Of a stretch of 64,000 nucleotides of DNA, positions 1 to 64,000 are shown one piece after another; positions within the stretch are counted from its first letter, which is position 1, and the number at the start of each line of letters is the position of its first letter. Below the pieces are notes generated by a model. The model saw only the letters and a list, made by a program, of their open reading frames with translations. It searched no databases and had not been told where the DNA came from. The stretch comes from Dictyostelium discoideum (taxonomy: Eukaryota). Position numbers and translations under genes: made by a program. The stretch spans positions 5,184,001 through 5,248,000 of the forward strand of contig CM000152.2 of assembly GCA_000004695.1 (NCBI GenBank). Reading direction: 5' to 3'.

Positions 1-688
1 AAAAAAAAAAAAAATAACTTGATCAAAAAAAAAAATAATAATAACTTGATCAAAAAATAAAAAAATAAAAATAAATAAAAAAAATAATCAAGCTTTATCA
101 AAATTTTGATAAGTGTTGTTCAAGTCTTGTCTTTTTTTAAGATTACTATTTTTTGTAAAAAAATATCCAAACATTTTAAGAGATTGGTAAATGGTTAGCA
201 ATTTGATAGGTTTTGAAAAAAAAAAAAAAAAAAAAAAAAGAAAAGAAAAAAAAAAAATAAAAAATAATAAATTTTGTACATGTATGAAAATTTCTTAAAG
301 TATTTCGTACTTGTGTCTGAAAGTAGTGTTTTTAAATTAATTTTTTTTCTCTTTAAAAGAGTTTTTTTTTTTTTTTTTTTTTTTTTTCCACATTTCATTT
401 CACAATCTTATTTGTAAATACTAATTTTATTATATTTAAATTAATTTTATCTTTTAAAAATATTTTTTATTGATTTTTTTTTTTTTATTTTTCATTTTTA
501 TTATTTATTTATTTATTGAATATCTATTGATCATTAAGATCAAAAAAAAAAAATATTAAAAAAATAATAACAATAAATAATTAAAAAAAAAAAAAAAAAA
601 AAAAAATTGCAATATTAAATTAGTGTTTTTATTATTATTATTTTTATTATTATTATTATTATTATCATTATTTAATAAATTTATCAGA

Positions 689-787
689 ATGAATTTATTT
701 AGTTCTCTTTCAGGAAAAAGTTCAGGTAGAAGTGGTTCAAAAGGAAGTGCTAATCGTGGTGGTGTTGGTTATGGTTGGGGATCTTAA
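689..787 (+). CDS. Small Gly-rich peptide mini-ORF (32 aa): MNLFSSLSGKSSGRSGSKGSANRGGVGYGWGS. Putative.
   Basis: An isolated GC-richer island in a >2 kb AT desert. ATG in an A-rich context and TAA stop. Shares an NRGGVG motif and identical length with the ORF at 1447. Coding status unproven. Confidence 0.3.
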   Translation: MNLFSSLSGKSSGRSGSKGSANRGGVGYGWGS

Positions 788-1446
788 AAAAAAAAAAAAA
801 AATCAACCAATCAATCAAAAATTATTTTTCGAATAATTAAATAAATTTTTGGTTCACTATTTTAAAAAATATCTTTTTTTTTTTTTCTTAAAAAAAAAAG
901 AAAGAAAGATAAAAAAAAAATCTTTTTTGTAACAATAATATAATTATTTATTTTTTTTTTTTTTTCTCAACATTACTTTTTTTATTACTATTTCCCATTA
1001 TGAAGATCACAAAAAATTATTTTCAAATTTCGCACAATGTTTTATTTTTTTTTTATCAAAATATTATAAAAAAATAATAAAAAAAAATAAAAAAAAAAAA
1101 ATCGCATTCATGGGTTTTGCAAAATATTTTTTAAAATAAAAGCAAAAAAATAAAAAAAAAAAAAAACAGTGGAAAAATAAAAAAAAAAAAATCAAAATAA
1201 AATAAAAAAAAAACTCAATAGAATTTTTTTTTATTTTATTCACTTTATAATCCACAACAAAGAAGCTTCTTTGTAAATAATTTAATTTTCTTATTATGTA
1301 AATAGAAATTCTTTTTATTTATAATTAATTATTAGTATCAAAAACAAATAAAATAAATAAATTAACTTTTTTTCCAACTAAACTTCTCACTCAGATCTTT
1401 TTCTTTTTTTTTTTTAAAAAAAAAAACATAAACCAAAAAAAAAAAA

Positions 1447-1545
1447 ATGGGTTGGGGTTGGGGTAATTGGGGTTGGGGAACAGGTAACCGTGGTGGTGTA
1501 GGTGGCAACGGTAAAAAAGGTGGCCGTAAGGGATGGAGTTCATAA
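1447..1545 (+). CDS. Small Gly/Trp-rich peptide mini-ORF (32 aa): MGWGWGNWGWGTGNRGGVGGNGKKGGRKGWSS. Putative paralog of 689..787.
   Basis: The only other GC-containing island in the first 3 kb. Same strand, same length and same NRGGVG motif as the upstream mini-ORF. The aatcgtggtggtgttggt / aaccgtggtggtgtaggt nucleotide similarity suggests tandem paralogs. Confidence 0.3.
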   Translation: MGWGWGNWGWGTGNRGGVGGNGKKGGRKGWSS

Positions 1546-1667
1546 TCAATTTCTTATTTAATACAACAACAACAATAATTAAACAAAAACTATTTACTTT
1601 TTATTTCAAATATAAATAAAATAACATTGCTTAATTTTCTCTCAAATGATATTATTAATATCCTTTT

Positions 1668-1712
<45 letters not shown>

Positions 1713-3231
1713 GGTGTTTGTGTTTTTTTTTTTTAAAAAATAAAGTCAACCATATATTTAATAAATAAATAAATGTTTTATTTTCATTTTTTTTATTTAT
1801 TTTTGATATGACATTCAATGTTTTTTCCATTTTTTTTTTTTTTTTTTGAATGGTCTTAATTTTGCTTTTTTTTGATTGAATGTGTTTAATTCTTGAAGTG
1901 GTTTGTTTTGGTAAATTTACACTTTGATTATTTGTTTTTTTGATTTTTTTTTTTGATTTTTTTTTTTTATGATTATTTTTATTACTATCAATTTCAAATA
2001 TATGTGAAATAATTAACTGTTTAATAAATAATATCATTTTTTTTTTTTTATTTTATTTTTTTTTATAAATTTCACACACTCACAAAATAAAATTTTATTA
2101 ATTAAATCTCAAGGTTTATGATTGCCCCATTTTTTAAAATTAACCACCAAAGGCTATTTTTGTAAAAAAAAAAAAAAAAAAAAAATAAAATAAAAAAAGA
2201 CAAAATAATAATATCTTTGTAATAGATAAACAACCTTATTTTAATTTCCTTTATATTTTTTTTTTTTTTTTATTATTTTTTTTAAATTTTTTAATTTTAT
2301 GTTTAAAATAAATAAATAAAAAAAAGAAAAAAAAAAAAAAACCAACAATAATTATTTTTTTAATTAATTAACTATTACATTCCAACTTTTTAATATTTGT
2401 TGTCATTGGTAAGTATTTTTTTTTTTATTTTTTTATTTTTTTATTTTTTTATTTTTTATTTTTTATTTATTTATTTTATTTTTTTTTTTTTTTATTAGTT
2501 TTTTAATTCTATTTATATTTATTTTATTTGTTTTTTTTTTTTTTTTCATAAAAAAAAAAATAAAAACAAAACACGTTAAAAAAAAAAAAATAAAAATAAA
2601 AAAAAACAATAAGTGTAACTCATCATCATACAAGTTAATGAGATTATTTTTAAAATCCAAATGGTGTAAACCATTTTGGTTCTGATTCTTAAAAAAAAAA
2701 AAAATTAAAAAAATTAATAAAATTAAAAAAAATTAAAAAAAATCCCACTTCCCACACCATTGCCTTTATGAAATAAATGAATTTTTTTTATTTATTTTTT
2801 TTTTATTTATTTATTTTTTTTTAAATTTTATTTGTTTTTTATTCTTTGAATTTATAACCATTATTTATAAATAAATAAAAGAGAAAAAAAAAAAAAAAAA
2901 AAAGTGAGATAAAGATATATTTTTTAGAACCGGTTAAACAAATTATTTTTTTTATTTTTTTTTTATTTTTTTTTTTTTATTATTTTTTTTTTTTTGGAAA
3001 AATAAAAATTTTTTATTTTTTTATTTTTTTTTTTTTTTTTTTTTTATTATTTATTTTTTTTCTTATCTCAATCATATTATTATAAAAACTTTTTTTTTTT
3101 TATTTTTATTTTTTTTATTTTTTTTTTTTTGGGTAAGGCCAATTTTTAGTTTTTTTAAAAAAAATAAAAATAAAATTTTATATTTTATTTTGTTGACAAT
3201 AAAATTGTTTGATATCTATAGGAATATTACT

Positions 3232-3263
<32 letters not shown>

Positions 3264-3340
3264 CTTAAATAACAGTTGTTATCATTTGTATTTGTAATAT
3301 TAATAATAATAATAATAAAAATAATAATAATAAAAATAAC

Positions 3341-3380
<40 letters not shown>

Positions 3381-3667
3381 CAATTATTGTAAAATCATCG
3401 ATAATCAATCAACTTATATTACCGACCTCACCTCATTTTCGATTATATCAAATCAACTATTTCGACTTAGTTTTTTTTTTTCATCCGAACCATCTTTCTT
3501 TTTTTCACACCCCCCAATTATTTGTAGCATAAAAAAAATAAAAAATAAAAAAAAAAGGTAATTATAATCATGGTTTAATTTATTGTTGTAGTCAATCACA
3601 CTTCATTTCGTCCCACCAAACTTTTTTTTTTGTTTTTTAATTAATTAAATTTTTTGATCCAACGAAA

Positions 3668-3670
3668 TTT

Positions 3671-3720
<50 letters not shown>
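3668..3720. repeat. Poly(A) homopolymer of ~53 nt
   Basis: Seen directly in the sequence. Typical of dictyostelid intergenic DNA. Confidence 0.95.
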
Positions 3721-3724
<4 letters not shown>

Positions 3725-3925
3725 AAAATTATCGACAATTCGGAAGGCAAAAAAAATGAAAAATTAAGAAAATAATAAAAAAAATAAAAGATAATAGTGG
3801 AAGTAAAAAATTAAATATATAAATGGAAATAAAATAAAATAAAATATAGTAAATCCCTTTTTTTTTCTTTGCCAGATATATTCTTCCTTTAATTATGTAT
3901 TCAATAAATATTAAATATTATTTAA

Positions 3926-3956
<31 letters not shown>

Positions 3957-4470
3957 TTTATTTTTATTTTTATTTTTTATTACATTTATAATTATAAATT
4001 TTCACAGTCACACAATATGTGTGATGATACCAAATCGAATAAACCCACACCCTCAACACACTTTTTTTTTTTTTCATTTGGAAAAAGAGAAATAATATAA
4101 AATAAAATAAAATAAAATAAAAGAATAAAATAAAATAAGTAAGATAAAATAAGTAAAATAAATAATAAAAATAAAATAAAATAAAATCATATAAAATTTA
4201 TATATCTTTTTTTTTTTTTTTTTTTTTTTGATTTTTTTTATTTTTTATTTTTTTTTTTTAATTCAAAGATCTTTTTTAAAAAATTATTGAAAAAATTATT
4301 TGTTTTTTTTTTTTTTTATTTTAAAAAATTTTCTTTTTATTTTTATTTTTTTTATTTTTTTATTTTTTTATTTTTTATATTATTCATTTATTGCATGTTA
4401 CCTTTATTTTATTTTTTAAATACTTAGGACAAAATAATAAAAAAAAAATAAAAAAATAAAAAATAAAAAA

Positions 4471-4553
<83 letters not shown>

Positions 4554-5110
4554 TTTTATACATTTCATTAATATATTTAGATAAATATTCATTTATTTAT
4601 AAAAAAATAAGAGGTATGTAATTTATCACATTCAAATTGTATAATATAAAAAAAAAAAAACACCACCTTTATTTGTTTAATTTTTCTTTTTTTTTTTTTT
4701 TTCTCACCAATTCAAACCAAAAAAAAATTATTATCTAAAATACGAAGAAGAAAATATTAGATAACTATTTTTATTTTATTTTTTCTTTTTTTTTTTTTTT
4801 TTTTTTTTGAAATATTAGATAAAAACTATTTCCCCCCACTACCACCATTTTTTTTTAATATTTTCACAAAAAACACTACCACACTCACACCAAATTCGAA
4901 TTTTTGAATTACTTTGATAAATACTACCTTAATAAATTTATTTGTCTAAACAACACCCACTCACTCAATCGTATTCTTAATTATTAAAAAATAAACATTG
5001 TGTTTCATTCAATTAGAGAAAAAAATAAAAATAAAAAATAATAAAATAAAAAAATAAAAAAAATAATATCTAGTAATAAGATATTCTTTTCTATTTATTA
5101 TCTAAACAAT

Positions 5111-5154
<44 letters not shown>

Positions 5155-6181
5155 GGATGGATACTTTATAAATAAATAACAACTTCCCCTTATATAAATA
5201 ATAAAAATAATAATAATAATAAAAAAATAATAAATATAATAATAATAATAATTCAATTATATTATTGTTTTATTATTTTTATTTTTATTTTTTTATTTTT
5301 ATTTTTTTTTTTTATTTTTTTTTTTTTTTCAAAAAAAAATAAAAAATAAAAAAAATAAAAAAAAATAATAAAGGTACACACACTTTACTCCTACAAAACT
5401 ACATTTGGAAAACCAAAAAAAAAAAAAATATCTAAGAATTTTTTTTTTTAAAAAAAAATATTTTATTTTTATTTTTATTTTTATTTTTTTTCAAAAAAAT
5501 TTGTTCTCTCTTTCTTTTTTTTTTTTTTCTTTGTCTTTTTTTTTTTTATTTTATTTTTTTTTTTCACATCATCATCAACCGGAATAAAAAAAAAAAAAAA
5601 TTATATATATATTATTTTTAATTTTAACGCACACCTTCCAAACACACACATACACTTAAATTTTTTTTTTTTTTTTAATATTCCAGTACAATTTTTTTTT
5701 TTTTTAAATTAAAACTTTTTTTATTAAATACTTTTAATTTTTTAAATCTAGAATCCATTTAAATTAAAAAAAAAAAAAAAAAAAAACTTCCAAATTTGTA
5801 CAGGGTTTTTTTAAAAAAAAAAAAAAAAATCAAATTTTTTTATTTTTTTTTAACTTCACCCAATCGACCAACAACAATTTACCAAACTAAAATCACATTT
5901 CACAACACTAACTAAAAAAAAAAAAAAAATCAAATTTTTAAAAAAAAAAAAAATTTTAAAAAAACATATCAATATTTTTATAATAATTATAATAATATCA
6001 ACCAACCAATTTTTTCTTTTTTTTTTTTTTCACTCACTTTTGATCACAACTCAAAAACACTTCAATCTTTTTATAAAAATTTTTATTATTTTTTTATTTT
6101 TTTTACTCAAATAACTTCATAAAATCTCCGCAAAAAAAAATTTAAAAAAACCAAATAAAATTTTTTTTTTTTTTTTAAAAA

Positions 6182-6573
6182 ATGGAATCAAAAGTTGGAT
6201 ATAAACCTATGGTTGATTTTAATAACAACAATAATAATAATAATAATAATAACAACAACAATATGAAACCTGAAGATGCAAACGCTGCCATCGATAATTC
6301 AAATGCCAATGCCAATAGCAATGTAAATGGATACTATTCTTCACCAAGTTCAAATTATTCACATTCTCCAAGATCACCAACATCATCAACAGTTGTAGCT
6401 CAATCAGCCAATGAAGATCACCAACAACCACAACCACCACAACAACAGCAACCACCACAACAACACCAATCCTCACAACCGATGCAAGAAAGTAAACCAA
6501 TCCAAACTCACATACAACACTTAACTGCAAATTCAACTAGTCCACAACAACAACAACAACAACAACAACAACC

Positions 6574-6642
<69 letters not shown>

Positions 6643-7457
6643 TCATCAACAATCACATAACAATAATTTTAATAATAATAATAATAATAATAACAATAGT
6701 AATAATAATAATAATAATAATCAACCATTATCACCACAAAAAATTGAAATTATTAGATCTGACACAACTCAAAATAGCCACTACACAAAATCATCATCAC
6801 CACCAACTCAAGTCACCTCTCCTTCAATATCATCTGCCACAACTCCAACAAATATGTCACCACCACATTCTGACTTGAATAATAATCAAAATAATAATCA
6901 AAATAATAATAATAATAATAATATTAATGTAAAATCATCAAGAGATGAAGGATCTTCATCGTCATCAAAGAGAAGAGAATCTGAAAATGGTAGCAGAGGT
7001 GGAGAAAGTGGTAGCACTTCATCAAGAGATAGAGAACGTGACCGTGATCGTGAAAGAGAACGTGAACGTGAAAGAGATCGTGAACGTGAAAGAGAACGTG
7101 GAAGAGATAGAAGTGATAGAAATGATAGAGGTGATAGAAATGATCACAATAATAATAACAACAACAACAATAATAACAATATCAATAATAATGATGACAG
7201 ATATAACAATAGTAATAACAACAATAGTAATAACAATTTTAATAATAATAATAATAACAACAACATCAACAACAACAACAATAATAATAATAGTGGAAGT
7301 GGCAATAGTGGTGGTAGTGTAAGTAATAATGACAGAGATCGTTCAATCAATGATAGAAGATCTGATGGTCGTAGAAATGTTGGCGGTAATGGTTCACCAG
7401 CTGGTTCATCACCTTCTTTACAATCAATGAATTCAATAATATCATCAAATAAAAAGG

Positions 7458-7488
<31 letters not shown>

Positions 7489-7569
7489 TATTAATAATAT
7501 TAACAACAGCAATAGCAACAATAATTACAATAATAGTAATAATAATAATAATTCAAACTCACAACAACC

Positions 7570-7616
<47 letters not shown>

Positions 7617-8638
7617 TTCAACAACAACAACAATATATTCGTGAACTCCAACAATCGTTGGATAGTCAAACCAAAAATAATCAAGTACTTTCCGATAAGA
7701 TTCGTGATCTTGATGATACATTAAACAAAAAGACAGTGTTATTGTCAAAGTATAGAAAAGCCTTACTCAAGTTTTTCGAAGATCGTGAGGTAGAGGGAGA
7801 AACTGGCTTTGACAATTCTAGTGAAAGATCACTCTCTAGATCGCCATCACGTGAACGTTCTAGATCCCATTCAAGATCACGTTCAAGATCACGTTCAAGA
7901 TCCCATTCTAGATCCATTTCACGTAGTAGATCATCATCACCAATGAATTATGGTAACAATGGTAACAATAACAATGGCTATCAAAGTAGTAACAATAGTA
8001 ATAAATCTTCCTCTTACAATTCACCAGAGAAAGGTGAACTAAAGAGAAAGAGTGGTGGTGACGATGGAAAGGATGTAAAAAGAAGAAAAACTGGTTCAAG
8101 AAGAAATACCCTCTGGACTACCGAAGATGATGAGAAATTCGCTGAAGCTTACAATAAATATGGTAAAAGTTGGAAAACTATTCATAGTCATTTACCTGAT
8201 AAAACTAGAGAACAAGTTCAAAGTCATGGTCAATATTTAATTAGAATTGGTAAATTACAAGATCTTCATAAAGATGGTAGAAGAACTAGACATATAAAAC
8301 CTGATCTTGGATTAGGTAATAATAATAATAATAGCAATAGTAATAGCAATAATAACAATAACAATAACAATAATAATAGTGGTGGAGGTAATAATCATCA
8401 CCATTCATCTCATCATAACCATCATTCACCATCTCACCATAATGATAATAAACACCATCACCATCATAACAACAACAACAATAATAACAATAATAATAAT
8501 AACCACAACAATAATTTAAACATTTTAAATAATTTAACAAATAACAATCATAATAACAATAATAATTATGATTACGATTCCCCACAATCTCAACTTGACT
8601 CACCAAGAGACGATATCGATGATGAAATTTTAATTTAA
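6182..8638 (+). CDS. SHAQKYF-class Myb-like (SANT) DNA-binding protein with polyN/polyQ tracts, an RD/RE dipeptide-repeat region and an RS domain. 818 aa, apparently single exon.
   Basis: Continuous 818-aa ORF with AAAAATGG start context. The Myb repeat LWTTEDDEKFAEAYNKYGKSWKTIHSHLPDKTREQVQSHGQYLIRIGK resembles the CCA1/RVE SHAQKYF class. There is an RDRERDRDRERERERERDRERERERGRDR block and an RSLSRSPSRERSRSHSRSRSRSRSRSHSRSISRSRS RS domain. A CA-rich leader lies upstream at 5560-6180. Confidence 0.8.
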
Positions 8639-8640
8639 AC

Positions 8641-8679
<39 letters not shown>

Positions 8680-8772
8680 AAATCAAAAAAAAAAAATAAA
8701 AAAAATATGGAAATCAAAAAAATATTAATAATAACAAATTATTATTTTATTCTATTTTTATTATTAAACAAT

Positions 8773-8969
<197 letters not shown>

Positions 8970-8993
8970 TCAACAAAAACAAAATATCTTTAC

Positions 8994-9029
<36 letters not shown>

Positions 9030-9202
9030 TTAAAACTAAAAAAAAAAAAAAAAAAAAAAAAAAACAATAAACAAAACAAATATTATATGTACTCTATTTT
9101 ACAAGTTTTATTTTTTTTATTTATTTATTATTTTAAATTATTTATTATTATTTTGAATATAAAATAACAAAATTTTGTTTCTTTTTTTTTTTTTTTTTTT
9201 TT

Positions 9203-9814
9203 TTAACTTAAATAAAGCCATTGAGGTGCATTATTATATGTAACTAAATCAGTATCAAAAAGTTCTATAAATTGTTCATTTAATAATTTCACTTTACTTC
9301 CTGCAAATCTTCTATACTCTTCAAAGATTGATGTTAAATTCCAACGTTGTAACTTTCTTAAACAACCAACTACAGTACCTGTTCTATGTCTACCTAAATT
9401 ACACATAATATGAAGTGGATAATTATCTGGATTCAATATAATCTTTAATGCTGAAATTACAATCTCTTCTGATATTGGATTCCAAGGATTTTGATGAGTA
9501 TCCATACCTAAATGTATTAATTCTATATCTTGATCTTCTACAAAATTTTGACTATATTTATTTATTATTATTAGAAAATATATCTATTATTAATGGCAGG
9601 GTATTATTCGATCCACAAAGAAGAGTGATTATTCTTTTTTTTTTTTTTTAAATTTAACTTACAATTGTTGTGAAGGATCATCAGGGGCAAGAAATATAAT
9701 CTTTTTTAATTGTAATTTTTCTAAAAATGGGAAATTTAATTCGTTTGGTTGACCTGATCTATATAAATCATCTGCTACCATACCAAAATTAAGTGGTGGA
9801 ATATGATGTGCCAT
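9203..9814 (-). CDS. Siw14/PFA-DSP family tyrosine-phosphatase-fold protein (inositol pyrophosphate phosphatase type), ~166 aa. CDS = complement(join(9203..9551,9663..9814)).
   Basis: Exon 1 encodes MAHHIPPLNFGMVADDLYRSGQPNELNFPFLEKLQLKKIIFLAPDDPSQQ. Exon 2 contains the CX5R catalytic loop HIMCNLGRHRTGTVVGCLRKLQRWNLTSIFEEYRRFAG. Donor GTAAGT after codon phase 2, acceptor TATAG. The (TGTA)n tract at 9823-9847 lies just upstream of the ATG. Confidence 0.8.
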
Positions 9815-10262
9815 CTTTTATATTATATGTGTATGTATGTATGTATGTATCCCAATATCTCAAGGTTGGAAATAATAAAAAAAAATAAAAAAAAATGAAA
9901 AAAAAAAATAAAAAAATAAAAAAATGAAAAAAAAAAAAAATAAAATTAAATTGTTAGTTTTGGAAAAAAATCAAAAAAAATCAAAAAAAAATATATATAT
10001 GTATATAATTTTGATGACTAAATATAGGTTGTCAATAATCCATTTTATTTTATTTTATTTTTGGAACTCTAAACAAAAATGGATTAATAAATAAAAATAA
10101 ATAAATAAAAAAAAATTTTTTTTTAAAAATATTAAAACAATTATAGTAAATAAAATTAGAAAAATTATTATTCCTTAATAAAAAAAATACAATATTGTTT
10201 TTTAATGAACAACCACGCATCATATCTTTGTGTGCAAATTAAAAAAATAAAAAAAATTAAAT

Positions 10263-10304
<42 letters not shown>

Positions 10305-10622
10305 CAATAGTTTTTCAAAAAGTTTTTTGATTTTTTTATTTTATTTTATTTTTTTTTTTTTTTTATTGTTGGATATATAACTAAAAACAAAAACAAAAAC
10401 TAAAAAAAAAAAAAAAAAATAAAAAATAAAGAAAAAGTAAAAGAAAAAAAAAAAAAAAAAAAAAAAATAGAAATAAATCCAATAGATATAGATATATATT
10501 TATATTTTTATTCTTAAATAGAGAATTACACAGAATTTTAAGCAAGATAGATATAAAAAGCGAGAAAGGAATTATATATAAAAATATAAATATATCAATA
10601 TAATAACAATAATAATAATAAA

Positions 10623-12378
10623 ATGTCATCAAAGTTAAGAGATTTAATTAAAACAGTTAGAAGCTGTAAAACAGCAGCAGAAGAACGTTCACAAATTGCC
10701 AAAGAATCAGCATTGATTCGTACAGCAATGAAAGAAGAAGATCTTGAATCAAGACAAAGAAATGTTGCAAAATTATTATACATTCATATGTTGGGTTATC
10801 CAACACAATTTGGTCAAATGGAATGTTTAAAATTGATTGTTTCACCATCATATGCAGATAAAAGAATTGGTTATTTAGGTCTTATGTTATTATTAGATGA
10901 AAAACAAGAAGTTTTATTATTAGCAACAAATTGTATTAGAGGGTAAGTTTATAATTTTTTATTTTTTTAAAATTATAAAAAAAAAAAAAAAATATTTATT
11001 CATTTAATTTATTAATTTAAAAAAATTATAAAAAAAAAAAAAAGTGATATTATGAATTCAAATCAATTTATTGTTGGTGTATCATTATGTGCATTTGGTA
11101 ATATTTGTTCAACAGCAATGGCAAGAGATATTTCACCAGAGATAGAGAAAGTTATATCACATAGTAATCCATACATTAGAAAGAAAGCAGCACTTTGTGC
11201 AATTAGAGTATTAAGAAAGGTACCAGATTTAACAGAGAATTATATACCAAAGATTAAAGCATTATTATCAGAAAGAAATCATGCTGTCATATTGACAGCT
11301 TTGACATTGATCATAGAGATCTGTGAAATGGATTCAACACAAATCATACACTTCAAAAAGATGGTACCACAATTGGTTAGAATTTTAAAGAGTTTGACAT
11401 CCTCTGGTTATTTACCAGAGCATGATATTGGTGGTGTCACCGATCCATTCCTTCAAGTGAAGATCTTACGTCTCTTACGTATTCTTGGTCAAAATGATCC
11501 AGAGGCATCCGATGCTATGAATGATATTTTAGCTCAAGTTTCAACCAATACCGATAGCACAAAGAATGTTGGTAATGCAATTCTCTACGAATGCGTTCAA
11601 ACTATTATGACCATCGAATCAGAGAATGGTCTCAAGGTTATGGCTATCAATATTTTGGGTAGATTCTTATTGAATCGTGATAACAACATTCGTTATGTCG
11701 CTTTGAATACCTTGTCACGTGTGGTAAACACTGACATTCAAGCAGTGCAAAGACATAGAAACACCATCGTCGAGTGTCTTAAGGATCCAGATGTATCCAT
11801 TCGTTGTAGAGCTTTGGATCTCATCTATTCTTTGGTGACCGAGTCAAATATTCGTGTGTTGGTTAGAGAATTGTTAAACTTTTTATTGATCGCCGATGCT
11901 CAATTCAAATCAGAGTTGGTCGCTAAACTTTGCATCGTCACCGAGAAATATGCACCAAATAAGAGATGGCAAATCGATACTATCCTCAGAGTTATGTCAA
12001 TCGCTGGTAATTTCATTCCAGATGAAGTCCCTTCCAATCTCATTCAACTCATCTCCTCAACACCGGAACTATCAAGTTATGCAGTTCAAAAATTATATTT
12101 AGCATTGAAACAAGATATCACTCAACAACCATTAACTCAAGTTGGTCTTTGGTGTATTGGTGAATATGGTGATCTCTTGGTTGCCGATAAATCTCAACTT
12201 CCAAAAGATGAGGATGGTCTCTCTTTAAATGTCTCTGAACAAGCTGTCATTGATATTATCGATTTAATCTTTAGACATGCTACAACAACTCAAGCTACTC
12301 GTCAATATTCTTTAACTTCTTTAGCTAAATTATCTTCAAGATTTTCACAATCATCTTTACAGTAAGTTTTTTATTTTG

Positions 12379-12410
<32 letters not shown>

Positions 12411-12965
12411 AATTTCTAATCTTTTACTTTTTTTTTTTTTTTTTAATAAAGACGTATTAAAACAATGATTGATAATTATAAACAAAATATTAATTTAGAA
12501 TTACAACAACGTGCATGTGAATATTCAACATTATTTGATTTCGATAAGAAGGCATCAATTTTAGATAGAATGCCACCAATTGAAAAACAAGAAGAATCAC
12601 CACATATCGGTAATAAAAATATTCCAACTCAAACTCCACCACAACAACATTATCAACAACAACAACAACAACCACAACAACAATCATCTCAATTTGGCTC
12701 AATTTTGGATGGTCTCGATTCACCAACTCAATCATCTGCCAATAGTGGTAATAATAATAATAATAATAATAAACAAGGTGGTAATGCTATGTCACTTTTA
12801 GAGGATATCTTTGGTTCAGCACCAACTCCAACTTCAAATGGTAATATGAATAATAATAATAATATGAATAATATGAATAATAATATGAATAATAATTATG
12901 CTATGGGAGGTATGGGTATGAATAATAATAATAATAATAGTATGGGAGGTATGATGAACAATAAC

Positions 12966-13011
<46 letters not shown>

Positions 13012-13502
13012 CACAAGCATCAGCACTTTTAGATATTATGGGTGATTTACAATTAACACCAACACCACAACAACCACAATCACAATCACAACAAGCATTA
13101 TCACCAACCAACCAAACATCTGTATTACAACCAGTACCACAACCACTCACATTTTTAGTATATCAAAAACATGGATTAAATATTTCATATGAATGCAGCA
13201 AACCACAACCAAATAACCTTTCACTTACCAATATCAATATGGTCATTACAAATACTGGATCATCACCAATCACCAATTTCTCTTTACAAGCAGCTGTACC
13301 AAAATATTTAAAGATTCAATTACTTGCACCATCTTCAACCGTAATTCCACCAAATAATTCTGGTGAAGTTACTCAAGTTTCAAAGGTACTCAATTCACAA
13401 CAGGGTCAAAAACCAATTCTTCTTCGTCTTAAATTAGATTTCCAAATTAATGGTCAACCATTCTCTGATGTTCCCGATACACCATTGCCATCTTTATTCT
13501 AA
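10623..13502 (+). CDS. ap1g1: AP-1 complex gamma subunit (gamma-adaptin), ~895 aa. CDS = join(10623..10942,11045..12361,12452..13502).
   Basis: The N-terminus [28 protein letters not shown]...[26 protein letters not shown] is a near-textbook gamma-adaptin trunk. The splice GG|GTAAGT ... AAG|T restores [14 protein letters not shown] (cf. TNCIKNDLNHSTQF). The second intron CA|GTAAGT ... AAAG|A gives ...[14 protein letters not shown]. The hinge is poly-N/Q and the C-terminus is an ear domain. Confidence 0.9.
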
Positions 13503-13512
13503 AAAACTAATA

Positions 13513-13558
<46 letters not shown>

Positions 13559-13888
13559 AAAATAAGAAACAGAAAAAGAAATAATAAAAAAAAACAATTT
13601 ATACAAATAAACTTTCTTAAAGATTTATTTTTTTATTTTTTTTTAAGAATTTTATAAATACACATAAAAAAAAAAAAAAAAAAAAAAAAAATAAAAAAAT
13701 AAAAAAAAAGAGATAGTTTATTTTAATTTGACCTTAAAATTTAATATCCAAAAAAATTTTTTTTTCCAGGATTATTAAATAAACAACAAAATAAAATAAA
13801 ATAATTATTATTATTTTAAATATCTTAATAATTAAAATAAATCTTATTTTTTATGATAAATAAAATTTTAGTAATTTTGGTAGGAAAA

Positions 13889-13921
<33 letters not shown>

Positions 13922-14572
13922 AAAGAAAAAAAAGAAAAGATAAAAAGAAATTTTATTTTATTTTATTTTATTTATTTTAGTTTTTAATATAAATCTTTGA
14001 TATTTTTTAAAGAGTTTCGATGATTGGCTAAAAGGATATCTTTTTTTTTAATTCAATGGTTGAAAAAAAAAAAATTGAAAAAAAAAAAATAAATCTTAAA
14101 CATAGTGATTAAAATTGGCCAGGTAAAATCCAATATTAATACTTCGTACGAAAAATAGAGGAAAAGGAGAGAAGGCTAGTTGGACGATGCAAATATTGAA
14201 AATAATCAAACCCTCTTGAAAGCCCCAATAATTTTATTGATTGGTTATTAATTTAAAAATTTTGTGTTTTGTGAGTTGTCAAAGATTTGTAGTGAAATCG
14301 GGGCTATTTTATTATTTTTTTTCTGAAAAATATGGTCCAATGAGCCATATAAAAAATCTGAATTTAATTTCATAAAGTATTAAAAACACGAGATATTTTA
14401 TAATATTGTTGATTGGTTGACCAAAGGCTCCTATTACTTTGATGATTTCATTTAAATTATTAAAATTAATATTAAATTCTTAATTGGAGATTAATAAAGT
14501 TGGCTCACACAAGGCCATTTTTCAAATCATCAACATTGAACATTACCCTTCACAAAAAAGTGTTATGAAAAT

Positions 14573-14603
<31 letters not shown>

Positions 14604-16690
14604 ATTTTAATTCGAAACACAAACACTAAGGCCACAATCATAGTTTATTATCGGGGAAAGGAGGGGGGGGGGGGTAGTTGATTATCATCAATTTTTTATT
14701 TTTTTATTTTCATATTTTTTAAAAAATAATAAATATTTAAAAAATAAAATAAATTTAATTAAAATAAAATAAAATTTGATAATCAATAACTGAAAATATT
14801 TGTAGAAATATTGTTGATATTTTAAAAAAAAAAAAATCAAAATAAAAATCAAAATCAAAATCAAAATCATAATAAAATCTTTAATATAATAATAATAATT
14901 AATAATCAATAGCAGATAATCAACAATCAATGGATTTTACTTGTATTTATGTTTTTTGATTTTTTCAATTAGTTTTCTTTTTTTTTACCGGTACAAATGA
15001 TATATTAAAAATCAAATCATATCAAATCCAATCATATCAATATTTTAATTAAAAAAATTTACTATGGGATTAATAATTATTATTTGAATTGACTTGTTTT
15101 TTTTTTATTACCTTTTTAAATGAGATATAAAGTAAAACTTTTCAAAAATTAATTTATCTATTCACTTTTTTTTTTTTTTTTTTGTTTTTTTTTCTTTTAT
15201 AAATATTATATTAATTTTTGTTTAGCCTAATAATTTTGTGTCTATAAATAATCACATATAAAACTGATCAGAGGTATAATTTGTGATTGTATAATATTTA
15301 TGTGAGGAAAATTATATAATGTTTTAATTCCAAAAAAAAAAAAAGGAAAAATAAAAAAGAAAAAAAATAATATAAATGTGCCTCAATAATATTAATACCC
15401 AAATTTTTTTTAATTTTAAAAATGTTTTTTTTTTTAAAAAAAAAAAAAATAATAATCAAATTGATTTTTTCAGAGTTGTAAATTGTAATTCTACACTAAA
15501 ATTCTTAAATTTGGACTCATTTTGAATAAAACCCACATTAAAATTATTTTTTTAAAAAAAATTCATCCCAATAGTGAAACACACTCACAAAAACAATTGT
15601 GAATTTATTATCGATACTGGGCAGATTTACAAAAATTAAAAAAAAAATAAAAATTCTGAAAAAAAAAAATTAAAAAAAATAAATGCAATTAAAGCACACC
15701 ACAAGCAAAAAAAAAAAAAAAAAAAAACATTTTAAATAAATTTTTATTATAACCAAAACTATCAATCACTAATAAAGCACCCCACTAATCAAAAAATAAA
15801 AAATAAAAAAAAAAAAAAAAAATGACAAAACTGAATTTGGTTGGAGGAGAGTTTATTTTTTTTAAAATTGGTTTTGGGGGTAAAAGTTTAAAATTGGAAA
15901 TATTTTTTATTAAAATAGAAATTTATTTTTATTAATTAAATTTTTGTGGGGAGTTTGGTGAAAGTGCCTCTAAATTATTTAAACTATTCAATTAATTGAA
16001 AATTAAAAATAAAACAAATTTTATTTTTTTTTAATTTATTTTTATTTTTTTTAAAAAAAATTTTTTGAATTTGATTGTTATTGGGTGATTTTGATCTCAA
16101 AATAACCAATTGATGATTGGAATTTTGCTAATCTAAATTATCATCGTCTTATTTTGATCTCAGAAAAATAAATTATGATTAGAAAAATTATTTTTAAAAT
16201 CTTTTTTTTTACACACACACCACATCACCTTTAAACAAAACCCACGCAACACACACCACTCACACAATAACTAATGATTAGGTGAATTTTAATAACATTT
16301 CAAAGCTCTTTTTCTCTATTTTTATTTTTTTTATTTTTTTTATTTTTTTTTTAATAGGTGCATTCACAAAATAACATGTGGAGTTTAAAAAAAAAAATAA
16401 AAAAAAAAAAAACAATTTATTTTATTGTTTGAATTTTCTTAATCATTATTACCGAAACAAAAACTTTTAATAGCTTCCCAGTCAATCCTAAAAAAAGGAA
16501 ATTAATTCTTTTAATTTAGATTTTCAATTTTTTAAAAAAAATATAAATAGTTTAAAATTTTTTTTTTTTTATTATTAATTCAAAACATTTTTAAATAAAT
16601 AAATAAATAAATATAAATAAATATAAATATAAATATAAATATAAATAAATAAATAATTTTATTTTTAAAAAAAAATTAAATATATATATA

Positions 16691-17407
16691 ATGCCTTCAT
16701 TAACTAATAATAATAATTCAACAATTACTAGTAATAATAATTCAAATAATACTCCAACAATGATTAAACAAAATATTTTTCAACATGGTGAACAATTAGA
16801 TAAAGTCCCAGAAGGTACAAATGTTTTAATATTTCATCATCGTTTTAATCAAGTGATTAAACAAGGATATATTCCAGACACTGTCACACATATTGTATTT
16901 GGATCATTCTTTAATAGACAAATTCAATTAAATACAATTCCAAATGGTGTTAAATTCTTACAATTCGGATACTCATTTGATCAAGCTTTGATTCCAGGTT
17001 CGCTTCCAGACTCTTTACAACAATTAACATTCGGTGATATGTTTAATAAACCAATTGAAGAGAATACAATTCCATCCTCTGTTATTAAATTGGTATATGG
17101 TGAAAACTTTTATCAAGAATTAAATTCAAATTCTGTTCCATCTTCCGTAAGATTATTAAAATTGGGTTCATATAATAAACAAATTAAAGATTTAAAAAAA
17201 GGTTGTGTTGCTCAAGATAAAATCATTTCTTTGAAAATTAAAGGTCAAAGATTACCATCATCAATTGAACAATTATCTTTTGGTTGTGGTTTTAATCAAC
17301 CAATTCCAGATGATTTAATTTCTCCAAATTGTAAAATAATTTTAGTACCACAAACTTGTACTTTTAATTCTTCTTCAATTTATTCTGATAAAATTAAATT
17401 ATTTTAA
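16691..17407 (+). CDS. FNIP-repeat-containing protein, 238 aa
   Basis: Repeated FGxxFNxxI..xxIPxSVxxLxFG units typical of dictyostelid FNIP repeats. Single ORF. Its last ~9 codons fall inside duplicated segment copy 1. Confidence 0.8.
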   Translation: MPSLTNNNNSTITSNNNSNNTPTMIKQNIFQHGEQLDKVPEGTNVLIFHHRFNQVIKQGYIPDTVTHIVFGSFFNRQIQLNTIPNGVKFLQFGYSFDQALIPGSLPDSLQQLTFGDMFNKPIEENTIPSSVIKLVYGENFYQELNSNSVPSSVRLLKLGSYNKQIKDLKKGCVAQDKIISLKIKGQRLPSSIEQLSFGCGFNQPIPDDLISPNCKIILVPQTCTFNSSSIYSDKIKLF

Positions 17408-17497
17408 AAAAAAAAAAAAAAAAAACAAAAAAAAAAAAAAAAATTTAATTATTATATATATAAAAAAAACATGTACATTAGTAAACAAATTAAAATT

Positions 17498-17529
<32 letters not shown>

Positions 17530-17827
17530 TAATAAAAAAAAAAAAACTTTGTCGACAATAAAATTTTATTTTTTTTTACATCTTAAAAAAAGTTAACAAT
17601 TTTTTTTTAATTTTTTTTAATTTTTTTAATTTTTTTATTTTTTTCTTTTATTTTTCCATATTGGTAATTTTAACTGATATTAGTTTTGTTTACCTGTTAT
17701 TTGGATTTATTTTTATTTTTATTTTTTTTTATATCTTTTTTTTTCTATTTAAAATTTAAGAGTAGTATAAGGAAAGTAGCTTAAAAAAATTTTATTTCTT
17801 TTTTTTTTTCTTATTTTTTTATTTAAA

Positions 17828-17886
<59 letters not shown>

Positions 17887-18172
17887 TTATTGATAAAAAT
17901 CAAATCAAAAAAAAAAAAAAAAAAAAAAAATTATAAAAGCATAAATCATTCCACTATTATCTTTAATTGTACAATTGTTTATTGTTGTAATTTTTAATTT
18001 TTCATTTTTTATTTTATTTCTTTAACTAAAAAAAAAAAAAAAAAGAAAAAAAATAATAAAATAAAAAAAAAGAAAAAAAAAAATGGATAAAGTTTTATCA
18101 CATTTAACAAGTGGTCATATTTTAATTAATTGGTATTGTTAATATTGGTGTACTTAAAACAGCAGTATCGAT
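17379..18172 (+). repeat. Segmental duplication copy 1 (~0.8 kb). Contents: FNIP 3' end, intergenic region, and a degenerate RhoGEF start (MDKVLSHLTSGHILINWYC*).
   Basis: Aligns colinearly with 20348..21201 at roughly 85% identity, with indels mostly in A/T runs. Conserved blocks include catgtacattagtaaacaaattaaaattgtatttatata, ggtaattttaactgatattagttttgtttac and agtagtataaggaaagtagct. Contains a T(62) homopolymer at 17823-17884. Confidence 0.85.
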
Positions 18173-18408
18173 TTTATGAGAATTAGTTTCTTAATTATTC
18201 AAAAAAAAAAAAATTAAATCGAAAAACTATACATATATGGAATTATGAGTTGTGTTGTTTATCAAATTATTTGAAAAAAAAAAATATTTAAGTTTTTTTT
18301 TTTTTTTTTTTAATTTAAAAATATATCATTTAATATAAAAAATTCATTTATTTTACAAAATATATCAACTCGTTTTCTTTTTTATTTATTTGTATAAGAA
18401 AAAAAAAA

Positions 18409-19061
18409 TGGGAAACGTTATTTCATTTGAATTTATTGATAATAATATGCAACCATTAGTATATGATAAATTTGAAAATAGCGGAGAAAGGTAGAAAGTA
18501 ATAAAAAAGATTGTTACTTGGTAATTATTTATAAATGAAAAAAAAATTATATTTGTTTTTTATGTGTATTAATATTTATTTTTTTATTTATATTTATAGG
18601 TATTATATGAAGGTAATACTAGTAATGAAAAGGGTAATTACCACACAAGTGTAGTTACTGATGTTTATGGTCAATCTACTTCAAAGACAATTAATGGTTT
18701 AGTTGGTGTTGAAACTCATCTTGTTTATTTAGAAGACAAACAAAATTTAGGATTACAAAATAGATTTTACATACCAAGCAACCATTATCAACAAAAGGTA
18801 TTTTTTTTAGGAAAGTCAAACCAAATTCCAGATCGTGTAAATCTTGTAAATGCTTTATTTACCAATATGCATTCAGATTATTATGATACTGTTAAGATTC
18901 AAAAGTGGTCTGCAAATAACAATTGCCAAACTTACTCTAAATACATTATCGATAGATTAGGTTTAACATGGCCAGAAGAACTTCAATTTTTACCATTAGA
19001 AAGAGGAAATGTTTTACAATTAGTTGAATTATACAATGACATTAAAAACTCAACTCATTAA
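18409..19061 (+). CDS. Hypothetical protein with an N-myristoylation consensus (MGNVISF...). Two exons; approximate CDS join(18409..~18490, ~18630..19061). The exon-1/2 junction is uncertain.
   Basis: Exon 1 reads MGNVISFEFIDNNMQPLVYDKFENSGE and then hits a stop unless spliced at AG|GTAGAA. A long open frame runs 18599-19061 (...YHTSVVTDVYGQ...NNCQTYSKYIIDRLGLTWPEELQFLPLERG...NSTH*). Weak resemblance to the LRAT/NlpC-P60 H..H..C arrangement, not established. Confidence 0.45.
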
Positions 19062-19576
19062 ATGGTATAATAATGTACATTCTTCAAACAGCTCTATATA
19101 TAAAAATTTATAAATTTCATCATTTCATGTATTTCATCAATCAACAACACTCTTTATAAAAATTTCATTTTTTTCATCAATCAACAAACTACTCTTTACA
19201 ACCAGTTAGAATTTACCAAGTAAAATATTAATAAATTGTTTAGTAGTTTAAAAAAAAAATTAATAGTAAATAAAGTTTAATTGTTTTGGATTTTATTTTA
19301 AATTTTATTTTTATTTTTGTTGATGGTAATAAATCAAATTTTTCTTTAACCAATTTTTTTTAAATTAATTAATTGTTATTATTTTTTTATTATTTATTAG
19401 TTTTTTAAATATGTACATAAAAGTTTAAACCAATATGGTTTTTTTTTTTTTTTTTATATTATCTTTTTTTTTTGTTTTTGTTTTTTTTTTTTTTTTTTTT
19501 TATTCTTTATGACAAGTGATTAATGATTTATAAATAGTATTGATTGATATTTAAACAAGTTTTGAAATATATTATA

Positions 19577-20345
19577 TTAAGAAAAAAGAGTTGAAGTTGT
19601 TGTTGTACTAGTTGTTGTGTTTGTTGTATTATTATTATTTTCAGTTTGATTATTTGTATTAAAATTATTTGTAGTAATATTTGAATCGGAACATTCAGTG
19701 ATTTTAATTGTTTCTTGTGGTCTATTTAGTGGTTTTAAATCGGCATAACTATTGCTACGGAATGAATCACCTTTTGAATTAATTCTAAATAGTTCACCAC
19801 GACTATTTACTCTATCCAACATTGGTGGACGTTTTTCATTGATTAAATCCATCTTATGAGCTTGAGCAAAATCACCAAGAGCCTTCTTGAGAGCATCTTT
19901 ACCTTCGGTCAATAAACCTTGAGTAATTTTTCTAGATGCTGAAAAACTTTTAATCATCATGATGGTTTCGTGTTCTTGTCTCAACAAAGAGAACATTCTC
20001 ATCTTACTAACAGATTTAACATTTGCACGTAATAATTGTCTTTTCTTTTCATCTTCTTCTTTGTTGATAATATCTTTGTGTTCATTCTTTTCAGCCTCTT
20101 CATCATCACAAAGATTCAACAATACCAATAACATTTCAGCAACCTTTTCAGAGATAAATGGCATGGACCAATTAAATACATCCATGAAATTTGGCAACCA
20201 ATAAGGATGTGGTGAACATGTGAATTGATGAATATTGAGAATAAACATTGTTTTCATAACGTAAAACTGCACCCTTGTTATTGTATGCGTCTAAATAATT
20301 TGGTGGTGCGGAAAACAATGTGATAACTGATGGAAATCTGGTTGC
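19577..20345 (-). pseudogene. canA: Calcineurin A (PP2B catalytic subunit) 3' fragment. Covers the end of the catalytic domain, the CnB- and calmodulin-binding regions and the autoinhibitory region. Truncated at the repeat boundary and carries a +1 frameshift.
   Basis: Minus-strand frame A reads [32 protein letters not shown] (cf. human [31 protein letters not shown]). After one extra nucleotide the reading frame continues in a different frame as [43 protein letters not shown], then the calmodulin-binding-like [25 protein letters not shown] and the AI-like [18 protein letters not shown] sits immediately 5' at the junction with repeat copy 2. No phosphatase N-terminal exons occur anywhere else in the window. 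Confidence 0.7.
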
Positions 20346-20368
20346 ATTTTATTCTGATAAAATTAAAT

Positions 20369-20408
<40 letters not shown>

Positions 20409-20687
20409 TATTATATATAAAAAAAAAAAAAAAACATGTACATTAGTAAACAAATTAAAATTGTATTTATATAAAAAAAATAAAAAAAAAAAACAAAAAA
20501 GTAATAAAAAAAAAAGCTTTGCCGACAATAATATAACAAATAAAATTATTTTTTTTTTTTGACATCTTTAAAAAATATTTTATAATTTTTTTTTTTTTTT
20601 TATTATTTTTTATTTTTTTTACTTTTATTTTTCCACATTGGTAATTTTAACTAATATTAGTTTTGTTTACAACACTGTTTTTGGATT

Positions 20688-20733
<46 letters not shown>

Positions 20734-21114
20734 TACCATTTTTTTTTTTTTTTTTTTTTTCTATTTAAAAATTAAGGGTAGTAGTATAAGGAAAGTAGCT
20801 AAAAAGAATTTTATTTCTTTTTTTTTATTTGAAAACAGTTTTTTGTTTTTTTATTTTTTTTTTTTTATTTTTTATTTTTTTTTTTTTATTTTTGTTTTTT
20901 TATTTTGAAATTTTTTTTTTTTTTTGTTACCAATCAAAAAAAAAAAAAAAAAATCAAAAAAAAACCATAATTCATTCCACCATTACCTTTATTTGTACAA
21001 TTGTTTATTGTTGTAATTTTTTATTTTAATTTTTTATTTTATTATTTCTTTAACTAAAAAAAAAAAAAAAAAAAAAAAAAGAAAAAAAAGAAAAGAAAGA
21101 AAATAAAGAAAAAA

Positions 21115-23257
<2,143 letters not shown>

Positions 23258-24874
23258 ATTTATAATAATAAAAAATAAAAAAATAAAAAAATTAAAATAT
23301 TTAAAATAAAATAAAAAATGCCATAAAATATAATAATAACCAAGACAATTTTCAATCATAAGTAATTTGCATCAATTTAAAAAAAGATCTTTTATCTTTT
23401 TTTTTGTTTTTTGTTTCACACAATTAATTTCACCACTTAAAACCTTATAATTCAAAAATAATCTTATTTAATTTTTAAATCTAAACAATATTTTTGGTTA
23501 AGAACAAAAAAAAAAATTAATTAAAAACCAATATAAAAAATAGTTTTATTTTGTTTAATTTTAAAAAAAAAAAAATTAAAATATATTTATATATTTTTTT
23601 AAATATTTCGACTTTGTAAAAATATTAATTTTACAAATTTTTAACAGTTGCAATTTACTAATTATTTGTTTCTACTTGAATTTTCTTCTTCATTTATTTT
23701 TTTTGGGTATAATTTTTCGGTTAAAAGATAATTTCTAATTTCATTTATTTCTTCATTTGTTAAATGAAAATAAAAATTATCACTTATAAAAAAACTGGAT
23801 TTCTTTGATTTATTTTCGTTTTCAAAAACCATTTTTGATTTATTTATTATTTTTATTTGATTTTTTTTTTTTTATTTTATTATATTTTTTTTAAATATTT
23901 TTTAATTTGTATTTTTACAACATTAGGTGAAGAGGATTTAATTGTTTAAAAAAAAAAAAAAAAAAAAAAAATTAAATGATTTATAAGAAAAAAAAAAATA
24001 AAATAAAAATAAAATTAATTTAAATGATTTATATGAAAAAAAGATATAAAAAATCAATAGAAATTTTATTTATTTTAAAAAGATTATTGTATTGGGAGGT
24101 GGGGTTGAAAAATAGTGTGAAGAAAATCAAATATAGAAGTTGCAGTATTATTTGTACCAATAATTTTTAAAGTGTATAGGTGGTTATCGGATAAAATCGA
24201 TTACAATAAGCATTCAGTTGAAAAAAAAAAAAAAAAAAAAAAATCTAATTATATTTGATTTTTTTTATGTATAAAAAATAAAAAGGAACATTTCAACATA
24301 AATTATTTGAATTTTTCTTTTTTTATTACTGTAAAGAAAAAGTGTGAAATTTATTGAAAATAAAAAAAAAAGATATAACCCCTTTTTTTTTATTATGTTA
24401 AAATCTGAAACATATTTTCACTTAAATTATAATAAAATTTCCTTCAACGTTGACACATCGGTATGATTCATAAAGATTAAATTTATTTTTGGGTACTTTC
24501 AAAGTAATCTCTTTTTTTTTTTCCAATCTTGATTTTTTTTTTAAAATCTTTGGGGTTTTTTTTTTTTTTTTTTTTTTTTTTGGAAATAAAAATGTTAAAA
24601 AAACCATTGCCTGTATAAAAAAAAAAAGTATATATATAAAATAAGTTATGTAAATATTTGTATCAATCTTTTTGTTTTTTTTTTTTTGTTTTTTTTAATA
24701 TCTTTTTTTTTTTATTTTTTTTTTTAAAAATTTTGTATTATGGGGGGTATTATGTGGTTAATTATTAATAATAAAAATATTATTATCATTATTATTATTA
24801 TTAACTATATATAATTATTTATATTAATAATAATAATTTTAATATAAAATATATAAAGGAAAAAAAAGGATTGG

Positions 24875-25925
24875 TTAGCTTTTTCCTAAAGGATTTTGAG
24901 AGAACCCAAATTGTTGAAATTGTTGGAGATATTGTTGATGTTGTAATTGATGAAGATATTGTTGAATTTGTTGTGGTGATTGTAAGTTGTTTAATTGTTG
25001 TTGTTGTTGGTTTGAAATTGTGTTGTTACTGTTGTTGTTATTGTTGTTGTTGTTGACATTTAAGCTATTTAATGGAGAATTTATTGAATTTGGAGACGAG
25101 TGTTGTTTAATGAAATCAAAACTATCACCAAGTGAATCACTATGATGAATTCCAATACCATTGCCACTTTCATTTAATGATGATTGTAAACTACTATTAT
25201 TACTATCTTTTCCATTTCCGAATTGTTCTTCTTTTTGTAATCTATTAAAGTGAGGTTTATAATCTAATTTTTCAATTTTGAATAACTGTTTTAAACTTAT
25301 TCTATAAATAAATAAATGGTTTGTTAGTTAATCAATTATTTTTAAAATTTTTATTTTAAAAAAACCAAAACTATAAGTTTAAACCTTACAATAATCTATC
25401 AGTATCTTCACTATTCTTATTCCAAATACCAATTAAATTATTATCATTAGATCTAAATGAGATAACGATACCATTTATATTTTCAACACCATCTACTTGT
25501 TCTCCAATGAATGCTAATAACTAAATAAAAAAAAAAAAAGGTTAAAAGGTTATGTTAGTATGAAAATGATTTTTAATTAATAAAATTGAGATGATGATGA
25601 TGAATTATAACTTACTAAATCTTCCCACCATTTTGAAGTATAATTTCTTCTGGTTTTTACAACAAATTTACCTCCATCTTTGTTTTCTGTATCCTCCCAA
25701 ATTGGTTTGATCCCTTCTCTAAAAAAATAAATATCACTTAATTGAGAAAATTCATCAACTGGTCTAATCATGTGGCTGTAATAACTCCAAAAATCTTCAA
25801 CCTAAGATTCCAATAATAAAAAAAATAATAAAATAAAATAAATTAGTAAAGTGATGATCATTTGTTTTATTTTTTCTAATTAAAAAAAAAAAAAAAAACA
25901 AATAAAAGAGGAAAAGAGAGAGAGA

Positions 25926-25987
<62 letters not shown>

Positions 25988-26138
25988 GACATGAAAAATT
26001 AAAAAAAAAAAAATTAAGTGAACTTACAGTTTTAATTGGACCGGATATACATTGAAGGCCAGCTAAATAATCATTCATAGTCTTGGGTCTTTTTGGCATA
26101 TAATAAAAATAATAAGTACTTGATAATTGATGCACCAT
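24875..26138 (-). CDS. eIF4E-family cap-binding protein (divergent; Tyr at the conserved Trp positions, long Q/N-rich C-terminal extension). CDS = complement(join(24875..25301,25389..25519,25616..25801,26031..26138)).
   Basis: Exon 1: MVHQLSSTYYFYYMPKRPKTMNDYLAGLQCISGPIKT. Exon 2: VEDFWSYYSHMIRPVDEFSQLSDIYFFREGIKPIWEDTENKDGGKFVVKTRRNYTSKWWEDL (cf. TVEDFWALYNHIQ...DGIEPMWEDEKNKRGGRW). Exon 3: LLAFIGEQVDGVENINGIVISFRSNDNNLIGIWNKNSEDTDRL. All donors are GTAAGT/GTAAGG and all acceptors TAG. Intron 1 holds an A(61) run. Confidence 0.75.
25928..25985. repeat. Poly(A) of ~58-60 nt (poly-T on the coding strand of eIF4E intron 1)
   Basis: Seen directly. Confidence 0.95.
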
Positions 26139-26686
26139 TCTTTTCTTTTCTTCTTTTTTTTTTTTTTTTTTTCTTTTCTTTTTATATAGGGTGTATGTTT
26201 ACAAGGTTTTTATTTGGTGTTTGTGTGTGTTTTATATACAAGTTGTATTTAATATAAATAATTGAATAAAAGAGTAACTCTTATATCTCTCTCTTTGTTT
26301 CAATAAATATAAAAAATAATTTTAATGTGTGTTTTTAGTTGGTAATGTGTGTGATTGAAAATGAATAAAAAAAAAAAAAAAAATAAAAAAATAAAAAAAT
26401 GAAAAAAAAAAAAAAATGAAAAAAAAAAAAATTAAAAGTTTTTTTTTTTTTTAAAATTTTTTTTTTTCTAAAAATAACAACTTTCCAACTTGTTTTGAAC
26501 ATAATAAATAATAGAGAAAAAATAAAAAAAAAAAAAAATTTGAAAAATAAAGGGCAGATATGGATTCTTTTTTTTGTTCTAGATTTAAAAAAATAAATAT
26601 ATACTTTTGTTTTTTTTATAATTTTTTTATTTTAGTTTATTTTTTTTTTATTTTTTTTTTTATTTTTTTAACTTTTATTTTTTTTT

Positions 26687-28340
26687 TTAATAACAGGTTG
26701 GTAAATAAGGACAACAAGAACCAACCGAACCTTTACAACGTAATTTTTGATTATCCATTTCAATATATTTACATCTTGAATTTGGAGAAGTTAATGATTG
26801 GCAATTTAAATCAGAACAAGATAAACAACCACTATCGAAATGAACACATTTTGGAGCAAGAGTTATTTTCTCTTCTATGCAAATTTCATTTGGATGATCG
26901 CATTTAAAATATTCACAATTTGAGAGAGTTTTGTTTACACATTTATTATTTTCACAGATTGGAATTGTTGTATGATTTGTAATTGGATCCAAATATTTGT
27001 TTGGGCAAAGTAAATGATCACAAAATCCTGTTTGGAAATTACAAGAATCGATAGTACACCCATTACCATCATCACAATTATTTATGGAACATTCAATTGG
27101 TAAACAAATTGTCAAGTTTTTAGTGTTATTATAATTTTCAATGCAAATAGTATCATTTGGACAAGTCATCAATTCACAAGGTGATTTAACACGTGTTTGG
27201 CATTTTCCATTTACACATTTAATTTCAGTTTTACCAGATTTATCTAAATTTGGACAAACCGTATGTTTACATCCACTTGTTATTGAACATTCATCAACGG
27301 TACATTCATCATTATCATCACAGTCAATTGGTTCTAAAATACAAGTTGGATCGTCATTGGAACCACTACCGCTTGAGACACTACCATCAATTGATAATGG
27401 TGGTGAATCAGTTGATGATAGTGTTTGATTATTTGAACATTTAACAATTGAACAAAATGGATCAGTATTATTAAAGTTTCCACAATCGTTAACGTAAATA
27501 CATTGAGAACATTTTGTATGGGCACTTGCACAACCTTTGGTTGCACCATAGATACAACCACATGTATCACCATTACCATTACAAATTGAACATATATCGG
27601 TATTATTACAAAAACATTGATCAAATGAATTACGAAAATTAATTTGAAGTACACCTTTAAAACCAGTACGCATAATAACGAAAATATCAATTTTAAATAT
27701 TTTACCATCATCAGTATCTTCAGGTGCCCATTGATAATAGTATAAACCACTCTCACCACCTAAAACAATTAATTCACCAATTTGTTTTTGATTATTTATA
27801 AAAAAAAAAGTTTCATAATTTGTAGCGATATTTAATATACTTGGACGATTTAATTGTCTTTTAACACGAAGATAAAAATTTAAAGAGAAAGTAGAATGAT
27901 GGAAATAGGGTAATTGATTATCTTGAGTTCCGATATCGTATGGATAAACGTCGTTTGTTGGTTTAAATGCAACACCTTGTAAAGCATTCTTTGTAATCCA
28001 TATACTACCATTTAATGGATAATTCACACATGGACTTGAATGAAACCAATCATAAAATGTTGATGAATTATGTGCCAATGTAAATTGTTTACCAGTTTCC
28101 TTATTTGTAACAATGAATGGTTCATTACCATTTTTATAAACTGGTCTACCATCTGCTCCCAATCTATCTTCAACCATATCAACTGATTGGTCTAAATAAA
28201 ATCCTGACTCTTCAAATCCTGGATTCTCTGGAAAATCAACAAATCCATTCTTTGTAAATCCATAAATTGTTCCATTCAGTGTTGAAACTTGAGTATCATA
28301 ATAAAATCCACTACTAGATTTAATACCTTTTTTTAATATA

Positions 28341-28371
<31 letters not shown>

Positions 28372-28545
28372 ACAAATAAATTTTAAATTAATAATTAATT
28401 TTTTTTTTCTTTTTTGAAAATTAAAGAAAGAATATTACCAAATGGATAATTGTTAAAAAATTGTTTAACATCATTTTGATCCCAAGTTTTTACAATTTGA
28501 TTATTGATTAATAAAATAAAAATAATTAAAACTATGGCCTTCATG
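26687..28545 (-). CDS. Secreted PA14-domain protein with Cys-rich EGF-like repeats (psiA-like family). Proposed CDS = complement(join(26687..28326,28494..28545)).
   Basis: Exon 1 MKAIVLIIFILLINNSN is a signal peptide. The direct read-through hits TGA, so a GTAAAA donor at 28493 and an AG acceptor at 28327 are proposed. Exon 2 has GFYYDTQVSTLNGTIYGFTKNGFVDFPENPGFEESGFYLDQSVDMVEDRLGADGRPV (PA14-like), followed by ~250 aa of CxxC-rich repeats. Confidence 0.55.
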
Positions 28546-28643
28546 AATATATTTATATTTAATTTTAATTATTTAATTTTAATTTAAAATTATTCTTTTA
28601 TACTTTTTGTAATTATAAATAACTAATTTAAATTTTTCTTTGT

Positions 28644-28678
<35 letters not shown>

Positions 28679-28683
28679 GTTTT

Positions 28684-28716
<33 letters not shown>

Positions 28717-29480
28717 TGTACTCATATATGTATTTTTTTTTTTTTTTTAATTATTTAATTATTTATTTACACACAAATACTCAAAGTTTGACCCCATTTC
28801 TATTTTTAATTATTTATCTCACCCATAAAAAAAAAAAAAAAATTCTTATTCTACAAAATTGATTTTTTTTATTATTTGTTTTTTTTTTTTTTTTTTTTTT
28901 TTATACACACACGAGTGTAGTATTATTGTATTCTTTTTCTTCACCATTTTTTTTTTTTTCATTCCCACATTCATTGCTTTAAATGACAACATGATGATAT
29001 CATAAATAAAAAATGAAATTATTTTTTTTTTTTATATTATTAAAATTAATAAAACTGTTATTTAAAATTTCCCCAAATTAAATATTATTATTATTTTTAT
29101 TATTATTATTTTATTTTAATATATTTTTTTTAATTTTTTTTTAAGATATTTTTTGGAATTTTTTTTTTTTTTATTTATAAATATTCTTTTCTTTGAATTC
29201 TGATCCGTTTTTTTTTTTCTTTTTTTGATTTTTCGTGCATGGCCATGATCAGAGAAAAAAAAAAAATAAAAAAAAAAATAAAATAAAAAATAAAAAAAAA
29301 AAAAAAAAAAGATATTTTGTTGTGATCAAAAAAAAAATCAAAAAAAATAACCAAAAATTCATTTTTTTTTTTTTTTTTTTTTTCTCTCCAAACCACAAAA
29401 AAAAAATAAAAAAAAATTTTCTTTTTTTTTTTTTTATTTTTTTCTCTTCTTTCTTTTAACACAACCGACAACAATCCAAA

Positions 29481-30734
29481 ATGGTGGTAACCAAAAGAAA
29501 AGTTTCCGAATCTTTTGATGAGGATAGTAGTAGTAATGATACCAATTCCACAACACCAAATAAATTTAAAAAAAATGATGAAATTGACACAAATAATAAT
29601 AATACCACAACCACAACAACCACAACTACAACATCATCATCAACATCATCATCATCATCAACATCAACATCATCACCAAGAAAAGAAGAAATTTTAAAAA
29701 TTTTAACAAATGATAATGTAAAGAATTTAAATGTTGTTGAAATGAAAGAATGGTTTAAAGAGATTTCATTCCAATTATTAAATAATGTTGTATTGATGAT
29801 AAATGAACAAGCACATATGTTGGTTGAAATTGAATTTTATTTTAAAGGATGTAAACATATTGATCATTTCACCCATGGTGATAGTATGCAATTGGAGAGA
29901 GGTACATGGTATTTCCATAGAAGTGGATCAGGATACAAAGGTGGTAGTTTCAAAGGACTCGATATAACATTTGGATTAGGTGACAGTGATGATGAGTCTG
30001 AAAAGAAAACTTATGGTGGTATATTAATTAGATCAATTCAAATCTTATCTGATAAATCGATTATTGACGGTCCAAGTTTATGTGTTGACCATATATTAAA
30101 AACTACAAATTCAAAAGATATCTCACAATTTATCAGATCACATGGTAGATCAATTTTTGAGAATGAAAATTCATCATTATATCTCAAAATGAGGGACCAA
30201 GTTTTAACAAATAATAATAGTGGTGGTGGTAGTAGTGGTGGTAGCAGTGGTAATGATGATAGTGGTGAGAATTTGAAATCCTTGACATTACCACCAATAG
30301 TTTCCAAATCCATGATTTTATCATGTCCTAGAGTTGGTTTAACACTTAAACGTTATAAACCATCTCAAGAATTTTTCATTGGTGGCGATTATCGTTTCAT
30401 TAGATTACCTGATAAAGTGAAAAAGGGTAAACATTACATGACTGTCAAATTGGCATTACTCGGCCAAGATAGTAATACCATAAAGAATCAAGTTGGTTCC
30501 ACTACTGCCACCATAGAAAAAATTAAAGCTCAAATTAAAGCTGGTGAAAAATTATCAAAATCTGATTTATCCAGTTTTAGAGGTGACCTTTCCGCTGACG
30601 AAATGTGTAAATTACTTGGACTTTGTAATAAATTATATAATGAAAAAATTAATTCAAGTAATGGTGAAATCGATGTTGATATTAATACAAAAATTACAAA
30701 TGATGGTGATGATGATAATAATAGCGATAATTAA
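29481..30734 (+). CDS. Probable DNA-3-methyladenine glycosylase (MPG/AAG family) with a Ser/Thr-rich N-terminal region, 417 aa
   Basis: MLVEIEFYFKGCKHIDHFTHGD...LERGTWYFHRSGSGYKG...GLDITFG...YGGILIRSIQ parallels AAG motifs ETEAYLGxEDxAxH ... PGTLYVYxxYGMY ... MNIS ... VLLRALEP. Judged from memory, not from a search. Confidence 0.5.
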   Translation: MVVTKRKVSESFDEDSSSNDTNSTTPNKFKKNDEIDTNNNNTTTTTTTTTTSSSTSSSSSTSTSSPRKEEILKILTNDNVKNLNVVEMKEWFKEISFQLLNNVVLMINEQAHMLVEIEFYFKGCKHIDHFTHGDSMQLERGTWYFHRSGSGYKGGSFKGLDITFGLGDSDDESEKKTYGGILIRSIQILSDKSIIDGPSLCVDHILKTTNSKDISQFIRSHGRSIFENENSSLYLKMRDQVLTNNNSGGGSSGGSSGNDDSGENLKSLTLPPIVSKSMILSCPRVGLTLKRYKPSQEFFIGGDYRFIRLPDKVKKGKHYMTVKLALLGQDSNTIKNQVGSTTATIEKIKAQIKAGEKLSKSDLSSFRGDLSADEMCKLLGLCNKLYNEKINSSNGEIDVDINTKITNDGDDDNNSDN

Positions 30735-31089
30735 ATAAATAAATATTTAAATAAACAAAAAAAAAAATAAAAAAAATAAAAAAAAATAAAAAATAAAAAA
30801 ATAAAAAATAAAAATATATATATAAAATAAATAAAATTAAATATAAATAAATATATTTATATATTATACATAAACCATTACTTTTTTTTTTTATTATTAT
30901 TATTATATATTCTTTACAATTATTTATTTATTTTTTTTTTATTTTTTTTTTAAAAAACAACACACATTATTATTTTAAAATTGGTCATATTCATCATCTT
31001 GACGTACTTTCTTAAAAACTAAAAGAAGTGAACTATATTTTATATTAATGAAATAAATAATATTATTAATTAATTAATTATATATTGAC

Positions 31090-31134
<45 letters not shown>

Positions 31135-31135
31135 T

Positions 31136-31508
31136 TTACCTTAAAAATATTAAAGAAGTTTGTAAAGTGATTGCAATACCAGGCCATTGAGCAGCGTCAT
31201 TTGTATTATGAGGTGGTAAGAAAACAGCAACCATAATCCATAATGCAGCACCAATACAACCAAAACTAATTGCAAAACTAATAAATAACCATACACGAAC
31301 TTTAGTGGCACCACCATCAAATAAAAGTGAATTTGAATTTAATGCTGATAAATCTACAATATTTGCCATAACCATACCAAGAGTTGCAAAAATACCTGGT
31401 AAATAATAAATCCATTGAATATGTGGTCCATCAAAATCTGCATTTTTATTATTTGTATTTTCATAAACATGTCCATCTATCCATAAAAACCATCCTGCTG
31501 TAAACTAA

Positions 31509-31571
<63 letters not shown>

Positions 31572-31799
31572 GTTTTATTGTTGGTATTGTTTTTTTTTTA
31601 TTTTTTTTTTTTGGTGTTAGTAAAGATATTAATAATATTTTTAGATAAATAAATAAAAAATAAATAAAAAAGAAACACTGCATTGCTCTGTTTCCACTTA
31701 AAAATTTATTAAAAAAAAAAAAAAATTAAATTTATAAAAGTAAATATTTACTATTATACCTGCTAAAGCTGGTAAATATTTCATTATAGTTTTTCTCAT
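31136..31799 (-). CDS. Small multi-pass membrane protein, hypothetical (~133 aa). CDS = complement(join(31136..31497,31760..31799)).
   Basis: Exon 1 MRKTIMKYLPALA with G|GTATAA donor. Acceptor TTACAG| gives AGWFLWIDGHVYEN...IQWIYYLPGIFATLGMVMANIVD...RVWLFISFAISFGCIGAALWIMVAVFLPP. Three to four hydrophobic helices. The intron carries an (ATT)~21 tract. Confidence 0.5.
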
Positions 31800-31984
31800 C
31801 TTTATTTTTTATTTATTATTTTTTATTATGTATTTATATTTATATTTGGTTTGATTGAAGTTGTGTGGGCGTGTTTGTGTTTATTTAAATTAATAAAAAA
31901 AAAAAAAAAAATAAAAAAATAAATTTTTAAAAAAAAAAAAAAAAAAAAAATTTATTTTTCAAATATTTAATACTCTCTCAAAAA

Positions 31985-32007
31985 AATGAGCAAAAAAAAA
32001 AAATAAA

Positions 32008-32060
<53 letters not shown>

Positions 32061-32088
32061 ACAAATAAATAAATAAATAAATAAAAAA
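31985..32088. repeat. (AAAT)n microsatellite, ~25 units
   Basis: Seen directly. Confidence 0.9.
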
Positions 32089-32751
32089 TGGGACTTATAC
32101 TAATTAAGAAATACAAAAAAAAAAAATAAAAGAAGAAATTGGAAAATAAATATAAAAAATAAAAATAAAAAATAAAAAAATAAAAATAAATAAAAAAAAG
32201 AGAATGACTCCCAGTGTTGCAAAATCAGCATTTTTAACGTTAAAATTAATAATTAAAAAAAAAAAAAAAAGAATTTTTTTTTTTTCCATTTCTTTAATTT
32301 TTTTTTTATTTTTTTTATTTTTTTTATTTATTTAGAAATCAAAACAAACAAAAAAAAAAAAAAAAAAAGGTAAGATTTCTTCGTTTGACTTTAAAGAAAA
32401 AAAAAAAAAAAAAAAAAAAAATTTAAAAAATAAAAATAAAAATAAAAATTCAAAAATTTTTTAAAGTGGGCAACAACATCACAAAAAAAAATTTTTTTTT
32501 TTTTTTTTTTTTTTTAATTTTTCATTTTGTTTTTTATCACTTGTTCTTATCTTTCTTTTTTTTTTTTTTATTTTTTTTATTTTTTTTATAATTTTTTTAA
32601 TTAATATTAATATTAATATATTATTCAGCAAAAGAAGAATATTATAGCAATTTTTTTTTTTTTAAAAAAAAAAACAAAAAACAAAGAAAAAAAAAAAAAA
32701 AAAAAAAAAAAAAACAAAAAACAAAAAACAAAAAAATATATACAAATAAAG

Positions 32752-33021
32752 ATGAATTTCGATCAAAGTGAAGATAGAGATGGTGTTAGATTCTCTTGGA
32801 ATGTTTGGCCAACATCAAGAGTTGAAGCAACTAAAAATTTATTAGTTCCATTAGGTTGTCTTTATACTCCATTACATCAAAGTCCAGAAATTACACAAGT
32901 ACCATATCCACCACTTCGTTGTAAAGGTATTTGTAATGCAATTTTAAATCCATATTGGTATGTAATTCTATTAATTTACCATTATTAGTATTATGATAAT
33001 AGATGATAATAATAATTTAAG

Positions 33022-33112
<91 letters not shown>

Positions 33113-35266
33113 AATAAAAATAAAATAAAAAAAAAATAAAAAAAAATTGGAAAAATACTAAAATTAAAATTAAAATTAAAATTAAAATTAAAATTAAAAT
33201 TAAAATTAAAATTAAATAGTACTATAGCACCACCATATAAAACATGGGTTTGCCCATTTTGTTTACAACATAATCAATTTCCACCACATTATGCAGGTAT
33301 TTCAGATTTAAATAGACCAGCGGAATTATTACCACATGTAACTACAATTGAATATCAATTACCAACAGCAGAAACACCATTACCAATCTATTTATTTGTA
33401 GTTGATGTTTGTGTGCCAGATGATGAATTACAATCATTGACAGATTCATTGACAATGTCATTATCATTGATTCCAGAGAATTCCTATGTTGGTTTGATTA
33501 CATTTGGATCAATGGTACAATTGTATGAATTAGGATTCACAAGTTGTCCAAAGTCCTATGTATTCCGTGGTGATCCACCTACCAATACATTTAAGATCGC
33601 CAATTTGATGCAAAAGGTTGGTTCACCAGAGACAATGAATTTACAAAGCAAACGTTTCCTCGTACCAGTTAGTGAATGCGAATTCCATTTGACATCAATT
33701 CTCGAGGAGATTCAAAAGGACCCATGTAGAGTAGCTTCCGATAAACGTCCATTACGTGCCACCGGTATGGCATTCTCTGTGGCAAATGCTTTGCTCTCAA
33801 CCGTCGCTTCGAATATGGGTGGTAGAATTATGGCTTTCATTGGTGGTCCTGCTACAACTGGTCCTGGTTTGGTTGTTTCGGAAGATCTTCGTGAACCAAT
33901 TCGTTCACATCATGAAGTGATCAAAGGTAAGACTAAATACACTAGTAAAGCATATCAATTCTATAAATCAATCGGTGAGAGATCAGTTGCCAGTGGTCAT
34001 GCCATTGATATATTCTCTTGTTCATTGGATCAAGTGGGTCTCTATGAAATGAGAGAGATGGTCAAATTGACCGGTGGTTATATGGTGTTGGCCGATAGTT
34101 TCGATCATCCAATGTTCACTCAATCCTTCCAAAAGATTTTCACTCGTGAAGATAATGCATTCAAAATGGGTTACAATGCAGAGGTACAAGTTTGCACATC
34201 CATGTCATTGAAGGTTTGTGGTGCCATTGGTCATATGTCTTCCAGAAACAACAAGACCTCTTGCGTGGGGGAGAATGAAATTGGCATTGGTGGCACTAGC
34301 AGTTGGAAGGTTTGTGCTCTCGATCAAAATTCAACATTTGCCTTTTACTTTGAAATTGCCAACACTCAACAAAATGCTCCAGAACAATTGGGTTTGGTTC
34401 AATTCATAACCTCTTATCAAAATAGTTTAGGTAAACAAATCTTACGTGTTTCCACCATTAGAAGAGAGTGGGTACAACATACAATGGAACAACAACAAAA
34501 TATAACCATGTTGGCAAATGGTTTCGATCAGGAAACCTCTGCCGTCTTGATGGCACGTTTGGCAGTGTTCAAAGCTGAGACAGAAGAGTTGCCAGATATC
34601 ACTAGATGGTTGGATAAGATGTTGATTAAATTGGTCTCTAAATATGCCGACTATAGAAGAGATGATCCAACCTCTTTCAAATTGGTTTCAAACTTCTCCA
34701 TCTATCCTCACTTTATGTTCCATCTCAGAAGAAGTAGTTTCCTTCAAGTTTTCAATTCAAGTCCTGATGAATCAAGTTTCTATAGATTCATGTTAAATCG
34801 TGAAAACGTTTCCAACTCTTTGATTATGATTCAACCAACCCTAGAGAAATACTCGTTCAGTGGTCCACCTCATCCAGAGGTCTTGAGTGCAAGTTCAATC
34901 TCCATCGATAGTATCCTCTTGTTGGATACTTTCTTCCATGTTCTCATTTTCCATGGTGAAACTATAGCTCAATGGAGAAAAGCTGGCTACGATAAAGATC
35001 CACAACATCAAAACTTTAGAGACCTCTTACAAGCTCCAAGGGATGATGCTGCTCATATCCTTAAAGAACGTTTCCCTTATCCTCGTTATATAGTTTGTGA
35101 TCAACACTCTGGTGAAGCTCGTTTCCTTTTAGCAACTATCGATCCAAATATAACTCACACTAGTAATACACCTCAAGATCCTTCAAAAGGTGAAATCGTT
35201 TTCACTGATGATGTAAATTTACATGTCTTTTTGGAACATTTAAAAAAGTTTGCAGTTCAATCTTAA
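32752..35266 (+). CDS. sec23: COPII coat protein Sec23, ~750 aa. CDS = join(32752..32957,33220..35266).
   Basis: Start [41 protein letters not shown] (cf. [20 protein letters not shown]). The splice TG|GTATGT ... ATAG|T restores the zinc-finger Cys: ILNPYC|[24 protein letters not shown]. The rest is one continuous ORF through the trunk, helical and gelsolin-like regions. Confidence 0.92.
33026..33216. repeat. Compound microsatellite in the Sec23 intron: (GAT)~29, A-rich spacer, then (AAATTA)~10
   Basis: Seen directly. Confidence 0.95.
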
Positions 35267-35596
35267 ATAATAAAAATAATAATAATAATAATAATAGTAG
35301 TAATAATAATAAAAAGAACAATTTCTATAAAAAATATATTTTTAATAAGAGAAAAACTGCTAAAATAAAATTATCATCAACTACAACAACTACAACAACA
35401 ACAACTACTACAACATCAACTCCATTTAAAAAATTCTTTTTTAAAAATAAAAAGGATTCTAATAAATGATTTAAAAAAAAAAAACTAAAAAAACACAAAA
35501 AAAACATATAATTTGGTCTTTCTTTTCTTTTCTTTTTTTTTTTTTTTTATATTACAACTTATATCTTTTTGATTTTATTATTTTCAATATTATTTA

Positions 35597-36032
35597 TTAA
35601 CAAATTCCAGATTCATCTTTTGGATCTGGTGGTGGTTTCATTTGAATTTGATATTTAGGAATATTATATTTCTTTTTTTCATATGGTATACTGCAATAAA
35701 AAAAAAAAAAAAAAAAAGAATTAGAAATGAATTCTTAATGCCTTTTTTTTTTTTAAAAAATGTTTTACATACTTATAATGAAGTGCAGTTAACATTCTTG
35801 ATCTAGCTTCTTCAATTTTATCATTTATAATTTCGGTGTCTGTTAAATCTTTATTCTTTTGAAATGTGGATCTTGTTTCATATCTAATGTCTTCTCTTTG
35901 TGAATCTGATTCCCATTTATTTGCTAATCTTAATATACTTCTATACATATATAAGGCTTTGTTTCTTTGTGATAACTGAGAAAAATATGTATGATCTATT
36001 GCATTGTATGCTGTGAGGACTTTTTTTGACAT
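35597..36032 (-). CDS. Complex1_LYR family protein (LYR motif; possibly NDUFB9/LYRM-like), ~117 aa. CDS = complement(join(35597..35690,35773..36032)).
   Basis: KALYMYRSILRLANKW is an LYR motif. Donor AA|GTATGT, acceptor TTGCAG|. The second exon NIPYEKKKYNIPKYQIQMKPPPDPKDESGIC* resembles the HPxPYxxP C-terminus of NDUFB9. Confidence 0.6.
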
Positions 36033-37447
36033 TATTGTTTTGTTGAATTCTCGTTGTTTAAATTAAAAAAAAAAATTAAAAAATAAAACAAAAAAAAAAA
36101 AAATAAAAAAAAAAAAAAATAAAAAAAAAATAAAATTAAATTAATTAAAATTAAATTAATTAAAAAAAATAAAAAAGGAAAAAGAAAAAAAAAAGTAATA
36201 AAAAATAAAGGAATAAGGAAAAAAATAAGAAAAAACAAAAAAAAAAAAAGGAAAATTTATTTTACCAAAGTTAATTACTTAGAATTTTTTTTTTTTTTTT
36301 TTTTTTTTTGTTTGAAAAATAAAAATTTGATTAGGAATTACTGATTTCATTTCTTAATGATTATTTTTTAAAAAAAATTAAAAAATAAGGGTAAAATGGT
36401 TTAAAATAGGGAATAGAGAGAGAGTTTGGAAAAAAAATTAAATAATTAAAATCAAAAATTCTAATCATTTTTTATTTCTAGATTATTTTTAACACTATAA
36501 TTCATATAGTTAAATAAAATTAGTTAAAAATTCTGGCTAAATTATTGATCATGTTATATCAGAATCTTGAAATAGAAAAATTATTATAATAAAAGTTTTT
36601 ACTTTTTATACTTGAGTTTTAAAATTATGTTTTCAACTTTCAATAACCGTGATTTTCAAAATAATAATTACTCTGGTTATGAAAATTAAAAAAAATTTGA
36701 AAATCACATAAACATTGATCCTATAATTTTTTATTTTTTTCTTGAGTTATTCTCATCACCATACGTTTTGTTCAGTTCCCAGCTACCAATAATTTTTTTT
36801 TTTTTTTTTTGGCAATTTAAGAAAAAAAAAAAAAAAAAAATTTCTAAAGCTAAAAGATATTTTCATTACCAAAAAAAAAAAACAAGGTCGCCTGTAAATA
36901 AAGAAAAAAAAAAATTTTTTTTTTTTTTGATGGTGAGTTATTTTTGGAAGAATTGACCTAAAAAAAAAAAAATAAAAAATAAAAAAAACTTGTGTTGGGA
37001 TTTTTTTTGTGCAGAGTTTTACGAAATCTTAATTTCTCAGGGGAAATTAATATTTTTTCCTAGGTCTTGAAAAAAAAACAAAATAGTTTTTTTTTTTTTA
37101 AAATTCGCTTCAAAATATATTACCAAATCTAAATATATTATCAAGAAAATAAAAAAAAAAAAAAAAAAAAAAAATAAAATAAAATTTTCTTCAATTTCTA
37201 AAATAAAAACTCCCAATTCCTCAAGATGATTTTTGGTAAAAAATAACTTTAAGAGAAATCATTTTTATTTTATTTTATTTTATTATTATTATTTTTTTTT
37301 TTTTTTTTCTTGGTCAATTAAAAAAAAAAAAAGTATAAATTAAGTTGGAAAAAAATTTCTTTTCTAAAAAACAATAAATAATATATTCCAAAAAACAAAA
37401 ACAAATATTAAAAACAAATATTAAAAAAAAAAAATCAATAAAATAAA

Positions 37448-37843
37448 ATGAAATTCTTATCAACTTTAATCCTTTTATTATCAGTCTTAGCTTTAGTTAG
37501 AGGTGAACAATACAACAAATTCACAGTTGATTTAAACGGTGTTTGTACTAATAGCGGTTCTCTTGATACTTGTACCAACCAATGTGGAAATGCCGGTGGT
37601 TCATTCCAAATCTCTCAAAGTGGTGGCGAATATCAATATGAACAATACGCTACTAAGGATTGTGATCTTATGGCTTCATTAACAAGCAAATTCGCCTGTC
37701 TTGCTGACGAGGCACCAGTCACTTTAGGTTTAGGTAATATTAAAATTACTTGTCAAGACCCATCAAATTCAGCATCTTCTCCATTAACCACTGCTGTCTT
37801 ATTTGTTGTTGCTTTTGCTGCCGCCATTGCTTTATTATTATAA
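37448..37843 (+). CDS. Ponticulin-like small Cys-containing protein with signal peptide and a C-terminal GPI-anchor-like hydrophobic tail, 131 aa
   Basis: MKFLSTLILLLSVLALVRG signal peptide, 8 Cys, C-terminal SSPLTTAVLFVVAFAAAIALLL. Architecture and size match the dictyostelid ponticulin family. Confidence 0.5.
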   Translation: MKFLSTLILLLSVLALVRGEQYNKFTVDLNGVCTNSGSLDTCTNQCGNAGGSFQISQSGGEYQYEQYATKDCDLMASLTSKFACLADEAPVTLGLGNIKITCQDPSNSASSPLTTAVLFVVAFAAAIALLL

Positions 37844-38746
37844 ATTTTAAATTTAAATTAATATTTAAAAAATAATAAATAAAATATATAAACTATTAAG
37901 AGAAATATAAAAATTAAATATATATATATATTTAAATATGGGGTGGGCTTCCATTGTATTTTTAGAAGAACATCAACTTTATTTATATTGATTTATATAA
38001 AAATTATGTTTTTTTTTTTTTTTTTTTAATTTAACAAATTACCACAATTTCGAAACAATTTATTAAATTTTAATCTTTTATTATAGTAATTGGCAAAAAA
38101 AAAGAGTACAGATGATGATGATTTAGAACATTTGAACAAGTGGAAACAGATTTCACTTGTTTGGTCTGTGGAAAAACATTGAACTCACATACCATTAGTG
38201 AATTGGTTGGGCAACTTAAAAGATAAATAAAATATTAGATGAATTAGAAAATTGCATATGGGCGACCAATATTAGAGGCCAATATTAAAAAATTAATATA
38301 ATAATAATAAAAGAAAAGTTAATTAATATAAAATATACCATATAAAAATTCACGCGTTTAACAAAATGCCACAATTTGAATTTGTTGTGCATAATTTTTT
38401 TTTTTTTTATGTTTATTACATTAAATCAAATTTAAAATTATAAGATTATTTAATTCTTTTTTTTTAAATTATCCACTATAGTAAATCCTTGTTACTATCA
38501 AGAATATGATATTATTTAAAATATGAATATTATCTTTGTTGATAGCTTGAGTGATAGCATAAGTTGTTATTTTAAATTGATTGGATAATATTGGATAAAA
38601 TAAAATAAAATTGGAAATTTCATTCCTAAATCAAATTTTTTCTATTAATCTTTTTTTTTAAATCTATCTATTAATTTTGTTTTTTTTTATTTTTTTATTT
38701 TTTTATTCAAATTATTACCACACTCCTTTAAAAGTCCACCCCTCCG

Positions 38747-38784
<38 letters not shown>

Positions 38785-38836
38785 AAAAAATTAAAATTTT
38801 TAAAAAAAAAAAAATTCATAATTAAAAAACGACTAA

Positions 38837-40029
38837 ATGAATAGAAATAATAGTAATGGAGTTGGGAGCAGTACTGGTGCAGGTTCAAGTCAATCAGGAA
38901 TAGATAATAACAACAACAATAATAATAATAGTAATAATAATAATAATAGACAACAAGATGAATCACCAAATAGTAAAAAAGTAGTTAAAAAACAACAACA
39001 AACAATTGGTGAAAGAAGAGAGTTAAGAAAGAAATATAGAACATTAATTCAAGATGTTTCAGGTAACAAATCAGAATTGATATTACCATCATCGGATGGA
39101 TTATTAAGAAGTTTAAAGAAAGCTGATAATCTTTATAACAATGTTCTTCAAGCAAGAGAAGCAGTATTGGATTCAGAGTTATTAGCATTGGCGAGTCAAT
39201 TTGGTGTTGAACAAGCTCAAAAGTTTAAAGTATCCTTAAACGGATTCGATAGTTTTGGTTTAGTAAATCGTTACAAAGAGAGATTAACTTTTTATACTGA
39301 TGAAAATAATAACAATAATTCTACAATCAATAAAACTGGTTGGGAAAAGTTATCACAATTATATCATACTCATTTTCATACCGTACCAGATTTCGATTTC
39401 ATGTATGGTCCAATCAATTTCGAACCCGAAGAGAAAAAAGTTAGAGCACCACGTAAACTAACTCAAAAAGATCAACCTGTTGGTGCTGCAAAACATGCTG
39501 AAAAAGTAAATATTATATATATATATACATATAATATATAACATATACATATAAAAATATTAATATTTATATATATATATTTATATATAAATAGATTACA
39601 GATACATCAAATCAAGTTGAATCAGAGACAACAAGTAGTAGAGTTCAAGTAATGAAACAATATATTGAGAAAAATCCAGGTAAAAGTTTTATAGATTTAG
39701 TTGTTGATGAAACATCATTTGCACAAACTGTAGAAAATATATTTTATTTCTCTTTTCTATTAAAGGATGGTCATGTAAAAATTGCAAAAGATAATGAGGA
39801 AATGATTATTCAAACAACTTTACCACCTGAAGAAAAAGATTATCAATCAAAGAATGCACAATTAACTCATTCCGTTGTAAAATTAGATTTTAATACTTGG
39901 AATGATTTAAAAGATATATCAGATTTATCTTTTCATATGGAAGAAGAATTACAACAATTTAAAAATAGAAGAGGTGGTGGTGGTGGTGGTGGTTCATCAA
40001 CTCAAACTCATACTTCTACTAGAAAGTAG
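38837..40029 (+). CDS. Non-SMC element 4 (Nse4/NSMCE4 kleisin of the SMC5/6 complex), ~367 aa. CDS = join(38837..39505,39595..40029).
   Basis: N-terminal poly-N, then RRELRKKYRTLIQDV... The Nse4 C-terminal domain motif SFAQTVENIFYFSFLLKDGHVKI is in exon 2. Donor AAA|GTAAAT, acceptor AATAG|ATT. Confidence 0.7.
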
Positions 40030-40802
40030 AGAAGAAAAAAGAAAAAAAAATTTTGTACAAAATTAAATCAAAATTTTTATTTTTTTTTTATTTTTTTTTT
40101 TAGTATGAAATAAACAATTTATGAAAATAATTGTATAATAATTGTTGTAGTAAATTGGTAGCAATAGCATATTATTATTATTATTATTATTAGTAATAAT
40201 AATAGTGATAATATTATTATTATTATAATAATGGAAATCCAATGTTGTTATTTTTTACAAGTTATTTTTTATACATATTAATATTTAAATACGGTAATAT
40301 TAAATTATTTTTCATTAAAATTTGTTTCTATTAATAATAAATCACAGAGATTATTTTAGTTAATTATTATTGATAAAAAATATGTACCACACTCACTTTT
40401 CTCTGACCCCCACATATTTTAACACCACCACACACCCACACTTTAAAGCATATTTTATAACATTTTTTTATTTTTTTTATTTTTTATTTATTTTTTTTTT
40501 TTAATTTATTTTATTATTATTATTATTATATGTGAACTTTAATTCTATTTTAAATTTTTTTTTTTATTAATTATTTTTTTTTTTTTTTTTATAATTTGTT
40601 TTTTTTTAACGTGTAATAATCTTTTTTTTTTTTTTTTATTATATCATAATCCTTAATCAATCAAATAAAAAAAAGTGAATAGAAAAAAAAAAAAACCACA
40701 CAATATATAAAAATAAATTAAAATAAAATAAAATAAAACAAACAGTTATATTAATTTTTTTATCTATTTATTTAATATTAATTAGTTATCTTATATTAAA
40801 AA

Positions 40803-40844
<42 letters not shown>

Positions 40845-40851
40845 AAAAAAA

Positions 40852-41898
40852 ATGGCAACAACAAAATCATTAAATTTAATTGGTAAAGAATCATTATTAA
40901 CACATAAAGAAGAAGTTGAAAGACAACAAGGTGAAATTGAAATTAATGAAGATGATGAACATTTGGGTATATTACATTTAAAAAAGGAAGAATTAATTGA
41001 TACAATTAGAGATATTAGAGATGAATTTTTCGATTTACAAGATACACATGATCAATTAAAAGAAAAGTATAAAGAAAAAGTTAAAGAAGTTGAAAATAAT
41101 AGAAAACTATTAACAGAGAGAGAAGACCTACTATTACAATTACAATGGGATCCAACTGAAGATTCATCATTTATTCAACAAATGGGTGCATCAGATACAA
41201 ATCATGCAAATGAATTGAAAATGAAAGCTATGATGGACCAAATGAGGGTAATGGAGAGAGGTGTCTACGAAAGGGATGAAAAAATTAAACAAATGGAGAA
41301 ACTAATTGAACAATTCACTCTAAATCAAATTAATAGTGGTCGTGAACCAACTCAAATCACTTATTCTCAATTTACTACCATTCCACCAACTCCAACACCA
41401 ACACAATTACAACACCAAAAACAACAACAACAACAGCAAGAGGCAGATCAAAAAGATCAAAAAGAACTACCAATATTAAATGGAGCTTCAGTTTCATCTT
41501 CAAATTCGTCACCTTTAAATAGAGGTCCTTCATTTTCTACAAGTGTTGAAGATTCTCCATCCCAATTTGATAATATTTCAAATTATCCATTATCAAAGAA
41601 AATCATTGATAATATTGAACAGGCTGTAAATGTAATTGTACCATCATCACCAAGTAATCCTTTAAATAGGTCAAATTCTACTGGATTTTGGAGATCACCT
41701 TCAAATTTCTTTTCAAATTTATTAGGTAGAACTAATGATGTTAATGATGAAAATAATAATAATAATAACAATAATAATGAAAATCAAGATAATGTTGATA
41801 ACGATGAAAATGATGACGATGATTTTGCATCATTAGATACCAAACCTTTCTCTGTTCCTGTAGAATTACCTCCAAATTTATCTGCTGCCAGACCATAA
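40852..41898 (+). CDS. Coiled-coil protein, hypothetical, 348 aa
   Basis: Single ORF with heptad-rich N-terminal half (EELIDTIRDIRDEFFDLQDTHDQLKEKYKEKVKEVENNRKLL) and a Ser/Asn-rich acidic C-terminus. Confidence 0.6.
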   Translation: MATTKSLNLIGKESLLTHKEEVERQQGEIEINEDDEHLGILHLKKEELIDTIRDIRDEFFDLQDTHDQLKEKYKEKVKEVENNRKLLTEREDLLLQLQWDPTEDSSFIQQMGASDTNHANELKMKAMMDQMRVMERGVYERDEKIKQMEKLIEQFTLNQINSGREPTQITYSQFTTIPPTPTPTQLQHQKQQQQQQEADQKDQKELPILNGASVSSSNSSPLNRGPSFSTSVEDSPSQFDNISNYPLSKKIIDNIEQAVNVIVPSSPSNPLNRSNSTGFWRSPSNFFSNLLGRTNDVNDENNNNNNNNNENQDNVDNDENDDDDFASLDTKPFSVPVELPPNLSAARP

Positions 41899-42168
41899 AT
41901 TATTAACTTTTTTAAACTGTTTTTTTAAAATAAAAATAAATTATTTTTTTAAATAAAATATTTATCTCCAAACAATAAAATTAATAATAAAAATAATAAT
42001 AATAAAAGAATATTGTTGTTTATTTTTTTTTGTAAAAGAAAATTTGTTTTATTTATTTATATGTATGTTTTTTTTTTTTTTTTTTTTAATTTAAAAAAAA
42101 AAAAAAAAAGAATTTAGATTTTATTTATTGTTGATTTTGTTTATATATATATAAATTAATTTAATTTG

Positions 42169-42351
42169 TTAAGAAAAATTTGTTAAAGAACCAAATAATG
42201 ATGGTGGTTGTACATTTGTTACTGTTACAGCATTATTATTTAAAGATCTACTAAAATTTTTAATAGTTTTATCATTTAAACCAAGTTCAGCATTTAAAGA
42301 AATAATAGTTGCTTTCTTTTTATTTGATAAACCAGGAAACATATTTCCCAT
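42169..42351 (-). CDS. Small ORF, 60 aa (MGNMFPGLSNKKKATIISLNAELGLNDKTIKNF...); hypothetical
   Basis: Isolated ORF with dictyostelid-like codon usage between AT-rich spacers. No homology recognised. Confidence 0.3.
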   Translation of the reverse strand: MGNMFPGLSNKKKATIISLNAELGLNDKTIKNFSRSLNNNAVTVTNVQPPSLFGSLTNFS

Positions 42352-42530
42352 TTTTTAAATATTTTTGATTAACTTTTTTTTTTTTTTTTTTTAAATGTTT
42401 GTAAATAGATATTGTTATTTTTTATTTTTTTTATTTTTTATTTTTTTATTTTTATTTTTATTTTTTTTATATATTTTTTTTTAATAATAGTTATAAATAA
42501 ATAAATAAATATAATTGGATTAATAAATAA

Positions 42531-42570
<40 letters not shown>

Positions 42571-43596
42571 AAATATAGATATAGTAAAATTAAGTAAAAA
42601 TAAATAAATTGAAAAAATATTAAGTATAAATAAATAATTTAAATAACCCAATAATAATAAAAATAATAAAAATATTTAAATGATATAAATTTTTTGGGAT
42701 TAAAACATATATTGATATAGGTATATGTAAGAAAATAACCAATAAAAATAATATATAAATAAATTTTTAAATATTATTTTTTTATAAAAAAAAAAAAAAA
42801 AAAATAATTTGGAATTAAAAACACAAACTAACTGATTTTCATTGAGAGATTGGAGAAATTGTAATTGTTTTTTTGAATAAAATTTAAAGTAAGTCAGAAT
42901 AGTATAGTATCTCTTATATAAAAAAAATATATAATATAATATAATTTTAAATTGAATTGAATAAAACGAAATTTTAAAATAATAATATTTTTTTTTTTTT
43001 TAAAATTTAAAAATTACAAAAAATATAATTTAAATCAAATATTTAAGATATACACATATTATTATTTTTATTTTTATTTTCATTATTATTATTATTATTA
43101 TTTCAAAATTTTTTTTATTTATTTTATATGTTTATGAGGATTCTAAATTATTTTAAAATTTCGTTTATCACTAAATTTAAAATTGAAAAGATTTTGATTA
43201 CTTTTATTATTATTATAATTTTAATAAAATCTGTACAAACACTTTTTGCTTGTATGTATAAACACTTTAATTTTTTTTGTATAATTTTTTTAACTTTTCA
43301 ATTTTTGTGGTTTTGTAAATTGCATAATATAAATTACATATTATAAATATTTTTTTTATGATGTATTAAATTTAAATTATTAAAATTATTTTTTTTTAAA
43401 ATAAAAAAAAAAAAAATATATATGTTTAAATCAAAAAAGTTTCAAAATTTAATTTAAAAAATTAGAATATTAAATTTGAGTGTTTATTATTTTATTTTAA
43501 AAATGCTGGATAATCATTTTTTTTTATTAATATATCGTTAATTTATTATTTTCGAATTTATGTGAATGATATAATATAATTTATATATATATATAT

Positions 43597-43892
43597 TTAG
43601 AATTTCTTTTTATATAGAGCGACAATATTTCCATTTTTATCAACAATAATTGGTGCACCTGGCAAAGCAGGATCCCATGTGAATGCAACACAATTTGATG
43701 TTTGAGCTAGACTTGTACTTAAACCATCGTATACTGTTGTGGAAAAATTAATTGATTTTGAATTACCAGTCATTGACATTAATGATTCTATAAAAAAAAT
43801 AAAAATTTTATTATTTGGAAGATTAATATTAAAAAATAAAAAATAAAAATAAAAAAAAGAAATAAAAAAGAACACTTACTTAAAATTGACAT
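43597..43892 (-). CDS. Small protein, hypothetical (~67 aa). CDS = complement(join(43597..43787,43880..43892)).
   Basis: A micro-exon ATGTCAATTTTAA with GTAAGT donor joined to a TTTTTTATAG| acceptor gives MSILKSLMSMTGNSKSINFSTTVYDGLSTSLAQTSNCVAFTWDPALPGAPIIVDKNGNIVALYKKKF*. Confidence 0.35.
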
Positions 43893-45902
43893 TTTTTTTA
43901 ATATTTGTTTTTTTTTTTAATTGAATGTTTTTTTAATTAAATGTAGATGTTCTTTTAATTTAATGATTTATTTATTTTTAAAAAAAAAGAGTTTAAATAT
44001 TTTTTTTTTTTATAATTATTTTTTTTTTTTAAAAAATACAAATTTAATAAATATTAAAAAAAATATTATTTTTGTGTAGATTATGTTTTGGGGAAAAACA
44101 ACCTTCAAAGAAATTTTGTTGATAAGGGTGTATTTATAATGTGATGTGTTTCTAATCTATCATTTTGACTATTTATTACAAATAATTATTGATTTTGTTT
44201 TTTAAAAAAATCTCATGGCATGTGATAATTATACAACCCTATCATAATTATTATTTTCAATTATTTTATTGTTATTATGTTTATTTAGATCCTCAATAAT
44301 TTTTTTTTTTAAAAACAAAAAAAAAAAAAAAAAAAAAAAAAAACCAACCCCAACTCACACACACAAACACTCAAACATTAAAATTGTAAAAATATAAATA
44401 CAAACGAAGTTGATCTTATTGCATATGTCATCTTGTACCACCTCACCCACCATAGAATATTTATTATTGAAAATCATTATTCATTTTAATATTTTTTTTT
44501 TTTTCAGTTAAATTAAATAATATTGTTTTACAAAACTATCACAATTTAACCCAAAACAATAAAAAAAATTACCCACAAATTTCAAAAAAAAATAATATTT
44601 GAGATATATAAAATTAATGATTCTTTTAACAACAACAACAATAACAATACCCCCCATAAATTTTTTTTTTTTTAAAAAAAAAAAAAAACAATTATTGGGA
44701 GCGTTAATAATTAATGATATTCTATTAATTTGCCTTGGTATATCTCAATTTAAAATAACAATAGTAAAAAACAAGTATTCAAAAATAAATATTTAAATAA
44801 ATAAATTAATAAATAAATAAATAAATATATAAATAAATGAAAATCATTTTGAACTACTTTTTAAAAGTTTTTTTTTTTTTTTTTTTTTAAACAGTATTGA
44901 TAAATAATTTCTGAAATTTAACCACATGAAATAAAAAACAATAATACACGTTTTTCTTTACTAATATGATGTTATATTTAAATTTTTATTTTTAATATCC
45001 ACATAGATCCATGACAAAGAGAACTGGTTGTTTTATTATCTATTTTCTGTTTTTTTATTTTTTTTTTTTATTTTTTTTTTACTAAATAACTAAAATGTCC
45101 AAAATGTAAACCATCTATGAGGGTTATAATAACTTTTGCACCTTTCTGAAATTTTATTGAATTTAAAATAATTTGTATTATCATTTTCAATAAAAATTAT
45201 ATTAAGATTTTGATTTAATTCTACATCTCTATTGATTTTCCAATTATTATTTTGTGTTGTGATTATTTCTTTTTGTTTTTTTTAAAATAATGAAAATAAT
45301 AATAATAATAATTATTAAAAAAGAATTAATATTTTATTAATTTATTTTTTTTATTTATTTATTTATTGTTTCTATTAATAGAATTAAAATTTAATAATCC
45401 AATTTTACAATCAATAAAAAGAACAAATTCTTTTAAAATTTAACTTACTTAATATAGACATGTAATTTTTTTTTTTTTTTTTTTTTAATTCTATTAGGTA
45501 AATTATTATTATTATTTTTTTTTTTTGCTATTTATAAATTATTGATTTATTTTAAAAAAAATAAAAATAAAAAAATAAAAAATAATATCAAAATAAAAAA
45601 AAAAAATTTTATAAATTATAAAATCATTTTTTAAAATGTAATAAATATTAATTGATAAATAATAAACATGAAAATATACATACCAATATAAATTAGGCAA
45701 TTTATTTAAGAGCTGTATTTTATGAAAGTATAGTTTTATTTTTTAAAAAAAAAAAATAGAAATAAAATTAAAAATATATAAATAAATATTTAAAAAGTAC
45801 TCTTGTAAATTAGTATATTTTATTCATTGATAAATGATTTGATAATTTTTTTAAAAAAAAAAATATTAATTAAAAATAAAAAATAATAATCTGCGTTTTC
45901 CA

Positions 45903-45944
<42 letters not shown>

Positions 45945-46176
45945 ATACAAATACATTAATTATTATTAATGAATTGAAATAAAAAAATAAAAAAATAAAT
46001 AAATAAAAAAGAATAAAAGAAAGAAATTCTCAAATAAAAAAAAAAACTATAAAATAAAAAATTTCAACCACATTTAATATATTAAAAATAATAAATAAAT
46101 AAATAAATATTTAAATAAATATTAATTAAATAAATTAATTAATTAATAAAATATATAAATAATAATACAAAATAAA

Positions 46177-46887
46177 ATGTCAAACAATAAAGAAAGTTTA
46201 GAAAGAATTATTAAAGGTATTCAAAATAATCAAATCTTAAAAGTATTTGAAGAATTTTATCATGACGAAATTGTTATGTATGAAAATGGAGATTCAAGCA
46301 ATCGTGTTGGTAAAGCTGCAAATCGTAAAGCTGAAGAATCCTTTGTTAATAATGCAACAATCAATGAAGCAAGGGTATTAAAAACCATAGTCGATGGTGA
46401 TAACACTGCCTATGAAATGTACATGGACTTCACATATGGTGGTCATCCGGTCAAGAAGACACAATGGGCTTTCCAACAATGGTCAAATGGTAAAATTATC
46501 AAAGAAGAGTTTGTAGATGTTAAAAAACCACCAACACCTGAACCATCAAAAAATGTTGAATCAAATCTTCAAGCAATTATCAAAGGTATTCAACAAGGTA
46601 AAATCTTGGAAGTCTTTGAAAAGTATTATCATAATGATGTTATCATGTATGAAAAAGGTGATTCAAGCAATCGTGTTGGTAAAGCTGCAAATCGTAAAGC
46701 TGAAGAGTCCTTTGTTAATAATGCAACAATCAATGAAGCAAAACTATTAAAAGTATTAGTCGATGGTGATAACACTGCATATGAAATGTATATGGACTTC
46801 ACATATGGTGGTCATCCGGTCAAGAAGACTCAATGGGCTGTTCAACAATGGTCAAATGATTTGGTTATTAAAGAAGAATTTTATTGA
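46177..46887 (+). CDS. Tandem-duplicated NTF2-like/SnoaL-like fold protein, 236 aa (two ~110-aa repeats)
   Basis: Residues 6-115 and 122-235 are ~85% identical (e.g. GDSSNRVGKAANRKAEESFVNNATINEA and DGDNTAYEMYMDFTYGGHPVKKTQWA in both). A ~90-nt stretch is near-identical at DNA level. The fold assignment is by resemblance only. Confidence 0.65.
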   Translation: MSNNKESLERIIKGIQNNQILKVFEEFYHDEIVMYENGDSSNRVGKAANRKAEESFVNNATINEARVLKTIVDGDNTAYEMYMDFTYGGHPVKKTQWAFQQWSNGKIIKEEFVDVKKPPTPEPSKNVESNLQAIIKGIQQGKILEVFEKYYHNDVIMYEKGDSSNRVGKAANRKAEESFVNNATINEAKLLKVLVDGDNTAYEMYMDFTYGGHPVKKTQWAVQQWSNDLVIKEEFY

Positions 46888-47138
46888 ATTATAAAAATAA
46901 AAATTGTAAATTAAATTATAAAAATAAAAATAAAAATTGTAAATTAAATTAATTTAATGGCTAAAAATAACTTTTTTTATTTTATTTTATTTTAATTTTT
47001 TTTTTTTTTTTTTTTTTCAATCAAAAAAACAATAAATAAAAAAAAAAAAAACTATTTTTTAAAACCATTACATTTTGTTAAAACCATCATTGAAATTAAT
47101 TAAAATATAATTTTGACACAGGAAAAGAAAAAAAAAAA

Positions 47139-48227
47139 ATGAAATGTTTTATAAAGGATATAATTAGAAATAAATATTTATTTAAAAGGATTCTATTTGA
47201 AGTTAGAATGTTAGTTTATAAAGAGATAAATAGTGTTGGGTGGTACATTTCACGTAACAAAGAAGATATACTAATTGAAAAGGTATATAGAAACCATTAT
47301 CTATCATTTAATAATGAGCAATTGTTAAGATTATTTAAAACAGTTAAAAGCTCTTTCTTTGATAATGATGATGGTGACGAACTATCAAACAATGACCATA
47401 TACTTGAAATCAATTCCTTCTATAAAATCTTTTTTAAAAATTATAAAATTATTGACCTTGATAAAAATGATAAAACAAATAATAATGATTCAATTAAAAG
47501 TAATATTGTTGGAAATAATATACCAAATTTATTAAATTTAAACAGTACAAAATTTTCAAGATCAAATCAATCACCTGTATTACAAAAAACCATAAAGGAA
47601 ATCATAGATTTAGCATTACAATCTAATAATATAAACATTATTCAAATATCAATTAATAATAACAACAGTAGTATAATTACATGGGAAACACTTTTAAGTG
47701 CTGTATCTTATGGCTCATTTAAAGCATTTAGATACCTTTATGAAAACTTTTTTAAACAGCAACAACAACAACCTATATCAAGTACACATCAAGATAAAAT
47801 GTGGAAAAATTTAGGTGATATTAGTATCAAGAAGAGGTGTAAATTTATTAGATACTTTATAACTGAAATAAACCTATTTCCAACAACTAATAAAATGGTA
47901 ACATATACAACAAATGCTACCAAAACAACAACAGTAACAACGCTAACAACAATTAAAAAAATATTTGATGTTCCTCTATTTAATCAAGGATTTAAACTAT
48001 CAAATTTAATTGATTTTTGCACTTCAATTGTATTATTAATCAACATTGAAAAGATAGATACAACTGATAATGAAGATTCATTATTATTATCTTTAAATGA
48101 TATTCAAGAAATTGAGTCCAATAAAACAAAAACACAATTAAATTCATTAATTGATAATATCTCAAATGATGATAAATCAATTCAGATACTATCTAAATTT
48201 TTTATTTCAATAAACAATAATAATAAT

Positions 48228-48317
<90 letters not shown>

Positions 48318-50051
48318 TTTAATAAAATAATTTATTGGTTAAAATATAATTCAAATGATTTAGAATATCTTGAATCATTTGATATTAATGTACATACAAC
48401 TCATCAACTAGCATTTAAATTCGGTAATTTTGAATTATTTAAAAAATGGTTACTTTATTGTTTTGATAATGATTTAAACTCAATTTTAATGAATTATCTT
48501 CAATCTGTTTATCAATTTAACCCAACACCAAAACAAAAGCAACAGCAACACCAACAACCACAACCACCTCCTTTATTTGAATATTGTAAAAATGATGAAA
48601 AATCTCAAATTAAATTTATTAATGATTATATTAGTTTATTTTTATCATTAAATAATAATAGAATGGATAATGAATATAAAGAATATTTAAAATCTATGGG
48701 TATATTGTATCTATTATTTGGTTTAATAAAATTCAATAATTTAAAACTTTTAAAAATAATGTTTCAACATATACATAATCAAGATTTTATTTATAAATTT
48801 GAAAAATCTCAAAAAATTATCTTTCAAAATTTAATTGAGCATATAAAATCAATTGAAATTTTAGATTTTATAAATTCAAATTATTCAAAATATCTAAATG
48901 AAGATGGTTGTGAAAAAACTTTTGAAATTAAATGTTTAGATCCATTGAATATTAATATATTGGAACATTTAGAATCAATATTACCAAATGGATTTGAAAT
49001 TAAAATTAAAGAATTAAATTCATCATTACTTTTTCACATATTAAACAACTCAAATAATACAACAAAAGTAAAAATTGAAGAATTTGAATCAATATCCTTC
49101 TCTGTAAGATCAAATAATGAATTACAAACTATAATTAAAATATTATCATTGGATAAATATCATTTTAAATATCATTTATATAGACCATTTAAACATCCAA
49201 AAGATTTGAAAAATGAAAATGAAAATGAAAATGATTATTATTTCAATCATTTTAGAGACTATTCACCATTTAGAATCTCATTATTTAAATGGATTTTTAA
49301 TAATAGAAAAGAACATTTACATAGTAGCAATGGTAGATTAGAAATTGAAAAGAGTGACCTTAATGAATTACTTTATTTAATTGGTGAATTTAATGATCTA
49401 ATAACAATAGAAAAACAAGATGATAGTTCATTACGTTATGTCTATCAGAGAATTGGTGAAAAAGGTGATTTTAAAACATTAAAGTTATTATTACAATCTT
49501 TTAAAATTTCAAATGAAAATTTAAATAGATTATTGTATAGTTCCGCTGAATTTGGTAGATTAGAAATATTTCAATATTTAAAGAAATCATATCCAAATAT
49601 TTTTCAATCTTTCTTTGATGATGGTGGTTGTAGTAGTATTAGTAGTAGTAGTAGTATTGGTAGTGCTATCAATATGTATGGTGTTAATTTTGGTGTCAGT
49701 GGTGCTGGTGGTATTGATCAAACAATTGTTGAAGATAATAATAATAGAATAAAATCAACAAATTTGAATGAAATCGAATCATATAGTAAATATTATTTTT
49801 ATGATTTAAATAAAAGATGTGATTTTAGTCAAACTGATACAATCCTTGTCACCAATCAATCCTTTAAATCCTTTTCCCCATTGAAAATCCAAGAATTATT
49901 AAAAGATCAAGAATCAAAGTTTAACTTTTTAACTCAAAGAACTGGTTTCACTTCGACCTGGGATGGTAGAAATAGAAGTACTCCAAATTCAATTCAAAAA
50001 TGTTGTATGAAAAATAATCATAAAAATTTATTTCAATTTTTAAAACAATAA
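47139..50051 (+). CDS. Large hypothetical protein, 970 aa, with an internal poly-Asn tract
   Basis: Single long ORF. (AAT)n at 48227-48317 encodes N(30). No recognisable domain. Confidence 0.6.
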
Positions 50052-50115
50052 AAATAATTAAAACCATGTGTACTGTGCACATTAAATTGAAAACTATCAA
50101 TTGTTTTTATTTTTA

Positions 50116-50439
50116 TTATCTTTTTTTTTTTCTATATTGTTTATTAATATGATTTTTAAAAATAATGATTTCTTCTTGAACGATGTGGTTATAGGAGGTA
50201 GAGACTTGACTGTGCTGATCAATTGAAATGTAGTAATGACCTTTGGTTGAGAATTTACCATGGTGGTGGTGCTCTAATGATAAATAAGATTCACAGAGTT
50301 TATTGAACCATGGAAGCAAAGCCATGGTGGTTCGTTCATATTCCATATTTATGATTGGATCTTTCATTTTTCGTTGCATTTGTATTTTTCTTTCTTTTTT
50401 TTGTTGTTGAAGTGGTGCTACTTGTTGATGATTGTTCAT
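50116..50439 (-). CDS. Hypothetical small protein, 107 aa, convergent with the 970-aa gene
   Basis: ORF in a GC-richer island. Stop codons of the two genes are 65 bp apart. No homology recognised. Confidence 0.3.
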   Translation of the reverse strand: MNNHQQVAPLQQQKKERKIQMQRKMKDPIINMEYERTTMALLPWFNKLCESYLSLEHHHHGKFSTKGHYYISIDQHSQVSTSYNHIVQEEIIIFKNHINKQYRKKKR

Positions 50440-50910
50440 TATTATTAATGATCGCCAATAAACGATTCAATAGAGTTTTTACCTCTTTGATTGGTTTAAC
50501 TAGTTTCTGAGAGAAAAATCCATCGAATAATCAGTTTCAATTGCAAAAATTCTCTTGAATTGGATGCTCGATTAATCTTTTATTTGTTGATCTTTGTCCA
50601 TTTCATTTCTTCAAATCAATCTTTTATGCTAATTAATTAATAATTTATATATATTTTTTATTGTGTTTTATTTAATAAATTTTTTTATTTTTTTTATTTG
50701 TAAGATAACAGTGGGGGTAAAATTTGAATTGGAAAAAAATAAAAAAATAAATAAAAAATTAAATTATTTCAATTGAAAAAAATAAAAAAATAAATAAAAA
50801 GAAAGATTTTTTTATTTTTATTTTTTTTCATTTTTTTTTTTTTTTTTTTTTATTTTATTTTTTAATTTTTTTTTTTTTATTTTCAAAACAACAACCTTGT
50901 ACCACCAAAA

Positions 50911-51112
50911 ATGATAAAAACTATTTTAAAAAACTCTTACATCCAAAAAGAAATTACTACACACTCAGCAACAGTTATTTTCAGTCATGGCTTAGGTGAT
51001 AGTGGTGCTGGTTGGATTGAAGTAATGGAAGAGATTCAAAGTAGAAACAATGGTCACATTAGATTCATTTGTCCAAATGCGTAGGTCTTTATTTTTACTA
51101 TCTAAAAACCAC

Positions 51113-51201
<89 letters not shown>

Positions 51202-51930
51202 TAATAATAATGAAAGCAACAACAATAGCTTTACAATGACTTCAATATTCTAATAGTTTTTTTAAAAAATAATTAAAGACCAATTCAAGCAGTTACACTT
51301 AATGGTGGATTTAAAATGCCATCATGGTATGATATTAAATCATTATCATCAAGAGGTGATGAAGATCCAGCTCAAGTTGATGAATCAAAGAATATAATTG
51401 AAACTATTATCAAACATGAAATGGAAGAAGAGAAAATTCCAGCTGAAAGAATTATAATTGGTGGTGTATGTGTTTTTAATATTAATATACAGATAGATAG
51501 ATAGATAGATAGATAGAAATATATATAATATATAATATATAATTTCAAAATAATTTAGGTTTATAAAAATTAATACAATATAATATATACAATATACAAT
51601 ATACAGTTTTCACAAGGTGCAGCATTATCATTATATACATTTTATTCACAAACTGAAACCAAATTAGGTGGTTGTATTGCATTATCAGGTTATTTACCAT
51701 TGGCAACTAAATTTGTAGCAAATTCATTAAATAAAGAACAACCATTACTCATGATCCACGGTGATTGTGATCAAGTAGTTCGTCATCAATGGGGTAAATT
51801 ATCATTCGACCATTTAAAAAGTCAAGGTATTAATGGTGAATTTATAACATTAAAAGGTTTAGGTCATCATTCAAGTCCAGAGGAAATTGATTTAATGACA
51901 AAGTTTATTTCTAAAACATTACCAAAATAA
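50911..51930 (+). CDS. Acyl-protein thioesterase / lysophospholipase (APT1/LYPLA1-like alpha/beta hydrolase), ~226 aa. CDS = join(50911..51080,51279..51465,51607..51930).
   Basis: HSATVIFSHGLGDSGAGW...IRFICPNA|PIQAVTLNGGFKMPSWYDIKSL...ERIIIGG|FSQGAALSLYTFYSQ...LLMIHGDCDQVV...LKGLGHHSSPEE matches APT1 blocks (VIFLHGLGDTGHGW, YICPHAPV...MPSWFDI, GGFSQGGALSLY, HGDCDPLV). Intron 1 has (AAT)~28, intron 2 has (GATA)n. Confidence 0.85.
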
Positions 51931-52310
51931 AAATAAAAATAAAAATAAAAATAAAAATAATAAAAATAAAAAAATAAAAATAAAAATAAAACATTACCAA
52001 AATAAAAAAAAAAAAAAAAAAAATAGACAGACGAGTCAATAACAGTCATTACCCAGTCAAAATCTATTTTTAAATCGTTCACCATAATTTCCCACTTTTT
52101 TTTTTTTCTTTTAATTTTAATTTTTTAATTTTGTAAAAAAAAAATAGATTTTTTTATTTTTTTTTTTTTTTTCTTAATTTTATAAATTTATTTTTTTTTT
52201 TTTTTTTTTTTTATAATTCAAATTAAGTCAACTCAATTTAATTTTAATTTCATATTTTATAATTATTAATTATTTTTTTTTAAAAAAAAAAAAAAAGAAA
52301 ACAAAATAGA

Positions 52311-52972
52311 ATGTCAGTAGATCAAGAATTAATTGAAACTCAAAAGAATTGGATCCCATTAGAAGCAAATCCAGAAGTATTAACAACATTTATGCAAAGT
52401 TTAGGAGTTTCTAAAGATTGGGAATTCTGTGATATATATGGTATTGATGAAGGTTTACTTGAAATGGTACCATCACCATGTGTAGCTGTAATTTTATTAT
52501 TCCCAATCACCAATGAAGTATGTATTTTTATTTTTATTTTTATTTTTATTTTTATTTTAATTTTAATTTTAATTTTCAAATTCATTCATTCTCAAATAAT
52601 TAATAATTTTATACTAAATTTAGTATGAAGATAAAAGATATAAATTAGAGAAAGAGATTGAAGAGAAAGGTCAAGTTTTATCAGATAAAGTTTATTTTAT
52701 GAAACAATATATTGGAAATGCATGTGGTACAATTGGTGTGATTCATTCAGTATTAAACAATGCAAATGTTATTGAATTTAATGAAAATGGTTTCTTTAAA
52801 CAATTTTTAGATAAAACCACATCACTTTCAACTGAAGAGAGAGCAATCTCACTTTTGAAAAATAGTGAAATCGAAAAATCTCATGAAATCTCTGCACTTC
52901 AAGGTCAAAGTAATGTACCACAAGAAGATGAACCTGTAGTTTTACATTTTGTTTCATTTGTTCATGTATGTA

Positions 52973-53033
<61 letters not shown>

Positions 53034-53319
53034 GTTAATAATTAATAAATTAATAAATTTTTACTAATAATTAATTTAATAATTAATTATTTAATAATAG
53101 GTTGATGGACATTTATATGAATTAGATGGTAGAAAACCATTTGCAATTAATCATGGTGAATCAAGTGCTGAAACATTATTAAAAGATACAGCTAATGTTT
53201 TACAAAAGATGATTGATGAAGATCCAAAAGAAATTAGATTTAATTTAATGGGTTTGGTTAAAAAACCAAATGAAGAAAGTGAGGAAGAAGAAGAAAAAGA
53301 AAAAGAAGAAACAAAATAA
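52311..53319 (+). CDS. Ubiquitin C-terminal hydrolase (UCH-L3-type, peptidase C12), ~255 aa. CDS = join(52311..52517,52624..52965,53101..53319).
   Basis: [20 protein letters not shown]...[18 protein letters not shown]|[11 protein letters not shown]...[21 protein letters not shown]...LHFVSFVH|[19 protein letters not shown] matches UCHL3 ([57 protein letters not shown]). Donors GTATGT (x2). Intron 2 contains (AAT)~20. Confidence 0.9.
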
Positions 53320-53461
53320 ATAAATAATAATTATTTCTTTTTTTTTTTTTTTTTTTTATAATTAATATTTTTTCTTTTTTTTTTTTTTTTTTATAATTAT
53401 TATTATTAACTTAATATTTAATTATTTTTTTTTATTAAAATATCATTTAAAGATAAGAAGG

Positions 53462-53510
<49 letters not shown>

Positions 53511-53564
53511 AAGGCTAACCTTCCTTTTTTTTTTTTATTTTATTTTATTTTATTTTAATTTAAT

Positions 53565-54371
53565 TTAATTTTTAAAAGAATCATCTAATTTTTCAACAAT
53601 TCTATAATAAGATTTCCATTCTTTTTTACCATTTCCTTGTTTGGTGAAAGAAGCAGCTGTACGAGTTGAAAAATCTCTAATTTGTTTATCTGGAATATCT
53701 AATTTTGAAATATCACCACCAACCATTGATAACATTTTAACTTGGATTTCACAAGTTTTAACGAGTTGATAGAGGAAAAAGAAAGCTTCTTCGATGGAAT
53801 TACCACATGAAACGATACCGTGATTACGGAGAATTAAATTCTTATTTACAGGTCCCAACGATTTAACGATACGTTCTTGTTCTTGAGCATTGATTGAAAT
53901 ACCTTCATAGTTGTGATAAGAGATATCACCAATAATAAAAGAGTTTTGACTGATTGGTAATAAACCTTCCTTATAGCATGCTACTGCAACAGTATCTTCT
54001 TGATGTACATGCATTGTTGCGAGAATGTCAGGACGAGCTTTATGAATTGCACCATGAATTACATAACCAGTTTTGTTGATACCCAAATCGGTACTACCGG
54101 CATCGATGATCTTTCCATCCATATCGATTGTTACCAAACTTGTTGCTGTAACCTCATCAAATCTCATTCCAAATGCATTCAATAACATATGATCCGTACC
54201 TGGTACTCTTGCTGTTAAATGATTATAAATCAATTCATCCCATCCTAAATGTGCGACCATTCTATAAGTTGCTGCCAATTTGACACGAACTAAATATTCT
54301 TCATCTGAATATTTAGTTTTATTAACTAATGAAAGGTCATCACTACTTGTAAATTTATTATTTGAAATCAT
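53565..54371 (-). CDS. Class II aldolase/adducin N-terminal domain protein, 268 aa
   Basis: Single ORF. YRMVAHLGWDELIYNHLTARVP...GYVIHGAIHKARPD..ATMHVHQ... carries the His-rich metal-site pattern of the aldolase II/adducin head fold. Confidence 0.75.
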   Translation of the reverse strand: MISNNKFTSSDDLSLVNKTKYSDEEYLVRVKLAATYRMVAHLGWDELIYNHLTARVPGTDHMLLNAFGMRFDEVTATSLVTIDMDGKIIDAGSTDLGINKTGYVIHGAIHKARPDILATMHVHQEDTVAVACYKEGLLPISQNSFIIGDISYHNYEGISINAQEQERIVKSLGPVNKNLILRNHGIVSCGNSIEEAFFFLYQLVKTCEIQVKMLSMVGGDISKLDIPDKQIRDFSTRTAASFTKQGNGKKEWKSYYRIVEKLDDSFKN

Positions 54372-54885
54372 TTTTATATTAAATTTTATTTTTTTTATTT
54401 ATTTTATTTGTTTTGATTTTATAATGATTAAGATTTAAAAAAAATAAAATTGAATATTAAATTAAAAAAAAAAAAAAAACAATGTTTTGTTATTTTTTTC
54501 ATTTTTTTTTTTTTTTTTTAAGTAGTTTTATACTGACAAAAATTTAATTTTAAAAAAATAAAAAAAATAAAAAAAAATAAAAAAAATAAAAAAAAAATAA
54601 AAAAAATAAAAAAAAATAAAAAAAAATAAAAAAAATATAAAAAAATAATTTGTATTTTAAAATAAAAAAAATAATTAACTCCCTGTCCCATCATTTTTTA
54701 TGTTTTTTAATAATCAAAAAATTAAAATAATATTCAATAATATCTATATTTTTTAAAAGGAAAAAAAAAAAAAAAATTTAATATTATATTTATTTTTTTT
54801 TTTCCAAACCAATCAAAAAAGTTTAGTATACTCAAAGGGGGTAAACTATAGGAATGTATCGTTTTTTTTTTTTTTTTTTTAAAAA

Positions 54886-54989
<104 letters not shown>

Positions 54990-54994
54990 GATTT

Positions 54995-55031
<37 letters not shown>

Positions 55032-55268
55032 AAAACAAATCTGAATATTCTCTCTCTCCCCCCAACCTAACCCAATCTCTTCTTATTTTTTTTTTACACC
55101 TAAATTAATCTTATTATTTGAGATAATTACTAATATATATTTTTTTTTATTTATTTTTTAATTTTTTTTTTCTAAACACTTTAAAAAATATGATTTTTTT
55201 TTTCTAAACACTTTAAAAAATATGATTTTTTTTTTTTTTATTATTATTAATTTTTAAAAATAAAATAA

Positions 55269-55383
<115 letters not shown>

Positions 55384-55384
55384 T

Positions 55385-56075
55385 TTATTTATTAGACATA
55401 ATAGATTCAATCTCAGATATTTCTTTTGGAGCTAAATGAGTTAAAACTAATGGTGAATTATTAAGATTAGGTATTACTACATCATCTTCTACACGAATTG
55501 AAATACCACGATATTTTTCAGGAACATTTGAGTCATATTTTGAAATATAGATACCAGGTTCAATTGTTATGATCATACCAGGTTCTAAGGTTACACCATA
55601 ATCGAAATCTAAAGTATCATGAGTATCCATACCCAAGTAATGACCAATTGAATGTGGATAATAAAGTCTATAATCGTTTGGATTACTTTCATTGATAATA
55701 CCTAACCGTTTAAGATGGGCTTGAATTAACTCTACAGATTTCAAATGAATTGAATTTATAGTTTCACCAGGTTTACATAACTCAATACATTTCTTATTTA
55801 CATCCAATACCGCTTGATAAACCTCACTTTGTGCTTCTGTAAATTTACCACTAACCGGAAATGTACGAGTGATATCACTAGTGTAGCCCCAATATTCGCA
55901 GCCTGCATCCATCAATAATAAATCACAATAATTTAAAAGCTGATTATTTTGAATATAATGTAATGTATGACCATTGTCACCACCTGCGACAACTGGTGGA
56001 TATGACATACGTTGTGCACCCTTATCCTTAACACACCATTCAAAATATGCAGATACTTGATACTCATTCAATGGC

Positions 56076-56110
<35 letters not shown>

Positions 56111-56944
56111 GGTGCCTGTGTATTTCATAGTTTCATGAAACGACGTTCCAGCAATTTCACCACTTTTTAACATCATTTTAATTTCAGCATCAGATTTAAT
56201 TAATCTAATTTGTTGTAATAATGATTCTACAGTGTAAAATTTAATATTTTCTAAAAATGGTTCTAATTTATTTGATAATTGATTCCATGGTGTTGTGTTA
56301 CAATAGAGTTTACCATCAGTGGTTGATTTTAATAGTTTACCTAGTATTGGGATATCTCTATTTGTTAAATTATAACCGAAATCAATTCCAAAATATTTTT
56401 TTACATTTTCACCACCACATCGTGCACCATCCCATTTCTCTTTTTCTTCATTACGTTCACGTACGAATAGATATGATTGATGATCAAGTTCTGATGTTTT
56501 CACTAATACCAACACTGCTTCTGGTTCATTGAATCCTGTTAAATAATTGAAATTTGTATTTTGTCTAAATGACCAAGGTATATCATAAGACATCATTGGC
56601 TCTGGTGGTGTAAATATAACAACAACACTACCAATTGGGAAATTTTTCATTAATTTCTCTCTTCTATCTTTAAATTCTTTCATTTTTATACCTTTTGTAA
56701 TTTCATTTTTATCTAATAAATATGGATGTGTTTCAAATGTTGCTTGTCCAATTGATAATGGTTTTTTTAATTTATTATTATTAGTATTATTAGTTGAATA
56801 AAATCTATTTAAATTTAATGATGAGGAAAACATTTTTGCATTTTTAATTAAACAATTTGTTTTAATTTTTGATGATGTTGATGATAATGATGATGATGAT
56901 TTTGAAATAATGAATTTATTTAATTTGCATATATTATTCATCAT
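55385..56944 (-). CDS. Xaa-Pro aminopeptidase (M24B; XPNPEP3-like, probable mitochondrial presequence), 519 aa
   Basis: Single ORF. N-terminal Ser-rich/basic presequence-like segment (RFYSTNN). AMP_N domain, then pita-bread motifs LLMDAGCEYWGYTSDITRTFPV, HSIGHYLGMDTHD, GMIITIEPGIY, ISIRVEDDVVI. Confidence 0.85.
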
Positions 56945-57502
56945 TGTAATATAATGGATTTTCCCAATTCAAAGAAAAATAATTTTACAAAAATGAAATA
57001 AAAAAAAAAAAAAAAGTCGCAAAATTTTACAAAAAGCAAAAAAAAATAAAAAATAAAAAATAAAAAATAAAAAATAAAAAATAAATTAAATAATATATTA
57101 AAAATTAAAACTAATTTTCAGTGTTGGTTAAAAAATTAAAAGAAGTCTAAAAAAAAAATAAATAAAAAAAAAATTTAAAAAAAAATATAAAAAAAGGCTT
57201 TGGCTAAGATACAAAACCAAGGCAATCAATCACCTCCAATTTATTTTTTTTATTTTTAATTTATTTTTTGTAATTTTTTTTTTTTTTTTTTTTAATTTTT
57301 TTTTTTTTTTTTTTTTGAAATTCATCAAATTTCTGAAAAACACAGAGAACTTAAATTATCTTTTTTATTCTCTCTTTTTTATTCAAATAATTAGTAATAA
57401 ATTAAATTTTAAGGTTGAATAATATTATATAAATAATAATAATAATAATAAAAGTAAAAAAGAAATATTAATAAATCTCGAGATTTATATACATATAAAA
57501 AT

Positions 57503-57557
57503 ATGACAACAAGTGTTAGGGCATCTAAACAGCAACAACATACAAAATCTCAACATG

Positions 57558-57589
<32 letters not shown>

Positions 57590-59356
57590 ACAGAAACTAC
57601 TATAAAAGATGATAATAAAAATGGGAAAGGGAATTATAATTTTAAATCATTTTTATTAATTCTTTTTTCAGCAATACTCATTAGAATAATTTTATTTTAC
57701 CAAGGTTTTGATCAACTATTTTCAAATAGAAATGAAATTACAACACCTTTAACAAGTTTTAAAAGATGTATGTAATTTATAATAATAATAATAATAATAA
57801 AAATAGTTTATTAATTATTATTTTTTTTTTTTTTTATTATAAAAAAAGTGGTTGAAGGATTACATTTAAGAGAATTGGGATTATCACCATATGCAGGATC
57901 AGCATATCATCAACCACCATTGGTTTTATTATTATTTTATCCATTTGTAAATAGTATTAATATTAGTAATAATAATAATAATAGTGGTGATGGTAATAAT
58001 TATTTAATATTTGGAATATTTGAAAAATCACAAATTTTATTTTTAATAATTGATTGTATAATTGCAATAGTGTTAAGAGAGATTGCAAAACAAATACCAA
58101 GAGTATTGCCAAAGGAGATGAAACCGATATCGGCCAATAGTAATCTACCAAATATAACAGCTGCATTATACTTGTTTAACCCATTCACAATTTTCACATG
58201 TATTGGTATGAGTACTATAAATTTAACAAATTTAGCCATAGTTTTGTCATTGTATTATTCGTTGAAAGGCATGATATTTCAATCGGTTTTCTCTGTGGCA
58301 ATGGCTTCCTATCTATCGATTTATCCAGTGGTTTTAATTTTTCCATGTGCTTTAATCTTAAAACATCATTTCTTTCCACCTCAACAAACTCAACCTGTAG
58401 CTCAAAATCAGTTACCATCTGATCAATCAAAACAATTAAAACAATTACTTGAAAGAAATGAAAGACCAATGTTATTACTATTTTATTTTAGAATTTTAAT
58501 CTTTTTCCTCCTTTCAATATCTTCCCTCTTTTATCTATCTTTTACTTTTTTAAATAGTTGGGAATTCTTTGAAAAATCTTATAAATTTACATTTTTCGTT
58601 GAAGATTTAACTCCAAATATTGGTAATGTATTTTATTTATTATTAAAATATATATTTATATATTTATATATATATAACATATATATTAATATTTTGTTTA
58701 TTTTTGGTATAGGTTTATTTTGGTATTATTTTATTGAAGTATTCGATCATTTTAGAAATTTATTTTTATTTATATTTCAATATCATGTATTTATCTATTG
58801 TATACCATTAGCAATAAGATTAAAAGATCATCCATTATTTTATTTTTGGTCATTATGTGCAATCATTGCAACTTTTAAATCTTATCCAGCATTGGGTGAT
58901 ACTGCATTACATGTCTCATTATTACCATTACTCTATCAACCATTGAAAGGTGTAAAATATAGTTTCATTGTTATTGTTGTCGCTATTTTCGTTACAGTTT
59001 TAGCACCAATCCTTTGGCAAATGTGGATTTATCAAGGTACTGGAAATGCAAACTTTTATTATACAATTAATTTGGTTTTCACTATCGCCCAAGTTTTATT
59101 GATAGTTGATTCTTTATCTGTACTTTTAAAATTAGATTATGTAAATAAAATTAATTTAAAAAATAAATTATTAGAAAATAATCAAATTGAACAACAACAA
59201 CAACAACAACAACACCAACAAGAAAAAGAAAAAGAACAACAAGAAAAAGAACAACAAGAAGAACAACAAGATGAAAAAACTGATCTTGAAAGTAGTAGTC
59301 AAAAAATTGATGATAATAATAATGAAAATAATAGTGAAGAAAATGAAGAAAAGTAA
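57503..59356 (+). CDS. GPI transamidase component PIG-U (CDC91-like), ~590 aa with a Q/E-rich C-terminal tail. CDS = join(57503..57767,57849..59356).
   Basis: ...TPLTSFKR|LVEGLHLRELGLSPYAGSAYHQPPLVLLLFYPF matches PIG-U [31 protein letters not shown]. Donor T|GTATGT, acceptor AAAG|TG. Multi-pass hydrophobic body. Confidence 0.8.
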
Positions 59357-59941
59357 ATAAAACAAAATAAAACAAAATTAAATAAAATAGCAATTAAATA
59401 AATAAAAAATTAATAATAGTTATTTAATTTTTTTTTTTTTTTTATTTTTATTTATTATTTTATATAATCTTTTTTTATTATTTTTGGAGACAGCCTATTT
59501 ACATAAACCAAAGAAAGGGCAATAGTAAAATAATTATTACTAAATCTTTAAATACTAAACAAGTACTAATCAATTGTGTAAAAATTAATTTTTATACAAA
59601 ATTGACCCTTTAATACATTTATTTTTATTTTTTATTCTAAATGTGGTTTCTTTTAAAAATATTAAAAAAAAAAGATAATCATACTTTATTTGTTTTTTAT
59701 TTTTTTTATTTTTTTTTTTTTATAAAAGTACCTTTTTTTTAATTAATTTAAAAAGAAGAAAATAATTTAAAATTATAAACTTTACTAATTTATTAATGTT
59801 TTTATTAATATTTTAATTAATATTTTTATTAATATTTTTAATAAAAAATAAATAAAAATAAAAAAAAAGAAATATATATAGAGTTTTTTTTTTTTTTTTT
59901 TTTATTTTTAAAAAGATATTAAAAAATTTGGATAATTTTAA

Positions 59942-60281
59942 ATGACTATCATTGGTATGTTTTTTAATTTTTTTTTTTTTTTTTTTTTTTTTTTCAAATA
60001 AAAACTAAATATTTAAAAGTAAAATTACTAATTAATTATTTTTAAAAAAAGGAAATCTTTCTTGTATAAATCATGTTGGATTAGGTAATTTTTCCAAAAA
60101 ATCCTCAAACTATTCAAATTTTTCAAATTCTATTTCTTTTGGAAAAAATCAAAACTCTGACCAAATAATTGATGCTGTTCTTGGATTAATTATAAGAGAT
60201 GGTGGTATTGTTGATGGTTTGTTTGGTAATGGAAGTTCATTGAATAAATTTTTCTCACAATTTTTTGGAAAATCAAGTTAA
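59942..60281 (+). CDS. HssA/2C/7E-family-like small Gly/Ser-rich protein (~81 aa). CDS = join(59942..59954,60052..60281).
   Basis: Micro-exon ATGACTATCATTG with GTATGT donor, then AAAG| acceptor, giving MTIIGNLSCINHVGLGNFSKKSS...DAVLGLIIRDGGIVDGLFGNGSSLNKFF. The MTI(L/I)G start across a micro-exon is characteristic of this family. Confidence 0.45.
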
Positions 60282-61781
60282 TAAAATAAAAATTTATTTA
60301 TATTTATTAATAAAACAATTAAATTTGACACTTTTTTTTTTTTTTTTTTTAACGATTTAATTTTATTTATTTTTAATAAGAATACAGTATATAAAAATAG
60401 ATCACTAGGAAATAATACAAAATTATATAAAAAAATAAAAAAACTGTTTTGGACTTTTTTTTTTTTTTTTTTTATTTATAAGGTAATAATTTCATTTTGA
60501 AATTTAATTATTTATAGTTCATTTTTTGCAATTGTTTTTATTTTTGGTAAAATAACAATTTTATCAATAGATTGTCCTTCAAAAAAAAAAATTAAAAAAA
60601 AATTAAAATTAATTTTATTTTCAAAACAATATTAAGCTACAGATTAAATAATAACAAAGCAAATCTAGAATAGTTAGAATATTAAAAAATAAATAGTTAA
60701 AAAGAAATTTTTTTTTTTTAATTAAGATATCACAACAACTACAGTTAGTAATTATAATTTGAAAGACGCATGCAATTTGAAGACAAAGTATCACATTATA
60801 CGATACTTAATTTTGTTATCATATCATTCAGTAACACGTTTATATAATAAATGGCAATGTTATACATACATATATATTAGAGATAAAATTAAATTATAAA
60901 ATAAATAAATTGCAATAACGACACATTTTTATGAATTATATATATGATATAAATAATTAATTAAATAAATAAAGATAATTTATAAAATAAATAATTTAAT
61001 TATAAAATAACCGATAAAATAAATAATCATTAAATTATAAATTAAATAAATTATAATAACGACATGTAAATGAAAGTATATTAAATAAATAAATAATAAT
61101 TTATTTAAAAAATAATTTAATAATCAAATAATTTAGTATATAAATAATTTTAAAACCAAATGACTTTGAAAAAAAAAAATTATAAATAGTTTAGTAAATA
61201 AATAGTTTAATAAACAAATAATTCAATAAATAATAGTTTTGAGCAACAACAAATAAATTATATTGTAATAAATTATATTACATTCTCAAAGATGAACGAT
61301 CAAAAAAATATTTCAATCAATGAAGCTATCAAGCAATTTCCACAAGAATTCAACAATCGTATTGGATTCGAATTAAATAGAATAAACACCAACCTTAGAT
61401 TCTCACATTTCGAGGAACAAAGAGGGAATATGTTTTTTTTAATGTCAAATTTGAATGTTTGAAAAAATAAAATTAAAAAAAAAAAAAAAAAAAAAAACAA
61501 ATAAAATATTCCACATTTAATTCATTTATTATTTGGATTTAAAAGAAAAAATAATAAAAAATTAAAGAAAAAAAAAGAATTCAATTCAATACAATCAATT
61601 TTTATATTAAAAATATATTAAATCAACTGTGTAAAAAAAAAAAAAAAAATTAAAAATAAAAATGAAAAAAAATTATAAAAAAAAAAAAAAAAAAAAAACC
61701 TTTTAAAATAATCCAGATTTAATTCATTTATTATTTAATTTGAAAACTTTAATAAAAAATAAAAATCTCATATGTCGTTTT

Positions 61782-61813
<32 letters not shown>

Positions 61814-61885
61814 CAATTTTTTTTTTTTTTTTTTTTTTATTACTTTTTTTTTTTTTTTTTTTTTTTTTATAACAAATAAATAAAA

Positions 61886-63937
61886 ATGAATAAAAATAAT
61901 AAATCTTTTAATAATGAAGAATCAGTATCACCAGAATTAACAGGATCAGTGATGTTTGATTCTACAGATTGGATTAAATTAAAAACTTTACAATTATTTT
62001 CAATTATAGATTCATTCAAGATTAGTTTATTTCTAGATGAACAAGTTACTCTAGTGATTGATAGACAAATTAGTGGACCATTTAGTTTAATATTTACATT
62101 ACAACAATTAAATGAAAGAGGAATTCATAACTTAACATATTTTGAAGATTTAAAAGTTACCGATAAAACTAAATCAATTATTTTCCTTTGTAGGCCACGT
62201 TTAGAATTAATTCAAAAGATTTCACAATTTATACAACAACAAAAACAAAACTCTTTAAAATATCATTTAATTGCAATACCAAATTTAGATGCTTCTTCAA
62301 ATTATTTATTAGAATCTGAAGGTTTATTAGATTGTAATTATCAAATTATAATTTTATTATTACACTTTTTTTTTTTAATTAAATCTTTATTAATTTTAAT
62401 TTTAATTTTAATTAATAATAAATAATAAATAATGAGATTAGATTTAAAAATTGAATCATATGATTTTGGATTTATACCATATGATAATGATTTATTTTCA
62501 ATGGAAATTGGTGATTTTTATTCAAGATGTTTTGTAGAGAATGATAATTATCAATTAAATTCAATTGGTAAAAGTTTTATAAAATTACAACAACTCTATG
62601 GACCATTTAAAACTATAGTTGGTAAAGGTAGTAAATCTTTAATAATTTCAGAACATATTCAACAACTTCAAACCTTAATACCACCAATTGAACAAAGTAA
62701 ATTGAAAACATTGATTCTTATTGATCGTACAGTCGATTTAATACCATTACTATGTACACAACAAACCTATCAAGGCTTAATTGATGAAGAAATTAAAATT
62801 TCAAATAGTCAATCAATTATCATTGAAAAGGATATTGAAATTAGGGAACAAGTGTTAGTAAGTCCACCAACTCAAGAACCAAAGAAATTTGAAGAACGTG
62901 TTGTTAGAATTGAAAAAGAAAAGAAAAAGTTACCATTATCACCATTTTCAGATTTATTCTATCAACAAGTTAAAGATTTATCATTTTCAAGTGTACCAAC
63001 GATGTTATATTTAAATGCACAATCAATTTCCAATGGTATGAATGAATTAAAGAAATCCAATAGTCAACTATTATCTCTACCTGAAATTAAGAAACTTTTA
63101 TCAAAAATACCAGATGTAAATAAAAAACAACAACTTTTAGAACTTCATACTGAAATTGTTCAAGAATTATTAAAACGTGTAAATTCTGATGACTTTCATC
63201 AAAAAATATCCATAGAGTTTGAAATGTTATTTCAAATGTCAAATAATTTTATTGGTAGTAATGGTAATACTGCTTCATCAGTTTTAGACTTTATTGAGAA
63301 TTTAATCATTAGAAAGAAACCAATGTATCAAGTTTTACGTTTACTATCAATTTGTTGTTTAACCGTTGGTATTAAAGATCAAAAACAATATGAAAATATT
63401 TTAAAATCATTTATTCATGTTTATGGTATTCAAGAAATGACAACTTTAATGAGATTAGAAAAAGCTGGTTTACTTGGAAATAATAATAATAATAATAATT
63501 TAAAATTTAAATTATCTTCACAATTATTTAAAAATTTTAATTTAATAATTGACAATAATGAAAATAGTAGTAGTAGTGGTAAAGAAAATGATAATGATAA
63601 ATTAAAAGAATATGATCAAGTTTATCAAGGTTATATACCTTTAATTACAAGAATCATTGAAGAAGGTCAAAAAAATAAACAACAAGGTTGGTTCAATAAA
63701 AGTTTAGAATCAAAATTAAATTGTATCGATCAACCATTTTTCATTAAAGAATTACAAACTACCTCAAATTATGATATAAACTCTTTCACTATGGTAATGT
63801 TTGTTGGTGGTGTTTCATTTGCTGAAATCTCTTCTTTAAGAACTTTAAAAAAGAAATATGGTAGGGGAAGTGGATATGATTTCATTTTTGGTACAACCTC
63901 TTTAATTAATGGTGATAATTTTTTAAAAAATTTATAA
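61886..63937 (+). CDS. Sec1/Munc18-family protein Vps33 (HOPS/CORVET subunit), ~647 aa. CDS = join(61886..62333,62442..63937).
   Basis: KSIIFLCRPRLELIQKI (cf. KNIIFFVRPRLELMDII), LESEGLLD|YLKIESYDFGFIPYDNDLFSME (cf. DLIPFDGDLLSMESEG), and C-terminus MVMFVGGVSFAEISSLRTL...YDFIFGTTSLINGDNF (cf. [20 protein letters not shown]...YVIATTKLMNGTSW). Donor T|GTAATT, acceptor ATTAG|AT. Confidence 0.85.
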
Positions 63938-63956
63938 ATCAAAAAATAAAATATAT

Positions 63957-63999
<43 letters not shown>

Positions 64000-64000
64000 T

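Follow-up and report, generated by a model that had tools for sequence, protein, structure and literature searches.

The first ~6.2 kb of a stretch of Dictyostelium discoideum AX4 chromosome 3 (chr3:5,184,001-5,248,000; this 64-kb stretch is referred to as the window, and positions are counted from its first letter) contain two short GC-rich islands, each of which coincides with an open reading frame (ORF) of 32 codons. A first-pass annotation, made without database searches, had read them as paralogous, perhaps secreted or antimicrobial, peptide genes; its assumption of a dictyostelid source is correct. The question raised by the locus is whether the islands are genes at all and, if so, what kind of product they encode. 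The reading that we prefer, with about even confidence, is that they are two separate, lineage-specific, single-exon micropeptide genes with basic and disordered products, and that the mRNA of the second carries an RNA G-quadruplex (G4).

Results

Two GC-rich islands in an AT-rich region

When positions 1-6200 are divided into 100-nt windows, the two top GC peaks are 0.36 (701-800) and 0.51 (1451-1550), and all remaining 100-nt windows are at or below 0.30. These two peaks are ORF1 and ORF2, which bears out the description of two GC islands in this region. The description of two same-strand frames of 32 residues with ATG and TAA is also exact: ORF1 (689-787, peptide MNLFSSLSGKSSGRSGSKGSANRGGVGYGWGS) and ORF2 (1447-1545, peptide MGWGWGNWGWGTGNRGGVGGNGKKGGRKGWSS) both lie on the forward strand, consist of 32 codons plus TAA and have an ATG-to-ATG distance of 758 bp. 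The window has 270 ATG-initiated ORFs of 20-60 aa; these two are the richest in glycine (ORF2 0.44, ORF1 0.28), and the third reaches 0.14.

Positions 1-6180 had been said to hold no conventional gene. Taken literally this is not so, as the deposited annotation has the gene model DDB_G0282071 (1590-2037, reverse strand, convergent to ORF2) and two lncRNAs, likewise on the reverse strand (3053-4202 and 4487-5026). However, the DDB_G0282071 model is non-coding by codon score and the statement is therefore right in substance.

ORF1 is the annotated gene DDB_G0295769

An exact match in the protein collections identifies the ORF1 product as DDB_G0295769, a hypothetical protein (XP_002649147.1, UniProt C7G021). 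The gene is transcribed: published RNA-seq tables contain reads on its model, mainly in growth and the early hours of starvation. Expression is low (range 0-39 over development, with the maximum at 0-4 h; Parikh 2010 time course, Kin 2018 TPM). The Cup sheet of Kin 2018 (supplementary file 5) lists 18.3 at hr00, 38.9 at hr04 and 8.3 at hr24, and for individual cell types 7.0 TPM (vegetative), 4.6 (cup), 0.16 (spore) and 0.96 (stalk). The signal is noisy for a 99-nt model, falling to 0 at 16 h, which we count against the two-gene reading. No ATG occurs within 200 nt upstream of ORF1, and an AATAAA on the forward strand at 840-845, 53 nt past the stop codon, is by its pattern and position a candidate polyadenylation signal. 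The identifier DDB_G0295769 is mentioned nowhere in the main text of the searchable literature and is not listed in the supplements of a paper on lineage-specific genes (PMC8535579).

ORF2 is a candidate gene outside the deposited annotation

We infer that ORF2, too, is a small gene of broadly this type, missing from the deposited annotation. The exact ORF2 sequence is not found among ~15 billion proteins; no contig is on record as encoding either exact product, and ORF2 has no called gene. The suggestion that the islands might be unannotated small ORFs thus holds for ORF2 and fails for ORF1. The ATG of ORF2 is flush with the start of its G-rich island and the TAA with its end. A single ATG is present in the 200 nt upstream (at 1296), and a putative polyadenylation signal (AATAAA, forward strand, 1615-1620) lies 70 nt past the stop codon, inside DDB_G0282071. 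Neither ORF is covered by a transcript among the entries listed in the supplements of a catalogue of 621 lncRNAs. No ORF2 transcript was seen among the rows listed in the published expression tables, a point against the two-gene reading.

Coding of the opposite strand of the ORF2 island, which would give a Pro/Gln-rich product, was considered and rejected. The minus-strand frames score at most +9 bits, are without ATG and would need CCC and CGG codons; CGG is rare in the long ORFs of the window and CCC is rare in Dictyostelium.

Both frames carry a coding signal

The training set for the codon LLR scores was 18 long ORFs from this window. ORF1 reaches +32.5 bits in its own frame versus +7.6 or less in the remaining five, and ORF2 reaches +37.0 bits versus at most +9.0 in the other frames. 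Per codon, this amounts to 1.02 bits for ORF1 and 1.16 bits for ORF2, the window maximum, compared with 0.29-0.92 for the 18 training genes; both values also exceed those of every other small intergenic ATG ORF of the window. Restricted to synonymous choices, the scores are +5.1 (ORF1) and +10.0 bits (ORF2). Glycine is encoded in ORF2 by GGT (10 codons), GGA (two) and GGC (two), with no GGG; across the two ORFs the glycine codons are GGT or GGA except for these two GGC, which fits the local usage of 267 GGT, 59 GGA, 17 GGC and 4 GGG. Three-base periodicity is strong, with a GC content at the third codon position of 0.06 (ORF1) and 0.33 (ORF2) versus 0.39-0.73 at positions 1 and 2 (ORF1: 0.39/0.67/0.06). 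The small-ORF reading is supported: ORF1 is an annotated, transcribed gene, and in both ORFs codon usage is of the coding type in the proposed frame only.

ATG and TAA bracket both islands exactly. In the AT-rich DNA of the window, 0.9% of random positions have an in-frame ATG directly upstream, 5.2% have an ATG within eight codons before any stop, and in 7.9% the codon that follows is a stop. Neither peptide string occurs in the main texts of the searchable literature. The literature also yielded no ribosome-profiling or small-ORF resource for Dictyostelium, which we count against the two-gene reading.

A G-quadruplex motif lies inside ORF2

Codons 3-11 of ORF2 (WGWGNWGWG) contain the four-tract motif GGGGTTGGGGTAATTGGGGTTGGGG on the forward strand at 1454-1478 (AX4 chr3:5185454-5185478). 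Its layout, GGGG-TT-GGGG-TAATT-GGGG-TT-GGGG, agrees with the canonical G4 rule, under which four runs, each of 3-4 or more G, are joined by loops of 1-7 nt. It is one of two motifs with four runs of three or more G in the 64-kb window and has a G4Hunter score of 2.56. Folding of the RNA from 1425 to 1560 gave -51.0 kcal/mol with G-quadruplexes and -21.2 kcal/mol without them, so that the predicted G4 is worth ~30 kcal/mol. The first-pass annotation was right about a W/G-rich peptide frame in this island and overlooked that its 5' third is a canonical, already published four-tract G4 motif. Because tryptophan is encoded by TGG only and glycine by GGN, each Trp-Gly pair must read TGGGGN. Four such pairs therefore supply the four G4 tracts, which cannot be lost through synonymous changes.

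Table S1a of Saad et al. 2019 (PMC6511855) catalogues 23 AX4 sequences that have several runs of four or more guanines; the motif is among them, as entry chr3:5185454-5185478, with no ORF or gene context. The 14 sequences that were characterised biophysically in that study do not include it, and its G4 folding is a prediction. The same authors report relative densities of G4-prone motifs, at a threshold of 2.0, of 2.03 in intergenic DNA versus 0.28 in coding sequence, used AuMA as a G4 ligand, and list several further loci in AX4 that carry perfect (GGGGTT)n or (CCCCAA)n repeats (Saad et al. 2019, PMC6511855). These repeats count against the two-gene reading.

The two ORFs share an in-frame block

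A block of 27 nt in ORF1 (GGAAGTGCTAATCGTGGTGGTGTTGGT, 743-769, forward strand, encoding GSANRGGVG; direct-repeat family D17) matches one in ORF2 (GGAACAGGTAACCGTGGTGGTGTAGGT, 1477-1503, forward strand, encoding GTGNRGGVG), which we place outside the G4 tracts. The blocks are identical at 22/27 nt (81%) and are read in the same frame. Within the six identical residues NRGGVG there are two nucleotide differences, both synonymous (AAT/AAC and GTT/GTA). The nine-residue block behind the earlier claim of paralogy is thus real, whereas paralogy itself finds weak support. In tblastn within the window the block match has E=0.1. The local alignment of the two peptides scores 41, a score reached by 23% of composition-preserving shuffles, while a shared exact 6-mer occurs in 0.75% of such shuffles. 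The flanks of the two ORFs have only A/T runs in common and a segmental duplication of the two loci was therefore rejected. Judging from the shared NRGGVG block, the ORFs may have a common ancestry.

The search for relatives used a 64-aa concatenation of both peptides. A full HMMER search of 1.84 billion representatives returned ORF1 itself only, and a word-sharing search gave two candidates, neither of which scored. Because peptides of this size are rarely annotated, absence at the protein level is uninformative on conservation of the frame. Neither peptide matches a Pfam family at E<=10 or a PDB sequence. A degenerate DNA pattern for WGWGNWGWG had 11 matches in the JGI metagenomes. These were rejected as relatives of ORF2; they lie in low-complexity or larger unrelated proteins, on contigs of 23-68% GC, and include no short ATG-to-stop peptide.

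The peptides are small, basic and predicted to be unstructured

The ORF1 peptide has a mass of 3.1 kDa, a pI of 11.1, a net charge of +3.5, 28% glycine and a GRAVY of -0.58. The corresponding values for ORF2 are 3.3 kDa, 12.0, +4.5, 44% (14 Gly) and -1.17, and the peptide contains six tryptophans. A tryptic peptide of ORF2 is MGWGWGNWGWGTGNR. On inspection, the N-termini MNLFSSLSGKSS and MGWGWGNWGWGT show no hydrophobic core of seven or more residues; ORF1 starts with MNLFSSLSGK and ORF2 with MGWGWGNWGW. AF2 single-sequence models of the two peptides are low-confidence coils (pLDDT 61 and 66, with 61 for ORF2; pTM 0.12 and 0.15) devoid of secondary structure, which is consistent with disorder.

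Discussion

Two proposed micropeptide genes

We propose that each island is transcribed on its own as a single exon, and that each gene would yield a strongly basic peptide of ~3 kDa with 28-44% glycine. Since the peptides are basic and glycine-rich and lack a signal peptide, a transmembrane segment and any predicted secondary structure, they are most likely intracellular disordered micropeptides. Going by composition, they would work by binding partners; in ORF2 the Gly-flanked tryptophans and the Lys/Arg tail would make the contacts. The ORF2 mRNA is predicted to form a very stable RNA G-quadruplex beginning 7 nt after the AUG, which should slow or gate translation, and the same motif could form on the non-template DNA strand. 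Both genes appear to be lineage-restricted and probably arose from simple repeats of the GGT/GGTTGG type.

Alternative explanations

The ORF2 island could instead be primarily a DNA/RNA G-quadruplex or a (GGGGTT)n-type repeat, with an incidental 32-codon frame and either no role or a structural or regulatory one, for instance at the edge of the long region upstream of mybE, where it might act in transcription, replication or chromatin. We consider this unlikely, if still a serious contender. Membership in the published set of 23, the related repeats elsewhere in the genome, the intergenic enrichment and coding depletion of G4-prone motifs, and the lack of a protein annotation or homologues for ORF2 would all fit. 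However, the motif covers only 25/99 nt; the other two-thirds of the frame are not G4-prone, yet they are GC-rich, open and written in preferred codons. A mere G4 element also leaves unexplained why start and stop codons sit at the very edges of the island, and why the NRGGVG block, which it shares in frame with the annotated ORF1, falls beyond the G4. More doubtful is the view that both frames are young and functionless: expanded GGT/GGTTGG repeats that are open by chance and transcribed as noise, with the ORF1 annotation reflecting a stray cDNA. Their orphan status, the low expression of ORF1 and the repeat-like sequences agree with it, and a (GGT)n or (GGTTGG)n microsatellite can produce GGT-rich codon usage without translational selection, which we count against the two-gene reading. 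Against it stand an ATG/TAA frame at both ends of both islands, the unused GGG codons and a shared in-frame motif with only synonymous differences within NRGGVG; these samples are small, and the view therefore keeps some probability.

The first-pass annotation had favoured secreted Gly-/Trp-rich cationic antimicrobial or signalling peptides. Both products are indeed cationic (pI 11-12) and rich in glycine and aromatic residues. Glycine-rich antimicrobial peptides of similar composition are known from nematodes, arachnids and plants, and Dictyostelium exports some leaderless proteins unconventionally (AcbA/SDF-2), which we counted in favour of secretion. This reading is nevertheless not borne out, because neither peptide has a signal peptide; there is also no match to an antimicrobial-peptide or other Pfam family, and a major anti-prey effector would not be expected to be expressed as weakly as ORF1, which peaks at 0-4 h of starvation and stands at ~7 TPM in feeding cells. 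We regard it as improbable. We find it hardly credible that the islands are genes for small non-coding RNAs or belong, as exons, to a longer spliced gene. Structured RNAs typically stand out as GC-rich islands from AT-rich surroundings, and the CAG just before the ORF1 ATG is a possible splice acceptor. Against this, the best Rfam match, to a miRNA model, reaches 28 bits versus a gathering score of 62, a tRNA scan was empty, and the Dictyostelium upstream element (DUSE, WCCCAYAA) is not nearby, the nearest DUSE-like match being at 13036. The earlier suggestion of non-coding RNA or regulatory elements thus gains no support from Rfam or from this upstream element. Strong periodicity and frame-specific codon usage also argue against it, and no adjacent segment has coding potential to which either ORF could be spliced.

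Implications

The ORF1 gene and the G4 motif of ORF2 were already known; what appears to be new is ORF2 as a candidate reading frame over that motif. If the two-gene reading holds for ORF2, the annotation of a model organism misses a peptide gene beside DDB_G0282071, itself a non-coding-looking model. ORF2 would then be a natural case in which a (WG)n peptide motif and a four-tract G-quadruplex are inseparable by synonymous changes. It would be useful for asking whether 'intergenic' G4 motifs of AT-rich genomes are sometimes coding, and for the study of G4-gated translation in an organism whose G4 motifs number only some 250-1000. Both ORFs would lend themselves to tests of what orphan micropeptides do in Dictyostelium. 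Should they be merely repeat-derived noise, the finding is an ordinary one.

As a long shot, and very improbable, ORF2 could be the first recognised free Trp-Gly 'hook' micropeptide, whose (WG)n sequence imposes a four-quartet RNA G4 just after the AUG that places its output under G4 helicases or ligands, and whose product competes for the Trp pockets of the Dictyostelium Argonautes or of another GW reader. Were this true, other (GGGGTT)n motifs of AX4 might be GW-peptide mini-genes and not non-coding G4 elements; candidate loci are chr1:1040148, chr2:8326099, chr3:1611836, chr5:2677402 and chr6:1290182.

Comparison with known systems

Both peptides resemble Gly-/aromatic-rich cationic antimicrobial peptides in that they are small, cationic and glycine-rich, with Trp or Tyr among the glycines. 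The members of that class used for comparison, C. elegans NLP-29/CNC, spider acanthoscurrins and plant shepherins, are synthesised with a signal peptide that is cleaved off, and they are infection-induced. ORF1 and ORF2, in contrast, lack a signal peptide and show no detectable sequence relationship to these peptides. Like the hssA/2C/7E (HssA/B-like) proteins, the two are small, Gly/Ser-rich and species-restricted Dictyostelium proteins, and the start of ORF1, MNLFSSLS, recalls hssA/2C/7E N-termini in a loose way. The hssA/2C/7E proteins are ~3 times longer. Membership in this family was rejected, as there is no Pfam family at E<=10 and no D. discoideum relative at E<=0.001 in the 1.84 billion representatives save ORF1 itself. 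An hssA/2C/7E member in the same expression table stands at thousands of units versus 0-39 for ORF1.

The G4Hunter score of the ORF2 motif, 2.56, is close to that of the crystallised four-quartet 19wt (2.54; Guedin et al. 2018, PMC6007418). It lies on the sense strand of a candidate coding sequence, a G4-depleted class (0.28). At the peptide level, ORF2 is reminiscent of the GW/WG Ago-hook motifs of GW182, NRPE1 and SPT5-like, as described by Karlowski et al. 2010 (PMC2910046): in ORF2, tryptophan stands beside glycine in a Gly/Asn/Ser-rich segment that is predicted to be unstructured. Its six Gly-adjacent tryptophans, among them W3, W5, W8, W10 and W30, fit a GW/WG hook composition. Known Ago-hooks, however, form extended domains within large scaffold proteins, whereas ORF2 is a candidate free peptide of 32 aa in which the tryptophans are spaced by 2-3 residues, far more tightly than in the known hooks.

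Two glycine-rich mini-ORFs

Two ORFs of 32 codons, each running from ATG to TAA, lie on the plus strand near the start of the window: the Gly-rich ORF1 (689–787, MNLFSSLSGKSSGRSGSKGSANRGGVGYGWGS) and the Trp/Gly-rich ORF2 (1447–1545, MGWGWGNWGWGTGNRGGVGGNGKKGGRKGWSS). Both are as described in the first-pass annotation, on one strand and some 760 bp apart (758 bp from start to start). They coincide with the two highest GC peaks of positions 1–6200 (0.36 and 0.51 in 100-nt windows, all else ≤ 0.30), which bears out their description as the only GC islands in 6 kb, and they take the first two ranks in Gly content among the 270 ATG ORFs of 20–60 amino acids in the 64-kb window. ATG and TAA delimit both islands exactly; at random positions in the window's AT-rich DNA, an ATG lies directly upstream in 0.9% of cases, an ATG within eight codons and ahead of any stop in 5.2%, and a stop as the next codon in 7.9%. 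The 200 nt upstream contain no ATG for ORF1 and a single one (1296) for ORF2, and AATAAA occurs 53 nt 3′ of the ORF1 stop and 70 nt 3′ of the ORF2 stop. Several repeats were also seen: TAACTTGATCAA is present twice (14–26 and 41–53, plus strand, 27 nt apart), the palindrome TTGATCattaaGATCAA (527–543, plus strand) precedes the ORF1 ATG by ∼ 150 nt, and CTTGATCAA has four copies in the window versus 1.0 expected (4 of 100 shuffles reach four). Judged by sequence, these may represent a putative factor-binding site.

The ORF1 product matches exactly the 32-amino-acid hypothetical protein DDB_G0295769 (XP_002649147.1, UniProt C7G021). The exact ORF2 sequence was not found in a collection of ∼ 15 billion proteins and no called gene with its product is on record; the claim of unannotated ORFs thus fails for ORF1 and stands for ORF2, which is plausibly a missing annotation. 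Expression values for DDB_G0295769 from two data sets, with counts that are noisy for a 99-nt model, are tabulated on the 'Cup' sheet of supplementary file 5 of Kin et al. (2018; PMC6198379): 18.3, 38.9, 11.0, 15.7, 0, 6.3 and 8.3 at 0, 4, 8, 12, 16, 20 and 24 h in the Parikh 2010 time course, 2.1 (prespore) and 5.3 (prestalk) in the Parikh 2010 slug cell types, and 4.6 (cup), 0.16 (spore), 0.96 (stalk) and 7.0 (vegetative) TPM in the Kin 2018 cell types. ORF1 is therefore transcribed at a low level, chiefly during growth and early starvation. No transcript record was found for ORF2, nor does it appear among the catalogued lncRNAs in the portion of the tables that was searched.

Coding signature

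Codon log-likelihood ratios (LLR) compared codon frequencies trained on 18 long ORFs from the window with intergenic trinucleotides. ORF1 and ORF2 score +32.5 and +37.0 bits in frame (next best frames +7.6 and +9.0), and per codon (1.02 and 1.16) they exceed all 18 training genes (0.29–0.92) as well as all other small intergenic ATG ORFs in the window; simple-repeat expansion can, however, yield GGT-rich sequence, which mimics preferred codons in one frame of three. Synonymous choice alone accounts for +5.1 and +10.0 bits respectively. Gly is encoded by GGT (six) and GGA (three) in ORF1 and by GGT (ten), GGA (two) and GGC (two) in ORF2, with GGG absent from both; local usage is 267 GGT, 59 GGA, 17 GGC and 4 GGG. 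In ORF1, GC at codon positions 1/2/3 amounts to 0.39/0.67/0.06, in ORF2 to 0.52/0.73/0.33. Minus-strand frames over the ORF2 island were rejected: they score low, lack an ATG and need the codons CCC, which is rare in Dictyostelium, and CGG, which is rare among the window's long ORFs. Clearly positive LLR values (27–46 bits) are also reached by five further small ATG ORFs that lie outside the long ones, at 9659–9814, 42169–42351 and 43597–43779 (minus strand) and at 53209–53319 and 61292–61462 (plus strand); none is Gly-rich, and they probably belong to spliced genes as exons and do not stand alone as small ORFs.

A G-quadruplex motif within ORF2

Codons 3–11 of ORF2 consist of four GGGG runs separated by TT, TAATT and TT. 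Saad et al. (2019; PMC6511855, Table S1a) include this G-quadruplex (G4) motif, GGGGTTGGGGTAATTGGGGTTGGGG (1454–1478, plus strand; chr3:5185454–5185478), among just 23 sequences of the AX4 genome that contain several runs of four or more G; their entry gives no gene context. Its G4Hunter score is 2.56. The 64 kb contain only one other motif with four runs of at least three G, the G4-prone tract GGGGAAAGGAGGGGGGGGGGGG (14653–14674, plus strand, G4Hunter 2.76). The predicted RNA folding energy of 1425–1560 drops from −21.2 to −51.0 kcal/mol once G-quadruplexes are allowed, and the predicted quadruplex begins 7 nt past the ORF2 AUG. Since Trp is encoded by TGG only and Gly by GGN, every Trp-Gly pair reads TGGGGN; the four such pairs in ORF2 make the motif unavoidable, and synonymous change cannot uncouple peptide from quadruplex. 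We infer that the ORF2 mRNA would carry an obligatory RNA G-quadruplex, which should restrain translation of ORF2.

Peptide properties and relation of the two ORFs

The peptides (∼ 3.1–3.3 kDa) have pI values of 11.1 (ORF1) and 12.0 (ORF2), net charges of +3.5 and +4.5 and GRAVY values of −0.58 and −1.17. AlphaFold2 models of both are coils (pLDDT 61–66, pTM 0.12–0.15). Direct reading of the sequences revealed no hydrophobic N-terminal segment, and hence no classical signal peptide, in either. Neither matches Pfam or any PDB sequence; HMMER, run exhaustively against 1.84 billion representatives, gave ORF1 itself as the sole match, and in metagenomes the coding pattern for WGWGNWGWG had unrelated low-complexity matches only.

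The ORFs specifically resemble each other only in a block of 27 nt that is in frame in both and encodes G[ST][AG]NRGGVG (743–769 in ORF1 and 1477–1503 in ORF2, plus strand; 22/27 identical), in which NRGGVG differs by two nucleotides, both synonymous. An exact common 6-mer arises in 0.75% of composition-preserving shuffles, and the local alignment score is matched by 23% of them. There is no sign of segmental duplication because the flanks share only A/T runs. The proposed paralogy would rest on the block, and common ancestry is possible.

The surrounding 6 kb

The first-pass annotation saw no conventional gene in this stretch, where one gene model and two lncRNAs are in fact annotated; the mean intergenic distance in the genome is ∼ 700 bp (Rosengarten et al., 2017, PMC5295588, citing Eichinger 2005). 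The gene model, DDB_G0282071 (1590–2037, minus strand), is convergent with ORF2 and ends 45 bp from its stop. Its 131-codon ORF (14% GC, LLR −41.9 bits, Lys/Phe runs) has only sub-threshold noise as Pfam matches and looks non-coding, so no conventional gene in the stretch is convincing, in line with the first-pass annotation. Unstranded reads credited to DDB_G0282071 could come from a putative ORF2 3′ UTR.

The lncRNAs CUFF_2859_1 (3053–4202) and CUFF_2860_1 (4487–5026), both on the minus strand (Rosengarten et al., 2017), occupy the 4.1-kb region upstream of mybE, and expression of CUFF_2860_1 correlates with that of mybE (r = 0.83; PMC5295588). Minor GC bumps (∼ 3400–3600, 4000–4100, 4800–5000) fall within them; the plus strand there is rich in C, carries CA/CCCAC-type motifs and has a GC skew as low as −0.9. 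The 818-codon ORF at 6182–8638 (plus strand) has exactly the coordinates of DDB_G0281969 (chr3:5190182–5192638, plus strand; PMC5295588), called mybE by Kin et al. (2018; PMC6198379). Together with the listed position of the ORF2 G4 motif, these coordinates place the window at chr3:5,184,001–5,248,000 (plus strand) of D. discoideum AX4. An exact translation of the uninterrupted ORF was not found in the protein collection; the deposited product may differ by an intron, another start or another version.

Discussion

The most likely explanation, to which we give about an even chance, is that both ORFs are small, lineage-restricted, single-exon peptide genes, probably encoding basic micropeptides that are disordered and intracellular. 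Its main rival, which we consider unlikely, takes the ORF2 island as a G4 or simple-repeat element whose frame is incidental. At threshold 2.0, Dictyostelium intergenic DNA is enriched in G4-prone motifs (relative density 2.03) and CDS is depleted of them (0.28; PMC6511855); the G4 of ORF2 is therefore a rare coding one or, alternatively, a non-coding one over which a frame happens to be open. The absence of a signal peptide from both ORFs and the low expression of ORF1 weaken the earlier proposal of secreted or antimicrobial peptides. The idea that the islands are ncRNA finds no support: the best Rfam match scores 28 bits (threshold 62), no tRNAs were found, and the Dictyostelium ncRNA upstream element was not found nearby.

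Half of the finding, the annotated and transcribed ORF1, was already known; the other half, ORF2, is a modest new candidate. The one aspect that seems to have gone unremarked until now is that (WG)n coding is coupled to a catalogued G4 motif. The catalogue has further (GGGGTT)n or (CCCCAA)n motifs outside the window (chr1:1040148, chr2:8326099, chr3:1611836, chr5:2677402 and chr6:1290182; Table S1a/S1b, PMC6511855), and these loci would encode (GW)n if read in the GGT-TGG frame.

Follow-up and report, generated by a model that had tools for sequence, protein, structure and literature searches.

A transcribed calcineurin A relic in Dictyostelium discoideum, likely derived from a diverged canA-type donor and captured at an unstable junction on chromosome 3

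On its minus strand, the window analysed here (a 64-kb stretch of chromosome 3 of D. discoideum AX4) carries, at 19577-20348, a homologue of the C-terminal ~280 residues of calcineurin A. This region includes the annotated coding sequence of DDB_G0281975 (XP_640385.1 / Q54T66; 223 aa, "hypothetical protein"). The calcineurin-derived features are as follows.

19577-20348, minus strand: the whole calcineurin-A-derived coding remnant, corresponding to residues ~346 to the end of D. discoideum CanA (phmmer, tblastn and nucleotide identity)
20244-20348, minus strand: catalytic-domain remnant, 35 codons in frame 0, preceded by an in-frame TAA, with no start codon and in a different frame from the tail
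19577-20257, minus strand: open tail ORF, 226 codons plus a stop (TAA at 19579-19577)
20108-20194, minus strand: calcineurin-B-binding helix region, nearly intact (alignment to human CNA and D. discoideum CanA)
19976-20047, minus strand: homologue of the calmodulin-binding region, with an ATG codon deleted and three substitutions at sites invariant in the canA of D. discoideum, D. firmibasis and D. purpureum
19814-19879, minus strand: homologue of the autoinhibitory segment (alignment), with one R to H change
19580-19684, minus strand: Asn/Thr-rich low-complexity C-terminus, truncated in a second allele (assemblies L001-L004) by a TCA to TGA change at its start

The first-pass annotation, made from the letters of the sequence, had called this a calcineurin A fragment with an open C-terminal ORF, and both calls held: phmmer against calcineurin A in the PDB gave E about 1e-50 across residues ~295-475 of human and mouse CNA, tblastn agreed, and the ORF, depending on the start codon, encodes 231 aa (a GTG), 226 aa (the first ATG, 20257) or 223 aa (the second ATG, 20248), the last being the start of the annotated coding sequence. 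The resident canA gene (P0142, DDB_G0276883, Q7YSW8; 623 aa), which has been described as single-copy in D. discoideum (PMC1431509), lies on chromosome 2. Over CanA residues ~346-590 the fragment shows 80% amino-acid and 78% nucleotide identity to it, and the nucleotide identity of the remnant to canA is 78% for D. discoideum, 79% for D. firmibasis and 74% for D. purpureum; the canA of isolate ACTFIW (L010), whose protein is nearly identical, was used in place of AX4 canA DNA.

The fragment follows the order of canA itself: last catalytic strands, calcineurin-B-binding helix, linker, calmodulin-binding segment, autoinhibitory segment and low-complexity tail. The calcineurin-B-binding helix, judged by alignment, would be retained, with no gap and two substitutions relative to human and Dictyostelium CNA, and the calmodulin-binding helix and autoinhibitory segment are likewise recognisable as probable homologues, the former being one residue short. 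Three indels, of 3, 3 and 27 nt, fall within the conserved stretch of the tail; each is a multiple of three, and the largest deletes one of the two NSRGELLRM repeats that follow the autoinhibitory segment in canA. In contrast to canA, the fragment is without the first ~345 residues and hence every metal-binding motif: tblastn of CanA matches only residues 344-573 in the 64-kb window, with no metallophosphatase core carrying GDxHG, GDxVDRG or GNHE. Similarly, no Pfam domain was detected in the tail ORF, and Metallophos was absent both from the ORF and from the joined translation. Two further departures from canA break up what is left of the catalytic domain.

20295-20312, minus strand: SAPPNY, the SAPNY motif of the PPP family with one extra CCA (Pro) codon, placed within 20306-20301; identical in L001-L004 and L013
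20237-20243, minus strand: frame break, with TATTCTC in place of the ATG encoding Met of ENNVMNIRQF, a net gain of 4 nt (alignment to D. discoideum, D. firmibasis and D. purpureum canA)

Both appear as one-residue gaps in alignments to solved calcineurin A structures. The extra cca codon had been noticed in the first pass and is confirmed by alignment; SAPPNY is upstream of the frameshift, out of frame with the tail, and has no start codon of its own. The first pass had also described a +1 frameshift within a T run; the break in frame is real, and it consists of the replacement above rather than of a single extra base. The 5' truncation is equally genuine: tblastn of full-length canA against the whole window matches only 19685-20348, no upstream canA exons were found in the 64 kb, and the DNA upstream of the fragment has been copied from another gene's 3' end. 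The locus thus combines homology to a functional gene with truncation, a frameshift and a lost start, and a pseudogene, which had been proposed on the grounds of truncation, motif insertion and frameshift, is the best reading of it.

Both lesions recur beyond the AX4 assembly. L013, an independent chromosome-level assembly that is 99.39% identical over 6.7 kb, carries the same CCA and the same TATTCTC, and four Logan short-read assemblies (L001-L004), which represent a second allele from another strain, carry both as well. Because the lesions recur in independent assemblies, sequencing errors are excluded, including the homopolymer error that had been offered as an alternative and that a change of 4 nt does not fit. 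The wider proposal, that errors of sequencing or assembly account for the lesions and that the gene is a working canA with upstream exons nearby, can point to the short T run adjoining the frame break and to the error-prone sequencing of AT-rich Dictyostelium DNA. It has, however, to accommodate identical lesions in six independent assemblies, a 4-nt gain with sequence replacement, 64 kb lacking further canA homology, another gene's 3' end copied immediately upstream, and a real canA on a different chromosome with only 78% nucleotide identity; we give it practically no credence.

The fragment sits at a microhomology junction within a roughly 3-kb, strain-variable insert, the parts of which are listed here.

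17376-18168, plus strand: copy A1, the original position of a segment running from the FNIP gene through a spacer to the RhoGEF gene; together with A2 it brackets insert X (18169-20344, ~2.2 kb)
18408-19061, plus strand: companion gene DDB_G0281973 in insert X, 170 aa, one intron (18459-18599), convergent with the fragment
19325-19576, minus strand: 3' flank of the inserted block, with ~75 nt of UTR-like sequence, AATAAA (19504-19499), interrupted A-runs (19501-19440) and ~115 nt of AT-rich DNA
20291-20347, minus strand: upstream ORF (uORF) of 18 codons, its AUG in AAAAUG context, created by the junction and preceding the AUGs of the tail ORF
20345-20348, unstranded: 5' junction, where calcineurin sequence is joined to an inverted copy of the FNIP gene 3' end with 3-4 nt of microhomology (AAA/AAAT)
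20349-21199, plus strand: copy A2, with the last nine codons and stop of FNIP gene DDB_G0281971, the ~0.75-kb spacer and the start of the RhoGEF gene

Copies A1 and A2 have 88.8% substitution identity, and AX4 has lost a junction codon, GAT, that the second allele retains. Immediately upstream of the fragment, the minus strand of A2 reads TATATATAATAATTATA (20419-20403) and then T28 (20402-20375); this TATA-like stretch and T-run we take, from the layout of Dictyostelium promoters, to be a putative promoter. The uORF may in turn affect translation of the tail ORF. At the other end of the block, homology to the alleles of other strains resumes at about 19324-19350, and no similarity was found between the fragment's 3' flank and canA 3' flanks. 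Members of the DDB_G0281973 family occur on other contigs of the D. discoideum complex, which gives insert X, apart from the fragment, a native look. We also considered whether the insert might be canA together with its natural downstream neighbour, a Polyketide_cyc2 gene; blastn and tblastx of window positions 18100-19600 against the flanks of four canA loci gave no matches.

The fragment is missing at the syntenic site in D. citrinum (L005), in D. cf. discoideum (L011) and in L007; D. citrinum and one D. cf. discoideum genome lack the insert altogether. L006 has, at the same junction, only a 33-nt piece of canA, joined via 7 nt of microhomology; it lies in the opposite orientation, and a single simple insertion does not explain it. 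On a local clock of dS to AX4 (L007 0.057, L006 0.070, L011 0.105, D. citrinum 0.277), the age of the insert is below about 0.05 substitutions per site, and the insertion came after the split between AX4 and ACTFIZ. This time scale implies a neutral decay of 3.5-5%, at which the simulated probability of the ORF still being open is 0.15-0.35 (about 0.1-0.4 at 3-6%), compared with 0.001-0.006 if all of the 22% divergence from canA were neutral. Of the two explanations given in the first pass for the open tail, a recent event is the one that these figures favour.

In these respects the locus resembles duplicated (non-processed) pseudogenes and pieces of genes captured at the junctions of rearrangements or of double-strand-break repair (filler DNA, microhomology-mediated end joining, template switching): it is partial, starts in mid-exon, shows 3-4 nt of microhomology, carries disabling lesions and borders a complex duplication that varies between strains, where a second lineage has its own short templated piece. 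It differs from such fragments in having no extant source gene in the same genome, and in being a transcribed, annotated ORF.

The divergence of the fragment from canA is much deeper than the age of the insert. Its dS to canA is 0.78-0.86, as against 0.44-0.49 among the canA genes of D. discoideum, D. dimigraforme and D. firmibasis, and it falls outside the clade formed by these three in 99.6% of bootstraps. A recent copy of the resident canA is ruled out by the dS of about 0.8 and by the tree, and D. dimigraforme canA, being no closer at synonymous sites, was rejected as donor. Gene conversion with the resident canA was also rejected: sites shared with D. discoideum canA alone are scattered (11 against 5) and form no tract. 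The fragment also differs from canA in its chromosome and in its absence from close relatives; the high dS means that it is not a copy of this gene.

The kinds of change are as informative as their number. In the 35-codon remnant, which cannot be translated, nine differences from canA are synonymous and one is nonsynonymous (G to R), a binomial P of 3e-5 against neutrality with a generic nonsynonymous fraction of 0.75 as expectation. The tail differs by 59 synonymous and 45 nonsynonymous changes (omega 0.11), giving 68 : 46 over the whole fragment, and the pN/pS of changes private to the fragment in the tail is 0.32. These patterns indicate that most of the divergence from canA built up under purifying selection, before the insertion. 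The low pN/pS of the tail is then pre-insertion divergence, because the untranslatable remnant has a still lower ratio; and divergence under purifying selection, combined with the high dS, argues that the donor was itself a canA that was functional and had diverged, whether a paralogue since lost or the gene of another species.

This has consequences for the proposal that the locus arose from D. discoideum's own canA, by duplication or as a processed retrocopy, and has long been decaying in place. The 5' truncation, the lack of introns, and the AATAAA followed by A21 and further A-runs ~75 nt past the stop codon are shared with processed pseudogenes. The absence of introns says nothing on retrocopying, however, because in D. 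discoideum, D. firmibasis and D. purpureum alike the homologous part of canA is confined to one terminal exon. A-runs are ubiquitous in the region as normal intergenic background, no 3'UTR homology to canA loci was found and no target-site duplication was seen by eye, so that no feature diagnostic of a processed pseudogene was demonstrated. Nor does the window contain a tRNA gene that could attract TRE retroelements, the involvement of which we rejected on this basis. Under long decay, some 75-80% of the changes should be nonsynonymous and the ORF should have closed (P = 0.001-0.006 for its staying open); the observed 68 : 46 in favour of synonymous changes, and 9 to 1 in the remnant, together with the simulation, rule out long neutral decay in situ, and an insert younger than about 0.05 substitutions per site does not match a dS of 0.8 to the resident gene. 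We therefore hold this proposal to be very improbable.

With the resident gene set aside, there remains the question of whose canA it was. One answer, concerning origin only, is that another dictyostelid species supplied the canA, as foreign DNA that was taken up and then captured in double-strand-break repair, instead of a lost D. discoideum paralogue. The branch outside the D. discoideum, D. dimigraforme and D. firmibasis clade, on an insert younger than the AX4/ACTFIZ split, is a tree position at odds with insertion age, as expected of horizontal acquisition; a lost paralogue would look the same. Also in keeping with a foreign donor, the annotated dictyostelid proteomes retrieved yielded no second protein of canA type, no conversion tracts with the resident canA were found, and the nonsynonymous divergence left after 3.5-5% neutral decay is about that of an ordinary orthologue at this distance. 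On the other hand, no source gene was recovered, the best of 256 retrieved proteins reaching 80-82% in a lossy word-index search (one query missed the resident canA, and another scored only 13 candidates); composition and codon usage show no anomaly, with a GC3 of 0.24, ordinary for Dictyostelium, against 0.25-0.31 for canA; and the remainder of insert X has the native look noted above. A foreign donor is thus possible, and we incline against it. Because the protein index was lossy, a paralogue may survive in some genome.

Rosengarten et al. 2015 include DDB_G0281975 in sheet filter_DOWN of their Additional file 7, under DOWN_Hr16_rapid (the column being identified by tab count). In AX4 the gene is transcribed and developmentally regulated, with mRNA levels that drop steeply once 16 h of development have passed. 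Among the matches listed in the parts of the life-cycle proteome tables and the calmodulin pull-down proteome that we consulted, no DDB_G0281975 peptides occur, while CanA is found in both. The gene goes unmentioned in the main text of every paper in the literature searched. Of the first-pass suggestion that the tail is expressed as a truncated, regulatory-domain-only protein, to be checked by transcripts or peptides, the transcript part has thus been borne out, and the listed proteome matches give the protein no positive support.

Comparison of the AX4 allele with the Logan allele bears on the same suggestion. The two differ by no synonymous and four nonsynonymous substitutions, one of them the TCA to TGA nonsense change, and by three indels; from this sample of only four substitutions, the pattern has P = 0.35 under neutrality and P = 0.004 under an omega of 0.1. 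The nonsense mutation removes only the low-complexity end.

Regulatory fragments of calcineurin, naturally truncated or engineered (autoinhibitory peptide, calcineurin-B-binding-helix constructs), inhibit calcineurin, and the DDB_G0281975 ORF would, from its alignment, hold those inhibitory and binding modules with no catalytic domain. DDB_G0281975 could then be functional, producing a regulatory-domain-only calcineurin A from ATGs brought in frame by the +4 indel and titrating calcineurin B and/or calmodulin during development, as a decoy or an inhibitor. The open 226-codon ORF, the almost unchanged calcineurin-B-binding helix and in-frame tail indels, the mRNA with its sharp fall, the promoter-like TATA and T28 upstream, and the tail pN/pS below 1 would all suit such a product. 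Two of these have another explanation: the low pN/pS is explained by pre-insertion divergence, and an open ORF at this age is expected by chance. Moreover, unlike the known inhibitory fragments, the locus looks neutral between alleles, where all four substitutions alter the protein, one to a stop; close relatives do without it; a uORF in strong context precedes the ORF; the calmodulin-binding helix has lost a residue; and CanA was detected in the pull-down and life-cycle proteomes where, among the matches listed, this product was not. We judge a functional product to be improbable. A scenario joining this idea to a foreign origin, in which ~1 kb of another dictyostelid's canA was captured during junction repair (a within-genus, eukaryote-to-eukaryote transfer), is transcribed from the inverted terminator and may yield a catalytic-domain-less calcineurin A titrating calcineurin B or calmodulin in some strains only, likewise seems to us unlikely.

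We consider it likely that the feature is a young, non-functional calcineurin A relic (a gene fragment or unitary pseudogene), derived from a diverged, functional canA-type donor, captured at an unstable junction and decaying neutrally since. We propose that a microhomology-mediated event brought in ~1 kb of DNA, made up of the final ~280 codons of a canA-type gene with the adjoining 3' flank, at a duplication junction that was already unstable and that has the FNIP-repeat gene DDB_G0281971 on one side and the RhoGEF gene on the other, on D. discoideum chromosome 3. The donor would have been a functional canA-type gene other than the resident canA, which probably branched off between the separation of D. 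purpureum and the divergence of D. discoideum, D. dimigraforme and D. firmibasis from one another; it could be either a since-lost paralogue or the canA of an unsampled group-4 species. Neutral decay after insertion would account for the CCA in SAPNY and for the +4 frameshift that killed Met381, and would have continued in each allele, with AX4 losing the junction codon and the other allele gaining its nonsense mutation; the tail would be open still only for want of time. Transcription plausibly starts from the inverted FNIP terminator, with its TATA-like stretch and T28, just upstream; the predicted start lies immediately 3' of T28 (20375), and the predicted poly(A) site near 19490-19500. The locus came to be annotated as a protein-coding "hypothetical protein" because it is transcribed and its tail is open.

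Recognition of DDB_G0281975 (Q54T66), an uncharacterised protein-coding gene in the databases, as a canA-derived relic corrects its annotation. It also means that, in AX4-type strains, probes, RNAi hairpins and antibodies directed at the C-terminal region of canA could reach another transcribed locus as well, albeit one with only 78% nucleotide identity. More generally, the locus offers a small, datable case in which a fragile junction captured part of a gene, and it varies in presence and in structure among members of the D. discoideum species complex. Its unusual feature is that the source calcineurin gene, seemingly gone from the genome, was most likely far more diverged than the amoeba's own canA. 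If that source was another species, the relic would document DNA exchange between social amoebae; if it was a lost paralogue, group-4 dictyostelids would once have had two calcineurin A genes.

The calcineurin A-derived fragment lies on the minus strand at window 19577-20348, and there we found the two reading frames that the first-pass annotation had described: the frame of the catalytic remnant, preceded by an in-frame TAA, ends where the frame of the open tail takes over, one frame on, and the tail stops at TAA (19579-19577). Its joined translation aligns with solved calcineurin A structures (E ~1e-50; human/mouse CNA residues ~295-475) with just two gaps, each a single residue long, at SA-PNY and ENNV-MNI. 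The extra cca codon reported earlier in the SAPNY motif is thus present; the frameshift, previously placed as a single nucleotide in a T run, is instead a replacement of ATG by a longer sequence.

Features of the fragment (window coordinates)
Tail ORF, minus strand: 231 aa if started at GTG, 226 aa at the first of two ATGs (20257), 223 aa at the second (20248)
20306-20301, minus strand: extra CCA codon in the SAPNY motif
20243-20237, minus strand: frame break, TATTCTC in place of the Met codon ATG, net +4 nt

The CaM-binding helix has also lost one residue. With no catalytic core, a broken SAPNY and a discontinuous ORF, the fragment is a calcineurin A homologue lacking what defines a functional member, and the earlier pseudogene reading remains the most likely one, which would place it among the known pseudogenes made of gene fragments, duplicated or captured.

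Exact-sequence look-ups of neighbouring ORFs placed the window on chromosome 3 of D. discoideum AX4 and gave DDB_G0281971 to DDB_G0281999 as the genes in it, and the open tail is already annotated among them as DDB_G0281975, a protein of 223 aa (XP_640385.1, UniProt Q54T66) labelled ‘hypothetical protein’ because Pfam detects no domain in it; the gene is not named in the text of any searchable paper. The species' bona fide calcineurin A, with which comparison had been advised, lies elsewhere: canA (Q7YSW8, 623 aa), on the 8.48-Mb chromosome-2 record, carries canonical SAPNY and ENNVMNIRQF, and is called single-copy in the calcineurin literature (PMC1431509). In the 64 kb, tblastn with CanA matches only 19685-20348, which bears out the proposed 5′ truncation, reveals no upstream canA exons and disposes of a mis-assembled functional canA with its exons nearby.

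The sequences CCACCACCA and GTTTATTCTC are identical in two independent lines of sequence: L013, a chromosome-level assembly (GCA_054883475.1) with 99.39% identity to the window over 6.7 kb, whose 5 mismatches and 36 gap positions mark it as a separate assembly; and L001-L004, Logan assemblies of short reads from four different SRA runs, which carry a second allele, ~0.5% different. As both lesions recur in these assemblies, and the change is a net +4 nt, sequencing error (including the homopolymer error once offered as an alternative) is rejected as their source. At least 7 SRA runs show the second allele (window 19577-20257 compared with L001-L004), on contigs that are all bounded by homopolymer runs.

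Syntenic regions were fetched from four further genomes: L005 is D. citrinum, L006 and L011 are both ‘D. cf. discoideum’, and L007 is a wild D. discoideum isolate. The layout in L005 and L011 is simple (an FNIP-repeat gene, a ~0.8 kb spacer and a RhoGEF gene), and AX4 has the following arrangement.

Features of the AX4 duplication and insert (window coordinates)
17376-18168: A1, FNIP 3′ end, spacer and first ~85 nt of RhoGEF; direct duplicate of A2
18169-20344: X, 2.2-kb insert between A1 and A2
18408-19061, plus strand: DDB_G0281973, 170 aa, one intron (18459-18599)
20345-21199: A2, the same FNIP-spacer-RhoGEF segment, 88.8% substitution identity to A1

The duplicated segment is ~0.8 kb long, and A1 carries an orphan RhoGEF start (~18084-18168). 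X contains the small gene DDB_G0281973 and, at its right edge, the calcineurin block, which directly adjoins A2. In the sense direction of canA, sequence of the FNIP copy, ...TTTATCAGAATAAA, passes into calcineurin sequence, ATGATGCAACC; the microhomology is 3-4 nt, and the 5′ break falls mid-exon of canA at Gln345/Asn346. The fragment is a partial copy of a canA-type gene, truncated within an exon and joined through microhomology at a duplication junction that varies between strains. The X-bearing genomes (AX4, L006 and L007) have three different structures there: AX4 the 0.77-kb calcineurin piece; L007 an inverted partial FNIP copy (L007 12355-12739, equivalent to window 16908-16455, 80% identity); and L006 a 33-nt calcineurin piece, GTTAAATCTGTTAGTAAGATGATGAGAATGTTC, followed by a longer FNIP copy. 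With three structures at one site, the junction is a hot spot of rearrangement. The L006 piece (12584-12616), in a genome otherwise without the fragment, encodes VKSVSKMMRMF, matches D. discoideum canA at 32/33 positions and the AX4 fragment save for one ATG unit, and meets the FNIP copy at a GTTAAAT microhomology. Calcineurin-derived DNA was probably present at the junction before AX4 and L006 split, and its erosion has since taken different courses in the two. The L006 piece is inverted relative to the AX4 fragment, which may reflect either an inverted duplication that later eroded or several template switches within a single repair. We suggest that break repair may have taken in the calcineurin piece as filler or template-switch DNA. 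The usual marks of a retrocopy do not discriminate here: the parent canA region has no intron, so intron loss is uninformative, and there is no UTR homology to canA, A-runs are ubiquitous here and no tRNA genes lie nearby.

Insert X as a whole looks native, because the family of DDB_G0281973 is confined to the D. discoideum complex, with some members on other contigs. This protein has no Pfam domain, and an exhaustive HMMER search found only 14 relatives, the named ones all from that complex; the family is small and fast-evolving. Comparison of X with the flanks of canA loci rejected a copy of the canA neighbourhood. Further along, a pure ATT/AAT trinucleotide repeat of ~180 nt (22315-22497), presumably within an intron, separates RhoGEF-domain ORFs at 21115-22314 and 22544-23257; the D. 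citrinum locus contains repeats related to it (L005 ~17000-17460).

Codon distances of the fragment and canA genes (Nei-Gojobori, 225 codons)
Fragment versus D. discoideum, D. dimigraforme and D. firmibasis canA: dS 0.78-0.86, dN ~0.10
Fragment versus D. purpureum canA: dS 1.3, dN ~0.12
Among D. discoideum, D. dimigraforme and D. firmibasis canA: dS 0.44-0.49, dN ~0

The fragment falls outside the clade of the three closer canA genes in 99.6% of bootstraps, and shares 57 sites with D. discoideum and D. firmibasis against D. purpureum, and only 26 with D. purpureum. As a local clock we used dS to AX4 in the FNIP and RhoGEF coding sequences, which is 0.057 for L007, 0.070 for L006, 0.105 for L011 and 0.277 for D. 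citrinum; by this clock X is younger than ~0.05 substitutions per site. The fragment cannot be a copy of resident canA, from which it stands dS 0.8 apart, yet within so young an insert. For assemblies that bear the name D. discoideum or D. cf. discoideum, a dS of 0.057-0.105 to AX4 is large within one species and suggests that they form a complex of cryptic lineages.

The remnant upstream of the frameshift, untranslatable today, offers 34 codons for alignment, in which 9 changes are synonymous and just 1 is a genuine nonsynonymous one, against a neutral expectation of 75% nonsynonymous (binomial P 3e-5); the tail has 59 synonymous and 45 nonsynonymous. This divergence is not neutral, so the source was a functional canA-type gene, diverged and under selection. 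The lesions accumulated afterwards. Neutral decay of 3.5-5% since insertion would add about 16-23 nonsynonymous changes to the tail, and the rest lies within what an ordinary orthologue so distant could show. No gene-conversion tracts were found between fragment and resident canA, and a database protein search (with a lossy index) found no protein closer than 80-82%. This ghost donor, the aspect that sets the fragment apart from other captured gene-fragment pseudogenes, is either a second calcineurin A that group-4 dictyostelids have lost or another species' DNA. Duplication of canA does occur in dictyostelids: proteins P0145 and P0146 (562 and 582 aa) of Acytostelium subglobosum are both full-length calcineurin A.

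The open tail had been ascribed to a recent event or to expression of a truncated protein. In simulated neutral decay the probability that the ORF is still open was 0.001-0.006 at 22% divergence, 0.11-0.17 at 6%, 0.32-0.41 at 3% and 0.60-0.87 at 0.5-1.3%, so that an open tail is unremarkable for an insertion of this age, and recency is favoured. Expression holds at the RNA level. TATA-box plus oligo-dT is the Dictyostelium promoter layout, which the former FNIP terminator upstream on the minus strand, reading TATATATAATAATTATA and then T28, appears to resemble, and transcription may start from this fortuitous flank. The locus is transcribed: DDB_G0281975 is among the genes falling rapidly after 16 h in AX4 filter-development RNA-seq (Rosengarten et al. 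2015, Additional file 7, sheet filter_DOWN, column 19 by tab count), and cross-mapping of canA reads is unlikely because nucleotide identity to canA is only 78%. This developmental expression would suit a transcribed regulatory-domain-only decoy, but we consider one improbable. The first AUG in any transcript starting past the T28 run opens an 18-codon uORF (AAAAUG context), which, with the residue lost from the CaM-binding helix, counts against translation of the tail. Peptides, for which a check had been advised, were not found, Q54T66 being absent from a life-cycle proteome and a calmodulin pull-down proteome that both list CanA (one table searched in part). Between AX4 and the Logan allele there are three indels (a GAT codon at the junction, an AAT unit and TAATA at the stop) and 4 substitutions, all in the ORF, 4/4 nonsynonymous and one TCA to TGA; these substitutions (n=4) fit neutrality (P = 0.35), and an omega of 0.1 is rejected (P = 0.004). 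We infer that any product is non-functional.

The fragment is real and was correctly observed, and its most likely explanation is an ordinary one; it has modest value for annotation, and poses a small evolutionary puzzle.
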